Positions 1 through 64,000 of a DNA stretch of 64,000 bases are shown piece by piece; within the stretch, counting starts at the first letter, position 1, and the number at the start of each line of letters is the position of its first letter. The stretch comes from Prasinococcaceae sp. CCMP 1430 (taxonomy: Eukaryota; Plantae; Prasinodermophyta). Made by a program: the position numbers and the translations under genes. The stretch lies in contig RQSC01001236.1 of NCBI GenBank assembly GCA_013416795.1, forward strand, positions 85,780-149,779, given 5' to 3'. The notes below the pieces were generated by a model. The model ran no database searches and had not been told where the DNA came from. It saw only the letters and a list, made by a program, of their open reading frames with translations.

Positions 1-1443
1 GCTTCTCCAGGCCGCGCCGCTCCTGCTCGTCGATAGCCTTCTCTGCCGCGGCGCGTTCGTGGCGTCTCTGAGCCCCCCTGGCATCGCGCTGGTCCTTTTC
101 AATCCGCGCAGCCGCGGCACCTTCGCAGTTCACGGCACCGCCGAGCGCGCGCTGGAGCTCTCGTGCACGCTCGAAGCCCACGCCAAGGAATCGCGCGCGG
201 TAACGCGCGGCAGCCTCCGCGTCTCCCGACGCCTCGCAGAGGGCCGTCAAGGCGCCACAGGCAAATGATTGTTTGGCACCATCATCTACTGCCGTCGCCT
301 GCGCCAGCAGTTTCTCGATCGTCTCACGGGCCTTGACAAACATGCCGAGCTTGCCTTGCTCGTTGCCAAGCGCTGCGAGCGCCTCCGCCTCCGCCGCCGC
401 ATCGCCGTCGCCACGCGCCGTGAGCGCCGCCCGCTCGAGCTCGCGCAGCCGCGGCTCCACGCGCGCCGTCTCCTTCGCACAGAACAGACGGAGGGCCTGC
501 GCCGAACAGCGAGTTGTATTCGGCCGTGCCCGCGTGGGTTGTCGCAGTCAGCGCACGCCATGCGGGTGCGCACGAGCGCACGCACTGGCGCGCAAGAGGG
601 GGGGAAACGCAGCAGCACGCGAAACGGCGCAAAATTGCGCGCGCGTACCTCCGTCTCGTCGGGCGCCTTGGCGCCAACGCTGTCCGCCGCCGCTGCCGCC
701 GCCTCACAGCTCCTCGCCGCCGCCCAGAAGCGACCCATTGAGCGCTCTGCCTCCGCCGCGGTCACGTGCGCCTTTGCTGCCGTGTGCGCATCTACGCAGG
801 CGGCGGCGCGCGCGTCATCGAGCGCGTCTTCGAGCCTGCCTCGCCTCTTCAGTGCGACACTTCGGTTGACGAGCACAACAGCGCGCTCGCGCGCAGGAAT
901 CTCGTCGGTGGGGAGCGCAAGTGCCGCATCATAGCATGCGCACGCCTTTATTAGCTCGCCGCGAGAGGCAAGCACCTTCCCGCGCTTGCGAAGGTCACGC
1001 GCGCGCTCCGCTGGGCTCTTGCCAGGGAGCTCGTGCTCCTCGTCGGGCAGCGGGTCGACCATCATTGCAGGGCCGCCTCGCGTCGCGCAAGTGCCTGCAA
1101 GTGCGCCCTGCGCGCCCTGTGGTCGCTTGAGCACATCGTTGATGTCGACCTCGGCCTCCTCGAGGTGCTCGATTTCGCGCCGGCGCGCGGCATGCTCACG
1201 CTCGTTCTCACGCTGTATCTCCTCCTCAATGTTTCGCGGCAGCCTGTCGCCACGCTTGAAGCGCTCGGTGGCGGGAGTCACCCTGCACGCCCCCGCCTCG
1301 AGGGACGCCATGTACGTCTCTTCAAGCTCGTAGGTGTGCTGCAACAGGTCCGACACCGTGCGGAAGCACTCGAGCGGGATGGGCCCCTTGCTGGGGATGG
1401 GTGGCCGGTTGCGCTCCCACTCGCGAATCTCCCAGTCCCACAT
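1..1443 (-). CDS. TPR-repeat protein, 3' end runs off the window; intron 497-648
   Basis: ATG at 1443 (MWDWEIREWERN). TPR-like helices (KRGKVLASRGELIKACACYDAALAL; VLVNRSVALKRRGRLEDALDDARAA). GTACGC...CGCAG intron restores an open frame (ALRLFCAKE...LGNEQGKLGMFVKARE) to the window edge. Confidence 0.7.
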
Positions 1444-1881
1444 GGCCGCCGGCCGCTCGGCCGGCCGGCCCGCACGGGCCCGATACCCTCCCTTCCGGCG
1501 CCCGACGTGCGTCGGCGCCTCCGGGGGCTGGGGGCGTTGCTCGGGCGGGTGGGCGCGCGCGCGCGCGCGCGCGCTCTGTAACGGCCCGCGCTGCGCCGCC
1601 TCGGGCGGACGGCCTTCGGTTGGGGAACTTTTTCCACCCTCGGACTTTCCACCGAATTCGCCTCGGAAAACCCCAATAATGGCATACAAAAAAGGATACG
1701 AGCCTTCATTTTGAACTAATTAGGGTAAATAATCATATCAGGGTTCCACATTGATACTGATTTAGATGTATCCAGCGTGTTGCAACATGGTTAGGGTTGG
1801 GAAAAGCCGTCGCGTTGGTTCCCCTTCCCCGAGAGCGGCGCGCAGAGGCCCTGCTGGAGCTGCGCCCGCCGCGCCGCCGCC

Positions 1882-1964
1882 CGCCACACGGCGGGCGCGG
1901 GGGGTGCGCTCCGCCGCGGCACCTCGCCACACGGCGGGCGCGGGGGGTGCGCTCCGCCGCGGCA
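1882..1964. repeat. Two-copy tandem repeat, 40-bp identical core, 43-bp period
   Basis: cgccacacggcgggcgcggggggtgcgctccgccgcggca at 1882-1921 and 1925-1964. Confidence 0.9.
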
Positions 1965-2369
1965 AGCCACAACCACCACGGACTTTGGTCGTGCACGTCC
2001 CAAGGGCGACGCCCCTCGTGTCGCCCCAAGCGCTCACCACCTCGACACCCCGCCCCCCCCCCCGGAGCGCTGCGGCGCAAGCGCGGAAAGCGCCCCCGCG
2101 CCGGGTGGTGCCATGCCGACCCCCCGCATGCTCGGTCTTGCCATCAGCTCGTCGCGGGGCGATGGTGAGCCAATGGTGCCCGCATCGCCCAGGGAAGTTG
2201 CCGCTGTTGAAAGGGGCGCAAGCGGCGGCGGCGCTGTGGTACGTGGGCGGAGCGGCCTGCCAGCACACGCCGAGCGCGCTCGCTGCAAGCAGGCCCCGCC
2301 GCTGCATGCGCGCGCGCCTTGCGCCCATCTGTCTGAGCAACTGCCGCCGCCGCGGACCACGCCTTTCAG

Positions 2370-4211
2370 ATGGATGCGGACGGTCCGGTGGCCGAGCCCA
2401 CCGCAGCCGCTGCGCCTGCTGCTGCGGCGGGCCCGCCCACCGTGAGGGGCGAATTAGCCCACTGTGATAGCCTGGAGATCAGCGCAGAGGGCACTTTGCA
2501 CCTACAGGGCGCGCAGACGGTGCACGAGTACAACATCAACGCGGCAGGCATGAAGCGGCAGGTCGCGACGGGCTCCACGCCGCGCGGCCGTGTCTTGGGC
2601 GGCGCCGGTGGCGCGCCCCAGGGCAGTGCGGACAACGGGGGCGGCGCAGACGACGAAGAGGCAGTGCACTTCCGATGTCCCGCCGAGAGTCTCGTGCCCA
2701 TCGGCGAAACTATCGGCACCGGGGTGAGCTCGCACGTGCGCGTGTCCGTGCACCTCGACACCCACCGCCTGGTCGCGGTGAAGGTGATTTCCGTTTTTGA
2801 CAGGGAGCGGCGGGCGATGGTGCTCAACGAGATTCGCGCACTGTGTGAGGCGCCCGCGTCGGCGCCAGGACTGGTGGACTTCTTCGGGGCATTCTACACG
2901 CCCGAGTCGGGCCAGCTTTCGCTTGTGCTGGAGTACATGGACGGTGGCTCGCTGCGCGACCTGGCGGAGAAGGCGCCTGGCAAGAGGCTGCCTGAGTCTG
3001 TGCTGCGTCACGCAGCTCGCGCGATGGCGCAAGGGCTGCTGCACCTCCACACGCGCCAGAAGCTCGTCCATAGGGACATTGTGCGTGGACTGCCGCAGCA
3101 AAGGGCGCCTCGCTCACAGCAGGCGTCCCTCGCCGCTCGTGCGCACAACTCCTTTGCATGGCGCTGACGCGCAGGCGCCGTGCGCGCGGCGCCCACTCGT
3201 GCTCGCTCCCTCACACAGAAACCCGACAACGTGCTCATTGGCCTCGACGGGTCTATCAAAATCACCGACTTCGGCATTTCCGCGGGGGTGGGCACAGAGA
3301 GCGGCACGGCCGCCGAAATGTGTGCCTCTTTCCGCGGCACGGTGACGTACATGTCTCCCGAACGCATCAATTCCGAGCCGTACTCGTTCCCGTGCGACAT
3401 CTGGGGGGTGGGGCTCGCCCTGTACGAGTTGGCCACAGGAGCGTACCCCTACAACGCGGGCTCGGAGGGCCCCTTCCAGCTCATGCTGCAGGTGATGCAC
3501 GACCCCGCGCCGGCGCTGCCAGCGGTGGACGCCCGGAGCGGTGTGTCCTTCTCCGACGAGTTTCGGGACTTCGTCGCCGGATGCCTCATCAAGGACCCGA
3601 AGGCGCGCCCGACAGCCGCGCAGCTGCTCGCGCACCCCTTCCTGTCGCAGGTGGACGCCGCTGGACCGGGAGCGCTCGAGGTCGAGCGTGCCGAGACGGC
3701 GACATTCGTCTCGTCGGTGATCAACCCAGCGCAGAGGCTGCAGCACACCGCCGAGATGTTCGCCGAATTCTTCTACGCGGTATTCGATGACGACTCCCTG
3801 CGGCAGCGTGAGCTGATAAGGCTGTACAGCAACGAGTCGCGGCTGAGCGTCGAGGGGGAGGTCGCGGTCGGCGCGCATGCGGCAACCGCGATGCTGAGGG
3901 ACTACCGCACAGCGCTCGCGGTGAGCTCGGGGAATCGACCCATCAAACACAGGCTGCTGCACGTGGACGCGCAGCAGCTCGCGGGGGCGCACGCCGACGA
4001 GTTCGCGGCGGCCGGGGCGTGCCTGCTGGTGCACGTGCAGGGCGAGGTGTTGGCGTTGCACGCTGGCGCACATGGCGAGGAGCGCTCCATAGGCGGATTC
4101 GCCGAGGTATTCGTTGTTGGCAGCGCGGCGGCGTTCGCTGCAGGCGCACACGGCGCGGCGTGGGGAGGCGGGTCGATGCTCGTGCACTCACAAGTGCGCA
4201 GGCAGCTCTGA
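2370..4211 (+). CDS. MKK3: MAP kinase kinase with C-terminal NTF2-like domain (plant group B, MKK3-like); intron 3081-3218
   Basis: IGTGVSSHV Gly loop, VAVK, HRDI|KPDN joined across a GT-AG intron, DFG, CASFRGTVTYMSPER. The C-terminal FFYAVFDD...LYSNESRLSVEG segment is NTF2-like. The last few codons may be spliced differently. Confidence 0.85.
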
Positions 4212-4412
4212 GCCCACGTGCCCTCATTCCACTCGCGCATGCGCGCGCGTCCAAGTGCTCATGCCGAGTACGACGGCTCATCAATAATCACAAACATACA
4301 AGATTTGGTGTACACTGTGGCGGCCACGAGCAGCGCCGACACTGCCCCCACCACCACCCTCACCTAGCGCTGCTGTGCGCGAGCGTACAAGCCAGGGCCG
4401 CCTGCGTCGTGC

Positions 4413-5450
4413 TTACTGATCCAACTTGAACTCGGGCGAGAGCATGGCCTGCCGCCTGCTGCGGCGGCCCCCCGTCGTCGGCGGCGCCGCAGGAGTTTTC
4501 GCCTTCTTTGCGGCGGGCGTCTTGGCCTTGGCGGGCGTCTTGGCCTTGGCGGGCGTCTTGGCCTTGGCGGGCGTCTTGGCCTTGGCGGGCGTCTTGGCCT
4601 TGGCGGGCGTCTTGGCCTTGGCGGGCGTCTTGGCCTTCGGCAGCTCCTCGTCGAGCTCCTCGTCGGCCTTGCGCTGACTCTTCTTGGCCGCGGGCGTCTT
4701 GCGCGCCTTGCCAGCCTTAGCAGGACCAACGGGCGTCGCCGCGTCGAAGCTCACACCCTTGGCCTGCTTCGCACTCGCTTTCGGCTTCTTCGCCGCCCTC
4801 ACAGTCTCCGGCTGCTGCTGCTCTGTGTCCTCCGCGCCCTCACCCGCGCCCTCCCCCCCCGCGCCGCTGACGGCGGCCACGTACCCCCCGAAGTCGTAAT
4901 CGATGCCCACGGCGGCAATCTTCTTGCGCCGCTTGGCCTCGCTCTTGACAAGCCTCTTTGTCTGCACCTCGACCTCCTCGGCAGTGCGCTTGCGGTTGCG
5001 CCTCGCGTTGTCCAGCTTCTTCCACGGCACTTTACGGAAGGCGCGGTTTGCCCCGACGAAGGTGTCCGGGTGTACTTCCGCGTCGTCCATGACGCGGCAC
5101 TGCAGGAGCTGGTCGAACATGAGGTAGTTGTGCATGGCGCCCGCGGCGATGGCAGCCACGCCCGCGTCCTCGAACTCGAGGAAGGCGTAGTGCTTGGACT
5201 TGCCCGTCTTCTTGTTGCGGCTGAGGCGCCAGCGCGTAATCTCGCCGAACTGCTCGAAGAAGGCCTTCAGCTGAGCCTCATAGAAGCCATGCGGAATGTG
5301 CCCAACGTACACAACTCGTCCCTTCCCCCCAGGCGCCGCGGGTCTCTTCCCCTGTTTGCCTCCCTTGCCCCCCTTGCCGCCGGCGCCGGCGTCCCCCCCG
5401 ACGGGCGCGGCGGCGCCCGCGCCTTCGAGCGGCACGAAGTCGTCCGCGCG
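4413..5450 (-). CDS. NIFK: Nucleolar RRM protein of the NIFK/Nop15 family; 5' end lost in gap
   Basis: VVYVGHIPHGFYE...RLSRNKKTGKSKHYAFLEF...AMHNYLMFDQLLQC...F..ANRAFRKVPW, followed by a basic tail. Confidence 0.85.
   Translation of the reverse strand, partial: RADDFVPLEGAGAAAPVGGDAGAGGKGGKGGKQGKRPAAPGGKGRVVYVGHIPHGFYEAQLKAFFEQFGEITRWRLSRNKKTGKSKHYAFLEFEDAGVAAIAAGAMHNYLMFDQLLQCRVMDDAEVHPDTFVGANRAFRKVPWKKLDNARRNRKRTAEEVEVQTKRLVKSEAKRRKKIAAVGIDYDFGGYVAAVSGAGGEGAGEGAEDTEQQQPETVRAAKKPKASAKQAKGVSFDAATPVGPAKAGKARKTPAAKKSQRKADEELDEELPKAKTPAKAKTPAKAKTPAKAKTPAKAKTPAKAKTPAKAKTPAAKKAKTPAAPPTTGGRRSRRQAMLSPEFKLDQ
4513..4638 (-). repeat. Coding 18-bp tandem repeat x7 (KAKTPA)
   Basis: gcgggcgtcttggccttg repeated 7 times; only the last base of the last copy differs. 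Confidence 0.95.
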
Positions 5451-6081
5451 NNNNNNNNNNNNNNNNNNNNNNNNNNNNNNNNNNNNNNNNNNNNNNNNNN
5501 NNNNNNNNNNNNNNNNNNNNNNNNNNNNNNNNNNNNNNNNNNNNNNNNNNNNNNNNNNNNNNNNNNNNNNNNNNNNNNNNNNNNNNNNNNNNNNNNNNNN
5601 NNNNNNNNNNNNNNNNNNNNNNNNNNNNNNNNNNNNNNNNNNNNNNNNNNNNNNNNNNNNNNNNNNNNNNNNNNNNNNNNNNNNNNNNNNNNNNNNNNNN
5701 NNNNNNNNNNNNNNNNNNNNNNNNNNNNNNNNNNNNNNNNNNNNNNNNNNNNNNNNNNNNNNNNNNNNNNNNNNNNNNNNNNNNNNNNNNNNNNNNNNNN
5801 NNNNNNNNNNNNNNNNNNNNNNNNNNNNNNNNNNNNNNNNNNNNNNNNNNNNNNNNNNNNNNNNNNNNNNNNNNNNNNNNNNNNNNNNNNNNNNNNNNNN
5901 NNNNNNNNNNNNNNNNNNNNNNNNNNNNNNNNNNNNNNNNNNNNNNNNNNNNNNNNNNNNNNNNNNNNNNNNNNNNNNNNNNNNNNNNNNNNNNNNNNNN
6001 NNNNNNNNNNNNNNNNNNNNNNNNNNNNNNNNNNNNNNNNNNNNNNNNNNNNNNNNNNNNNNNNNNNNNNNNNNNNNNNNN
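5451..6081. other. Assembly gap (631 N) covering the NIFK and OHP2 5' ends
   Basis: Run of N. Confidence 1.
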
Positions 6082-6683
6082 GGCGCGGCGCGGCGGGCGG
6101 CGCGTAGGGGCGCGCGCGCGTGCGAGGCCGTGTCGACCGAGGCGCAGAGCGAGACGGTCATCACGTTCGAGGAGCAGCGCCGCATCGCCAAGGCAATGAC
6201 GCAGTACTACGAGGACGTCAAGGTGCGCACGCGCTTGAGACTCTGCTGTGGCGCGGGGCGCGCGACACGAGCCACGCGGCGGCGCGAGCGTCGGGCGCCG
6301 CCGCGGTGCCGCGCCGCCGCCTCGGCCAAAGGGGCGCTTGCAAAAGCACCGGCAGGGCGAGTTTACTCGCGCCGGGTGCGCTGTCGACCAGCCGAGTATG
6401 TCGGACCGCTGCTGACGTGCATTTGGCGTTCGATCCAACGTCCGCGTGCCGCTTTGTGCTGCGACCCACCCCGCCGCCCCGCTGCATCGCGCAATAGCTT
6501 GACGCTGAGTACGAGGCAGGGTTCGGGCTCGGGTGGACCGAGGACAACGAGATCATCAATGGCCGCTGGGCCATGATGGGGTTCCTCATCGGTGGTCTCA
6601 CCGAGTACGCCAACGGCATCAGCTTCACCGACCAGGTTGCCATCACGCTCTCCAACCTGGGCATTGTTGACACAGGCTTCTAA
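6082..6683 (+). CDS. OHP2: One-helix chlorophyll-binding protein OHP2; intron 6223-6497; 5' end in gap
   Basis: Spliced product ITFEEQRRIAKAMTQYYEDVK|LDAEY...WTEDNEIINGRWAMMGFLIGGLTEYANGISFTDQVAITLSNLGIVD matches the OHP2 pattern (ExxNGRWAM; LTEYATG...DQV..LLSNFGIVD). Confidence 0.9.
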
Positions 6684-7024
6684 GCGCCCCGGTAGGCATG
6701 TACTTTTAAAACGACTTCGGTCAGAGCCCTGAAGGGTGATGCAACTGGATGGGTATGGCAAGAGAGCGCCCAAGGTGCCGCGTCCGCATGAGTACTGTGC
6801 CTTGTACAAAAAAATATGCGCTTTTTACCCCGCGCGCAGTGCAGTGCCGTGAGCGACGTCGCCGAGCCTCGCTTGCACACCCGCTCGCTCGCTCGCTCGC
6901 TGCGGCAACTTCCCCTCCGCGAGCCGTGCGAAAGCATCCAAGCCCGCGCGCACATGCCACACTCGCCGCGCCGGGGCGATGCCGCGTCGCCGCCGAAGGT
7001 GCCCCGAGACATCTAGCTAGCTAC

Positions 7025-7814
7025 CTACACGAGGTACTTGATCACGCCTTCGTCATGCTGCAGGTGGTCGCGCGTTGGTTGCTCCCGCGGCGGGCCGTCG
7101 TCGCCCTCGAAGCCGACGTGCACCACGGCGACGCATCGCTCGTCGGCGTGGCTGTACCCGCAAAGAGCGGCGAACGACTGGGTGCGACACGCGCGCGGCG
7201 TGCACCAGCGCGTGCCAATATTCTCAGCAGACAACGACAGGATCATGTTTTGCGTGGCGGCAGCCGCCGCGAGCACCATCTCCTCCCCGGCGGCCGCGGC
7301 GGCCGCGCGCTCGCCATTGCTGCCGTTGTCCTCCTTGGCGGGGAGGCGCACGCGCGGCGCAGTCACCACGACCATCTCCGACGGCGTGCGCCACAGCTCC
7401 GCGTCGCCGCTATCGATGTCGCAGTCCCCGCTGTCGATGCATGCGGTCGCCTGCTCCTCGGAGACCAGGTCCACCAGCGCGGCGCGCGTCTCCTCGCCCA
7501 GGAAGTAGAACTTCCACGGCTCGAAGGGCACCTGCATTGCGGTGCCCGGCCGCGGCGCGCACCGCGCGGACTGGATCGCCCGCATGAGTGCGCCTTTCGG
7601 CACCTGACGCGCCGGGTCGAATCCGCGCACCTCCCGTGTGCCCTCGATCACGCGCTGGGTCGCAGATGCCGTGAACACAGACACGGTTGCCTCCAAGCGC
7701 TCCTCGGCGGAGGCAACGCCGCCGAAGGGTTCCCTCGGAAGAGCCGAGGCCGCGGCTCCCGCTGCCGCCGACGCGCCGCCGAGCGCGCGCCCTCCCGCGC
7801 GCCGCGCTCCGCTC
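7025..7814 (-). CDS. Nitroreductase-family flavoprotein; 5' end in gap
   Basis: RAIQSARCAP...PWKFYFLG...VVV...AAAATQNMILSLSAENIGTRW, the YdjA-like nitroreductase pattern. Confidence 0.7.
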
Positions 7815-8314
7815 NNNNNNNNNNNNNNNNNNNNNNNNNNNNNNNNNNNNNNNNNNNNNNNNNNNNNNNNNNNNNNNNNNNNNNNNNNNNNNNNNNNNNN
7901 NNNNNNNNNNNNNNNNNNNNNNNNNNNNNNNNNNNNNNNNNNNNNNNNNNNNNNNNNNNNNNNNNNNNNNNNNNNNNNNNNNNNNNNNNNNNNNNNNNNN
8001 NNNNNNNNNNNNNNNNNNNNNNNNNNNNNNNNNNNNNNNNNNNNNNNNNNNNNNNNNNNNNNNNNNNNNNNNNNNNNNNNNNNNNNNNNNNNNNNNNNNN
8101 NNNNNNNNNNNNNNNNNNNNNNNNNNNNNNNNNNNNNNNNNNNNNNNNNNNNNNNNNNNNNNNNNNNNNNNNNNNNNNNNNNNNNNNNNNNNNNNNNNNN
8201 NNNNNNNNNNNNNNNNNNNNNNNNNNNNNNNNNNNNNNNNNNNNNNNNNNNNNNNNNNNNNNNNNNNNNNNNNNNNNNNNNNNNNNNNNNNNNNNNNNNN
8301 NNNNNNNNNNNNNN
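7815..8314. other. Assembly gap (500 N)
   Basis: Run of N. Confidence 1.
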
Positions 8315-8475
8315 TGCCGCGCGGCGTGGCGCTGCGCGGCGCGGACTGGCGGCCCGCGGGCTGCCCGGTGGCGGCCTGCGGGCTGGTGGGGCAGAGTGGT
8401 CGCAGCGCCTTCCCACGTGCCTTCAGCCAACCTGCCGCCCCACCCCCCCCGCATCTACCTTCCAGAGGAGCGGCG

Positions 8476-9544
8476 ATGGCAGGCAGCACGGTCAATCTCG
8501 CGTGGACGGTCGTGAGCTCCGACACGCTGGCAGCGGTTGGCGAGGAGCGCTCCGCAGCGGGGCAGGCGGAGCTGCTCGCGACAGCGCTGGGCGTCGAGGG
8601 CATGGGCGCTGATGGCGCGGCGGGGGAGCGCGCGGCCATCTTGAGCGACATGTACGCCAACGCGTACCGCTTTGCACTCGAGCAACGCTTCACCGGGGAG
8701 AAGATCTCCGCGCTGCTTGCCATCATCCACAGGGTGCACAGCTCGGCGGTCGGCGAGTGCTTGACGATGCCGCGCGCGTTCGCGCTCTTCAAGGAGCTCG
8801 CGCTGCAGCACTCCGTGCAAAGGCCGCCCTACAGCGTCGGAGTGTTCAGCCTCGCCGACATGAAGGCGGTGGTGAACTTCGGCCTGCTCGGCTACTTCAA
8901 ACACTACAAGGTGAGGCAGTGCAAGAGCCTGCACGCCCGCGTGCGTGCCGCCGACCACCAGGAATAGTCACGTGCTGCGGTTCCACGTGCTGTGATCGCC
9001 GTCACACCCCCTGAGAGATCTGTGCCCTCCCGCCGCGGGCGGACGGGTCTGCGCGGGCACTCACGATTCGTCGCGCTGACCCCCAACCGCCGATCACCGC
9101 CCGCGTGCGCTCGCGCGCCATGCGTGTCCTCTTGCCCCCCCGTCCAACTGCGACGCGCAGCTGTACATGTACGCGTTCACGAAGAAGCGCCTCACCAACC
9201 TGAGCGAGCGGGGGGATCTGTGCGAGGCGCCCCCCGCACTGCCACCGCTTGGCGGCGCAATGACGCAGGAGGAGTGGCTAGAACTCAAGGAGAAGGAGCG
9301 GCTAGAGGAGGAGGAGCGCAAGCGTGCCGAGGAGGAGGCCGCAGCGGCCAAACGCGAGGAGGAGATCAAGGCAAAGATCCAAGAGGAGTACGAGACCGCG
9401 TTGGGCGACGATGTGGCCGCGCAGGTGCAGGCCGTCTTCGACCGGCAATTGCCGGAGATGGAGGCCACGCTCAAGGCTAAGTACGAGAGCGAGACAGCCG
9501 CGCTGGCCGAGCGCCTGGCCGCGCTCGAGGCGGGGGGCGCGTAG
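8476..9544 (+). CDS. CFAP119: Flagellar central-pair C1a-32/CLAMP-family protein (CFAP119/CCDC189-like); intron 8911-9160
   Basis: DMYANAYRFALEQRFTGEKISALLAI...FKELALQHSVQRPPYSVGVFSLADMKAVVNF...YFKHYK|LYMYAFT, then an acidic coiled coil. Confidence 0.75.
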
Positions 9545-9706
9545 GCGCGCATGCGCGTGCCCGTACTTTCTGCATGTATTCATGGTAACATAGGGGCGTG
9601 GAAGAGCTGGGGTGGCTTGCAGGAGCGCGCCAGCGCCCGCGCGCGACTCCCCGCAGCCGGAGAGCGCGCTTCACGCGCGGCGCGTCTCCGGCCGGAAAGA
9701 TGCCCG

Positions 9707-11056
9707 TCAGTACGGCGAGGAGTGAGAACTTCTTCTCCTCGCGTACAGGTCTGCGAACTTTTTCTCAAGCTCGTCGCAGTGCGGCTTGGGGTAGGCGTCC
9801 GACACCGCGTTGCGCGAGCGGTATCGCCTGCTGCGTTCCTGCCGCTTCTCGGCCTGGCACCGCATCGACAGAACTTCGTGGTAGTCTTCCTCGACGGCCC
9901 GCTCTTGCCGCTTCCGCAAATTGGTCCCCGGCGGGTACTGCCTGTCGAACTTGTCCACGCTTGGTACGAAGAAGGGGACGTCGCGCTGTTCCGTGGAGAG
10001 CCCCACGGGGAAGGCGCTGCTGCGGTCCAACGAGTACGAGTAGCCGCCCGTGCCGTCGCTGGCGAAGAGCGTGAAGAGCATCACCAGCAGGATGGGCACG
10101 AACTGCATGATCATCTGGCGCGTCTGCGCCGCCTGCGCGGCACGCCTCTCCTCGGCCGACATCGGCCGCTGCTGCCTGCGCCCGCCTCCCATCCCGCCGA
10201 ACTGTGTGCGGAAGACCCGCGCGCGCGGATCCATCCCCCCCCCGAAGTTCGTGCCGAAGAACTGCCTGAATATCTCCTCGGGATCGATCTCGCCATCAAA
10301 GCCGCCGCCGCCGCCGCGGTACGCCCGGCGCGCCCCCGCCGCCTGCGCCGCCTGCATCTGCTCGTCGTCCATCCCAAAACGATCGTAGTTGGCGCGCTTG
10401 TCGCTGTCGCTCAGCACCGCGTACGCCTTGGACACCTTCTTAAACGCCTCCTCCGCGCCCTCGGCCTTGTTTTTGTCGGGGTGCAGCTTGATCGCCGTCT
10501 TGCGGTACGCCTTCTTCACCTCGGTGTCGGCGCACCCCTTCGACAGGCCGAGCACCTCGTAGTGGCACTCGGCGCGCAGGATGCGGCGCACGGCGGCGAT
10601 CTCCTCCGGCGTCCCCGGGTCCCTCCCCGCGCTGGCACTCGTCGCACCCGACGACGAGGGCTGTGGCGACGGCTGCGCCCCCGCGCGCGCGCCGCCCGAG
10701 CCGCCCGCGTGCGTGCGCTCGTCGTGCCAGGCGCCCGCGTACGCGTGGGGGGGTGCGCACGCGTGCCAGGCGCAGGCGCAGGCGCACGCGCACGCGCGCG
10801 CGTGCACATGCGGGCATGCGCTCGCGAGCACGAGCTCATTCACGCAACCGGGATGGCGCCCACGCGCCCACGTGGGTGCGAGCGCGCATGTGCACCCGAG
10901 CACCCACGTGCATGGGTACGGCGGGCCGCGCCGAGCTTTCACGAGCGAGGCGGCCGACGCGGGCAACACTGAGACCGCAGATGTGCGCACCCTTGCGAAG
11001 GGGGGCAGCAGTACTCGCGACGGTGGACGCGTGTCCGTGCGATTCACGCGTGCCAT
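9707..11056 (-). CDS. DNAJB12: ER J-protein, DNAJB12/14-like (J domain, G/F region, TM helix, DUF1977); 5' structure uncertain
   Basis: HYEVLG...[43 protein letters not shown]; [12 protein letters not shown]; [14 protein letters not shown]; ERAVEEDY...CQAEK. The region 10680-11056 may include an intron. Confidence 0.8.
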
Positions 11057-11128
11057 GCAGGCCAAGCTCGAGGAAATAGTCGAAGAGCTCGGCGTCAGCG
11101 CCAGGGAGCGGGTGTGGCAGCCGCGGCG

Positions 11129-12310
11129 ATGGCGGGCGACGCTCCCCCCGCGCTGCTGCGCTCGGTGGCGGCGTTCTTGCGCGACCAGGGCCTCTCCTCG
11201 GCTGCCAAGCTCGTCGAGGACAAGAAGCTCAAGGGCGCCGCGGCCGGCGAAGAGGCCGCCGACCTCGTCTCCATGTTCGAGGCTCACGAGGCCGCGCGAG
11301 GCACCAAGCGCGCGCGCGCCGACGACGGCGCCGACCCTGCGGGTAAGAAGGCCAAGGTCGACAAGGAGGAGAGCTCAGAATCCGACTCAGGCTCGGATGA
11401 CAGTGGCGACGATTCGGACTCGGATGACGAGAAGGCTGCGCCCGCCGCAGCCAAGGCTGATTCGGACTCGTCCGATTCGGACTCGGACTCGGATGACGAG
11501 AAGGCCGCGCCCGCCGCAGCCAAGGCGGGCTCGGACTCGTCCGATTCGGACTCGTCCGATTCGGACTCGTCGGACTCGGACTCAGACGACGGCAGCGACG
11601 ATGCGCAGCCGGAAGCCATGGAAACTGCGGCCCCCGCCGCGCCCGCGAAAGAGGACGCCAGCAGCAGCTCGGACGACGAGTCCGATGACGAGAGCGGGAG
11701 CGACTCGGATTCGGAGAGCGAGTCCGAGAGCGAGTCCGAGAGCGAGTCGGAGAGCGAGTCGGAGAGCGAGTCGGAGAGCGAGTCCGAGAGCGAGTCCGAG
11801 AGCGAGTCCGAGAGCGAGTCGGAGTCGGACAGCGACAGCAGCGACTCGGACAGCGACTCGGACAGCGATAGCAGCGACTCGGAAAGCGACGATGAGGTCA
11901 CGGTGCAAAAGCAGCCCAAGAGCGCACCGGCGACCCCGGCCTTCCACACGGCGCCCAACACACCGGGGGACGCCACGCCGCAATTCCAGACGCCCGCCGC
12001 GCAGAACGGCAAGAGCAGCGGCGCCGGGCACAGCGGTGGGCGTCAGTCGGGTGAACGCTTTCAGCGCGTGCGAGAGGAGGACGTCAAGTTCATGAAGACC
12101 ACCAAGGACTCGCTGCTGTACGATAACACATATGAGGGGGCGTTCGGCGAGAACGGGTGGGGCAAGAAGGCCAACGACATCCTGGGCAAGTGCAGGGGCA
12201 AGGATTTCCGCCACGAGAAGACCAAGAAGAAGCGCGGCACCTACCGCGGCGGCAAGATCGACTTCGCGTCGAACTCGTCGAAATTCGTGTACTCTGACGA
12301 CGACCAGTAG
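11129..12310 (+). CDS. SRP40: SRP40/Nopp140-like nucleolar phosphoprotein
   Basis: LisH-like N-terminus ([14 protein letters not shown]), SD/SE acidic tracts and the SRP40 C-terminus (FQRV...DNTY...[35 protein letters not shown]). Confidence 0.85.
11712..11826 (+). repeat. Coding (Ser-Glu)n repeat, 12-bp period
   Basis: gagagcgagtc(c/g) tandem units. Confidence 0.85.
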
Positions 12311-12466
12311 TCTTCTGGCGGTGTCGAGGATGGGCGGGAGACGCGCTGGGACGGGTGGCCAGCGCGCGTGCGCGCGCGCGCTCTGCGGGGGGTTCACAGG
12401 AATCGCAGAGTACCTTGCCGGCGCCCTGTCCGCGTGCATACCCCAGCACGACAATATCCTTGCTAG

Positions 12467-13602
12467 CTACTGCAGGACACTCGGCGAATGGTGCATAACT
12501 CGTCGATACATCACGTCCGTTCGAATGACCACCTGTGGCGCGCGCGGTGAAACGCATCCGCGCTGCGGTCAGCGCGTGCGTCCTGGACGGCGTGTCGTCG
12601 TGCGCCCAAATAGCAGCCGCGAGAGAGAGCACGCACCTTCGTCCCATTTTCAATGCGACAACCCTCGTGCAAGGCGGAGTGCTCGAAGATGAGAACACGC
12701 CCTGCTTTGCCGGCCACGGCAAGGTCCTCGTCGGTGGCGCCATCTTCCAAGGCCAGGAAGCCGGTCTCGCCACCGCGATCGGCTTCCTGGAGGTAAAACT
12801 GGATGGTGAGGAAGGATCCTGTCGCGACGCAAGGTGGGCGCAGTGAGTGTCAGCCCGCGCCGCACACACGCTTGAGCCAGGTAGGCGCGGCGGCGCGTGG
12901 CCGCGCATGGGTCGTCCGCGGGTGTCACGCACCATCCCCTGAGCACCGCTTTTCTGACCCAGGCGTCCAATACGAGCCGTCGCGATGACGCTCGAAGAAG
13001 TCACCCTCGCTGTACCGTAGGTACCGAAGCCTTGGATTCAGCCCGAGCAGAGCGAACTTGCGCCAAGGGTCGCCCTCAGAGGCGGCGGCATCTACTTGTG
13101 CAGGAGATGGTTCGACGGTCCTTGCGCGATCCACGAGCGGGTTGTGTTCCCGCGCCCAGACAGCCGGCGGGAGCATGCTCCTCACGCGGCTGAAGAGCAC
13201 CTCCGCGGTCGGCTCGTCATCGATGATGTTGCGCTCGCTGCGCCGTACATTTTGGACGAGCGCCTGCTGGCCTCCACCGACGCCCAAGAGCGCCGCTTCG
13301 TAACCTCTGCCGGCGGCGGCGGCGTGATCAATCAGGGCCCGGCATTCCCCGTCGGAGAGGACGCCGTCGGCCACGACCGCGAATTTTCCTGCGTCGCAGC
13401 CAGGCAGCCCGAGCTGCACCACTTTCAGGTCCTGCGATCGATCGGCGTCGAGCAGCGCCGCACCTGACTGCGCTTTCGGTGTAACTGGAGTGCACGGTGT
13501 GCTTGGTGTGACTGGAGTGCACGGTGTGCTTGGCGTGCTAGCCACCGGATTGCCTCCAAGCCTGTCTGGAGTGCGCATCGACTCCGATTCTTGCGGGTCC
13601 AT
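12467..13602 (-). CDS. 2OG-Fe(II) oxygenase, prolyl-4-hydroxylase-like; three exons
   Basis: VADGVLSDGEC, RYLRYSEGDFFERHRDG (HxD); exon 2 SFLTIQFYLQE..GGET...GRVLIFEHSALHEG; exon 3 VVIRTDVMY. GTGCGT donors. Confidence 0.8.
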
Positions 13603-14496
13603 TGCGCCGGCTAGCGGGAGTTCGGCGCGGTTCGATGCTACTCGTCGCCCTCCCAGATGTGTTTCTGACACGTCAAGCACGACCACGGCCAGACGACGCA
13701 ATAGAGGAAGCAGAGGCCTGGGATCTCAGCACAGCTGCTGCACAGCCTTCGCCACCGCGACCGTGTGTCGGGGGGTGAGAGGATCCCTTCCGCGACGGCC
13801 CACTCACGCGTCGCAGGCATCCACTGGAGCAGATGCCGCTGGTGCGTTGGCTGTCTTGGCAGGTGGGTGTTGCGGGCAAGACCCGCGAGCGGGCGCGGGC
13901 GGTGGCTGAGGGGTGAGTGGGGCTGCGCGCGCCGCGCGACGTGTGGCGCGAGCGAGCGCCGCGCCCGCCCTGCATCGCGCGCCCGCGCGCTCACGCGCTC
14001 GGGCGTCCATCGCGGGCGGAAGGAAGCTTCCGCTGGGGGGAACCGGAACCGCCGCTTCCGAAACTGCACGCGGCCGCGACGGGCGCAAGGCGATCTGAGC
14101 CCGCGGCCCGCGCCGACGCGCGCGCGAAAGCCGCTGCCCCCGACTTTGAACGGCGGCGGCGGCGGGACCAACACTCGCCGCAGCGGGCCAACGGCGCGCC
14201 GCCGGGGAACGGCGGGAAACGGCTGTTCATCAATTGCAAACACATTGTTTTGTATACATTAAGAACGGGAGAGCTGTTTCACATTTTGCATTGTGATCAT
14301 CCGGCTCCGCCGCGGCATTTGCGTCCGTTCCCCCGAGCGGCCAGCAGTCTGCACGCGTAGCAGCGGGATGAAGGCGCACAGCGCACGGGGCGCGCGCCCC
14401 CTGGCGCCAGCGGCCCCGAGGAGGAGCGGAAAGGGCGAGCGAGGGGAGGCTGCGCGCGGTGAGGTGGGGGCTCGCGGGCGGCGGCTGGCGGGCGCT

Positions 14497-15419
14497 ATGG
14501 CAGTGCCGACGCTGTCGCCGGCGCTGGCGCTGGTTGCGCTGGAGGAGCTCTTCGGTGGCGCGGACGGCGAGGGCGGCGCCGCCGAGGAGGCCCGCCGCGT
14601 GAGCCGTGCGGCGATCGATGCCGCGTGCGAGGGCGGCGACGGCGGCCTGGCCGAGCGAGTGGCGAGCTCTGGGGCGGTGGGGGGCGCCCAGAGCGACAGC
14701 AGCGAAAGCGCTGGTGGCGCGGGCTGGCGCTCGCTCGCATACGGCGAGGTGGGATTTGTCGCGCTGCGTGTTGCGCTCCGGGTGGCAGTCGATGCCGCGT
14801 TGGCTGGCGCGTCCGCTTCAACGGCCGTGGGGGGGTCTTTCCTCGACATTGGAAGTGGCACGGGCAGGGCAACGCTCGCCGCAGCACTGTTGTGCCCTCG
14901 CCTGCTACGACTGCGGGGAATCGAGCTGCTGCCAGGGCTGCACGACATCGCTGAGCGTGCTCGCATGCAGTACGAGGCCGAGATCGCACAGCGGCTGCCT
15001 GCAGCGCACGCCACGCAGACGGTCGCGTTCGAGCAGGGCGATGCGCTCAAGGTGAGGATGCGCGAGCTGATGCGGCGGCGATGCGCGTGGTCTTTCTCTC
15101 TCTCTTCGCCAGCCTGTGATTTGAATCTACGCATCGCACGTGCGCATGTGTGCTCATGTCCGTTCCCTCCCGCGACCTGCTGTGCCCATAGCGTGATTGG
15201 CGCGGCACAGATGTGGCGTTCTGCTGTGCCACGCTCTTCTCGGAGGACCTTGTGCGCGCGGTCGAGGCCAAAGCGGTGGAAGAGCTCCGCTCGGGTGCGG
15301 TTTTCATCATGCTCACGCACGAGTTCGTTGGCGGCCCCGAGGTGTGGACGTTGCTGGAAGATCGCGAGCGGCGCATGTCGTGGGGGCCCGCGCGCGTGCG
15401 CGTGTACCAACGTCGGTGA
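14497..15419 (+). CDS. SAM-dependent methyltransferase, DOT1-like domain; intron 15052-15191
   Basis: LAYGEV, FLDIGSGTGR (motif I), GIELLPGLH, FEQGDAL|RDW..TDVAFCCATLFS, SWG. Confidence 0.75.
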
Positions 15420-15488
15420 GCCTCAATTAAGTGTATTTGATGTATTATGTGTACCTTCTGCTGCGCATGGCATGTGCACACGCAGCGC

Positions 15489-17498
15489 TCACACGAGCTC
15501 TCCGCGCAAAAGCAACTTCTCATGCCCTGCAACGACGGGCTCGCCTGCGTGCGGACAGGGGTGCGGGAAGAGAAGCAACCGGTTTCTGCGCGGGCGGACG
15601 GCCGCGCGCACATCGGCGTCGCAGTATTGCTCCATGACCCGCCTAAGTAGCACGGTCGCGCCGCCAATCTCGGTGTCACGCAAGTACAGCAGGAACGTGT
15701 GCGTAGTACCCATATCCGTGACGTCGCTGCAAGCGTACGGCTTCTTCTTGCTGAGGTCCACATGCGGCGCCATTCCCTCGCCCCCAGTCGTGTAGTGCAG
15801 AAAGCGTGAGTACGTGTGTGCCTGTGTTGGCGAGCCCTCGGGCAGCAGCGACAGCGCGCGCCTGAGGGCGTCGCTCACCAATCTCTCCGCGTCGCTGTAG
15901 TGCCTGCGCATGGGACCCCCTGGCGCTTTTTTCGCCAGCTTACCGCCGATGGTTGTCGCCGCCGCCGCCGCCTTATCGGCGCCGCCGCACTCTCGCGTCG
16001 ATGGCAGAGTACAGAACAGGCGCTCGAGCGCGCACAGGAAGCCCTCATCGAACGCATCGTCTATGTAGTAGCTGCCAGCGCCAGCGTGGGCGTCGCCAAC
16101 TGGGATGAGAGTGGTCACTCGCGCAGAAAGGGGCAGTGGTGGTGCGATGGGCGCGGGTAGCGAGGCGAAGCCCACCGCATCGGCCGCTTCCTCGAGAAGC
16201 GCGGCCGCTTCGTTGTGCCCCCGCGATCGCGCCAGCTGCGCAGCGGACAGCCTCCATGGTTTTGCTCCGCGGTCCTCGCGCACGCAAGCACCATTGCGCA
16301 GCAGAGCGCGCAGAGTGTCTGTGTGACCACCGGCAGCCGCCGCCGCGAGCGGGGTGCATCCGCCGTGCGCTTCCCGTCGCACGTCCGCCCCCGCCCACTC
16401 CGCCAATTTGTGCACGGCCATCGTTTTCCCATACTGCGCTGCGAGGAAGAGCGCCGTCTCACCCGCGACATTGGTTCCCTCGACGTTCGCGCCCGCGTCG
16501 ACGAGGGCGGTGACCGCAGCGAGGTCACCCGCCGCGCCCGCCACGAGCAGCCTTTCCACGCGCTGCGGACGTGAAGCACCCACGTACAAGCGCGCAGCGG
16601 CGAGCGCGTCCAGAGCCGCAAACTTCCGCCGCTCAAGCTCCGTCCCACGGGCGTCGGCGGCGCTCGGACACTCGAGTGGCAGCCTCTCCCACCGTGCTCG
16701 CGACGCGGCCTTGCGTTCCGCGGGACCCATAGCGTCGCCTGCGCTGTCACCGTCGCCGCCACCTCCGTTGCGCGCGGCGCCCTCTTCGGCGAGGCCGCAC
16801 GGGCACTCCAGCGTCGAGTGCGCGCCAGCATGTCTCCATGCGCACGGCTCGCACGCGTAGTGCCCACAGCCTTCCCACCGCACAAGCGGAGACACGCCGC
16901 CGGCGACGGCGCGCCCGCACACCGTACAGCGCTTCGAGCTGTTGGCGATGGCCGGAGAAGCCTCGGCAGCGAAGCGCAGCTTCGCCATCTCTATTGCCAC
17001 GTGCGCGACGAACGCCGACGGCCCCCGCCGCACGAGCGCGCGCGCCTCATCGCGCGCGCGGCCGCACGATGCGTCGGCGCCCGCACGCAGCAGCTGGTTG
17101 ACCACGCGGCCGCGGCGGCGTGTGCCGCCGCGGCGCAGCGCGGCGCACAGCGCCGCCTCCTCCAGCAGTGTGCGCCCGACGAGCGGCTCAGACTCCCACG
17201 TGGGTACGGCGCTCGCGGCCCCCGCCTGCGCCGCCTCCGCCGCCTCCCTCCGCCCGTCGCGTCCGCGAGCGAGGACGCGCTCGAGCGGCGCGTCGATGTC
17301 AACGTGGAGCAGCTTCACGACGCCCAGCGAGGCGATGTCGCCGCCGCGCACTGCGCGCACGAGCTGTGCGGCCGCCGCGGCCGCCGGCGGCTCGCGCGAC
17401 CACCCCACCCCACCCCACTCGCTCTCGCTCCCGCGCGCTCTCTGCCGCCAGCCCACCCGCGCGAGCCGATGCGGCGGCCCGGCGCGGCGGCGCGCCAT
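15489..17498 (-). CDS. RING-like finger + ankyrin repeats + C-terminal 2OG-Fe(II) oxygenase; start uncertain
   Basis: CTVC...CGHYACEPC...CPC; GETALFLAAQYG and GCTPLAAAAAGGH ankyrin repeats; MAPHVD (HxD), FLLYL..GGAT, LLFPH.CPHAG, KLLLRGEL. Confidence 0.75.
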   Translation of the reverse strand: MARRRAGPPHRLARVGWRQRARGSESEWGGVGWSREPPAAAAAAQLVRAVRGGDIASLGVVKLLHVDIDAPLERVLARGRDGRREAAEAAQAGAASAVPTWESEPLVGRTLLEEAALCAALRRGGTRRRGRVVNQLLRAGADASCGRARDEARALVRRGPSAFVAHVAIEMAKLRFAAEASPAIANSSKRCTVCGRAVAGGVSPLVRWEGCGHYACEPCAWRHAGAHSTLECPCGLAEEGAARNGGGGDGDSAGDAMGPAERKAASRARWERLPLECPSAADARGTELERRKFAALDALAAARLYVGASRPQRVERLLVAGAAGDLAAVTALVDAGANVEGTNVAGETALFLAAQYGKTMAVHKLAEWAGADVRREAHGGCTPLAAAAAGGHTDTLRALLRNGACVREDRGAKPWRLSAAQLARSRGHNEAAALLEEAADAVGFASLPAPIAPPLPLSARVTTLIPVGDAHAGAGSYYIDDAFDEGFLCALERLFCTLPSTRECGGADKAAAAATTIGGKLAKKAPGGPMRRHYSDAERLVSDALRRALSLLPEGSPTQAHTYSRFLHYTTGGEGMAPHVDLSKKKPYACSDVTDMGTTHTFLLYLRDTEIGGATVLLRRVMEQYCDADVRAAVRPRRNRLLLFPHPCPHAGEPVVAGHEKLLLRGELV

Positions 17499-17824
17499 TC
17501 GGCGCCAACGCAAACCCTGTTTGAGAAAACCCATTCCCCGCCAAATGATCGCCTCGTTTGCCGTCGGCCCCGTCCCGCCCCTGCACGTCTGTGTCTGTGT
17601 TCTGTGGTTCCGGGGCTGAACACCCGAGAGCCGAGCCCTCCGAGGCCGAGGCGCGAAACGCGGCGCGAGAAAAAACGCGCGCCGGCGGCGATCGATCGAT
17701 CGAGCGGGCGAGCGATTCGAAATTGATGGGCCGCTCGCGCCGGCCGCGCCGCGCCACACTGCGCGCGCGAGGCCCGCGGCGGTTCCGCCTCCGACGGCCC
17801 GCCGAGCAGAGCCGACGACGCGCC

Positions 17825-18880
17825 ATGCCTGCCGCCGCGATGCTCGAGGCGCCCGCTGAGCTGCCGGTGGCGCAGGAGCGCGACGCCGCCGGCGTCGACG
17901 AGGACTTCGCAAACGAACCGCTGCCTGTTGAGCACCTGATGACGCTCGGAGTGAACGCCGCGGACCTCAAGAAGGCGCGCGACGCGGGGTTCTGCACGGT
18001 CGACTCCATCGTGAACGCCATGCGGCGTGACCTCATCAACGTGCGAGGGCTGAGCGAGAACAAGGCGGAGAAGATTGTCGACGCGGCCAAAAAGTGCACC
18101 TCCAGCGCGGGCGCGTCGTTCTTGACCGCGACAGAGTTCCAAGCGCGCTACCACGCGAACATCCTGCGCATTGGCACTGGCTGCGAGGCCTTCAACGAAA
18201 TGCTCGGCGGGGGCATCGAGACGCGCTCCATCACCGAGCTCTACGGAGAGTTTCGCACGGGAAAGACCCAGCTTTGCCACACGCTCGCTGTGACATGCCA
18301 GCTTCCCTGCGACGCCGGTGGGGCCGAGGGCATGGCTGTCATCGTAGACACGGAGGGCACATTCAAGCCCGAGCGCCTCGCCCCGATCGCGGAGCGCTTC
18401 GGTCTGGATCCCGAGGGCGTTATCAGCAACGTCATGATCACGCGCCCGTACAATTCCGAGCAGTTCATGGAGCGCATTGAGGCGCTCACCGCTCTGCTCA
18501 TCGAAAAGCCCGTCAGGCTGATCCTTGTGGACTCGATCATGGCGCTGTATCGCGCTGATTTCCAGGGGCGCGGCCAGCTCGCTGAGCGCCAGATGAAGCT
18601 CAACGCGGTCCTCTCGCGCCTCAAGAATGTCGCAGAGGAATTCGGGGTGGCGGTCCTGCTCACCAACCAAGTCATGGCCGTCCCCGATGCAATGGCGATG
18701 GTGAACTACCCTAAGGCCGTTGGCGGCCACATCCTCGCGCACGCCTCAACCACGCGCATATTCATGAGGAAGGGCCGCGGTGACAATCGCGTTGCGAAGC
18801 TCGAGTTCGCGCCGATGTTGCCCCCAGGCGAGTGCACATTCACCATCCAGGCAGGCGGCATCTTCGAGGGCACTGACTAG
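17825..18880 (+). CDS. DMC1: RecA-family recombinase, DMC1-type (RAD51 paralogue), intronless
   Basis: GEFRTGKTQ Walker A; DSIMAL...AERQ and GGHILAHASTTRI, which are DMC1-type (RAD51 has DSATAL/SARQ/GGNI). Some RAD51-like residues are present near Walker A. Confidence 0.8.
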   Translation: MPAAAMLEAPAELPVAQERDAAGVDEDFANEPLPVEHLMTLGVNAADLKKARDAGFCTVDSIVNAMRRDLINVRGLSENKAEKIVDAAKKCTSSAGASFLTATEFQARYHANILRIGTGCEAFNEMLGGGIETRSITELYGEFRTGKTQLCHTLAVTCQLPCDAGGAEGMAVIVDTEGTFKPERLAPIAERFGLDPEGVISNVMITRPYNSEQFMERIEALTALLIEKPVRLILVDSIMALYRADFQGRGQLAERQMKLNAVLSRLKNVAEEFGVAVLLTNQVMAVPDAMAMVNYPKAVGGHILAHASTTRIFMRKGRGDNRVAKLEFAPMLPPGECTFTIQAGGIFEGTD

Positions 18881-19309
18881 CCTGCACATCTCGAGAGCCT
18901 GCATACAACCAAAGCCCGGTCACTCACGTACATAGCGCTGTCGAGCGCCCGAATCCTCTTCGCACAACCGAAGTGACGAGTCGCAACCTACGGATATCCA
19001 TCATTCCTACACAAGCACTTGTTATCAACATCAGGTGCAGTCATCTTGCAAGACGTGCTTTCATCCTCGCGCCTCCACAAGCACAGGGTGCGACGATGCA
19101 CATAGCAACCTGGACTTTATCGAGCACGCAGCACACGGCACTGAGCCCATTCTAGCTACACCAACTGACACCGCACGCAGCGGCATGCAAAGACAAACTT
19201 TATTGATTACCTGAACCTGCACACCACCTCGACGTGCACCTGCCGGCTTGCGAAGAAATATCTGCCAGCTGCACTCATTATAGCACATTCAGCTCAGCCA
19301 GCGCGCTGT

Positions 19310-20855
19310 CTATGCTGCGAGGACCCCTGTCGCGACGAGGGCCGCGAGCGCCGCGTACAGCGCGCACCCAGCCGCCGCTAGTGCGCCCAGCCCGCCGGTC
19401 TCAAAGAGAGCAGTGCCGGCAGCCGGCGTGACAATTGAGAGCAGAGAGCCAATTGACATGTCCACGGCGATGACCGTCCCGCTCTCGGACGCGGCGACCG
19501 CACGCGTGAGCTGGGCGGTCTGCAGATTCCCTAGTACTGCCCCGGACATGATGATGGGCACCACCACCACTAGCAGCTGCGGCAGAGTCGACGTACAGGC
19601 GAGCGCGATGAAGCTCGCGGCGAGCAGCGCCGCAGATGTAGCAGTTACAGTCCGCTCGTGGAAACGCTGGTGGCATTGGCGGCGGCACAGCCGAGTCAGC
19701 CCGCGCATGGGCGCGGCGAAGCGACGAGCACAAACACCAGGCGGCGCGCGCGATGGCGCGCAGCCACGCGCCTGGCGACACGAGCGCACCTCGCTCCAAC
19801 CCACGACCACCGCTTGCGAGAATGCCGCAGACGCGCCCATCACGCTCATGACAACCCCCTGCGCTTGGACGTCCATGCCGTACGCGCGCAGCGCGATCAA
19901 CGGGAAAACCGCCCTGAAGGTCGCTGAGGGCAATGATGACAACAACTTGCCCGTCAGGAGCGACGGGACGCGCGGAGTGCGCCACACGCCCGCGAAGGCA
20001 GCCGCCATCGAAGCCGAGCTAGCGCCGACGTTACCCTGTTTGCTGGTGCCATCCTTCTGCTGCGTGTCTGCGCTGTCACCAGCAGGCGCTGAGGGCGCGT
20101 CCTGAGGTGCGAACGAGTCCGCCGGCAACTCCTCACCGGCAGTTGGCGTGGCAGCGGCGGCGACACTCGCATCCACTGCACGCTGCCCGCGCGAAGGCAT
20201 CGCGGCCAGGATGATGACCACGCTGAGCGCGGAGCCTGCCGCGCTCACCCATGCTGCGAGTGGCAGGCTGACCGAGCCGATGGCTCCACCCGCCGCCGGC
20301 CCGATGGCTGCGCCGACGGCGTAGGCGACACCGACGAAGCCGAGCCACCGCGCACGACTCTCAGAGTCCGTGCGCTCCGCGATGAGCGCACGTGCCGCAA
20401 GCATGGCGTGCTGCAAGAGCGTGGGCACACGGCTCAAGTACAAGCCCACCATGCCCGAGGAGAGCGCCACGGCGGAGTAGCACAACGCCGACGCCACGAA
20501 AGACGCAGCGAAGAGTGTGCGCGCTCCGAACCTATCCGCCAATGGCCCCGAGAGCAGCCCGCCGACCAGCTGTGCAACTCCCATGTAAGAGGAAAGCTGA
20601 GAGTGCATGGAGAACGGGCTTACCTGTCAGAGAGCTGCACGCACGCTGCGCCAGCCGCACGGTTTCTTGTCAGAAGGAGAAGGCGTCACTTACCGCGGCG
20701 AAGTCCGTCGCGACGTCGGTGCCGAGGCGCTGCACGATGTACGGCAGCACTGGCTGCTGGATCTGATAGCACAGCGCGTAGAGCGACACGTTGATAAGCA
20801 CGCACGCCAGCTCGGCCTTGCTTGCTGGCACGCCTGCGACGCCCGTGCCAGCCAT
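19310..20855 (-). CDS. MFS transporter (SLC22A18/MFSD9-like); introns 20597-20693 and 19667-19789
   Basis: GPLADRFGAR motif A, many hydrophobic helices, GAAIGPAAGG; GTAAG and GTGCG donors. Confidence 0.8.
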
Positions 20856-21395
20856 GGCGCCCACGCGCGCGCCCGAAGCTGCTCCCGCGCGCTGGAGCGC
20901 GGACGCAGCCGCGCGAGCGCGCGTGCGCGGCGAGCCATTCCTGTGGAGGCAGACGCGAGCGGCGCGCGGCACACGCCCCAGCGGGGCGCCCCCGCCACCC
21001 GCGCAGCCGCCACGCGGCTCCCACGCCCGGTCAGCGTCGTCGCAGGGCCACTGGAGCCTCCTGGCTACCCCGCTCACTCCCCCCTCCTCGCCGCCTGCAG
21101 GCAGCACGCCCCCTGTGGCACGACGGCAGGCCGGCCCCTCTCTATTTTCGCGCTGTCTCGCCAGCGCTTGCCTGTGCGCGAGTCGATGCGCGGCTCCTCC
21201 GGCGGAGCTGGACAGGGAGCCCGCGGTCGTGTGTGATTCGCATTGTACAATACAGGGGGGCGCGCGACTGAACGATGCAGTGTATGCCTGCATGTGTGTG
21301 AGCCGCGCGGACGCACCGGGCGCTGCAAACAAGGCCGCGGCGGCGCCGCTGTGTGCGCGCGCGGGGGCATCACGTGCATGTGTGGAGGCGCGGTC

Positions 21396-22168
21396 TCACG
21401 CCGACGCATCGGCGTCCTCCGGCAGCAAGCCCTCGCTGTCGATGAGCACCGCGAGCTCGTTGTGGAAGCGATGCATCGGGAACCCAACCACATTAAAGTA
21501 GCAGCCGTGGATGGAGCTGACGAAGACCCCCGCCGCACCCTGGATGCCATAGGAGCCCGCCTTGTCGAAGGGGTCGCCGCTCGCGATGTATTGGTCCACG
21601 GCTTGCTCATCGAGCTCGCCGAAGGTGACCTCTGTGGTCTCGTGAAACGTGCGCGCCGCGCTCTCGCCAGGCAGCACCAGCGCGACGCCCGTGTGCACAC
21701 GGTGCGTCGCGCCCGACAGCTCGAAGAGCATCCTCTTTGCATCAGCTGCGTCGGCAGGCTTCTCGAGGACGACGCCACCGGGCGACTCCACCACGGTGTC
21801 CGCGCCGACGACGAGCCTGCCTTGCGCCTCCGCCCTGCGTGCGACCTCTTCAGCCTTCTTCGCCGCCGTCGCGGCCGCGTACTCGCCCGCGCCTGCAAAG
21901 GCGGCCTTGTTGAGGTCCTCCTCAAATGTCGACTTGATGACCTCGGCGGCCAGGCCGAGCTGCGCGATGAGCTCGCGCCGCCGCGGGCTGCCCGAGGGCT
22001 CTATCTTACGCTGGGCGACGCAGGCGTATTCGATGGCATCGATGCATCATTCGCCGGTGGCTTCTTGTATGAGGTCATTACGAGCAACCCACCAGGACCG
22101 ACAGGCATCCACCTCGACAACGCGCTCGTTCTCGCAATGGAGCTGCGACAGGCTGCCCAGGACGNCAT
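21396..22168 (-). CDS. Maf/ASMTL-N nucleotide pyrophosphatase; 5' region interrupted by a single N at 22165
   Basis: SGSPRRRELI, STFEEDL, VGADTVV, LEKP.D, HTGV, DKAGSYGIQG, NVVGFP motifs. Confidence 0.8.
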
Positions 22169-22479
22169 GGCCCGCGCTGGCGCGGGCGCCCGCTGCAGCG
22201 GCAATGACTACTGTAGCCGTGACCACCGACGCGGCTGCGGGCCTTGCCGGAGGGTCGCCCGCGCCCCGCCGCCGCCCGCGTGTATGGCGAGCGCGCGCCC
22301 GCGGCGCGGGGGTGAGGGCACGGTGGCCCTGCCGCAGAAGTCGACCCTCGAAGGCAGTGGGTTGTGCCCCACACACAGGGTGCGCTGACGCGTGCATTTT
22401 GATGTGAGAATTCGTAGTATACACGTACACGTACAGTACGGCGCTGCGCCGCCATCGCGTGCGCGTCCGATGGCGCCGC

Positions 22480-24531
22480 TCATGCCGGGAGGCCCGCCAG
22501 CGAACGCAGGAGCAGGACGAAGGGGGGGTAGCTCACGAGCGCCACGGCCAGCGCTCCGCCGATAGCGAAGGTCGCCGCGGAGAACGCGCTCGCGTCCCGC
22601 TCTCCGAGCGCCGCCAGGCCAGCAGTCCCAGCACCGTGGCTAGAGCCCCCTGAGGCGATTCCCCGGGCCGCCGGGGAGTGGATGCCCAGCGCAGTGAGGA
22701 GCGGGGGCAGCACGCTTAGACCGAGCGTGCCGGAGATGACGCATGCCGCCGCCGCAAGCGCGGTCGGTGCTTCAAGCTTGGCGGCGATGACCACAGCCAG
22801 GCCCGACGTAATATTTTTGCTGAGGCTCGCCATTGCGAGGGGCTCCGACAGCCCGAACGCACGCGCGAGCAAGGCACCGACGGCCATGCCCAGCGGAACC
22901 GCGGTCAGCAACCCAGCCGCCAGCGGTGCCACAGCACGCGCGAGCGCGCGGCGGTTGGCCGACACCTTCAGCGCGCAGCTCACGATGGAGGCGGGGACGA
23001 GCGAGAGAAGGATCGCGCCCGTCCCCGCCTGGTAGGCGATCACTGCGTCCGTTCCCCGCGCTGCCGCCAGCCCCAACCCAATGACTAGGCCCGCGGTCAC
23101 CGTAGGGAACATTCCAGCCCTCTGCAACGACGCAGGCACCCTCTCCGCGAGTCTGTACGCTGCGATTGTGGCGAGCAGCCCTGCGGCGACCTCCACCACC
23201 ACCGCTGGGCAGCCCACTGCGAAGCCGCCAGCAGCGCACGCGACACCTGCCAGCGACGCGCTTCGCAGCGAGCACACGCGGTCGAGCAGCGCAATGGCCG
23301 CCACCCCGGAGGACGAGCTGGAAGCAGAGGCGGCATCATCGGCGGTCACGCGCGGGATCCCGCCGTCGCTTGCGGGCTGGGGCACCCCACGCGAGGAGAG
23401 GCGCTCCGCCGCGGCTGCGGCCCAGCCTGCCCCGACCGCTACGAGGAGCCACCCGACCACGGCCGCGGCGACCGCGCGCGCCAGCTCGCCGCCGCTGGGC
23501 AGTCCCCCCGCGAACAGGCTTGTCACGTACGGCACGAAGATGAATCCCACGAAGCGATCCAGCATGCGCTCCGCGGGCGCGAGAGCCCTGGTGGCGGCGT
23601 CCCTCAGATGCGCGGGCGCGCAGAGCAGCGCGGCAGTGAGTGCGACGAGGCCCGCGACGGCCGGCGGCACGTCCGCGCCGAGCGGCGGCATCGCGAGCAG
23701 CGCCGCCGCGCCGTGTGCCGCTGCAGAGAGCGCACAGATTCCCACGGCTGCTCCCAGCAACTCGCTGGGACCCGCCGCCCCCCCATCCTCCCGCTGTCGC
23801 ACCCCCTTCCCCTCCGCCGCGGCGCAGCGAGCGGCGGCTGAACGCACCGGCCGCGCGCGCCCCGTCACGCCGACGCCTGGTGCGCCGCTGCTCGCCCTCA
23901 CGAACGAGCTGGGCGGGGCTGCCAATCCAGTCGAGCCCCCAAGCGACGAAAGTTCGGTCAGACTGCGAGATCGGCGGTGCTCTCGCAAGGTGCCGCTCGC
24001 GCGAGCTCTCACGTCCGTATGTGATGACGTGCGTGGCCGCGCGGGCACCTGCTGCGGCGTGCCACCGCGCGACGAGCCACGCGAGCGCGGCGTACTGCGC
24101 TGCGAGGGCGACGACGACCCTGTGGGCGTCGACGTGGGGGAGGAGCGCATGTCTCCGAAGGTCTGGCGCACCCAAAGCAGCACTTCCTGCGCGGCAGCGT
24201 GCGCACCGGCCTCGGTGGCGAACGCGCCGTGCCCTGTCACCATGGGGCTCGTATCGACCTTTGCAGCAGCCGCGCGGCGGTCGCGCGCGCTCCGCCGACG
24301 CACGTGCCCCACAGTGGCCACCTTCGTCGCCCCGGGCATTCTCCGTGTCCTTTCGTGCAGTGATCCCAGCGGCGCGCAGTAGTCCTTGTCCACCGCCACG
24401 AAGAGCTTAGGCTTGCTCGTGCTCACGTGGCTGCGCCCTGGCGCGAGTGCCCACGCCATGCGGAACGGATACCCAACACATGCCAGACCCCACACATTTG
24501 TTGAGCAGTCGGCGCAGGACATGCCGATCAC
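22480..24531 (-). CDS. LrgA/LrgB-type membrane transporter (PLGG1-like); start uncertain (N at 24533)
   Basis: FIFVPYV (LrgA-like), LLSLVPASIVSCA, SKNITSGLAV, ARGIASGGSSHGAGTA (LrgB-like). Confidence 0.75.
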   Translation of the reverse strand: MIGMSCADCSTNVWGLACVGYPFRMAWALAPGRSHVSTSKPKLFVAVDKDYCAPLGSLHERTRRMPGATKVATVGHVRRRSARDRRAAAAKVDTSPMVTGHGAFATEAGAHAAAQEVLLWVRQTFGDMRSSPTSTPTGSSSPSQRSTPRSRGSSRGGTPQQVPARPRTSSHTDVRARASGTLREHRRSRSLTELSSLGGSTGLAAPPSSFVRASSGAPGVGVTGRARPVRSAAARCAAAEGKGVRQREDGGAAGPSELLGAAVGICALSAAAHGAAALLAMPPLGADVPPAVAGLVALTAALLCAPAHLRDAATRALAPAERMLDRFVGFIFVPYVTSLFAGGLPSGGELARAVAAAVVGWLLVAVGAGWAAAAAERLSSRGVPQPASDGGIPRVTADDAASASSSSSGVAAIALLDRVCSLRSASLAGVACAAGGFAVGCPAVVVEVAAGLLATIAAYRLAERVPASLQRAGMFPTVTAGLVIGLGLAAARGTDAVIAYQAGTGAILLSLVPASIVSCALKVSANRRALARAVAPLAAGLLTAVPLGMAVGALLARAFGLSEPLAMASLSKNITSGLAVVIAAKLEAPTALAAAACVISGTLGLSVLPPLLTALGIHSPAARGIASGGSSHGAGTAGLAALGERDASAFSAATFAIGGALAVALVSYPPFVLLLRSLAGLPA

Positions 24532-24660
24532 CNGCCTGGTGCTGCATCAGCGCAGCGAGCATGCCCTGCGCGAGCTCGGGAGGCCACTTCCTCCGTGGAG
24601 GTGGGTGGGTCGGGTGGGTGGAAGGGGCCGCGCGCGCGCGCCGCGTGCGGGCGCGCCAGG

Positions 24661-25716
24661 ATGCCGCCTGGAGGGGTGCACCTGGCGGTGGGCACGACGC
24701 TCGCGCGCCTGCTGCCGGACAAGGCAATGCTCGGCGGCGACGCGCGGGCGCTCTCGTGGCTGGGCAAGAGCGCACAAGCCGGGGACCCCGTCTCGCGGCG
24801 GTGCGCGCTCGCCGCTCGGCTGGGGTTCGTGGTCGGCTCGATTCTGCCGGACGCGGACCTGCTCGGCTGCGTGGCGGCCGTTGCGGTCACAGGCGACCGG
24901 CGGTGGATAGACATCCTGCACAGAAAAGCGACACACTCGCTCCCGCTCATCGCCGCCATCGCGGTGTACGCGCACAAGGCTGCTTGCTGGAGCCGCGCCA
25001 GGGCAGAGGGGACGGGAGCGGCCCGGCACGCCGCCGAGGGGCCGCAGCCGCAGTGCCAGCTGGGCACGCGCCAGGACGAGCCGGAGGCGGCCGCGCGAGG
25101 CTGGCTCGCCCCGTATGTGCGGACGCGCGCGGAGGCCGCTCGCCTCTGTTTCGGCGCGGCCTGTGGTGCCTTCGTGCACGTGCTGCTGGACCTGTTCTAC
25201 CTCCAGCCGTTCTCGCCGCTGTGGCCCTACCCGGCGACGTACGGGCCGCTCATTGGCCCCACGGCCGCCGAGATCGACGCGTTCGGGGGGGACGCGTGGA
25301 AGTGGATAACGTGGCTGGACTTCCTCAGCGACGCTCTGCTCTTCACCCTGCCCATGCTTATCATCTGCCGCGTGTACTCGCTGCACAAGGAAGTCTACCG
25401 GTCTTTGTTGGTGTTCGCGCTTGCGCAGCTGGCCGTGCTGGCCCTCTTCGCCCCGCTGCTCGACGACGTGCGGGTTGGCCACGAGGACTTCGTCTTCTAC
25501 CTTCACATTCCGGGCGTCGTATGGATGGTCTTTTGCGACGCGAGCCCGCTCCTGCTGCGGCACGCGGTCGTCCGAGCAGTGAGCAGCGATTCGGGCCCCG
25601 AGGACTCCGACACGTCGACGTATGAGAACGAGTGCGCGCAGGACTGCTCGCGCAGTCCGAGCCCCCACGAACTCGGTGGCGAGGGCGCCAGCAGCGGCTA
25701 CAAGAAGCTCGAATGA
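24661..25716 (+). CDS. YdjM-like membrane metal-dependent hydrolase
   Basis: GVHLAVG, GSILPDAD, HRKATHSL, GAFVHVLLD, LWP motifs with several TM segments. Confidence 0.7.
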   Translation: MPPGGVHLAVGTTLARLLPDKAMLGGDARALSWLGKSAQAGDPVSRRCALAARLGFVVGSILPDADLLGCVAAVAVTGDRRWIDILHRKATHSLPLIAAIAVYAHKAACWSRARAEGTGAARHAAEGPQPQCQLGTRQDEPEAAARGWLAPYVRTRAEAARLCFGAACGAFVHVLLDLFYLQPFSPLWPYPATYGPLIGPTAAEIDAFGGDAWKWITWLDFLSDALLFTLPMLIICRVYSLHKEVYRSLLVFALAQLAVLALFAPLLDDVRVGHEDFVFYLHIPGVVWMVFCDASPLLLRHAVVRAVSSDSGPEDSDTSTYENECAQDCSRSPSPHELGGEGASSGYKKLE

Positions 25717-25912
25717 GCACGCCGCGCGCCTCACGTACCATGGCTTGGTCCATCGCGTCGAACTATTTGCTCCGCTCTCAGTGCATGCCTAGTGCACACG
25801 TCTGTACGGGGTACCTAGGCACCTCGTCTTAAGACCAATTTTTTTGTTGTGCAGACCAGGCCGGGCAAGAGTGTTTTACAACGAGCCGCAGCGACGCGGA
25901 CTCGTGGGGTCG

Positions 25913-28720
25913 CTACTTGCCAGGCTCGGGCTCCACGTAGTCCGGGTTCGGCTTCAGGATGACGATGCCCTCCAGCGCGGACGTGAGCGCGATGTACTTC
26001 TCGCTGGCCAGCTCCGCGCGGTCGCCGGCGCCCAGGAGCACGGGCGTGGTGTGGGTCTGGAAGCCCGTGATGCTCTTGGGTTTGCCCGCCTGGCCGACGA
26101 CGTCCACGGCCTGTCCCACTCGCACGGGCACCGGCAGCGGCGAGCCCTCCTCGTCCACGGTCACGAGCATGCGCGGCGCCATGCTCGAAAAAAGAGAGTA
26201 CAGGAGGTAGTGCTGCTTTCCGCCAATGGTCGCCTTGACGTCGAGCGCCGCGAAGAGCGTCACCAGCAGGCCGGCGAAGGCTGCGGGGCAAAGCTGCGAC
26301 GGCGAGCGGTACGGCGAGAGCGTGACGAGCCCCTTCCCCGCGTGGCACAGCCCCTGCGCAACGCGCACCATGAAGAGCGCGGCGCTGTCCTTGTAGTAGT
26401 AGCTGCTGAGGTTGCGCAGCATGCCCGCGATGCGCGCGTTGTTCGTGCCCGCCGAGATGATGCCGAGGGAAAGAATCGCCCCCTGCGCCGTCTCGGCGTC
26501 GGCGTCGTGCGTCAGCCTGCTCAACATGTCCGCGATGGTCATCTGCGGATTTGACACGGACAGCAGGGCGAGCGATAGCGGCACCGCCCGACGCAGGTTC
26601 GTCTCGCCGTACTGCAGCAAATGCTCGAGCGCGCGCACCGACATGGCGCTGCCCAGCTCCTCGCCCAGCGCCACCATGGCCACGCCCAGGCACGCAACGG
26701 CCTGGTGCCAAATCGGCTCCTCCTCCTTGCCCTCAGCGGCGGCGGCATCGTCCCCCTCCGCCTTCTCCTCGGCCTCGGCACCCAGGTGCTCCGAGCACAT
26801 GTGCAACAGCTGCTGGACGCGCAGCACGGAACCCGAGCCAGCGTAGGCGCACACCTCCAGCGTCACCACGCACAGCTTGCTCACAGCCGCGTCGAGGACC
26901 TTCGCGACCTCCACCGACGGCTCGACGGCTTCCTGCTTGTTGAGGAAAACCAGGCCCAGGCCCAGGCACATGAAGCGGGCGGCGGGTTGCGCCAGCTCCT
27001 CCGACGTGCGGCCCATCAGCGCCTCGCAGATGGCGCCCGCCACCTCCTGATTGCAGCTGCCCACGTAGACCATGCCCAGGCTGAGCGCTGCCATGCTCGC
27101 GGCCTCCATGCTCAGGCCGTCCTCGTTGAGCGTGTCGCACAGCAGCTCGTGGACCTCCTCCTTGCAGCAGCCCGCGTACGCCAGGCCCAAGCCCATAATC
27201 GCGCACGAGCGCACGTCGGCGTTCTCGTTCCCCACGGAGTCGCTCAGAAGGGCAAACGCGGGATCGCACTCGTTGCGAACGCCCGTGTTCACCACGCCCA
27301 CCGCGAGCAGCGCGCCCGCCACCACATGCGGGTCGGACGAGTACAGGTACTTGTCGATCTGCGGCAGGCCGCCGTCGACGTCCCACAGCGTGATCGCGCC
27401 CAGCGACGCCGCCGCGGCGATCTTGCCGTGGTCCTTGTTCTTGTAGAGCCAGCTGACAGTGCTGCCCGAGCTGGACTCGGGGGGTGGCGCGGTCATGAGC
27501 TTGTCCGAGCCGAAGCCGGCGTTTACGAACGCGTTGACGTAGGTCGCCGCGAGGTTGGCGCGCGCACTGTCGACCGTCGCCGCGGTGGGCTGGCGACCGT
27601 CGATCAAGTGCGCCTTGTAGATGTCCTCGGGCGTCTTGGCCTCCATGACGTCCAGATCGCGAGCGAGCGCGAGGTACGTCTCCGAAAGGCGCGCGTTGCC
27701 GACGGCCTCCGCGAGCGTCTCGCACTCGTCGTCGTCTAGCTCCTCCTCCTCGCTGAGGTCGAGCGCCGCCCCCTGCCTGCCCAGAATGTGTGCGAGCTGC
27801 TTGCGCCCGAGGGCGTCCGGGCACGCGAGGAAGACCGCGCGCATGCGCTCAGGCTCGTTCATGCGCAGCGCCAGGCGCAGGGCGTCATCCCACACCTTGT
27901 ACGCCATGTAGATGTCGTACGCCACCGCCAGGCAGAGCGTGTCGTCCGGCTCTGCGAGGTAGGCAGACATCGACGCGAGGTACAGGCAGGCACGCCCGTA
28001 CGAGTGCTCGGTGACGAACTCCTTCACGAGCTCCAGCTGTTCAACCTCGACGAGCAGATCCACGGCGTCGGGTTCGGCGTAGTGCTCCATGTTGAAGGGC
28101 ACGATCTGGCGGACCAGGTGCATCAGGTCCTCCTTGGAGATGAGCCCCGTCGACACCGGCGGCAGCGCATCGGCGTCTGCCTCTTTCTCCTCCGTCTTGA
28201 CGGCCTCCTTTTCCTCGGCGGAGTGCTGGGCGTAAGCGGCGGCGACCTCGCCGGAGAGGTTGCGCACGTACTCGTGTCCCCAGCCACCCAGGTCCTCCTT
28301 GTCTCCCAGCAGCTTGAAGCGCAGGCTCTCCAGCGTGCCCTCCTCGGCCATGGTCATGGCGAGCACGCTCATCACGTCGGCAAGCGGCGCGCGCAGGGCG
28401 TCGGACTCGGGCGTCCGCAGAAACAGCTTCTTGAGCGCGCCATAGTGCGGCCGCAGGAACTTGAGAGGCTTGGGCACCGCCGTCATGCTGCTCGTGGCGC
28501 TCGCGATGGACGTGCGCATCATATCGAGCGCGCTCTTGCGCACCTCGGCGCCCTCGGCGTCGCCCGTGAGGCGCTCGACCATGAGCTCCAGATCCGCCTT
28601 GAGCTTGGCGTCCTCCTCGCTGAGCTCGGGCTCTTCATCCTTGTCGCCCTTCTTCTTCTTCTTGTCCGCAGCCTTGGCGCCGCTCGGCGCGGCCGGCGCT
28701 GCCGGCGCGTTTGGTGCCAT
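25913..28720 (-). CDS. RPN1: 26S proteasome regulatory subunit RPN1/PSMD2, intronless
   Basis: TSSMTAVPKPLKFLRPHY, GHEYVRNL, DSARANLA..VNAFVNAGFG.DKL, VRVGQAVDVVGQAGKPKSITGFQTHTTPVLL. Confidence 0.97.
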   Translation of the reverse strand: MAPNAPAAPAAPSGAKAADKKKKKGDKDEEPELSEEDAKLKADLELMVERLTGDAEGAEVRKSALDMMRTSIASATSSMTAVPKPLKFLRPHYGALKKLFLRTPESDALRAPLADVMSVLAMTMAEEGTLESLRFKLLGDKEDLGGWGHEYVRNLSGEVAAAYAQHSAEEKEAVKTEEKEADADALPPVSTGLISKEDLMHLVRQIVPFNMEHYAEPDAVDLLVEVEQLELVKEFVTEHSYGRACLYLASMSAYLAEPDDTLCLAVAYDIYMAYKVWDDALRLALRMNEPERMRAVFLACPDALGRKQLAHILGRQGAALDLSEEEELDDDECETLAEAVGNARLSETYLALARDLDVMEAKTPEDIYKAHLIDGRQPTAATVDSARANLAATYVNAFVNAGFGSDKLMTAPPPESSSGSTVSWLYKNKDHGKIAAAASLGAITLWDVDGGLPQIDKYLYSSDPHVVAGALLAVGVVNTGVRNECDPAFALLSDSVGNENADVRSCAIMGLGLAYAGCCKEEVHELLCDTLNEDGLSMEAASMAALSLGMVYVGSCNQEVAGAICEALMGRTSEELAQPAARFMCLGLGLVFLNKQEAVEPSVEVAKVLDAAVSKLCVVTLEVCAYAGSGSVLRVQQLLHMCSEHLGAEAEEKAEGDDAAAAEGKEEEPIWHQAVACLGVAMVALGEELGSAMSVRALEHLLQYGETNLRRAVPLSLALLSVSNPQMTIADMLSRLTHDADAETAQGAILSLGIISAGTNNARIAGMLRNLSSYYYKDSAALFMVRVAQGLCHAGKGLVTLSPYRSPSQLCPAAFAGLLVTLFAALDVKATIGGKQHYLLYSLFSSMAPRMLVTVDEEGSPLPVPVRVGQAVDVVGQAGKPKSITGFQTHTTPVLLGAGDRAELASEKYIALTSALEGIVILKPNPDYVEPEPGK

Positions 28721-28767
28721 CACTCCCCGCCGGCGCCGGCGCCCGCCACCGGGCGGCCGCGCGCTCG

Positions 28768-29043
28768 NNNNNNNNNNNNNNNNNNNNNNNNNNNNNNNNN
28801 NNNNNNNNNNNNNNNNNNNNNNNNNNNNNNNNNNNNNNNNNNNNNNNNNNNNNNNNNNNNNNNNNNNNNNNNNNNNNNNNNNNNNNNNNNNNNNNNNNNN
28901 NNNNNNNNNNNNNNNNNNNNNNNNNNNNNNNNNNNNNNNNNNNNNNNNNNNNNNNNNNNNNNNNNNNNNNNNNNNNNNNNNNNNNNNNNNNNNNNNNNNN
29001 NNNNNNNNNNNNNNNNNNNNNNNNNNNNNNNNNNNNNNNNNNN
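28768..29043. other. Assembly gap (276 N) in the RPN1/COPB divergent promoter
   Basis: Run of N. Confidence 1.
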
Positions 29044-29159
29044 CGCGCGGGAGGCGGGCGATCGGACGCGACGGGGGCTCGGACCACGTCCGCACGGGAG
29101 CGCCGCGAGCGGCGCGGCGCTGGGCGCGCCCCCGCCCGCCCGTCGCAGAGGAAACACTC

Positions 29160-29177
29160 TTAGGGTTGGCCTGGGCC
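29160..29177. promoter_or_regulatory. Telo-box-like TTAGGGTT next to a site II-like TGGGCC upstream of beta-COP
   Basis: ttagggttggcctgggcc about 40 bp upstream of the ATG. Confidence 0.4.
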
Positions 29178-29211
29178 GCGGCCCGGGGCGCCCCCCGTCA
29201 CGCGCGCGGCC

Positions 29212-32200
29212 ATGACGTCGCTCGTGGAGAGGAGCTGCACACTCCTCGTCAGCTATGAGAAGAGCTCGGTGCGTAGCGCGCGCCTGCGATGCCGCCGGCC
29301 CACTTCGCGCAGTGCACGCCACGCCTCGCGCGCGCGGGCGGGCTCGCGTTCCACCGGCCCTCACCGATCGACTGCCGGATGCAGCAGCCTCGACGTGTGT
29401 CGAGCCCTCGTCCGCGCCGGCGTCCGCCGCGTCCGCTCCGGACGCGCCCGCTTCGGCCACCGCGCTCTCAGCGTCATCGCCAGGGTCCCCTTCCATCTCG
29501 CACCGCCGGCTGCCCCCTCTCCTGGGGGGGGGGGGGGGGGGGCCCCCCCCCCCCGGCGCCTTCGTTTCCCTTCTCCCCTTCCGTCGCGCGCATGCGGCCT
29601 TGCGTCTGACGTAAGCGCCTGCCCCCTCGCATTTCATCGCGCCCCGCCTGCTACGCAGCAAACGATCGTGAACGATGTGAAAGGCCAGCTCGAGGAGGGC
29701 GACGCAGAAGACAAGATCGATGGTATGAAGAAAGCCATCGCGCTCCTGCTTAACGGCGAGCCGATGCCGGGCATGTTCATTACCATCGTCCGCTACGTGC
29801 TGCCGTCGGAGGACAAGACCGTCCAGAAGCTGCTGCTGCTGTACATGGAAATTATCGAGAAGACCGACTCGAGCGGCTCCATCCTGCCGGAGATGATTCT
29901 CATCTGCCAGAACCTGCGCAACAACCTTCAGAGCCCCAACGAGTACCTGCGTGGCTGCACGCTGCGCTTCATCTGCCGCCTGACAGAGGGAGAGCTGCTG
30001 GAGCCGCTGGTGCCCTCGATCATCTCCAACCTCGAGCACCGCCACTCGTTCGTGCGCCGCAACGCCGCGCTGGCGATCAAATCGATCTACGGGCTGCCCA
30101 ACGGCGAGATCCTGCTGGCGGACGCGCCGGAGATCATGGAGAACTTCCTGTCTGGCGAGTCGGACGTCAGCGCCCGCCGCAACGCGTTCCTGATGCTTGT
30201 GGAGCATGCGCGCGAGCGGGCGCTCGGCTACCTCATGAGCAACCTGGACCAGCTGGCGAACTGGGGCGACGTGCTGCAGATGGTGGCTCTCGATCTCGTG
30301 CGCAAGTCGTGCCGCGCGCAGCCGCAGGACAAGGGCAAGCTCATCAAAATCATCCTCGCACTGCTGGCGTCGGGCTCGACGAGCGTCATCTACGAGTGCG
30401 CGAACGCGCTGGTGGCGCTCTCCACCGCGCCGACGGCCGTCCGCGCCGCCGCCAACGCGTACTGCCAGCTACTCGTATCGCAGAGCGACAACAACGTCAA
30501 GCTGATCGTGCTCGACCGCATCGAGGAGCTGAAGGCAAACCAGCGCGACATCATGCAAGAGATGGTGATGGATGTGCTGCGCGCGCTGAGCAGCCCGAAC
30601 CTGGACATCCGCAAGAAGGCCCTCGACATCGCGCTCGACCTCACCACCCCGCGCTCCATCGAGGAGGTCGTGCTCACGCTCAAGAAGGAGGTGGTGAAGA
30701 CCCAGGGCGCAGGCAAGGACGACAAGAACGGTGACTATCGCTCCCTCCTCGTCCAGGCGATCCACTCGGCCGCCGTGCGCTTCAGCGACGTTGCGGGCAG
30801 CGTCGTGAGCGTGCTCATGGACTTCGTAGGCGACTCCAACACCGCCTCGGCTCTCGACGTGGTGCACTTTCTGCGCGAGATGGCGGAGACCAACCCCACG
30901 CTGCGCCCGGTCATCGTCGAGTCGCTGCTTGACTGCTTCTACCAGATTCGCTCTAGCCGCGTGTGCACCTGCGCGCTGTGGATCATCGGCGTTTACTGCG
31001 AGGGCGACGAGGCTGTGCTGCAGGGCCTCGCGACCATCAAACAGGCGCTTGGCGAGACGCCCTTTTACTCCGAGGAGGAGGAAGAGACGGACGAGGAGGA
31101 GGATGCCCCCGACGCCTCTGCTTCGCCCGGTCCTGTCGTCAGCTCGCGCCCGGTGGTGCTGGCGGACGGCTCGTACGCGACGCAGACCGCCGTCACCGAG
31201 GAGTACGCCGTCACTGGGACCACCGCCACCGCCGCGCCGCACTTGCGGACTATGCTCCTGGGCTGCGACTTCTTCGTGGGCTCGGTCGCCGCCACTGCGC
31301 TCACCAAGCTCACGCTGAGGCTGCGCGGGGGATCGTGCGCGCCGTCGGTGGCCAACGCCGAGCTTGCCGAGGTGATGCTCTACCTCGTGTGCATGCTGCG
31401 TCTCGGGGGGTCCAAGGGGCTGGCGCAGCCGATGGACGCCGACTCGGCGAACCGCATCGCGCTGTGCCTCCGCGTGCTCAGCGACCCGTCGGAGGCCATG
31501 AGCGCGGTGTGGCTGGGCGAGTGCCGAGCCGCCTTCGCTGGGATGATCGCGGAGAAGAAGGGGCGCGAGGCGGCGGAGGCGGCGAAGGCGGAGACGGCGG
31601 CGGCGACGCAGCCCGACGAGCTCATCGACTTCGTCCAGCTCAAGAGCCGCAAGGGCATGAGCCAGATCGAGATTGAGGACTCTGTGGCGACCGATTTGCA
31701 GCGCGCAACGGGCATGCTCGAGGACAGCTCCAAGGACAAGCCCCGGCTCAACAGGGTGATGCAGCTGACCGGCATGAGCGACCCGGTGTACGCCGAGGCC
31801 TATGTGACGGTGCACCAATACGACGTGCTGCTGGACGTGACCGTCGTCAACCGTAGCGACACCACCATGGAGAATCTGGTGCTCGAGCTCGCGACGGTGG
31901 GCGACCTGAAGCTGGCGGAGCGCCCACAGAACCACACGCTGGGCCCGATGGACTCGGTGGAGATAAAGGCCAACATCAAGGTCACCTCCACGGAGACGGG
32001 CGTGATCTTCGGCAACATCGTGTACGACTCTGGGCTTGACCGCAAGGTGGTCGTGCTCGCGGACATCCACCTGGACATCATCGACTGGATCAACCCCGCC
32101 AGCACCGCCGACGTGACCTTCCGGTCCAAGTGGGCTGAGTACGAGTGGGAGAACAAGGTTGCGATCAACACGTCCTTGACCGACGTGCGCCAGTACCTGG

Positions 32201-32463
32201 ACCTGATTTGCACGTCCACCAACATGGGCTGCCTCACGCCCGAGTCGCAGCTCGAGGGCGAGGCGGGCTTCCTCGCAGCCAACCTGTACGCGAAGTCCGT
32301 GTTCGGCGAGGACGCGCTCGTCAACCTCAGCGTAGAGAAGGGTGCCGATGGCAAGCTCTCCGGCTTCGTGCGCATTCGCAGCAAGACGCAGGGCATCGCC
32401 CTGAGCCTCGGCGACAAGATCACGCTCAGGCAGAGCGGGCGCGGCACGGCGGCGGCGCTGTGA
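29212..32463 (+). CDS. COPB1: Coatomer subunit beta; intron 29269-29658
   Basis: CTLLV, LLLLYMEII, MILICQNLRNNLQSPNEY.RGCTLRF, QLTGMSDPVYAEAY, GFLAANLYAKSVFGEDALVN, RIRSKTQGIALSLGDKI. Confidence 0.97.
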   Translation: MTSLVERSCTLLVSYEKSSVRSARLRCRRPTSRSARHASRARAGSRSTGPHRSTAGCSSLDVCRALVRAGVRRVRSGRARFGHRALSVIARVPFHLAPPAAPSPGGGGGGAPPPRRLRFPSPLPSRACGLASDVSACPLAFHRAPPATQQTIVNDVKGQLEEGDAEDKIDGMKKAIALLLNGEPMPGMFITIVRYVLPSEDKTVQKLLLLYMEIIEKTDSSGSILPEMILICQNLRNNLQSPNEYLRGCTLRFICRLTEGELLEPLVPSIISNLEHRHSFVRRNAALAIKSIYGLPNGEILLADAPEIMENFLSGESDVSARRNAFLMLVEHARERALGYLMSNLDQLANWGDVLQMVALDLVRKSCRAQPQDKGKLIKIILALLASGSTSVIYECANALVALSTAPTAVRAAANAYCQLLVSQSDNNVKLIVLDRIEELKANQRDIMQEMVMDVLRALSSPNLDIRKKALDIALDLTTPRSIEEVVLTLKKEVVKTQGAGKDDKNGDYRSLLVQAIHSAAVRFSDVAGSVVSVLMDFVGDSNTASALDVVHFLREMAETNPTLRPVIVESLLDCFYQIRSSRVCTCALWIIGVYCEGDEAVLQGLATIKQALGETPFYSEEEEETDEEEDAPDASASPGPVVSSRPVVLADGSYATQTAVTEEYAVTGTTATAAPHLRTMLLGCDFFVGSVAATALTKLTLRLRGGSCAPSVANAELAEVMLYLVCMLRLGGSKGLAQPMDADSANRIALCLRVLSDPSEAMSAVWLGECRAAFAGMIAEKKGREAAEAAKAETAAATQPDELIDFVQLKSRKGMSQIEIEDSVATDLQRATGMLEDSSKDKPRLNRVMQLTGMSDPVYAEAYVTVHQYDVLLDVTVVNRSDTTMENLVLELATVGDLKLAERPQNHTLGPMDSVEIKANIKVTSTETGVIFGNIVYDSGLDRKVVVLADIHLDIIDWINPASTADVTFRSKWAEYEWENKVAINTSLTDVRQYLDLICTSTNMGCLTPESQLEGEAGFLAANLYAKSVFGEDALVNLSVEKGADGKLSGFVRIRSKTQGIALSLGDKITLRQSGRGTAAAL

Positions 32464-32643
32464 TGATGTGACATATATAGACCTTCTCCGTCTGTAAGCG
32501 TGGGGCTTTCGCTCGCACACCGCGCGCAGCCGCGCGCGCGGCCGTCGCTGCTTTTTGCGCGAGGCTGCGGAGACAAAGTGGCATGGAGACCCCCAGATAA
32601 TTACTGCGAGAGCATGCTGCTGGGACGACGCGGCGGCGAGCGC

Positions 32644-33544
32644 TTACTCGGCCTGCACGGCGGCCTCGGCGAAGCAGATGTCCGGGGTGCGGTTCGCGAG
32701 CGGGCCGTGCGCAGTGCGAAGCTGCGCGAACACGCCCTGGGAGAGCATGCGGCCCTCGGCCTTCCACTTGAGGTAGTCCTTGCGCAGGTACTTGGTGAAG
32801 CCCCAGTTGCGGCTGGTCACGATCTTCTGCCTGCCCGCGAACTTGAACTTGGCACGACGGAGCGCCTCGTGGGCGGCCGCCTCGTTGCTGTCCTTGGTGC
32901 GCACCGAAACGAGCACCTGACCGATCGCCACACGCGCGCAAGTGCCCTGCGCCTTGCCGAACGCGCCGCGCATGCCGGTCTGCAGACGATCCGCACCGGC
33001 GCACGAAAGCATCTTGTTGATGCGGAGCACGTGGTAGGGGTGCACGCGCACGCGGATGTGGAAGGCATCCTTGCCGCAGTACTTCACCATGTACTTGTTG
33101 CACGCCACACGGGCGGCCTCAAGCGCCTCCGAGCACACGTTCTCCTTCTCCCAGGACACGAGGTGCACGCAGCAGGGGAACTGGTCCACGCCGGCCCTCT
33201 TGGCGCCGCAGTCATAGATGCGGATCTTGGGGTCCGGCACCGAGCGCTGCACAGCCGATCGCGCGGAGCGGCGGGGTCAGAGGCCGCGCTGCGAGCACGC
33301 AGGGGAGATGCACGGAGTCCCCGCGCGCGGCGCACGAAGAGCTCCCCGGGCGGCGAGCGCGGCGAGCACCGCGAGAGGGCAAGGGTGCAAAGGAAGAAAA
33401 AAAAGGGTGGGTGCGGGTGCTCGCGAGGCGCGCGCGCGCGCGCGGGGCGCGCGCGCGTGTCCCTCCTCGCGCGCGCGCGACGCACCACAAAGCGCGACTT
33501 GGGGTACGGCTTGTTCTTGATCACGCGGTAGCAGCGCGCGGGAC
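32644..33544 (-). CDS. RPL10: 60S ribosomal protein L10 (uL16); exons 33486-33544 and 32644-33246; first micro-exon not located
   Basis: [19 protein letters not shown]|[12 protein letters not shown]...EALEAAR...[30 protein letters not shown]. Confidence 0.95.
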
Positions 33545-33600
33545 CTGCGGGCGGCGGGCGGGCGGCGGGCGGCACGGGTCAGCGGCGCGCCCACGACAAA

Positions 33601-33667
33601 GTGTGTGTGTGTGTGACACTGTGCGTGTGTGTGTGTGTGTGTGTGCGCACGCGCGTGTGTGTGTGTG
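33601..33667. repeat. Interrupted (GT)n microsatellite in the RPL10 5' intron
   Basis: Several gt runs. Confidence 0.9.
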
Positions 33668-34213
33668 CCTCTCCTCCCTGCCGCGCAGTGGGTCGAGCGG
33701 GATGAGGGGGGTGGGGGTGGGTGGGGGCGTTCGCGTCGCGAGCCGCTTCTACCCCGCGCTCGCGGCCCAACGGCTCGCGCGCCGCGCCCTCGCGCGCGCC
33801 GGCCCCTCGGCCCTGGGATTCCACGTCCGCGAAAAACACGCATGGATTCAACGTACAGTCTTTCGAACAACATACCTTTCATTCCAAATCGAATTCGCAC
33901 GCTATCGCATTGTGATACTGGAATCCCTCGTATCCCCACACGCCCATGGCGGCGGCGGCCACGGAGCCTCCCGATCCCGTGTCTGGCCTTGGCGAGGTAC
34001 TCTCGTTTATGAACACATCACATGTACCAACGGGAGATCTACACACACCGATGCGATGATGGCTCTCATTTTGACCTGCCGATCTGTCCCGCGCGCGCGC
34101 CGCCGCGCGGCGGCGCCGCCGCGGCCCTCCGGCGGCGCCCTTTCGGAGGCTTTTCCCACGAAAACCCGCAAAGGCGGGCGGGCGACGCGTGCATTGCGAC
34201 CTACGCTCCTTGT

Positions 34214-34666
34214 ACAAGATACCGGGGCGCCCGGCTGCGGCCGGGCGGGTGGAGCCCGGAGGTGTGTGCCGGGTGGCCGGGCCGAGCGCGCGGCAACCCT
34301 AGCTCGCTCGCTCGCGAGAGCGCGACTGAACCCGCTGCCTAGCGCGACGAGGGCGGGCCCGGCGGCGGCCGCCGCCGCTGTGGCCAGCCAGCCGGGGGGG
34401 GGGAAACACCACCGGCGAAGAGGATTCGGGTTCGGGTTGGAACCGATGCGCGCGCAGGCGCGTGGACTCTGACCTCGGAGGAGGTGGGGGACTTCAGTTC
34501 GTTTTGACGAGGATCCACACATTTGTGTGTGCATACAGTTGTTCTATGGCCCCGCGGGCCGACGCCGGCCCGCCCACCTCGGGCCTCCACACACCCGGGT
34601 GGCCGGGCCGAGCGCGCGGCAACCCTAGCTCGCTCGCTCGCGAGAGCGCGACTGAACCCGCTGCCT
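34214..34666. repeat. Composite duplication: 55-nt unreversed-complement pair (34214-34268 / 34540-34594) followed by a 72-nt identical direct repeat (34269-34340 / 34595-34666)
   Basis: Base-by-base comparison; both parts share the same 326-bp offset. Confidence 0.95.
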
Positions 34667-34986
34667 CAGCGAACGCACGCCGCGATACCAATCCGAGCTC
34701 AAACGAATGCGCAGCGCCGGCCAGGCCGGGGGGAGAGTCGGGCGAGCCCCGCTGTCGATCCGGAAACTGGGGTGTGCCGTAAAAAAATTATTTACTCTCG
34801 AGGGCGAGGCGCGAATTTCCCTTTGTTTCGGGGCTGCTTGCGAGGGCGGCCTCGCCCGCGCTTGGGGGGAGGGGGCGGCCGCGGGTTGATGCGCGGCTAC
34901 CGGCGCTCCGGCGCGCTGCGCGGCGCCGGCATGAACTCCCGCTGCCCGAGCGGGGTCGGCTCCCCGCTCGGGCGGAAGTTCCCCCC

Positions 34987-36864
34987 TTAGAGGACGTCGA
35001 CGAACTGCGTCGGCTTCTTCGGGTCGATGCGAATGCTCGACGGGAGCTTGCCCTCCTTCTGCATCTTGAGCACGACATCGCGCACCTCCATGTTGACTCG
35101 CACAGCCTTCCGGCAGTTTTGCGTGCGCGTATGGTAGTTCTGCGCCCACAGCAGAAACCTGTAGTCGGCCTGGTAGATGCCCGACACGTGTTGAAGCAGG
35201 TGCCTGACCCACTCCAGGAAGTCGACCTTCTCGGGGCGATCCGGGTCGCGCCACTCGCTGGGGTCGACGACCACCCCGGAGTCGAGCTTAATCTCGTCGA
35301 TGAAGAGGTGAGGGAAGGCGAGCTTGGCCAGGAAGAGCTCCCTCTCGGAGACGGCCCCACTCGCCGCGGGCTGCGGCTGCCTCCAGATGGCGTGGGCGAC
35401 GCCATCTTGCTGACGCGCGCGCGCGCGGGCGCGGCGCCCGCGGTCCTCCACGCCGAGCTCTTCGAGCAGCATGTCCCGCTCGGTGTCGTAGACACCGCGC
35501 TGGTCGTCGAGGAACAGCCGCACGGTGTCATTGCACGCTGCATCGTCGTCGGCGGCGTCGGCGCTGTAGTCGACGGGGCCGGGCGCGCAGCACGTCGCGG
35601 CCGCTGCGCCATCCTCGCGGCTCTCCGGGCCTCCCGGGACGGGCTGCAGCATCTCGTCCGCGACGAACTCACCCGAGCCGTCTTCCGCTCGCTTCCAGAG
35701 CTCGTCGACGTTCTCGGCAGAAACCTCGATGCCATGGTACTTGAAGGCCTTGCAGTCGTTCAGCTCGTCGAGGTATCGGCACAGCACCGGGACTCGCACC
35801 GTGGCGCGCTTCTCGGCTGCCTCGGCCGCCGCGTCGTTGGCCGAGGGGGACCACAGCACGAGCACGTTGATGCCTCGCATCGAGATGCGAGGAATCGCCT
35901 TGAGCAATTGCATGTCATTATGCATGCAGCAGAAATGACCCTTGCCTGCGGGCATGCCCCTGGCCCCGAAGCGGCCGATGGAGCCCATGACGACGAGGGG
36001 CGCCAACAGCACCTGCTCGCCCGCTGTCAGCCGTGGCAGGCGATTCCACCAGGCGTCGCGCAGCTGCGATGGCAGCACGAAGCCGATGCCGTTGTCGGGC
36101 GAAAGCCTGGGCACCTTGCCGGCGCGCACAGCGGCGTTGCACAAGTTGCAGAGGGCCTTGCCCAGGTGCAGCCCCGTGAGCTTAATGTGCGCGCTCGACC
36201 GGCCGCAGCGCGAGCAGTGCGGTGTGCTGGCCGCAAAATCGAAGGCCGGCTGCTGGACGAGGCGCTGGGCGACGAGCAGCGCGTTGAAACGCGCTGCCAT
36301 CTCTCGAAGACACGGCGGCACGTCCTCCGGCTTGGCGTAACGCCCGGCGGAGAGCAGTGAAACAGCTTGGTCGAGCGTGAGCTGCGGCAGTTCGGGGAGC
36401 CTGCCCCGCGCGCCGTCCGCGCGCTGCTTGCCGCGCGTGACCGACCAGCCGGGCTGCTTGCCGTCGTAGAGGTCAACCACGGGATCTCGAACGGCGGGCC
36501 CAACCCACCCCTGCTGCTCCTCGACCCGCGGGTCCTCGCGGAGCGCGGCCCGAGCTTGCTCGAGAAGCGCCCGCGCTTCGGGCGGAGGTGCGTCGCCGAG
36601 TCGCTCGGCCACGACGCGCGCGAGGTGCAGGTAGAACTGCTTGGGAGGTAGAGCTGCTCCGTGCGCGTGCGCGCGCGTCGCGGACGAGGTGCGTGCCTGC
36701 CCGGCGGCCGAGGTGGTCGCTGCCAGGTCGTCGCCCAGCTGGGCGACCGATGACGTGGCTGCCAGGCTGTCGAACTGGCCGCCACGCCCTCGGCTGCCAG
36801 ACTGTTGGCGTGCGGTGGCGGTCACTGCAGCGACGGGCGGGGCGCGCGTGCCCGCGATGCGCAC
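34987..36864 (-). mobile_element. Truncated Helitron2/Helentron-type Rep N-terminal ORF (DUF6570-like plus start of Helitron_like_N)
   Basis: CSRC...CNLC..GKVPRLSPDN..LP.QL..LTAGEQVLLA..GKGH...D....IPR...VRV..L...Y.GIEVS; E..LAKLAFPHLF...RPEKVDFLEWVRHLL....GIYQADYRFLLW..N...R. The HUH Rep motifs and helicase are absent. Confidence 0.7.
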
Positions 36865-37566
36865 GCCGGCGGCGCCGCGGGCGCCGCCGGCGGNAGCTGA
36901 CGGGGATGGGGTTCAATACCCCAGACCCTGACCTTAATTATCAGCCGGGTTTGCTATCGGTGCAATCCCGCTGTCTGACCCGAGTTACTCACTCACGCCC
37001 GGGGCTTTCAACCCGGCTGGGGGTTTCAACCCAGTGTAGTTTCCACTCAGACCTGGGGTAGGTCATCAGGTAAATGACTGTCTAGACTGACCACGGGAGA
37101 CTAGGTGAGGACGATACATTATGTAGCATGCGAGCTACATATCATCACATGCGCGCCGGCGCGCCGCGGCGCGAAGGCGCGCGTGTCGGGGGCGTTTCGA
37201 TGGGGGTCCTCGGCCCAAGGAGCACGCCGCGATCCGGGCGCGGCGGAACGCGCCCCCCATCCGTCCCGGGGTCACCACGGGCGAGTCAGCGCCGGGCCGA
37301 GACGGCGAGCGGAGTACAAACCCTCTCGCTTACCCTGTTAGGCCGCGCGGCGCGCGCGTTCGGGTTGGGACGCCTCGCCCCAGCCGCCGGCCCGCGGCCG
37401 CCCCGGGCCGGCGGTTTGGGGCGGAGGGGGGAGGGGGGGGGGAGGCGGCGGCCGAAAAGGGTATGCGAGAGGGTTCGGTGCACAACACCACCCCCGCGCC
37501 AGCGCGGGGCCCACGGGGCGCCCCAGCGCGCGCTGAGACCGCGTGCACCTCCGCGTGGCCCATTCG

Positions 37567-37622
37567 NNNNNNNNNNNNNNNNNNNNNNNNNNNNNNNNNN
37601 NNNNNNNNNNNNNNNNNNNNNN
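37567..37622. other. Assembly gap (56 N)
   Basis: Run of N. Confidence 1.
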
Positions 37623-37780
37623 CGCGGCGCGGCGCGCGCGCGCCCCCACAGCGGGCGCGGAGGACGCCCCCGTCCCCCTTCCCCTCCCCGCTTCTCGCGG
37701 GGCGAGGGGCGAACGACGCGCGGACGAGGGGGGGAGGGGGGAGGTCGGTCGTCGCGGGACCTCCACCGGGGGCGAGGGCG

Positions 37781-38909
37781 ATGGCGAGCGGGCCCGGCGC
37801 GGACGGCGTCTTCTCCGCCGGCGCGGGCAAGCCCGCCGACGCCGACGACGGCGTCATCTTCATCCTCGAGAACGCGCCGCTCGAGACGGCGAAGGTCGGC
37901 AAGGGCTACGCCATCCTCAACCATGATGACCACAAAAACTTCCTCCGTAAGCACAAGCGAGACCCGACCGAGTACCGGCCGGACATTCTGCACCAGGTGT
38001 GCGCGCGCAAGCGCCCGCGGCGTGCCGGCACGAGCGCGCGCACGTGCCCCTTGGCCCGCGCACGCGCGCCGCCCCGTCCTCGGGCAGCACAATGGTTCGG
38101 CGTCGGCTTTTCAATACGATGACGAGAGTTTCCCGCTGCCGATAGACACTGCGCCCGTGGCCACCCAGCCGCCGTGACGGCGTTGAAGTGGACCCTCACC
38201 TGCGGGACACATCCCAGCTTGCGCGTCGCAACGCATGCGCGCGCTCGGGGCGCATCGCCACAGAGGCAGAGGCGTGAGCGCGCGCTGCGCTACTCACTGC
38301 GAGCACGCAGACGCGACGTGCAGCACAATCGGTGTGCCCCTGAGATGTGCATGCGCTAACTACTGCGGCGCGTGCCGTTCTCGCATTCACTGGCACCGGC
38401 GCGCACAGGCACTACTCGCCATCATGGACTCCCCTCTGAACAAGGCGGGCAAGGTGAAGGCCGTGTACGTGTCGACTCGCTCGAATGTGCTCTTCGAGGT
38501 CAACACGAAGACCAAACTGCCACGCACGTACAAGCGTTTCGCGGGCCTCATGGTCCAGCTGCTGCAGAAGCTGAGCATTCGCGCGACCGATGGGCCGGAC
38601 AAGCTCCTGCGTGTGATCAAGCAGCCGGTGTCGCGGCACCTACCCGCCGGCTGCCGGCTCGTCGGCATGAGTCACAGGGCGGGCGCGGCGCAGTCTATCT
38701 ACAAGCGCGCCCCATCCATCGCTCAGAAGGGCAAGCCACCCTGCGCATTCGTCGTTGGTGCATTTGCGCACGGCGCGCCGGACGCTTCCATATGCGTTGA
38801 CGCCTCCTACGTCGACGAGTGGGTGAGCATCTCCCAGTACTCGCTCAGTGCGGCGTGCGTGCTCGCGCGAATCTGCAACGCCATGGAACTGCAATGGGCC
38901 ATCCTGTAA
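37781..38909 (+). CDS. EMG1: 18S rRNA pseudouridine N1-methyltransferase EMG1/Nep1; intron 37997-38408
   Basis: VIFILENAPLETAKVGK..ILNHDDH..FLRKHKRDP..YRPDILHQ|ALLAIMDSPLNKAG...PRTYKRFAGLMVQLLQKLSIRA...GAFAHG...ISQYSLSAAC. Confidence 0.95.
38083..38212 (+). ncRNA. Candidate intronic H/ACA snoRNA
   Basis: Two hairpins (GGCAGC/GCTGCC with an upper stem; CCAC/GTGG and CGCCG/CGGCG), non-canonical H-like ATAGAC at 38142 and ACA at 38207. Each box lies 15 nt from its upper stem. Pocket AGTTTCCC is complementary to 18S GGGAAACU. Confidence 0.55.
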
Positions 38910-39075
38910 ATATGTCACCCTCCCCTGTACACAAAGTCGGCACGCCACCGTAGGGGTGTGCGTGTGTGCGCACACGGATAGGTGCTGGCGGCTGTTACAC
39001 GACCGACATTGTGCCATTGCCCGGGCCATGGACACGCCGGCGCGGCAAAATGCAGCGCGTGCGAATGCGCTGCTC

Positions 39076-40704
39076 TCACGCGCCTGATGCGTCTTCCGAC
39101 ACGGCTTTCTTGAGCCTGTGGCTTGCCATGATCCAGTCGTCAAGTGCGGCTGCCACCTCGGCTGCGCGCTCGCCGTCGGCGCCGATGGCACCGCGCTTGG
39201 TGAGCGCCATCTTTAGCAGGTACGCTTCGCCCATCAGAGCGCGGAGGGAACTCAGGGCTTGGCCTTGACAACCACCTTTGCCACCGCTGCGGGGAGTCGC
39301 CACTCCGAGCAGCCCGACGGCCTGCATGGGCATGCTTTGCTTGCTCAGGGGCGACGATGCCGCCTCCATCGCGAGCGAGCTCTCGAAGTCGGCGATCATG
39401 GCGCTGTCATATGCTCGCAGCTGCTCCTGAGCCTTTTGCAGCTGACGGCGCAGGTGCGCCACGGCCTTTTCCTCCTTCGCACCGCCTTCGCGAATGTGCG
39501 AGCGCGGGGGTGTCGCGGCGGGGTCTGTATCGCCCATCTCGGCCTCCAACGTCCGCCCGTTTGGCCTCGACGCTCCGAACTCGCCGCCATCGGCGCCAGC
39601 ATTCCAATGAGGCGTCGCTGCCGCGTTGTCATTGGGATCGGCGCCCCCACCAGCCCTGCCGCCGCCGCCCTCGCTTGGGGATTGTCCCGGAAAGGCGCCC
39701 GTACCCTGCGCGCCGCCTGCGTGAGCACTGCCGCCGTACATGAGAGATCCTGGAGCCGGCGAGGACGCGTTCCGTAGCACAGCCTCCGCGGCAGCATGTT
39801 CGAGCATGGCGAGCTGTCCCTCCTTCTCACGCAGCATGATATCCTTGGACGCGAGGCAGGACTGCGCGACAGCAAGCGCCGCCTCGGCCTCGCGCGCCTT
39901 GGCGAGCGCAGCGGTGCCGGCCAACGCGGCTTCGCGCACTTCGGCGAGCTCGCGGTCGCGCTGCGCAAGCGCACCCTGCATGCGAACTGCATATGCTTGC
40001 ACCGAGGCAAGCTCCTCCGCGTAGGCCGCCTGCGCAGACGCAGCCATCGCAATGGTAGCGGCGTCGGCAGCGCCACCAAGGGTGGGAGCAGCGCCATACG
40101 TCGCTCCCATACCGAGGCCCGTTTGTGCATCGTAGGGCGACGGCTGGGGGATCATGCCATCAGCAGGCGTCCCCGCGGTGAATGCTGCGCCCAGGATGCC
40201 ACCCACCGGAGCAACGGCGCTTGGTAGCGGCGGTGACACGCCGTACGGCGTCGGTTGTGCCATCTGCGTAGAGGGAGCTGCATTGGCCGCCTCGCATCTA
40301 AGCTGTTGTTGCTGCTGCTGCAGCAGCATTTGCAGCGCCTGCTGCTGCTGCGGCTGCATTGGCACTGCGTGAGTTTGAGGCGGCGGAGTGGGTGCTGTGA
40401 CCGCCGCTGGTCCCTGAGGTGGCGGAGACTCAGGCGGGAGCTCGTACGCTGGCGCAGGGCGTGCTGGCGCTGAAGCGGGCTCGTCCTCCTCCTCCTCGGC
40501 GTCATCGGCATCGTCTGCGAGCATACCAAGTGCCTTACGCGTTTCGGCGGCCATCGCCGTGTGTTTATCCAGCCTCTTGCGCGGCACTGCTTTGGCGTCG
40601 GCGGCGCTGGCAGCAGCCGCCGGACAAGGAGCCGAGCACACGCGCTGCTGCGCTGCGCTCGGGTAGTTGCGCCCGCGCGCCCAGGTGCGCACCCGGTCGC
40701 CCAT
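39076..40704 (-). CDS. Unknown P/Q/A-rich protein with coiled-coil segments; start uncertain
   Basis: Long open frame with poly-Q and heptad-like ELASVQAYAVRMQGALAQRDRELAE; no family motif recognised. Confidence 0.6.
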   Translation of the reverse strand: MGDRVRTWARGRNYPSAAQQRVCSAPCPAAAASAADAKAVPRKRLDKHTAMAAETRKALGMLADDADDAEEEEDEPASAPARPAPAYELPPESPPPQGPAAVTAPTPPPQTHAVPMQPQQQQALQMLLQQQQQQLRCEAANAAPSTQMAQPTPYGVSPPLPSAVAPVGGILGAAFTAGTPADGMIPQPSPYDAQTGLGMGATYGAAPTLGGAADAATIAMAASAQAAYAEELASVQAYAVRMQGALAQRDRELAEVREAALAGTAALAKAREAEAALAVAQSCLASKDIMLREKEGQLAMLEHAAAEAVLRNASSPAPGSLMYGGSAHAGGAQGTGAFPGQSPSEGGGGRAGGGADPNDNAAATPHWNAGADGGEFGASRPNGRTLEAEMGDTDPAATPPRSHIREGGAKEEKAVAHLRRQLQKAQEQLRAYDSAMIADFESSLAMEAASSPLSKQSMPMQAVGLLGVATPRSGGKGGCQGQALSSLRALMGEAYLLKMALTKRGAIGADGERAAEVAAALDDWIMASHRLKKAVSEDASGA

Positions 40705-41149
40705 CCCCCCGCTCACGCCGCGTGGGGAACGGCGGCCCGGCGTGCATGTACGTGTAAGGGTTCGCTCATCCGACCCTAACTTCGTTCCCCGCGCGCCCAG
40801 CCAGCCCATTCCCCAGGCGTTGCAGCGCGCATTCGAACCCTGATTTTTGGACCTGCTTTGGGACGCGCCCGCCCGCGCGTGGGCGCAAAGTGCGAGATTT
40901 AGATTTAGATTTCGATGAGAAAAACCATGCTCGCGCGACAGAGGGGGGGGGGAAGGGGGGTTGCCTGCGCCGCATGCGACTGCATCGATCGGCGCTGCCG
41001 CGTGCGCGCGGGCGGTGCCGGCTGCTGCGCGCTGGCGAGTGCGGACGCGTGTGTCCGCGGCATGGCGCACATGTGGGGCTTATATGTGGTCGCGTCGCAC
41101 TCGCATCTCGCTGACACCCGCGCGTCGCCGCCGCGGGCCGGCGGGCCCC

Positions 41150-42544
41150 ATGGAATCTGCCGCGCTCTGCCGCGGCAAGTCGCGCTTCTTCTCGCGCGAA
41201 TATCTCGAAAAAACGGACGCACAGTGCAAGGAGTCCATCGAAGCAAAGACTGTCCGCGTCGGCAAGGTCGTCGAGAATGTCGAGGCGGGATTCACCTCAA
41301 CGCAGTGGTTCCACCCGCAGTGTGTGACCAGCCGTGGCCCCGTGGTGGCCGAGGAGATCGATGGCTACGACGAGCTGCCCGCACACGAGCAGGCAGTGCT
41401 TGTTGACGCGATTGCGAACAGGAAGCGCAAGGTCGCAAAGTCTGAGGGCGCCGCCAGTCCCACTTCGCCCAAAAAGAAGATCAAGAAGGCATCGAAGGAT
41501 GCTCCGTCGGGCGACGGCACGCCCGCGTACCCCACGTATGTGCATGGCCTCGACATGGAGGAGGCGTACAAGAAATACAACATCATGCGCGCGCCCGAAC
41601 TCAAGGATGTATTGAGAACCAACAAGCAATTGCTTGGGGGTGTCAAGGCAGAGCTAGTGGCGCGCTGCGTGGACGGCGAGGTATTTGGCGCGCTGCCCAT
41701 TTGTCCTGCGTGTGGAAAGGGCAGACTTCGCGTCAAGTACGTGAAGGTGACTGGGCACAACGGCCAGGGCGAATTCAGCTGCCCGGGATGGTTCGATTCC
41801 GAGATCGGTTCGCGCGTGTCGTGCGGGTTCACCAGCTCCAAGGTTGAGCGCCCCGCGTGGAGGCAGCCCGGCGACCTCGAACCCGACGACGGCGCCGAGG
41901 CTGCCAAGGCTGCCGGCGGAGATTGGACGAAGGCATTCGACGACATCTCGCCGACGGACAAGAAAGGTGCAGCCCAGGCCCTGCTCGCGCGCGCGCGGGA
42001 GCTCAGGCTTAGTGTCAGCAAGGACGAGCACAAAGGGTTGGTTGATTGCGTGCAGCGGCTGGTAGCAACGCGCGACTCCTCTGAGGCGCCCTGGAAGCCT
42101 GCAGAGGCGCTAGTCGCGCTGCAGAAGGAATTCCCGCCGATCGCACCGCTTTCGGTGGACGACCCCGACGACGGCGAGGAAAAGGGCCCCAACGAAGACA
42201 TCGCGCGCATCTTTGATGAGCTCGCCCACTGGATTGGGATCCTCAAGCCTGAAAACTACGGGTTCAAGGTGCGCCTGAGTCTGTGACTCCGCGCTTGCCC
42301 TGATCTTACCCCTGCATTCGCTTGGTGCTGACCCAGCCGGCGTTCTGTACAGCTCGGCGCGTACAAGAAAGTCGCCACCGCCCTGCGGACGAAGTATGCG
42401 ACTGAGCGCGTCGCTAGCGGCAAGGCACTCGCGAAGGAGAAGAACAACGGCATTGGAAAGGCGTCTGGCGAAAAGATCGATGAGTTCTTGTCAACTGGCC
42501 AGGTTGCCGCTCTCGAAACGATGAAGGCGGAGGCTCAGGGGTAG
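41150..42544 (+). CDS. PARP-type zinc finger + PADR1 zinc domain + DNA polymerase-beta-type 8-kDa HhH (dRP-lyase-like) domain; intron 42269-42352
   Basis: C..C.ESIEAKTVRVGK...WFHPQC; ELKDVLRTNKQ..G...LVARCVDG..FGALPICPAC...CPGW...C; NEDIARIFDELA...FK|LGAYKKVA...SG...GIG...EKIDEFLSTG. Confidence 0.8.
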
Positions 42545-42744
42545 AAGGAGCCGGTCCGCCTAAAGATGTCCTCTCAACCCCCGCGCACCCCCCGCCACCA
42601 TCGCCTGCGATGCGGATGTACGGCGCGCTCTGTAAATATGTGAATTGACATACAGTACCTTACTTGATTACACCGCATGAATTTCGTGCGTCTCGCGTCC
42701 ATGTTGCTGCCGACGCGATTGCTCGACGACGAGATACTCAATCC

Positions 42745-45700
42745 TCACAAGGCCCAAAGCGCGGTCGCCGCGAGGGCTGCGATTGGCGCGACACCGCCCT
42801 TGACTCGCCACATAGCGTATAGCGCGGCGAAGGGCAGCGCGGCGCCCAACAAGGGGTCTTTGCGACCGCCGTCGCCCTCATTCTGGGCGTCCACCTCAGC
42901 CTCGGGCTTCCCAAGAGGCGTCGGCGCGTCCTGTGAGAGTTCGGCAATCGGCGGCGATGGAGGCAGCGTCAAGCAGCTTGGCACGGGCGAAGAGCCGAGA
43001 TCGCTCGTGCTGTCGGCAACTGAGAGGCCTGGGGAAGTGTTGGGGCATGGCGTGAGTGCCAGACGCGCATCCCCGAGGCGAGCTGCCGCACGCGCAAGGC
43101 GAGACGGCGTTGTTCCGGCCGCGCCTGCCTTTTGCAGCGCGATTGACTCAGGCGTCGCCGGATCTGCCAATCCGACGCCACTCAAGACGACGTTGCCGTT
43201 GATGCCACCCAGTGGAGTGCGGCGCAGTCCAGTGCGTGGCGTGCGTTTGTTGGGAAGGAGTGCCGGCGAAAGCGCGTTTTCCTTGTCTTCGAATCCCTTC
43301 CGACCACCACTGCTCGCACAACCTTGCGCGGCGGGCAACTGCGAGTCGGTCGCCGCTGCCACCGCGATGGCGGCGAGATCATCACGCAGGCGCATCGCCT
43401 CGGCGTCTACCTTGCGCAGATATGATCGCCCAGCACCCAGCATGGTTGAATGTGGCGAGGACACGACCATGGCGAGCGCACGCTTGGCATCACTTTCGAC
43501 GTCTGCAAGCGCCTGCGCAGCCTCCTTCATGTGTATGCCATCGGCAATGCTCTCGCTCTGAAGCCTGCTGCACTCCGTCTCCGCCAGAGAGGCCCGGCGT
43601 TCCGCGGCGACGCGACCCTCCACCTGCTTCTCGGCGTCGCTTTGGACAGCTGCAAGCTTCGCCTCCAGATTGAGCACGGCCTGCTTGTACTCGGCGGCGC
43701 GCGCGTCGGCAGCATTGGCCCGCTCCCTCAAAATAGACATGTCGGCCTTGCGCTTCTTGGCCGACTGCTGCGCACGCGCGAGGCTCGCTTGTGTGACCTG
43801 AAGCTGGGACGTTGCTTGTGCCGCAGCTCGCTGTGCAACAGCGACAGCATCAATTGTATCCGCGACGTCCTGCTCGGCCTTGGTCGCTCGCGCGTTGGCC
43901 GAAGTTAGAGCCATGCGCGCTTCCTCTGCGGCACGGAAAGCAGCACGCTCAGCGTCGACGAAAGCGATGTCCTTGTCGACCACTTCCTGGCGTGCGGCAT
44001 CCAACTCCGTGCGAAGCCTGCGCGCCTCCTGAGTCGCCTTCGCGATGTCGGCGGCCGCCTTGTGTTGGGCATGCTCGAGCGCCTCGAGCGCATCGCGCGC
44101 CTCCTCAACAGCTTCGTCGCGTTCAGTCTGCAGGCGCGCACATTCGTTGCGAGCCTCAAAAAGATCAATCTCGCCTTCAGCCGATGTTTCGCGAGCCTCG
44201 GCGAGGCGGCGAGGTGCTTCGTCGATGACAGAGTTCGCGAGTTCCAACATGGAGCCAGATCCAGACATCTCGACATTCGTGAAGGAATCAATGATGGTGT
44301 TGATCGCATCGACGTTGGCGATGACGTCCCTCTGCGAGCCCGTCGCAGTCATCATAGCGGCCTTGTGGGCGTGCCCTCCCGTAGTATCTTCCCTTCTCTG
44401 CAGCCTTGCGCCATCAGCCTCAGACAGGGCGAGCTGGCCGACCTTGTAGATATCCCGCGTCTCACTGGCACCGGCATCTAGCTTTTGGTGCAGCGATGCG
44501 ATCTCGGCGGCATGCATGCGCTGCAGCGATGCGATCTTGTTCTGCTGCAACGCAACCTCGTCCGTCAGTCGGCAAGCTTCTTCCTTGCTTGTGGCGATGC
44601 GTGCCTCCGCAGAGGCTGCGCGCTCGTGCAGAGCAGCTACGTGCGCGACGGCCACGTCGCGCACCGCCCTGGCCTCGGCGAGCTCCGCTTCGCATGCTTT
44701 CTCTCGCTCGGCGAGAATCCTGCTCTCCTCGAGGGCAGCCCTCAGAAGCTGTTCGGCAACGTGCGCGCGCTCTTCCGCAGCACACGACGCTGCCTTCGCA
44801 GACTTTGCATCATCTTCCGCCTGACGTCGCGCGACCACGGCTTCGTTGAGCTTTTGTTGCATGTGCGCCTTCTCTGCGCCCTTCAAAGACCTGAGCGAAG
44901 CCATCATACGCGTTGCCTCCTCGAGCTCCTTGGCGAGCCGTTTGACCTCGGTGTCGCTCCTCGCCACCGCCTGTTCGGCGGACGCAGCGCGCGCAAATGC
45001 AGCGAGCGCTCTCTCCTTTGATCGGGCGGCTTCGGCGGCAACGTCGCTCATGGATCGCTTGCTCGCGTTGACTGCGGCAGCGGCACTTTCACCAGCGATG
45101 CGCAGCTCTTCGAGCTCCCTCTGTGCGTGTGCGAGTGCCTTGGTGGTGGCTGCGACTTCGCCGCGCGCCGCCTCGAGCTCGTCCTTAGTCTTCATCGTTT
45201 CCGCCTCGAGCTGAGAGGCCCTCTCCTCGGCTGCCGTGACGGCCCGCGTGTGCTCTTCAGCTAGTTGATCCGCCCTCCGCTTGGCTTCTCCCTGGTACTG
45301 CGTGGCGGCGTCCCTCGCCGCTTTGAGCTCGGCACTGGCCTTTGAAGCAGCCGCCGCCGATCGGCGGGCATGAGCACGGGCATCCTCTGCTGCGGCTTGC
45401 GCCTCCAGAAGTCTCTGCTCAGCGGCATCCCTCGCAATGTCGGCCTGCTCCTTGCCGTACCTGATGGTGGCGGCCTCGGCGCGAGCCTGCTTCGCGTCTT
45501 CCACCGCAGCTGTGTAGGCAGCTTTCAGACCCTTGACAGTCGCCATCAATTGAGAGACCTCAGTTTCGGCGGCCTGTACATTTGCGGCAAGCCGATGCTC
45601 GCGCTCTTCAGCGGCGGCGACAGCAGCATACGCCCCCGCAAGAGCGCTCTTATGCTCTTCCGCTGCGGCAAAGGCACCCCGCAAGGCCTTTTCGGCCAGC

Positions 45701-48700
45701 GCACGCGCCTTTGCGGCATCGCCCTCAGCGCGCGTTGCTCTTTCCTCAGCGACAGCAAGCCTCTCGTCTTGAGCGCTGCGCTCGCTGAGTTGAGCCCGAA
45801 TCTCGTCAATTTCAGCCTGCTTCTCCTCCAGAGCAGCTGCGGCTTCCAAGGCCTGCGTCTCCGCCAACTTGGACGCCACTTCTGCCTCGCGCCTTGCGCC
45901 ATCTGCCGCAGCCAACGCAGCATCCCTCTCCTCGCGCGTGGCCTGGAGGGAGCGCAGAGCATCTTCAGCAAGGGCCTTCAACTTCTTCACTTCGGCACGA
46001 GCAGCGGCGGCGCGCTCATCCGCGGCTTGGCACGTCGCATCCGCGGCCGCGCGCACACACTCAAGTTCCTTGCGGCGACTGTTTGAGTGGCGTGCTGCAA
46101 CGCCAACCTGATGCATTGCTTGCACCGTATTGGCCTCAGCCGCATCGACGCGCGCATTGGCGCGCTGCACGGCAGCTGCAGCTTCTAGCCTTGCCTGGTC
46201 AAGCAGCGACCTCACGTCGGCAGCCTCAGCACGGGCAAGCTCAGCAGCCTCTCTCGCCTCAGCAGCAGCGCGCTCGGAGGATGCTGTAGCTGCCTTTGCA
46301 GACTGGACATCATCTTGGAGGGTGGCAATGGTGGTCTCGTAGTGCGCCTTCTGAATAGAGCACCGTTCGTTTGCCTCCACAAGCTCAGCGCGCAGGCTCA
46401 GAACCTCAGCAGCAGACACAGCGACAGTCTCCTCCATGGACGCAATTGCTTCCGCAGATTCAGCACGGAGAATGTTGGCGGCCAACTGCGACGCCTGGAG
46501 CTCGCGCTGACACGCCTCGTACGACTCGCGCACGGTGCGCGCTTCCGCGGCGGCGCGTCCGGCATCCGCCACGGCGCGCGCCACGGCGGCGTCCGCGTCG
46601 GCTATGGCTCGTGAGTTGCGCTGCTCACACTCGTGCGCCTTGCGAATCGCGCTCTCGGCCAGCTGGCGGAGCTTGGCGCTGTTGCCGTCGGCGCGGTCGG
46701 CGTCCAGCTCGGCCTGAACGGCAGCGGCGCGTAGAGCCTCCGCCTCCGCCTCCGCCGCGGCCTTTGAAGCCTCAAGGTCGTCAACGCGGGCATTCGCATC
46801 CGACAGAGCAGAGCTCAGCAAGCTCTGCGCGGCGATCATTTCCTGCTCTAGCTTCGCCGCGCCGTCGCGCGCATCCGCGCTGTCGCGCTCGAGCGACGCG
46901 CAGCGCGCCAGGAGGCTCTTCACGGACTGCTCAGCACTCGCCAGCTCGCGACGGCTCGCGGCGCGCTGCGTCGACGCGGCGCGTTGGGCGGTGGCGACCG
47001 CGGCGTTCGCCTCCGCAGACTCCTGCTCCGCCCGTACGGCCCGGCGAGTTGCGGCCTCGGCTGCCTCGGCCGACTCCTTGTACCGTTGCTCGTGCTTCCG
47101 CTCAGCAGCCTGGGACTCCTTGACGGCGGCTTCAGCGGCTGCACGAGCGCTCACGGCCTGCGCTTCGGCATCCTCCGCCTTCCTGCGGGCCTGCATGGCA
47201 TCGGATTCGGCATTAGAAAGGAGCTGTTTCTGTTGCTGCATGGTCACGTGGCCATCCCGAAGCACCTTCTCGGCAAGCGCTCTCGCTGAAGCGGCGGCCT
47301 TCTCAGCAGCACAGCGAGCGGTCTCAGATTCAGCGAGAGCTGCCTGAGCTTGTGACATCGCAAGCTCGTGGGCTTCTGCTGCCTCCTGTCCATCTGCCCT
47401 TGCTTGATCGGCATCAGCCCGAGCCCGAGCGACTTCGCGTTCAAGCGCTGAGAGTCGGTCCTTCTGTTCGGCAACAGTCGTCTCAGCAGCAGTACATTGG
47501 ATCTGCAATTCTTTTCTGGATTTGTCAGCCTCGCGCGCGGCTTTTCGCGCTTCACTCGCAATCTCCTCGGCGCGTGCGACAGCTTCGACAGTCTTGCGCT
47601 CCGCTGCCGCCGCATGCTCCTCCGCAATTTTAACGGCTTTTTCGAGGCTGACCTTGAGCTCATCGTTGCGGCGCTGGATCGCCATGGCACGCTCGTCCGC
47701 AGCTGTCACGTCGGCCTTGGCCTCGGCAGCGCTTCTTTCGGCGGCTTCAACCTTCGCCGCCATAGCGGCGAGGGCCTGGTCGCGCTCGGCGATGGAGCGC
47801 GAAGCACCGATGCGAGCATTCTGGAGTTCGCTCAGTGCAGATGCTGCTGCTGCCTCAGCCTCCTTTGCCCTGGCTTCGTGCCCAGCGGCAAGCTCTTGCG
47901 CAGCGGCCACGGCGCGTTGGCCGTCATCTTTCGCACGAGCAAGCTCGCGCTCAGCTTCCTGCAAGTCTGCCTGTGAGGACGCCAGGGCCTCCTCCGATGC
48001 GGCAACTCGCTCTTCCGCTGTTTTAACGCTCTCCATTGCTCCTGCAGTGGCCATCTCGGCAGCCTCGGCACGCTTCACGGCAGCATTTGCAGCCTCCATA
48101 GCCGCCTGCTTTGCTTCGCGATGAGCCTCAGCTGATCGCATCGACTCCTGTCGAGCTGCTTCAGCGGCGCTGGCACGAGCTTCCGCTTCGGCGCGTGCCG
48201 CCTTAAGCTCGTCATGCAGTGCTGCAGCGCGTCGCAACGACTTCTCGGCCGCGACCTTCACGTCAGCAAGGGCTTTCTCCGCTTCGGCAGCGCGGGCATT
48301 TGCAGCATCTGTCTCTGCCTGGGAAGCGGCACGCGATACCGCGTGATCCTCAGCCAATTTGGAGGCTGCAGCATGGGCTTGCTCAACCTGTGCCCTCGCT
48401 GCGCGCAACTCCTCTGACGCTTCCGTCTCCTTTGAGAAAGCAGTGCGGCGAACAGCAGCTAGTCCCTCCGCGGCTTCTTCGTGAGCATCACGGGCTTCAG
48501 CAAGATCGTGCGATAGCTGCGCAATTCGCAAGTCGGAAGCAGACTTTGCCTCGACGGCATCCCTCAAAGAGGTCTGGATCTCTTCCTTCTCGGCTTGCGC
48601 GGCGGCAAGGTCTTGCTTGGCGCGAGCCTCGGCAAGGGCGGCCTCCTGTTTGGTCCGCTCGACTGCCTCGATTGCTTGCTTTTCCCTGCATTCGGCCATC

Positions 48701-51168
48701 TCAGCGGCAGAGCGTGCATTGTTGAGCTCCGCCTGAAGACCCATCGAATGGCGCGCCGCCGCTGCGAGCGCCTCCTTGGCCTCGGCGGCGGCCTCCTCGT
48801 GAGTCGCTTTCGCGATTTTTGCACTGCGGACGGCAGCTGCGGCCTCAGAGCGAGCAGTGATGACTGCGGCCTCAGCCTGGCGCGTTTTTTCGTCGGCATG
48901 TTGTGCAAGCTCAATCGCAGCCTCCCTCGCTTGACGCAGCTCCCTTGCTTCTTCCTCTGCAGCATCGGCGCGCTCTTTTGCGTCCTCCGTGGACTTGACA
49001 GCCTCCTCAATAGCGAGCGCGTGCTTCTTGCGCTCCTCCCCGGCCTCGCGCAGCGTCGCTTCGGCCAGACTGCGCGCCTTCGTAGCATCAGATTCTGCTG
49101 CATCAGCGCGGTGGACAGCCGCAGACCGTGCCTTCTGCTCGTGGGCAGCCGTGTCAAGGGCATCCTTTGCCTCTGCACGCGCCTGGTCTGCCTCTGCCTG
49201 CGCAGCCTGGAGCTTGTCCATCGCACCCGCCGCCTGCGCGAGCGCGTCATCGGCAGTAGCCTGTGCCTGCAATGCCTGCGCCTCGAGCCTTGCACAGCGT
49301 TCTTCTGACTCGCGCGTTGACTCCTCTGCTTCGTGACGCGCCTCCTCAAGTCGCCTTTCCGCGTCCTCGGCGGCGCCTGCAGCATCCTCGGCAGCTTTTT
49401 CTGCCTCGATGAGCCGCTTCTGTGCCGACTCAGCGGCGGTCTGGGCCTCCTTGAGCGCCGCCGCAGTTGCTGCGGCGCCCTTCTCGAGCTCTGCAACGCG
49501 AGCGGCCTGCTCGGTGAGAGATGCTGCGTTGCCCGCCCGGGCCACGCGCAGCTGCTCGAGCTCCTGCTCTTGGGCCATCACCCGAGCCTGGCCCGCATCC
49601 ACCTCCGCCTGCGCCAAGTTGCGAGCGTTGACGGCGCGCCTGGCCGCGTCCTCAGCCGCAGCGGCGCGCTCTGATGCCCTCGTTGCTTCCTTGGAGGCCA
49701 CAGCGAGCTTGCTCTCGAGCTCGACGATCTCGGCGTCACGAGATACAAGGCGTGCTTCAGCAGCTGATGCCCTAGCCTCCGCTGCCTCCTCGCGAGCGAT
49801 GGCGGCCGCGAGGCTGGCCTCCGCAGCAGCGGCACGCTTGTTCGCCTCATCAGCCTCGGCGGCGGCGGCACGCGCCTCCGCGGCGATGCGCTCGGCTGTA
49901 GACTTGTGGCTTTCCTCGCGGACCTCGGCTTCCTTCATGACCACGATGGCGTCCTCGAGCTGGCGCGCGCATTCAAGGGCCTTGGTCTCCGCTTCGTTAG
50001 CACGGGCCTTCTCCCTCGACACCGTCGCCATGGCGTCGGCCTTGCTGGCAACTTCAATTTCCGCTGCCTTCTCCTCGGCGCGCTGAGTGCGCTCCTGTGC
50101 CACCTGCAAGCTGCGAGTAGCGTTCCCGAGCGCGCGCTCCGCGGCCTCCTGCGCCTTGCGGGCCGCTTTGAGGCCGTCGGCGGCCTCGTTCGCGGCGAGG
50201 TGTGCCTCGTGTGCGCGCGCCTCCGCCGCGGAGCGCGCCTCCTCCGCCTGGGCGGCGCTCTCTTTGAGTGGGGCTATGGCCTCCTCGTGATGGCGACGCG
50301 CCCGTTTGAGCTCGAGCACCTCCCTTTGCGCATCCTCGAGGGCGGCCATCGACGCCTCGCAATTCTCCTTGAGGGCGCGGGCCTCCTCGCGCGCGATTTG
50401 GGCCTCACGGGTGGCCTTCTGCGCCTTGGCTTCGCCCGCGTCGGCCTCTCGTCTAGCCTTCTTCGCCTCCTCGATTGCAGCGGTCTTGCTCGCCTCGAGC
50501 TCGCGGCGCATCGTCTCTGCTTTGCCGAGGGCCTTGTCGGCGCCAGCGAGGGCGCGATGTACCTCCTCGACATCCTCATCGGCCATCGCTTGCGCCTCCT
50601 CCGCCATAGCTCTGGCAGCCCGCACCTCGGCCTTGAGGGAGCTCACCTCACGCTCGGCGCGCTCAGCGCGCGCACGCAAGAGCTCCGAGTCGGCGAGCGC
50701 CGCCGCCGCCGCGGCCTCGGCCTCGTCGGCGATATCGTGCGCCTCTTGAAGCTCCTCTGCGCGGGATGCCATCGCCGCGTCGAGCCTCGCACGCGCCTCA
50801 TTCAGCTCGCGCTCGGTCGCGGCCTTGTCCTGCACCTCGTCGCGCAGCGCATCGCGCTCGCGCTGCGCCCGATGCAGCAGAGCGCGATACTCCGGCCCGT
50901 CCAAGGCGCCGAGCGCGCCCGTCGAGGCGGCAATGGAGCCGCGCCCGCGCCGCCTGCCGGTGGCCGATCCCACCACCATCTTGAAGAAGCTCTTCACCGG
51001 CGTCGGCTTTGCATCCCCCACTGCCGACGCACCGACGCTCGGCGAGCCACCATTCCCTTCGGCGGGCGCGGGCGCGGCGTTCTCCTTGCCGTCCGCCGGC
51101 GCCGCGGGCTCGCCGTCCGCGTTGGCCGCGTCCAGGCTCGCGAGCAGCAGCGGGTCGCAAAAGTCCAT
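42745..51168 (-). CDS. Giant (2,807 aa) Ala/Glu-rich coiled-coil protein with a hydrophobic C-terminus, intronless
   Basis: Single 8.4-kb open frame from MDFCDPLL (ATG 51168), continuous heptad-like sequence, C-terminal LLGAALPFAALYAMW..VAPIAALAATALWAL. Confidence 0.8.
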   Translation of the reverse strand: MDFCDPLLLASLDAANADGEPAAPADGKENAAPAPAEGNGGSPSVGASAVGDAKPTPVKSFFKMVVGSATGRRRGRGSIAASTGALGALDGPEYRALLHRAQRERDALRDEVQDKAATERELNEARARLDAAMASRAEELQEAHDIADEAEAAAAAALADSELLRARAERAEREVSSLKAEVRAARAMAEEAQAMADEDVEEVHRALAGADKALGKAETMRRELEASKTAAIEEAKKARREADAGEAKAQKATREAQIAREEARALKENCEASMAALEDAQREVLELKRARRHHEEAIAPLKESAAQAEEARSAAEARAHEAHLAANEAADGLKAARKAQEAAERALGNATRSLQVAQERTQRAEEKAAEIEVASKADAMATVSREKARANEAETKALECARQLEDAIVVMKEAEVREESHKSTAERIAAEARAAAAEADEANKRAAAAEASLAAAIAREEAAEARASAAEARLVSRDAEIVELESKLAVASKEATRASERAAAAEDAARRAVNARNLAQAEVDAGQARVMAQEQELEQLRVARAGNAASLTEQAARVAELEKGAAATAAALKEAQTAAESAQKRLIEAEKAAEDAAGAAEDAERRLEEARHEAEESTRESEERCARLEAQALQAQATADDALAQAAGAMDKLQAAQAEADQARAEAKDALDTAAHEQKARSAAVHRADAAESDATKARSLAEATLREAGEERKKHALAIEEAVKSTEDAKERADAAEEEARELRQAREAAIELAQHADEKTRQAEAAVITARSEAAAAVRSAKIAKATHEEAAAEAKEALAAAARHSMGLQAELNNARSAAEMAECREKQAIEAVERTKQEAALAEARAKQDLAAAQAEKEEIQTSLRDAVEAKSASDLRIAQLSHDLAEARDAHEEAAEGLAAVRRTAFSKETEASEELRAARAQVEQAHAAASKLAEDHAVSRAASQAETDAANARAAEAEKALADVKVAAEKSLRRAAALHDELKAARAEAEARASAAEAARQESMRSAEAHREAKQAAMEAANAAVKRAEAAEMATAGAMESVKTAEERVAASEEALASSQADLQEAERELARAKDDGQRAVAAAQELAAGHEARAKEAEAAAASALSELQNARIGASRSIAERDQALAAMAAKVEAAERSAAEAKADVTAADERAMAIQRRNDELKVSLEKAVKIAEEHAAAAERKTVEAVARAEEIASEARKAAREADKSRKELQIQCTAAETTVAEQKDRLSALEREVARARADADQARADGQEAAEAHELAMSQAQAALAESETARCAAEKAAASARALAEKVLRDGHVTMQQQKQLLSNAESDAMQARRKAEDAEAQAVSARAAAEAAVKESQAAERKHEQRYKESAEAAEAATRRAVRAEQESAEANAAVATAQRAASTQRAASRRELASAEQSVKSLLARCASLERDSADARDGAAKLEQEMIAAQSLLSSALSDANARVDDLEASKAAAEAEAEALRAAAVQAELDADRADGNSAKLRQLAESAIRKAHECEQRNSRAIADADAAVARAVADAGRAAAEARTVRESYEACQRELQASQLAANILRAESAEAIASMEETVAVSAAEVLSLRAELVEANERCSIQKAHYETTIATLQDDVQSAKAATASSERAAAEAREAAELARAEAADVRSLLDQARLEAAAAVQRANARVDAAEANTVQAMHQVGVAARHSNSRRKELECVRAAADATCQAADERAAAARAEVKKLKALAEDALRSLQATREERDAALAAADGARREAEVASKLAETQALEAAAALEEKQAEIDEIRAQLSERSAQDERLAVAEERATRAEGDAAKARALAEKALRGAFAAAEEHKSALAGAYAAVAAAEEREHRLAANVQAAETEVSQLMATVKGLKAAYTAAVEDAKQARAEAATIRYGKEQADIARDAAEQRLLEAQAAAEDARAHARRSAAAASKASAELKAARDAATQYQGEAKRRADQLAEEHTRAVTAAEERASQLEAETMKTKDELEAARGEVAATTKALAHAQRELEELRIAGESAAAAVNASKRSMSDVAAEAARSKERALAAFARAASAEQAVARSDTEVKRLAKELEEATRMMASLRSLKGAEKAHMQQKLNEAVVARRQAEDDAKSAKAASCAAEERAHVAEQLLRAALEESRILAEREKACEAELAEARAVRDVAVAHVAALHERAASAEARIATSKEEACRLTDEVALQQNKIASLQRMHAAEIASLHQKLDAGASETRDIYKVGQLALSEADGARLQRREDTTGGHAHKAAMMTATGSQRDVIANVDAINTIIDSFTNVEMSGSGSMLELANSVIDEAPRRLAEARETSAEGEIDLFEARNECARLQTERDEAVEEARDALEALEHAQHKAAADIAKATQEARRLRTELDAARQEVVDKDIAFVDAERAAFRAAEEARMALTSANARATKAEQDVADTIDAVAVAQRAAAQATSQLQVTQASLARAQQSAKKRKADMSILRERANAADARAAEYKQAVLNLEAKLAAVQSDAEKQVEGRVAAERRASLAETECSRLQSESIADGIHMKEAAQALADVESDAKRALAMVVSSPHSTMLGAGRSYLRKVDAEAMRLRDDLAAIAVAAATDSQLPAAQGCASSGGRKGFEDKENALSPALLPNKRTPRTGLRRTPLGGINGNVVLSGVGLADPATPESIALQKAGAAGTTPSRLARAAARLGDARLALTPCPNTSPGLSVADSTSDLGSSPVPSCLTLPPSPPIAELSQDAPTPLGKPEAEVDAQNEGDGGRKDPLLGAALPFAALYAMWRVKGGVAPIAALAATALWAL

Positions 51169-51472
51169 CGCCGCGGGCACCCCCCTCCCCTCCCCCTCGC
51201 CCGACCAACCCACCGGTCGCGCCCCTCTCTCCGCTCCGCTCCCTCCGCTCCTCTCCTGGGCTCGCGCCCGGCGCCCCGCGCCCCCGCCGTGCGCGCGCAC
51301 GGAAAGGGCGCGCGCGCCTGGCGCCCGTGTGGCACGCCCATTCCTCCCTCCAACCTCGCGCACAGCTTCACGACTCCTCCAGCCAGCCAGCCGAGCACCG
51401 CCGCCAAGGAAAAGCGGGGGAAAAAAAAAAAAAAAAGAACGGTCACGGATGGGTGGATCTTTCAAAGCTCAG

Positions 51473-51847
51473 TGTACCATGATGGTACAGTAGTACTAGT
51501 CACACTACGTGCGGCGAAAGAACCACCCGTTCGGGCGCGTTTGTGTTCGGTCGGCCGGCGTTTGCGCGATCCGCCCGGGCCCCATCGAAACGCAAGGCGC
51601 TCCGCCCATTCAGCGGAAGGGCGCGCGCGAAAAAAAAATCGCGAGCCCGCCCTTTTTTTTTTTTTCGCGCGCGCGGGGGCCCCCGCGCGCGCCGCGCTCT
51701 GCTTTGTGCACGGCTGGGGAGCCGGGTCCCACATCAAAAAGCATCGGATGCGGAGAGTCCCCGACGGAGGTCCGTTGCAGGGCCCAGCGAGCGTCTACCA
51801 TCTTGGTACACTACCATCGGATGGTAGTACAGCACAGTAGTACTAGT
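51473..51847 (+). mobile_element. Two Helitron-like 3' ends (hairpin + CTAG|T); possible 347-bp non-autonomous unit 51500-51846
   Basis: Hairpins TGTACCA-TGA-TGGTACA and ACTACCAT-CGG-ATGGTAGT, each followed by identical ACAGTAGTACTAGT; TC follows the first CTAG. Confidence 0.45.
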
Positions 51848-52033
51848 CCTAGTATTCAATTCGAAAAAGGGGCATTTTGCCGTTTGATCGGCGTACTCCA
51901 AAAAGGCGCGTCCCCGGTCGGGGGCCCCACCGACGCATTTCCCAACGGGCAACGGCACGCAGCTCCCTCTCGATCGATCTGCGGGCACCCTCCATCTCTC
52001 GATCGTGAGTGCCCAGCTCCAAAACCCGGTGTG

Positions 52034-52060
52034 TTTAGGGTTTACTTGCTTTTTAGGGTC
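52034..52060. promoter_or_regulatory. Two telo-box-like TTTAGGG motifs upstream of the zf-DNL gene
   Basis: tttagggttt and tttagggtc. Confidence 0.45.
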
Positions 52061-52264
52061 CGAAAGTGGCGTGGCGCGGTCGAGGCGCGCGCGTGGCGCG
52101 GGGCACTCTGGCAGGCGGCGCGGCGGCTGCGCGGGCAAGGGGGGGGAGGGGCGGTGCAGCGGGGCGCGAGCGGCACACGGCGCGCCGTCCGCCGCTTGTG
52201 TGGAAGCTTCGGCCGAAGGGGGGGGGAGAGAAGGGCCGTGTGTGGCGAGAGCGTTGCGGAGGGC

Positions 52265-52899
52265 ATGGCGACGGTCGGCGCGGTCGCACGCTGCGCGGCA
52301 AATCGCGCTGCGAGATGCCGCCCGCCACCCGCCCAGGCATCAGGATGTGCTGGAAAAGGACCCCTCGTCGATCTACAACGACGTGTATGAGTACGCGCGT
52401 GCGGTGCGCGTGGCAGCCGCCCCAGCGCCACGTCAGGGTGGCGCCGGTGGCAGCGAGGGCGAGGCGAGCGGTGAAAGGTGCGTCCAAAGCCCCTTCGTGG
52501 CGCAGCGAGGGCCGGGCTTGAGCGCGTTTGCCACGCGCGGGCTGACAGCACCGCACGTGTGACGATCCCCTCGCGCGCCGAGCTCGCAGCAACGAGAGCG
52601 AGGCGGGGGGCAGCGCGAGCGTGGACGTGCACGCGCACGAGCGGCGCACGGTGCTCGCGCAATTCACGTGCGACCAGTGCGGCACGCGCAGCGAACGCAA
52701 CGTGAACCCGGCGGCGCTCAAGCGGGGGACCGTGTACGTGCAGTGCCAGGGCTGCGACGCGTGGCACACGCTCGTCGACAATCTCGACCTCGTCAAGGAG
52801 TACGATCTCAAGGCAGAGAGGGAGGCACATGCAGCCGCGGCCGCCGCTGAAGCCGAGGCCGAGGCTGAGAGCGGCACTGGTGACGCGGGGCAGACATAG
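52265..52899 (+). CDS. DNL zinc-finger chaperone (Hep/Zim17 family); intron 52478-52589; 5' end uncertain
   Basis: FTCDQCGTRSERNVNPAALKRGTVYVQCQGCDAWHTLVDNL. Confidence 0.85.
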
Positions 52900-53095
52900 C
52901 ACGTCTGCCGCGGTGGCGATGAATATGACATTCTGTCACGGCGCGCTGCGCCCGCAACACCCTGTACTGTACACATTTGTCATCTACGCAGGAAATTCAC
53001 GCGCACGTGCGCGTGCAATCTCTCGCTCGCGCCCCCTCGCAAAGAATTGAGGGGTTACAAAATTGGGATGGAGCGTTCGAGTGCCCCCTGGTCAA

Positions 53096-55168
53096 TCAGA
53101 GCGACGCGCGCGACATGGATATATTGGTGACGTCAAGCTCTCGGCGCATCTGCGCCTCGTCCCACGTGTGGTACGGCAGGCCCTCGGCTTCCAGAGCGCG
53201 CTCTGCGACCTGACCCCAGTACTCGCTGCACACGACCGGATGGCCGAGCGAAAGCGCCACCGACCGCAGGCGCACGCTGAGCAGCGCCGCCATAACCAAA
53301 TTGTCTGCGGCCTCCTCTAGCGGGTCGGTCGAGTGGAGGGAGTCGATGAACTGTGCGCGAGCCGAGCCGCACGCGCGCACACCGACAGACACAGGAGTCA
53401 GGGCCCAGCCACGCACGCGCCAATCTCCGCATGCGAGCTCGCCAACTCACCTGTTGTATGTTCTTGTCCCCCAGAAGATCCCTACCGTACGTGTCATACC
53501 CGAAACGGCAGAGCTTGTAGCAGACGTCCATGTCCATGTGCTTGGACTTGTAGCCGCCTACGCGGCAGAGGCGCAGCACGGCGTCACGGTCGCCGCGCGC
53601 GATGGCTGCGTACAGGATGCACGCCGACAGGCGCTCGCCGCGCGTGAGCTGCTTGGTGGCGCCAAAGTCGATCAGTCCCACGCGCCCGTCGGGCAGCAGC
53701 AGGAAGTTGCCACCGTGCGGGTCCGCCTGGAAGCAGCCATCTATCAGCAGCTGGTGGCCGTGCACGCGCATGAGCACGTCCATGATGCGCGGGGCGTTGG
53801 GTGGCGGCATAGTTTGCCGCCGCCCGACCCGCCGCAGCCCAAGCGGGCGCGCGAAAGCCGCGTTGCACAGCGCGCCTCCTGCGTTGTGCACGGCATCACG
53901 CGCGCGCAGCCAGGTGGCGTAGGCCGCCACGCGCCGCGCGGAAGGGCCCTCGTAGCGAGGCGCGACGCCACGCTCATCAAGCTCGCGTCTTTTTCGCGCC
54001 TCGAACTCCGCCAGCGTCACGCCCTCACGCGCGGCCACGCCGCGGGCATAGTCACGCACACCGTCAACAAGCTTGGGTCCGGGTAGCATTTCCATCACAA
54101 GCATGCGGCGCGTGCACAGAGGGAGCTCGGGGCGCGGCACGGCCACCTCGCGTGGGAGGAAGCCGCCCTTGGTCAGATTGGAGCGCACGCTGGCGAGGTT
54201 CTCCGCCTCGCGGCGGTAGTCGAACTCTCCCTCCAGCGACCGCGTGAGCTCGTCGAGCATGATGAGCTGCTCGGGGGCGAACATCGCGCAGAAGGTGCGG
54301 ATTGTCGACATGTCAAGCGCGAAGCTGCGCTCTGCGTCTGGATATTGCACCTTGACTGCGACCTCGCGTGTCCTTCCCCCCGTGGTGGTCGGCCGAAGCG
54401 TGGCGCGGTGCACCTGCCCGATCGACGCCGATCCCAGCGGCTCCTCGTCAAACGACTCGAAAAGATCCATCGGCGCAACGCCCGTCTCTTCGCGCACGGT
54501 CTGCAGGACGTCCGCCGCTGGCCGCGGCGGCACGTCGTCCTCGAGCTCGCGCAGCTTGTCGCTCCACGCCGCCGACAGGTTGGCCGTCAGGCCGGCGCCC
54601 ATTTGGCCGTACTGAGCAACGCACGGGTCAGCAGCGACGTCGCCGGGGAAGCAGGATGCAGGGCGCCAGAGCACCGCTGCGAGCACCAGCTGCGATTGTG
54701 GTGTCTCGCGCGAGATGAGCGCGCGGGGATGCTCACCTTGACGTACATGCCCTTGAGCTCCTTGAGCATGTCCACCACGCCATCGACGTACTTTCTGCAC
54801 GTGCGCGAGCGCGCGCGGAGCAGGCGTGGGTAGGGATGGGGTGGATGAGGGCTTGCGTCAGCGTGGCGCGCGCGGGGCGCACGGGAGCGCGCAAGTGGCG
54901 AATGCGTGCGATGGCATGTCCTTCTCGCTCACCTATCGAGCGCGTCCCACTCCGACTTCGCCTCCTCTTCGCTGGCGGGTGGGAAGTACTTCTGCTTCTG
55001 CTCGACGTAGCGGTAGTGCGCAACTGCGGGGCCTGCGGTGAGATACAGTCGCGCGGCGCGCGCCGCGCCGTCGCGGCCTGCATCGTCGGCGAGCGCGTAC
55101 GCCGTGCTCGCCGCGCAGCCAACGCCGGCGAAGCTCACGATGGCGCCGCGCAGCAGCAGCGTAAGCAT
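53096..55168 (-). CDS. ABC1/AarF atypical kinase (ADCK-like), at least 4 exons
   Basis: LKGMYVK|YGQ, EPLGSASIGQVHRATL, VAVKVQYP, FQADPHGGN, LIDFG. Confidence 0.9.
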
Positions 55169-55430
55169 GCCGCTGCCTCGCCGTCAGGCCAGGCAGGCAC
55201 CCCGCCCACTCCGAGACCGCGGGAGCGACCCTGGCCCCGCTCCGCGCGGCAGCCGGGCCCCAGACTCCGACCCCCCTGCCTGCGTCCCGCCGCCCTGGCC
55301 ACCCGCCACGCGCTGAGAGACCGCCCGGGCTGCCCCGCGGCGCTGCGCCGGCAGCGCACCAGCGGGCGCGCGAAGTGGCGCACCGGCGAGCGCGCAGCCA
55401 ACTCTCGCCGCTGGCGCTAAAGTATACTGT

Positions 55431-55447
55431 AAACCCTGACCCTAAAA
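55431..55447. promoter_or_regulatory. Telo-box-like AAACCCTGACCCTAAAA upstream of the ABC1 kinase
   Basis: Degenerate tandem telomere-like units. Confidence 0.4.
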
Positions 55448-55599
55448 GCTCGGAACGGTCGGAACCGCTGCTGCTGAGGTAGGGCGCGCCCTCGCGCGGG
55501 TGTGGCTGGGGCGGCGAGGCGGGAGTGTAGGCGTTCTCGTAATTTACAGGGTGGGGGAAGGGGGCAGGCGGGGGTAGGGGGCGCCCAGCGTGGCCGCGA

Positions 55600-56444
55600 T
55601 CAGAGCTCGCCGCACTGCGAGATGGTGCACGGGTAGCGCGGCTTGTTGGTGCGCGCGTCGCAGCTGACGGCCTCGAGCTTGCGCACGGTGAGCATGCCGT
55701 CGCCGACGACGCGGCCAAAGACGACGTGCTTGCCGTCGAGCCAGTCGGCCTTGGCGAGTGTGATGAAGAACTGGCAGCCATTGGAGTCGGGGCCCGAGTT
55801 GGCCATCGACAGCAGGCCCGGGCCCGTGTGCGTAGCCAAGAAGTTCTCGTCCTCGAACTTGCCGCCCGGACCGCCGTAGATGCTGAACGCGCCGGTGCCG
55901 TCGCCGTTGACGAAGTCGCCACCCTGCACCATGAAGTCCTTGATAATGCGATGAAAAGAGCAGCCCTGCACGCGTTGGACGAGGCGGATGGGAAGGGCGT
56001 GTCGAGGGAAGATGGCGCAGTCAGCAACGAGAACAACCCCAGGCCGGCGCCCCCGCGGCGCCTCCCGCGCTTGTTGGCACCGACTTCGCGCTTGTGCACA
56101 GTTCACATCGGCACCTGCGCCCCGCCCGCAAACCCACGCACACTGGAGCGTGCGCGCACCGCCAGCAGGGTGCCCCGCCCGCCTCCGCCGCGCGCGCACG
56201 CCACCCCACCTACCTTGTACCCCATCGGCACGCCACCGCGCCGGTGCTCGCCCGTGCACAGCTGCCGGAAGTTCTCGCACGTCTTCGGGCAGACGTCGGC
56301 GAAGAGCTCAAAAGCGACGCGCCCGCCGGGCGTGCCCGCGAGAGCGACGTCGAAGAAGACGATTGGGTTTCCCGCGACGGGCGGCCGCTCGTGCCACACC
56401 ACCTCGCCTTGCGGCGGCGGCGGCGGCGGCGGCTCCGCCGGCAT
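55600..56444 (-). CDS. PPIH: Spliceosomal cyclophilin H (U4/U6 20K-like PPIase), one intron
   Basis: [30 protein letters not shown]|[52 protein letters not shown]. Confidence 0.9.
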
Positions 56445-56687
56445 CGCGGCGCCCCGCGACGCCGATGCGCCGGGCACGCGCTGTGGCGCGCCCTACCCAA
56501 AACTCTCGGTCGCCGCCCAACCAGCGAGGGTTTAAGGTTTAATGTGTAGGGTTTATATACAGTACAAAACGTTTAAAACGCCCTTCAAATCATTACACGC
56601 TCGAGTGGTGTGTCAGCACTGACACTGCAACCGTCGCGCCGCGACGTCCGGGACGGTGTGCGGCAGGAACGCGCGCTCCTCTGTCGC

Positions 56688-58487
56688 TCAGGAGGGCGCG
56701 GAGAGACGCGTGAGCGTGAAGACGTCGCTCGTGACGAACGACTCGCCAAGATCGAGCTTATCCGGCGCGACCGAGCACTCCCAAGCAGCTGCTGCGTCGC
56801 CTCCCGAGCCAGCCGCGCCCGAGACGACCGCGAAGCGCTTGAGGTAGGCGGTGAGCATCGCCAGGGCGAGGCTCTTCGCAGGGCAGTTGCGCGAATCCTT
56901 TGCCGAGTGCGGACACTTGGCAGGCTCGGCAAACGCGACTGACAGGCGCTCGTAGTCGGCGTCAGCACGTGACAGGCTGAAGCTGAATGCATCCTCCGAC
57001 CACACTGTCTTGTCGAAGCCGGCTGCCGCCACCACCGCGGCTTCGTGCTCCGCCTTGCCGGGCTTGGGCGCAGGGTTAATCGCATTCACCTGAAAGGCCT
57101 GGGGCACGAAGCGCACCATCTCAAGCGCAAATGCATCGGCGTTGTCCTCAGAGAGCTTCACGCCACCGGGCGGCACAGTGCGTGCCTTGCTGTCTGCGGA
57201 GTAGAGCGTTGCCAGCGCCGACTTGATGAGGGTGGGCACCATCTGCCCACCGGCAAAGACCATGCTGTCGAGGAAGCCGGACACCACGAGTTTCTGCTGG
57301 TCGGTCGACAGCTGGTTGTATCGCTCTCCAAACTTGGCCTTGAGCGCAGCGCTGAGCTTTGGCAGCAGCTTCGCACGACGGCGGGGCATACCCGCCACGT
57401 CAACGCCGGCGAGCAGCCCCAGTACGCGCGCTGTGATGAAGCGCAGCGGACCGGTCACAAGGAACGAAGGCGACAGCGCCGACACGAGCATGCCACGCTG
57501 CAGCTTGCGAAAGTCCTCGGCAAAGGTGCGATCGATGTCCATCCCGAAGTGCTGCTTGAATAGCAGCGTGGCGGTAAATTGGTCGATGTCCATTGGCTCA
57601 ATGCGCTGGGTGTCTGTCGGCAGCGCGGCCGCGGCGGCAGCGGTGATGTCCGCCGCCACCCACGCGCCGTCGCCTAGCGCCTCGTCTAAAAAGGGTCGCA
57701 CGACGGCGTGCGATGCCGAGTCTGCGCCTAGAATTGCTACGGGCGCGAGGCCCGCCGCTTTCAGCTCGGGCCACGCGGTGCCGTTCGCCAGGTCGTCTCC
57801 CAGGTAGTTGCGACGAGTCCAGCCGCTCGTGCCGCCTTCCTGCAGCCTGTCTGGCATTTCCTGGAGCCATTCCACGCACGCGGAATGCGTTATTGCGGCA
57901 CGCGTCGCGTCGGGCGCCGCGGCGACGTCCGCATAGCCACCTTTGCATGGCTTCGGCAGCGCCTGCACCTTGCCGAGCGCTCCAGGCGCCGGCGTGACTG
58001 CTCCATTCCCGTCAGGCTCCGCCTGCATCGTGAAATCTATCCCCTGTCGCACCCAGGTTTTTGCGACCTCTTGTACTCGCTCGGCGTGGCGGCCCGTCGC
58101 ACGCAAGCGCGACCGCTTGTCCGGCGCTCGCAGTGGCGCCCGTGCGGCGTCCGGCGCCCGCCTCTTTCTCGTGCGCCTCCCTTGGCGCCCGCGCCTGCCG
58201 CCCCGAGCCTGCGACCGCGCGCGGTTGAGGTTTACGGCCACGCGAGCGTCCTCTTGCCGCACGCGCCCAGCCGTCCCACTCCCTCGGGTCCCACTCACAG
58301 CCCCGCGCAGCGCCCCGGCACGCTCTTTTGATATGGATGTGACTTCATCAACCGGAGTCGGATTTGGCTGGAAGCTCGCCCTTGGTCTTGCGTCTTCCGG
58401 TCGAGCTGTCAACGCAGAATCTGCCCGGATCTGCGCATCGGTCGCCGCCGTGCGGCGCGGGCCTTGACACGTGGACCACGCGGCCAC
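56688..58487 (-). CDS. Divergent cytochrome P450-fold heme-thiolate protein, CYP74-like; first in-frame ATG at 58028
   Basis: I-helix-like SMVFAGG, ExxR (LEMVRF), Cys pocket FAEPAKCPHSAKDSRNCPAK. Confidence 0.6.
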   Translation of the reverse strand: MAAWSTCQGPRRTAATDAQIRADSALTARPEDARPRASFQPNPTPVDEVTSISKERAGALRGAVSGTRGSGTAGRVRQEDARVAVNLNRARSQARGGRRGRQGRRTRKRRAPDAARAPLRAPDKRSRLRATGRHAERVQEVAKTWVRQGIDFTMQAEPDGNGAVTPAPGALGKVQALPKPCKGGYADVAAAPDATRAAITHSACVEWLQEMPDRLQEGGTSGWTRRNYLGDDLANGTAWPELKAAGLAPVAILGADSASHAVVRPFLDEALGDGAWVAADITAAAAAALPTDTQRIEPMDIDQFTATLLFKQHFGMDIDRTFAEDFRKLQRGMLVSALSPSFLVTGPLRFITARVLGLLAGVDVAGMPRRRAKLLPKLSAALKAKFGERYNQLSTDQQKLVVSGFLDSMVFAGGQMVPTLIKSALATLYSADSKARTVPPGGVKLSEDNADAFALEMVRFVPQAFQVNAINPAPKPGKAEHEAAVVAAAGFDKTVWSEDAFSFSLSRADADYERLSVAFAEPAKCPHSAKDSRNCPAKSLALAMLTAYLKRFAVVSGAAGSGGDAAAAWECSVAPDKLDLGESFVTSDVFTLTRLSAPS

Positions 58488-58946
58488 GTCACATAGGAAC
58501 GCTCGAGGACCAGGCCACCACCTTGACTCTCCCGTGGGTGGCAGTGGCGGGCGTCCATGAGGATTTCACCTCTATGGCTGTGGCGGTGGCCGATCGCGTT
58601 CCCCCATTTTTCTGCGCGAGATCGGATCATTGGATTGCTCAGTCTAATTACGCGTCGTGGCGGCTCGCAGAATGGGCGTGCAATGAATGCCCCGAGGGTG
58701 TGGTTGCTTCCGAATCATTGGCCGCATGAGCGACGTCCATGCCACGTGCTGCGCACGTGATGCGTGCAGTACGAGCGGATCCGACGGTTTGGGGGGAGGA
58801 GCGGGGGGCGTGCGATGCGGAGCGCCCGCTGGGCTGCCACACAGCGCGCAGCCGCCGCGCCCTGCCACCGCTGCCGCGGGTCCGGCGGGGCGACCGGCGA
58901 TGCGGTCTGCGGCTGCGAAGCGGGCTGCCTGCGCCAGCGCCTTGAA

Positions 58947-61900
58947 ATGCGCGCTCCTGCCGCGGCGGAGCTGCCGCTCATGGGGCAGGCGGACGGCTTC
59001 CGAGCAGCACGACCTGCACTGACGGTATCCCGCTCGTGCCGTCTTGCGCTCCGTGGTCTTGCACTCCTTCTCTTGCGTTGCAGCTTGGCAGCTGGCAGCG
59101 GTCCCGGTGACGGCGTGCGCTGGGCGACCCGCCGCTCGCTCCGCGGTGGCCGCGCCGGTTTCTGCCTGGAATTTGGGGCCGGTTGCTTCGCGACTGACTG
59201 CCTTGACAAGCGCCTCGCCGTGGGGGTGCGAGACTGCTATGACCGCTCGAGCGAGCTGCTTCCCGTTGGTCCGGTCATCGACGTCACGTTCGGCGAGTCC
59301 GTGTCGATCAGGGTCGTCAACAGGGTGCAGTACACTGACTCTGGCGATCCGTCCTTCTACTCGAGCTTTCCCGGTTGCGAGCCTGGCGACGACATTGACC
59401 TGAGCGCGCTGCCGGCGAACGTGTCGGACAACGACTACCCGGGCATCTCCATCCACTGGCACGGCATTAACCAGAACGGGAGCCAGTGGTACGATGGGAC
59501 GGCGTACTTCACGCAGTGCCCGACGGTGTATGGCAACGAGCTCACTTACGATTTCGAAATCAACGATAAGCCGGGGACGTACTGGTATCACGCACACGTA
59601 CAGGACCTGGCCAGCGATGGCATGCAGGGCGCTTTGATTATCCGCGAGCGTACGAGCGGCGTGGGCACACCGGGCACATGCGAGGACGACTGGGATAAGA
59701 GCCTCACCAACGGCGAGCCTGTGCACGAGCTCGGGCCGCTGACGGTGATCGACTGGTACAACAAGTCCTGGCTAGCAATCCACAACGGCCTGTGGAATCC
59801 GGACTTCAAGCTGCCCCACCGCGCGCAGTCCCTCATCTTCAACGGCCGGGGCTTCGCGGCCGCTGCTGCCGGACGCGCCTTTGGAGATCGCGCGGGGCGC
59901 TACCTGCCGCTCGACCCGAGCGATGCTGACTGCCCGCGCACAGAGTCATTCCAGGCAGCATTTACCCAGCTCACAGTGGAGCCCGGCAAGTGGTATAGGC
60001 TTCGTGTCATCAACCAGGGCAACTTCTGGCAGCAGATGCTTGCGATCGATGGGCACAGCTTCTACGTGATCGAGGCCGACGCCGCGTGCGTCGACTGGCG
60101 CAGGCTAGGCGCCCGCAACTGGATTCCAATCAACCTGGCACAGCGCTACTCGCTACTGTTCAAGGCGGACAACCCGCGTGGCGATCGACAGACATTTACT
60201 ATCAGCTTCAGCACCACTTTCAACCGACTTCATGGCATCCTCAACAAGGTGCTCTTCAACGTAACCTACGACCAAGTTGCGGCGCCATGCCAGCTCGGCG
60301 CAGACACCGCGCTCGTTGGCGACAACGGCGAGGCGATATCCTGCTTTGACTACGTCGACACCGGTCCCGGCGGCGACCGCCTCGTCGGCCTGGGCTACGA
60401 GGGCGCTCTGCTGAACCCATCGGGCGTCGTGGCGCTCCGGTACACGACCTGCGACGAGCGCACGCACGAGCGCTGCGGGCTGATTGACACCTTGCCGCCA
60501 ACGGCGCGCAACGTAGCCATGTCAGGGCCAGACGGCAAGCCGCTCCCGAGCAATAACGGGCTGATCAAGAAATCCCCGTCGCTGAACAGCTTGGTTTTCG
60601 ACTGCGACGCGCACGGCCTCGTGGATGGCCGCGAGCGGCTGGGCTGCTTCCAGCTGGGTGACGGCCGGGATGCCACGCGCTACTTTTCTCCATTCCTCGC
60701 GCCAGTGCAGACGTGGCTCGCGCCCAACAGCAGTGAGGAGGCGCAGAAGGATGGCAAGCTCGACCAGGCGAGCGACTGTCTCTACTGCGACGGCCTCGAC
60801 ACCGACGCACAGGACGCATCGGTCTCGTACGTGCGTGACTCCTTCATCAACAAGCTGAGCACCCCGCTGGGAGTCCCCAGCGTAAGTTACCCGTACCCGC
60901 CGTTTCCGGGCGAGCCCTCACCGGGATTCGAGCTGGACATGACGCCGTTCCCCATGAAGGAAGGTCGCAAGCGCTGGATGCTCTCCGGCACGTCGTTCGA
61001 CTTCAACCAGGATCCGAGTCTGTCCGGCGCTGGGCCGCTGCAGTGCTCGCCTCGTGCCGAGCAGCTCACGCTGCAAGCGCAGGCGACCGGGGACGACTGC
61101 GATGGAGCCGCCTGTTCGCCGACGCCCACGTATTCCACCGTACCCTTCCGTGGCAGCCCCGGTATGTGGGATGCCTGGGGGAACAACGAGACGAGCGGCC
61201 AGGGAGGATGGGGCCAGGGCGCCTCCATGATCCCGTTCGGGACGACGGTGCAGATCACGATTCAGCAGAAAAGCTACAGCAGCAATCTGAACGCGTTCAA
61301 CCCGGTGGGCTTCGAGAATCACGTCTTCCACATGCACGGCTATCACTTCTATGTGCTCGGCGAGGGCCCGCTCAACGCCTCGTACACGCACTACAAGTAT
61401 GACCCGCGCCACTGCCAGGACGGCACGCTCAACTGCAAGGACCCAGTGCTACGGGACACGTACAACGTGTGGCAGAACGGCTGGGCCGTGATCCGTTTCA
61501 AGGCTGACAACCCGGGTTTCTGGTTTTTCCATTGCCACATGGCGTGGCATTTGACCATGGGCCTCGCGACGGCGCTCTTCGTTGAAAGGACGACCGAGGC
61601 GCGTCAGCTCGAAGGCATCAACTTCCAAGAGCTGGCGACGCTGCCGGACGACATTCGCGCAGCGGATCCGACAGGTGCAGGCGGCGGAACGGGCCAGCAG
61701 TGCCGCTTCTCTTGTCCACTGGCCACCGATGACAACGGCGCCCGCGCGGGCGAGGGCGATGAACAGCCCACCGTGACGCTCACCACGGATACCTCGGAGC
61801 CTCTCGTGGCTGGCAAGCGCTTCGCCCCGCCGCTGGAGTGGGCCATCAACGAGGGCTTCGACCCGACCCAGTTCAATTCGTCGCAGCTCCTCTCGAGCGG

Positions 61901-63237
61901 CACCGTCACCATCCAACTCATGTGGTACGACAAGGCGGTGTGGATGCCGGTGTTTGCCACGGAGGACGCCACATCCGGCGCAGATCCGCCGGTGGCTGCC
62001 AGTCGGGGGCGAGTTCGCATTCGCACGCCCGTCCCTAGGCTGCTGCCTGCGGACGGCGCGTACCGGTGGAGAATTACGTTCGCCATCCCCGAGAACCAGG
62101 CTGGCAGGGCGTCCGAGTTCCCCCTATTCGCATATACCGATCCTCTCGAGGTGAGCAACATGCACGCTCGTCCTGTTCTGTCAGGCGGCGGGAATCGGTT
62201 GAGAGCGCGCACTAGTACTAGTCTATCGCTTCGTGACCGGAGGCGCTGACGCCTCGCATTGCATCCGCGCACCGCCGCACCCAAATGCGCAGCTGGTTAA
62301 CCCCGGCGACCGTGCCATGCGCGTGGTGACGCCCCCTGATCGCGCCTGGCGCCTCGGCGAGGCGGTGCCCTCCAAGATTGAGTGGTTTCTTCCAGAGGCT
62401 GGCCTCACCCTCGGCGCGGCTCCAGCGGTGACGGTCGAGCTCTACCGCGTGGACAACCTGCAGCACGCAGCGCACACGCTTGCGTGCTATGCGCCGACGG
62501 GCGAGCGGCGCGGCTCGCTGGTCCCTTTCGACTACCGGCGCGGCGAGCCCTACCTCGGCCAGCCCGGTGGGCCGTGGCTCCCCTCGCCGCCCGACCTCGC
62601 ACAGTCAGGCTCGGGGCGCTCACAGGGCGCAACGCGCTTCCAGATGCGTGTCGCACTCACGCGCTCGTCCACCGCGAGCGCGGCGGCGGCCGGCGACCCC
62701 CCCCTCGAGGCAAATGCCGGCAACTATTCGCTCTTCGGGGTGAGCGCCCCATTCGAGGTGCGGCACGCGCGCGCGAACACCGCCTCGCCGCACCTGCAAT
62801 CGACGTGCGCAGACTCCGTCTCGGGCCCAGGCTACGGCACGTACTGCAACGCCGTGTTCCGCGAAAGTGACGCCCCACTGTGTGGCGCGAAGCACTTTTC
62901 TTGGCTTGGCGGCTGCTCGTGCGACGCGTCGCCGTCCGGCTGCGATTGCCGGCGCGAGAGCGGCACGACGTGTGTGCGCTGCCTTCGAGCGGCTACCAAG
63001 GACGGACAGCCGTGCTGTCCGGACGTCGCACAGACGTGCTTGAACGAGGCCAAGGTCGTCGCCCCGGGCGACCTCGCTGGCTGCCCCGATGATGCTGATG
63101 CTGGAGGTGGTCAGGGTGGCGGAGGAGGAGGAGGGGGCGGAGGTGGTGGAGGAGGAGGCGGAGGCGGGGGTGGAGGAGGAGGTGGGGGCGGGGGTGGAGG
63201 AGGAGGCGGAGGCAGCGGCGGCAGTGGGGGTGGATAG
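58947..63237 (+). CDS. Secreted multicopper oxidase (laccase/ascorbate-oxidase family) with long C-terminal extension; intron 62151-62292; ~1,380 aa
   Basis: All four Cu motifs are present: SIHWHG, TYWYHAH, HVFHMHG, HCHMAWHLTMGL. Hydrophobic N-terminal stretch. The GTGAGC...CTGAC...CGCAG intron joins the 62293-63237 frame. Confidence 0.9.
63107..63234 (+). repeat. Coding poly-Gly tract
   Basis: (GGN)n, about 35-40 Gly codons before the stop. Confidence 0.9.
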
Positions 63238-63878
63238 AGACGAAACGACGCCCGGACCGAACGAATGGCGTCGCGGGGCGCGTCCGCCTCCTTCTGAGAC
63301 ACGCTTCGGCTGAGCAGTCACTTCCTTAGCGCAGACCACGAGAACTTAGTACCATCCATGATAGTACATACTCAGAGCGGCAGCGCGCCGCTCGTAGCAC
63401 GCTCGCTATCAGCGTGACGGTAGACCTCTGGTCTGAGAATATGAGAGCAGATGTGGATTAATCGGCCGGCCCACGCGCGCGCCGCCGTAGGCGCGCGCGT
63501 GCCGACCGGCGGGGCGGGCTCGCGCGGAAGCACCGCCAAATATGATGGCACCATCCAATGGATGGTGCGTCGCCGCCGCACTTATCGATACATAACTGAG
63601 GAGTCCGAGTAGTCAGCGTATCTCTGAGCCCAACCCCCAAAAGGGCGAACGTTGGTCCGCCGGTGCGGTTCGCTCGCCGCGCCGGTCCGCGTCTTTTTGT
63701 CGCGCACGCGCGTGTTGAGCGCACGCGCGCTGGTAGTGTTGGCGCCCGCTCGCGGCAGCGGGGCGCGGCCAGGGGCAGGTGGTGTGTGTGTGTGGGAGGA
63801 GGGGGGGAGGGAGGGGAAGAGGGGAGGCCGCGAGGCGGGGCACACCGCGCGATTCACGCACGCATCCCCTAGTTCGAC

Positions 63879-63910
63879 ATGGCCGCCACCATGATGCGCA
63901 CCTCCCGCCT
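63879..63910 (+). CDS. Possible first exon of the next gene (MAATMMRTSRL, transit-peptide-like)
   Basis: ATG in good context followed by a GTGCGT donor; the rest lies outside the window. Confidence 0.35.
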
Positions 63911-64000
63911 GGTGCGTGCGCGGCGCGCGCGGCGTCGAGGCGGGAGGGACGGGGAGTGGGCGGGCGCCGACTGGGAAGTGCTGGATAGCGCGGGACGCAC

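Follow-up and report, generated by a model that had tools for sequence, protein, structure and literature searches.

Inverted repeats, palindromes and, among H-DNA motifs, mirror repeats are natural structures in which symmetry relates two nearby segments. The locus described here has the same general arrangement, but the two members of its pair, each 55 nucleotides (nt) long, are pure complements at all 55 positions when read in one direction, a relation that is not known from any natural repeat class. Genome assembly generates a second group of similar structures. The ends of SPAdes contigs can be repeated over 55, 77 or 127 nt, lengths that are as exact, odd, fixed and k-like as the one found here, and the terminal k-mer overlaps of de Bruijn assemblers likewise sit at the borders of repeats and arise from the output of graph paths. 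However, the known de Bruijn artefacts are direct or reverse-complement duplications of a k-mer, whereas the block at this locus is complemented without reversal. A third related phenomenon is the decoding shift of SOLiD reads, which shares the ability to turn a stretch of sequence into its same-direction complement.

Positions are those of the window, the whole stretch of 64,000 nt that was analyzed. Block X, the form of the 55-mer present in copy A, occupies positions 34214-34268 of the forward strand and is followed immediately by copy A of a 72-nt repeat, R (34269-34340, forward strand). After a spacer of 199 nt (34341-34539, forward strand), the form complemented without reversal, comp(X), is found at 34540-34594 and is followed by copy B of R at 34595-34666, both on the forward strand. 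The preliminary description of this stretch had claimed a same-direction complement that runs, in both of its copies, into an identical 72-nt repeat at a common offset of 326 nt. Both claims were found to be exact. The in-place complement holds at 55 of 55 positions and the two copies of R are 100% identical. The block measures exactly 55 nt, and because copy A and copy B have the same flanking bases (a T on the left and a C on the right), the complement relation is not extendable in either direction. A position-by-position profile at the 326-nt offset passes from background to a directly identical dinucleotide (GT), is complementary throughout the next 55 nt and directly identical throughout the following 72 nt, and returns to background. 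Background identity at this offset is 24-30% in the direct and 25-32% in the complement comparison. The spacer stays at that level (24-27% direct, 27-32% complement) and resembles the sequence that flanks copy A only in its final 2 nt (GT). A Markov test of "naturalness", which compared copy A with copy B as the altered form and had a power of only 76-86%, gave scores close to zero with a changing sign.

To place the pair among other symmetries, the window was scanned all against all with four letter maps, each of them applied with and without reversal, which gives eight classes of symmetry. The 55-nt pair was the sole complement-only match of at least 16 nt outside low-complexity sequence in the 64 kb; the remaining matches of this kind and length consisted of (GC)n, (GCC)n or homopolymer runs. 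In simulated 64-kb windows (n = 20), complement-only matches reached at most 16-21 nt. A search of the window with the 55-mer in strong/weak code found only two sites, 34214-34268 and 34540-34594, and none in 100 shuffles. Approximately 1e-21 such 55-mers would be expected, in agreement with the earlier statement that the role of chance is negligible. Block X matches its own reverse at just 13 of 55 positions and its own reverse complement at 24 of 55, therefore the pair is not accounted for by an internal symmetry of the 55-mer. A natural inverted repeat or palindrome was also considered and rejected, as copy B matches the reverse complement of X at only 13 of 55 positions. The same outcome was reached for a natural mirror repeat of the H-DNA type, given the low identity of X with its own reverse and a match of 24 of 55 between copy B and the reverse of X.

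An exact relation of this kind could in principle be real. The deposited sequence contains both forms, which is the sole support for a genuine origin through an unknown mode of parallel-strand copying or through the retention of a parallel-stranded pairing element. However, every known templated synthesis is antiparallel and, since we know of no polymerase that copies a template in parallel orientation, a same-direction complement would have no biological route. Furthermore, the length of the block matches a common assembler k, the composition of the 55-mer at 34214-34268 (76% G+C) is unfavourable for parallel duplexes, and the locus has neither coding nor structural context. It lies between two reverse-strand features, a ribosomal protein gene (32644-33252) and an open reading frame (34987-36864), and does not code for protein itself, since the values of GC1, GC2 and GC3 are approximately equal in every frame. 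A real sequence is thus extremely improbable. The same very low probability is given to the corresponding picture of the living cell, in which a G+C-rich 55-nt segment would have been copied to its same-direction complement beside a Helitron-like remnant; this would require synthesis or repair templated by a parallel-stranded intermediate, for which no biological precedent is known.

The remnant in question is an open reading frame (ORF) on the reverse strand (34987-36864) that ends 320 nt from copy B. Its coding bias is strong (GC3 0.85), and it matches the Pfam family DUF6570 marginally (E 1.3e-5). A word-index search for relatives of this ORF was blank, and an exhaustive HMMER search of 1.84 billion representative proteins found only four. 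The four include two Tara metagenome fragments of about 90 amino acids with approximately 70% identity. One of the four, P0135, carries DUF6570 together with Helitron_like_N, which identifies the neighbouring ORF as a truncated Helitron-like gene. The earlier remark that the block lies beside the remnant of a rolling-circle transposon is therefore sustained.

The nature of the assembly is relevant to the origin of the block. P. coloniale provides the reference genome for a whole green-plant phylum, and the assembly presented in the main text of its genome paper has 22 chromosomes and was built from PacBio data with NextDenovo (PMC7455551). The reporting summary gives GenBank RQSC00000000 and lists PacBio data as well as Illumina HiSeq 2000/4000 libraries, which are paired-end (170 bp and 250 bp) or mate-pair (2-20 kb), but no SOLiD data; its software list includes SPAdes 3.10.1, SSPACE 3.0, GapCloser 1.12 and MeDuSa 1.6 (PMC7455551 supplement). 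The window contains N gaps of 631, 500, 276, 56, 1, 1 and 1 nt, which would be expected if short reads had been assembled and scaffolded, but not in the 22-chromosome PacBio assembly. The flanks of all seven gaps were checked for 55-nt overlaps and none was found.

Taken together, the observations indicate that the complemented 55-mer is very probably an artefact of some kind and not biology. The window probably stems from the scaffolded assembly of short reads from Prasinoderma coloniale CCMP1413, and we propose that the block was generated when a repeat path was written out. In a de Bruijn graph with a k of 55, a value suggested by the length of the block, a repeat of 127 nt (55 + 72) would be one edge of 72 steps, and the first 55 nt of that edge would be its start vertex. 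The path would have been written twice, with the start-vertex k-mer once correct and once complemented but unreversed. In a 2-bit code for the bases, the complement is obtained by inversion of the bits and the reverse complement by inversion plus reversal, so the error would consist of a skipped reversal; seen from the opposite strand, it would appear as a reversed, uncomplemented block. The real genome most likely has a plain direct repeat of 127-129 nt, with its copies 326 nt apart, or a single copy.

Several features of the locus bear on this proposal. The edges of the block are sharp and its length is an odd 55 nt, as in a k-mer-sized de Bruijn artefact. It also abuts the exact 72-nt repeat (55 + 72 = 127), as would a block at the border of a repeat or at a graph edge, and it is preceded by the 2-nt GT that both copies share. 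If this leading GT belongs to the true repeat, the block sits 2 nt off the first k-mer of that repeat, which counts against the proposal. For reads shorter than 150 nt the largest default k of SPAdes is 55; the k used and the read length are absent from the reporting summary. With 150-nt reads SPAdes would add a k of 77, which would count against a k of 55. No bug of the complement-without-reverse kind is, to our knowledge, documented for SPAdes, and a full-text literature search for complement-only artefacts produced no relevant description, only designed control sequences. A software artefact in which a k-mer is complemented without being reversed had been the explanation preferred in the preliminary description, and it receives circumstantial support from the exact 55-nt length and from the presence of SPAdes 3.10.1 in the software list. 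That SPAdes is the tool responsible has about an even chance of being correct.

The artefact could instead have been introduced at a step that follows the assembler, such as gap filling by GapCloser, extension or merging by SSPACE, a custom script or a file conversion. GapCloser and SSPACE are both in the software list of the project, and gap filling had been suggested from the outset. The N gaps nearest to the pair are at 29043 and 36894, and there is no N remnant within 2 kb; nonetheless, a gap that was filled completely would leave no N. The 55 + 72 geometry better matches a graph edge, and a 55-nt unit is, as far as known, foreign to these tools, since GapCloser uses an overlap of at most 31 and SSPACE overlaps of 15-32. 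A later step is therefore a possible but rather doubtful source, and gap filling in particular is unsupported and the less likely option.

An error in the decoding of SOLiD colour space, which had also been raised, would act differently. Two-base encoding assigns one and the same colour string to a sequence and to its complement, and a wrong starting base yields one of three letter-swapped versions of the true sequence, the complement among them. However, the platforms listed for the project are only Illumina and PacBio, the two other swaps (A<>C/G<>T and A<>G/C<>T) match only (GT)n and poly-G in the window and leave no other trace there, and such an error would not yield a length fixed at 55 nt. 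This explanation was rejected, and its probability is minimal. It is slightly less improbable, but still very unlikely, that the block entered the sequence once it had been deposited, either during data handling or as an insert placed there deliberately as a test; against it stands the location of the block, precisely at the border of the repeat. The k-mer-sized assembly artefact is thus the reading that is followed here.

Independent contigs were sought that could show the locus in another assembly. Thirteen were compared: 11 that carry the neighbouring genes (Tara Oceans scaffolds in ENA, and Logan), found by exact-protein look-up with exon 2 of a coatomer gene and with ribosomal protein uL16, plus L012 and L013, the contigs of distant relatives that came from the search with the Helitron-like ORF. 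The 11 contigs are 99.5-99.9% identical to positions 29044-33599 of the window. Where the wild contigs differ from the window, the mismatches have no complement bias and form shared haplotypes. None of the 11 contigs follows the window past 33598/9, next to a (GT)n tract, where they have either ended or diverge, and three Tara contigs share another continuation past this point that is found nowhere in the 64-kb window. The contigs are from wild relatives that are structurally different to the right of 33598/9, and for that reason they provide no test of the 55-mer locus. The break at 33598/9 can be explained either by a strain-specific segment, which would include the Helitron-like ORF, or by a scaffold mis-join at the microsatellite. 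L012 and L013 share only positions 35077-35285 with the window, and a search of both for X or R found nothing similar. A look-up with the ORFs that span block A and block B and with the Helitron-like ORF matched no record, and two scans of JGI metagenomes, one for the core of R and one for the sequence to the left of copy B, were both blank. Three other large ORFs of the window were also looked up, and their exact products were absent from the record.

The comparison with the independent contigs produced some additional observations. The region of divergence in the window is 33598-33670, and the corresponding contig parts are L002:4074-4244, L003:1-123 and L009:1-57. The tail of one of these Tara scaffolds (L002:4110-4244) is strongly A+T-rich when compared with the alga, which has about 68% G+C, and may be a chimeric metagenome join. 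At positions 29648, 31228 and 32358 the base in the window is found in none of the independent contigs that include the site (7 of 7, 9 of 9 and 11 of 11 differ, respectively). These differences are either fixed in the cultured strain or errors in the consensus.

The last feature that the window shares with independent contigs is the gene for uL16 (RPL10), on the reverse strand at 32644-33252. Upstream of the 55-mer locus there is also a two-exon coatomer-beta gene. Its exon 2 is identical at 934 of 936 positions to the Prasinoderma coloniale gene model PRCOL_00005009-RA, which assigns the window to this species, and is also found in MMETSP. The first part of this gene (29212-29652, forward strand) includes a short first exon (MTSLVERSCTLLVSYEKS...) followed by an intron, and the large exon starts near 29653. 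An N gap (28768-29043) is located just upstream of the first exon, and the contig L001 aligns directly after this gap at only 96.6% identity.

The complemented 55-mer is most likely not a biological feature, and its value would be that of a warning on this version of the assembly. If the assembly carries other 55-nt complemented blocks at scattered sites, those in unique sequence would be invisible. Such blocks would keep the length, the frame, the G+C content and GC3 while they scramble about 18 codons, and they can create false stop codons (e.g., ATC becomes TAG). The errors would then be passed on to the gene models, mutation calls and repeat analyses that are based on this version. More generally, when scans of raw sequence reveal an "impossible" symmetry with a fixed, odd length, the finding indicates the assembler and not the organism.

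The coding sequence of the window was scanned for hidden blocks of this type by looking for ORFs that become fused when 55 nt are complemented in place. The scan yielded five candidates for a hidden 55-nt complemented block in this coding sequence, and none was real. Three of them were antisense frames, and another, at a stop codon at 3165, was an in-frame intron of a kinase gene. This protein-kinase gene (approximately 3078-3220, forward strand) is interrupted within its catalytic loop, between HRDI and KPDNVL, by an in-frame intron with a length of about 46 codons, and the in-frame stop at 3165 lies inside this intron. Another feature of the window is a perfect tandem array at 4512-4637, which consists of seven copies of an 18-nt unit (126 nt). 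The G+C content around the array is lower, and an N gap follows after about 800 nt.

Follow-up and report, generated by a model that had tools for sequence, protein, structure and literature searches.

The 8-kDa domain of Pol beta (DNA polymerase beta) and the zinc modules of PARP1 are among the best-studied parts used in the recognition of DNA breaks, and both are familiar chiefly as front ends of the enzymes to which they belong. The N-terminal region of PARP1 comprises two PARP-type zinc fingers, a basic linker, SAP-like helices and a CCCC zinc ribbon (Zn3, of the PADR1 type) with an RxxW motif past the last cysteine, and the protein also contains BRCT, WGR, helical and ADP-ribosyl-transferase domains. 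The 8-kDa domain of Pol beta and Pol lambda, which carries a helix-hairpin-helix (HhH) GIG hairpin and an N-cap asparagine, is followed by the fingers, palm and thumb of the polymerase. The PARP-type finger also serves as a portable break-targeting module on single-strand-break repair proteins, as in DNA ligase III alpha and the plant protein ZDP, which possess a clear catalytic domain (ligase and 3'-phosphatase, respectively) and no PADR1.

The window analysed here (64,000 nucleotides of contig RQSC01001236.1, 66% GC, eukaryotic DNA) contains a two-exon gene in which a PARP1-type DNA-break-binding front end is joined to a Pol beta 8-kDa 'lyase' domain, while the core of either enzyme is missing. 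The domains are arranged in the order PARP-type zinc finger, NLS-like linker, PADR1/Zn3, a helical domain of about 100 amino acids and a C-terminal HHH_8, the Pfam family of the 8-kDa domain. The features of the gene are as follows:

41150..42268, + strand: exon 1, codons 1–373, with the ATG at 41150 and, as the last codon, AAG for K373 (the equivalent of Pol beta K35)
41222..41410, + strand: zf-PARP domain with the CxxC knuckle collapsed, residues 25–87 (Pfam)
41420..41494, + strand: basic linker KRK...KKKIKK, residues 91–115, between the finger and Zn3 at the position of the PARP1 NLS
41549..41869, + strand: PADR1 / PARP1-Zn3-like domain, residues 134–240, in which SAP-like helices precede a zinc ribbon and then R234-x-x-W237
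41870..42181, + strand: family-specific helical domain and acidic linker, residues 241–344, with no recognisable relatives
42188..42502, + strand: Pol-X 8-kDa (HHH_8) domain, residues 347–423, interrupted by the intron
42269..42352, + strand: intron of 84 nt, GT..AG, which splits the HHH_8 domain
42353..42544, + strand: exon 2, codons 374–436 and the TAG at 42542–42544
42631–42635, + strand: TGTAA, 87 nt past the stop codon, a putative polyadenylation signal of the green-algal type

The spliced product of 436 amino acids is identical at every residue to the EukProt protein EP00793_Prasinoderma_coloniale_P004580 (PRCOL_00000341-RA; P0008), and the splice that the initial annotation had proposed from the letters of the DNA is therefore that of an annotated gene of the green picoalga Prasinoderma coloniale (Prasinodermophyta), which identifies the organism. 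Besides the ATG at 41150, another one in the same frame lies at 41084. The intron contains a branch-like CTGAC, the reading frame meets a stop in it after five codons, and it is positioned directly after the codon of K373. The closest orthologue, from P. singulare (53–57% identical), is a protein of 429 amino acids known from an MMETSP transcript marked 'type:complete' (UniRef A0A7S3BNK3, 'PARP-type domain-containing protein') and from uninterrupted genomic ORFs on contigs of up to 15 kb. Both the transcript and the genomic ORFs are colinear with the P. coloniale protein through the junction, where ENFVFK/VAALNKAA of P. singulare is aligned with ENYGFK/LGAYKKVA of P. coloniale at equal length (the slash marks the junction), and both have the stop at the equal position. 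Four contigs from other P. coloniale samples (L001–L004), about 99% identical, have the intron with its splice sites and an open frame, and retain K414, the equivalent of Pol beta K72. Retention of the intron in the true product was considered and rejected, as it gives an ORF of 378 amino acids in which most of the 8-kDa domain is lost, while exon 2 alone scores 22.4 bits against HHH_8; the 378-aa read-through ORF, present as P0001 and 12 others, is the output of prokaryote-style gene callers on metagenome contigs.

The gene had also been described as closed on both sides, and the stop codon ending at 42544, the TGTAA starting at 42631, a putative poly(A) signal of the green-algal type, and the end of a convergent ORF of 2906 amino acids at 42745 are all found in the sequence at these coordinates. 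Together with the C-termini of the whole family described below, they led us to reject a transcript that runs on into a catalytic domain. Pfam gives no matches in the two neighbouring ORFs. It is very improbable that the gene is an annotation artefact, be it a piece of some longer gene (PARP or Pol X) or a pseudogene in decay: a finger that lacks one ligand, the C26R substitution in one strain and the marginal single-sequence Pfam scores of HHH_8 and PADR1 would fit such an origin, but the three downstream features lie inside 200 nt, the complete orthologous transcript has the same end point, these limits recur in the 86 family representatives, and in the strain variants, about 99% identical, K414 is present and both the frame and the splice sites are intact.

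A profile search run exhaustively over 1.84 billion cluster representatives returned 184 proteins below 1e-30, and the family set taken from the best 150 of these and the seeds consists of 86 clusters (50% identity) matched without interruption from PADR1 through the whole of HHH_8, so the family has at least 86 clusters. Few additional named members were contributed by a word-indexed profile search. The family proteins are about 280–560 amino acids long, and in nearly all of them the chain stops no more than a few residues past the 8-kDa domain, with about 30–50 extra residues in a few. Pfam matches HHH_8 in 85/86 members, and not one of the 86 is matched by a PARP catalytic or a polymerase family. 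Members are found in green algae (Prasinoderma coloniale, P. singulare and Pyramimonas), in diatoms (Coscinodiscus, Cylindrotheca closterium, Nitzschia sp. and a Bacillariaceae MAG), in the pelagophyte Chrysophaeum taylorii and in the labyrinthulid Mucochytrium quahogii, and one (P0006; CAK9092944.1) is automatically named 'PARP-1' by NCBI. Two clusters without the finger (P0003 and P0049) come from many metagenome assemblies, Tara included, on contigs of up to 250 kb. As judged from this distribution of homologous sequences, the architecture is that of a widespread protist family and not a one-off.

The initial annotation had left it open whether the protein was undescribed. A full-text search, with most subscription journals outside its scope, found no paper on the architecture, but the protein and many of its relatives are already deposited in EukProt, UniProt and NCBI, unnamed or named automatically, and the UniProt label of members is only 'PARP-type domain-containing protein'. 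The parts are all well-known modules; what is new is that they are combined in the absence of both parent enzymes, and how widely this combination occurs in marine protists.

In the spliced protein, Pfam detects no PARP catalytic, WGR, BRCT or polymerase domain, and the palm, fingers and thumb of family X polymerases are absent; the protein ends 13 residues past the 8-kDa domain. The N-terminal 235 residues are colinear with the finger, NLS and Zn3 of PARP1: a phmmer search of PDB sequences hits a PARP1 Zn1-Zn3 fusion at 8e-8 in a single alignment covering the finger, the basic linker and the adjoining part of Zn3, the profile of the 86-member family matches the PARP1 N-terminus at 6e-19, and Foldseek matches an AlphaFold (AF2) model built on the family alignment to PARP1 Zn1/Zn3 chains at 3e-6. 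The mean pLDDT of this model is 83.6, and the arrangement of the domains relative to each other is moderately defined (pTM 0.60). Pfam, phmmer and Foldseek thus all bear out the domain chimera, without a catalytic PARP or polymerase, that had been read from the sequence. Compared with PARP1, the protein has a finger, a basic linker, SAP-like helices, a CCCC ribbon and RxxW past the last cysteine in the same order, whereas the family protein has one finger where PARP1 has two, the finger of P. coloniale has three zinc ligands, and the BRCT, WGR, helical and ADP-ribosyl-transferase domains are lacking, so that signalling by PARylation is impossible.

The finger is the part in which the initial annotation does not hold. 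It had been described as a CCHC finger, but a deletion of three residues leaves only three ligands (C26, encoded at 41225–41227; H55; C58), and the CX2C...HX2C set is incomplete. The domain scores 40.7 bits against zf-PARP (PF00645; cut-off 39.3) over profile positions 12–86 of 87 only. At the knuckle, AQCK---ESI of P. coloniale is aligned with ASCKKCSESI of human PARP1 and SKCKKCKDPI of P. singulare, the three missing residues including one of the cysteines, and this deletion is common to all 13 environmental variants; in one strain (runs SRR29950795–97), C26 is additionally replaced by arginine (C26R, 41225 T>C). The arginine that grips the DNA backbone in this type of finger is conserved (R36). 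The AF2 model is uncertain over residues 1–30, with pLDDT of 50–64. A hidden upstream exon that would restore the CxxC, suggested by the CAG just before the TGC of C26, was rejected, because the exon continues unbroken to the REY strand motif, seven residues upstream; the loss of 9 nt, which encode 'KCK' in P. singulare, accounts for both flanks. With one zinc ligand gone, the P. coloniale finger is probably weakened.

Among the 86 family members, zf-PARP is matched by Pfam in 33 and an intact CX2C...HX2C is present in 21, while several others have K, C or H substitutes at the ligand positions, and many of the sequences are N-terminally incomplete. In the metagenome clusters P0003 and P0049, of 106 and 31 sequences, the finger is absent altogether. 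The pattern of matches indicates that the finger is an accessory part, dispensable or variable across the family. Among described finger-bearing repair proteins, DNA ligase III is matched by its zinc finger (Lig3 ZnF, 1uw0) at E 0.003; unlike ligase III alpha and ZDP, the protein described here has the 8-kDa domain as its sole catalytic candidate.

The basic linker is aligned by phmmer with the KRKGDEVDG...KKKSKK stretch of PARP1 and is disordered in the AF2 model; K109 and K110 are kept in 71/86 and 67/86 members, respectively. It looks like a bipartite NLS, and its location at the position of the PARP1 NLS makes a nuclear protein likely, as we infer from the KRK...KKKIKK motif.

The four cysteines of the PADR1 zinc ribbon (C185, C188, C211 and C225) are kept in 84–86 of the 86 members, and R234 and W237 are found in 83/86 and 77/86, respectively. 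Taken as a single sequence, the P. coloniale domain stays below the Pfam thresholds (PF08063 and PF21728; 12.9 and 16.2 bits, cut-offs 25.1 and 25.7), with SAP/PADR1_N at residues 146–180 and Zn_ribbon_PADR1 at residues 181–234, while the P. singulare orthologue clears the PADR1_N cut-off with 26.1 bits. The family profile matches PARP1 Zn3 (2riq) at E 1e-11, and Foldseek superposes the model on the same structure with a TM score of 0.59 at 2.8 Å over 106 columns. The assignment of a PADR1/Zn3 module, made originally from the sequence, is hence confirmed by the four cysteines, the phmmer match at 8e-8 and the 2riq fold. The following residues, 241–344, form a confident small helical domain in an AF2 sub-model (pLDDT 78.8), which has no match in Pfam or in profile and sequence searches of the PDB; in structure searches, the Foldseek hits have E>3, and the best VIA-align hits, at Z 5.3 to small bundles of the UBA/EF-Ts-like type, are not significant.

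The 8-kDa domain of the spliced protein scores 30.5 bits against HHH_8 (PF14716; cut-off 30), and phmmer matches it to Pol beta at 7e-5, over Pol beta residues 34–89. In this alignment, K373 is equivalent to K35, Y377 (42362–42364) to Y39, K401 to K60 and K414 (42473–42475) to K72, so that the K35, Y39 and K72 equivalents named in the initial annotation are indeed present in the P. coloniale copy. The equivalent of E71 is also present, while that of K68 is alanine (A410), with a lysine one position before (K409). Further key residues are the N-cap asparagine N348, K403 and the hairpin G406-I-G408-K409. Foldseek aligns the AF2 model, which has the five-helix HhH fold, with the 8-kDa domain of Pol beta at 2.1 Å over 82–88 residues (30–34% identity), and the family profile matches Pol beta residues 11–91 at 7e-17 and Pol lambda at 4e-11. 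The domain is thus like that of Pol beta and Pol lambda in its fold, the GIG hairpin, the N-cap asparagine and, in the P. coloniale copy, the K35/Y39/K60/K72 equivalents; it is unlike them in that it is C-terminal, with no fingers, palm or thumb after it, in the alanine at K68 and in a nucleophile lysine that is not general in the family.

One reading of these features is that the protein is a self-contained base-excision-repair (BER) enzyme. Its main task would be 5'-dRP removal or AP-site cleavage by way of a Schiff base formed at K414; the PARP-type modules would direct it to incised sites, and it would act independently of any Pol X. The presence of the K35, Y39, K60, E71 and K72 equivalents together in the P. 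coloniale copy and the greater nearness of the domain to Pol beta than to Pol lambda speak for it, as does the clade with the named diatom sequences, in which 44/54 members have lysine at the K72 position, a frequency that suggests selection there. Against it, the alanine at K68 has to be set, and so does the variability of the nucleophile position in the family as a whole, where lysine occurs in 53/86 members and L, I, V, Y, F, M, H, N, T, D, R, Q or A elsewhere. In the tree half that holds the P. coloniale gene, only 9/32 members have the lysine; P. singulare has isoleucine at K72 and leucine at Y39, and P0006 has aspartate at K72. On a FastTree tree of the columns from PADR1 to the C-terminus of the family members, the state at this position (lysine or not) changes at least 12 times, at least 7 of these changes being forced by well-supported branches. 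Other positions of the pocket vary as well, with K or R at the K35 equivalent in 42/86 and Y or F at the Y39 equivalent in 58/86, and the K35/Y39/K72 pocket is complete in only 13/86 members, that of P. coloniale included. Moreover, 8-kDa domains without lyase activity exist: those of Pol mu and TdT bind a 5'-phosphate and are not lyases, so that neither the domain nor even the lysine proves a lyase function. Overall, we regard the self-contained BER enzyme as rather unlikely.

A catalytic nucleophile is expected to be conserved, and this one is not, which makes it unlikely that lyase activity is the main conserved function of the family. The (near-)invariant positions are instead the four PADR1 cysteines, D175/G176, G180, G213, R234, W237, N348, K403, G408, E417 and G422, which are DNA-binding and structural residues of the PADR1 zinc ribbon and the HhH hairpin, and not the lyase nucleophile. 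The combination of K35, Y39, K60 and K72 equivalents in 13/86 members could nevertheless mark a real lyase in a subset, and the nearly complete pocket makes dRP/AP-lyase activity of the P. coloniale copy in vitro plausible, with chances only slightly short of even. The self-sufficient nick sensor and dRP lyase of the initial annotation is accordingly retained in part: the lysine pocket of this copy is intact, while the loss of a finger ligand, the variable K72 position and the DNA-binding or structural nature of the invariant residues count against it.

On balance, we think it probable, by a modest degree, that the family consists of nuclear readers of nicks and gaps with an invariant core of PADR1, helical domain and Pol-beta-type 8-kDa domain, and in the best reading of the conservation pattern lyase chemistry would be possible without being the conserved function. 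In the proposed mechanism, the downstream strand would be bound at its 5'-phosphate or 5'-dRP by the 8-kDa domain, as in Pol beta, while PADR1, with the PARP finger where it is intact, would grip the duplex on the opposite side of the break. It is thus the 8-kDa domain that would take the 5'-end-reading part that WGR plays in PARP1, a role we infer from the established structures of PARP1 (Zn1-Zn3-WGR on breaks) and of Pol beta. The helical middle domain may be the output surface, for the recruitment of a partner or the protection of the break, and K414 may in addition enable the P. coloniale copy to cleave 5'-dRP or AP sites.

That the domain can serve outside polymerases as a DNA-binding module follows from stand-alone tandem HHH_8 proteins in metagenomes (P0102, P0105 and P0197–P0205), which resemble the present family in having 8-kDa-type domains of very similar sequence without a polymerase, the K72 position being variable there too, and differ from it in having three or four repeats and no PARP-type modules. 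Plants and green algae are without Pol beta and depend on Pol lambda, and the rate of BER can be limited by the step that removes dRP (PMC6728418). The absence of Pol beta gives a rationale for an extra factor that processes or senses 5'-ends, and the same two points count in favour of the self-contained BER enzyme discussed above.

Another reading dispenses with catalysis and takes the protein as a non-catalytic cap or competitor, i.e. a mimic of PARP1 reduced to its DNA-binding domains, which would occupy breaks and modulate the access of PARP1, ligase or polymerase to breaks, much like the DNA-binding fragment of PARP1 generated by caspases. The colinearity of the N-terminal 235 residues with PARP1, the absence of a catalytic domain and the variable lyase lysine are consistent with it, but many members have a degenerate finger or none, this being the module that chiefly binds breaks in PARP1, and the conserved helical middle domain, together with the set of K403, GIG and E417, suggests a specific interaction role and not mere occupancy. 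We consider such a cap distinctly improbable.

A bolder form of the nick/gap reader may also be envisaged, namely a polymerase-independent 'reader-lyase' of single-strand breaks. For many algae and protists of the sea, this dedicated protein would carry out the cleaning of 5'-ends in short-patch BER, its 8-kDa domain standing in for WGR as the 5'-end reader of a PARP1-like assembly, while the lineages that lost the lysine would act as sensor or adaptor only; this version is doubtful, and we hold it to be unlikely. The natural variation of K, I, L and D at the nucleophile position provides ready controls with which DNA binding can be separated from lyase chemistry.

The family is also a warning about automatic names, such as 'PARP-1' for P0006 and 'PolX' for proteins with HHH_8 only. 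Two front ends have been fused here with both enzymes missing, in at least 86 clusters from ecologically dominant marine plankton. Should it prove to bind 5'-phosphorylated nicks or gaps, the protein would be a natural minimal break sensor and a new player in the single-strand-break repair of algae, in which Pol beta is absent.

The gene encoding the P. coloniale PADR1-HHH_8 protein (41150-42544, + strand) is flanked by two minus-strand ORFs:

39076-41070, - strand, ORF of 664 aa, no Pfam match over the portion tested
42745-51465, - strand, convergent single ORF of 2906 aa, rich in Ala, Glu and Arg and coiled-coil-like, no Pfam match

In the strain contigs, the convergent ORF is called as a 2807-aa version. 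An upstream ATG lies in frame with the gene, and the intervening region (41084-41149) would provide an Arg-rich N-terminal extension of 22 residues (MWSRRTRISLTPARRRRGPAGP), which might serve in organelle targeting, for example; the annotated model does not start at 41084, and nor do the genes called in the metagenomes.

The orthologues of P. coloniale and its sister species P. singulare appear to differ in their intron positions, as judged from ORF calls. In the P. singulare orthologue (P0028 together with P0023/P0029, on P. singulare contigs), an intron apparently separates the finger from the linker (between ...ETLK and VTLGKG...), with apparently none in the HHH_8 domain, while P. coloniale has the reverse arrangement, with an intron inside the HHH_8 domain and none between finger and linker.

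Domains highly similar in sequence to the HHH_8 domain of the PADR1-HHH_8 family are also found in metagenome proteins (P0102, P0105, P0115, P0165, P0167, P0170 and P0197-P0205; 236-409 aa, on contigs of up to 299 kb), which consist solely of 2-4 tandem HHH_8 (Pol-X 8-kDa-like) domains. Some of these carry the JGI label 'DNA polymerase/3'-5' exonuclease PolX', the polymerase part being absent, and the residue at the position of the Pol beta Schiff-base lysine (K72) differs from repeat to repeat. Another metagenome protein, P0048 (1376 aa), contains 11 tandem zf-PARP fingers followed by a C-terminal PNK3P 3'-phosphatase fragment, which is the design of plant ZDP taken to an extreme.

In the PARP finger of P. 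coloniale, a strain variant (T>C at 41225, codon 26) carried by contigs L002-L004 (SRR29950795-97) results in the substitution C26R, which removes a further zinc ligand from a finger already reduced to three ligands, suggesting that selection on zinc binding by this finger is now lost in P. coloniale.
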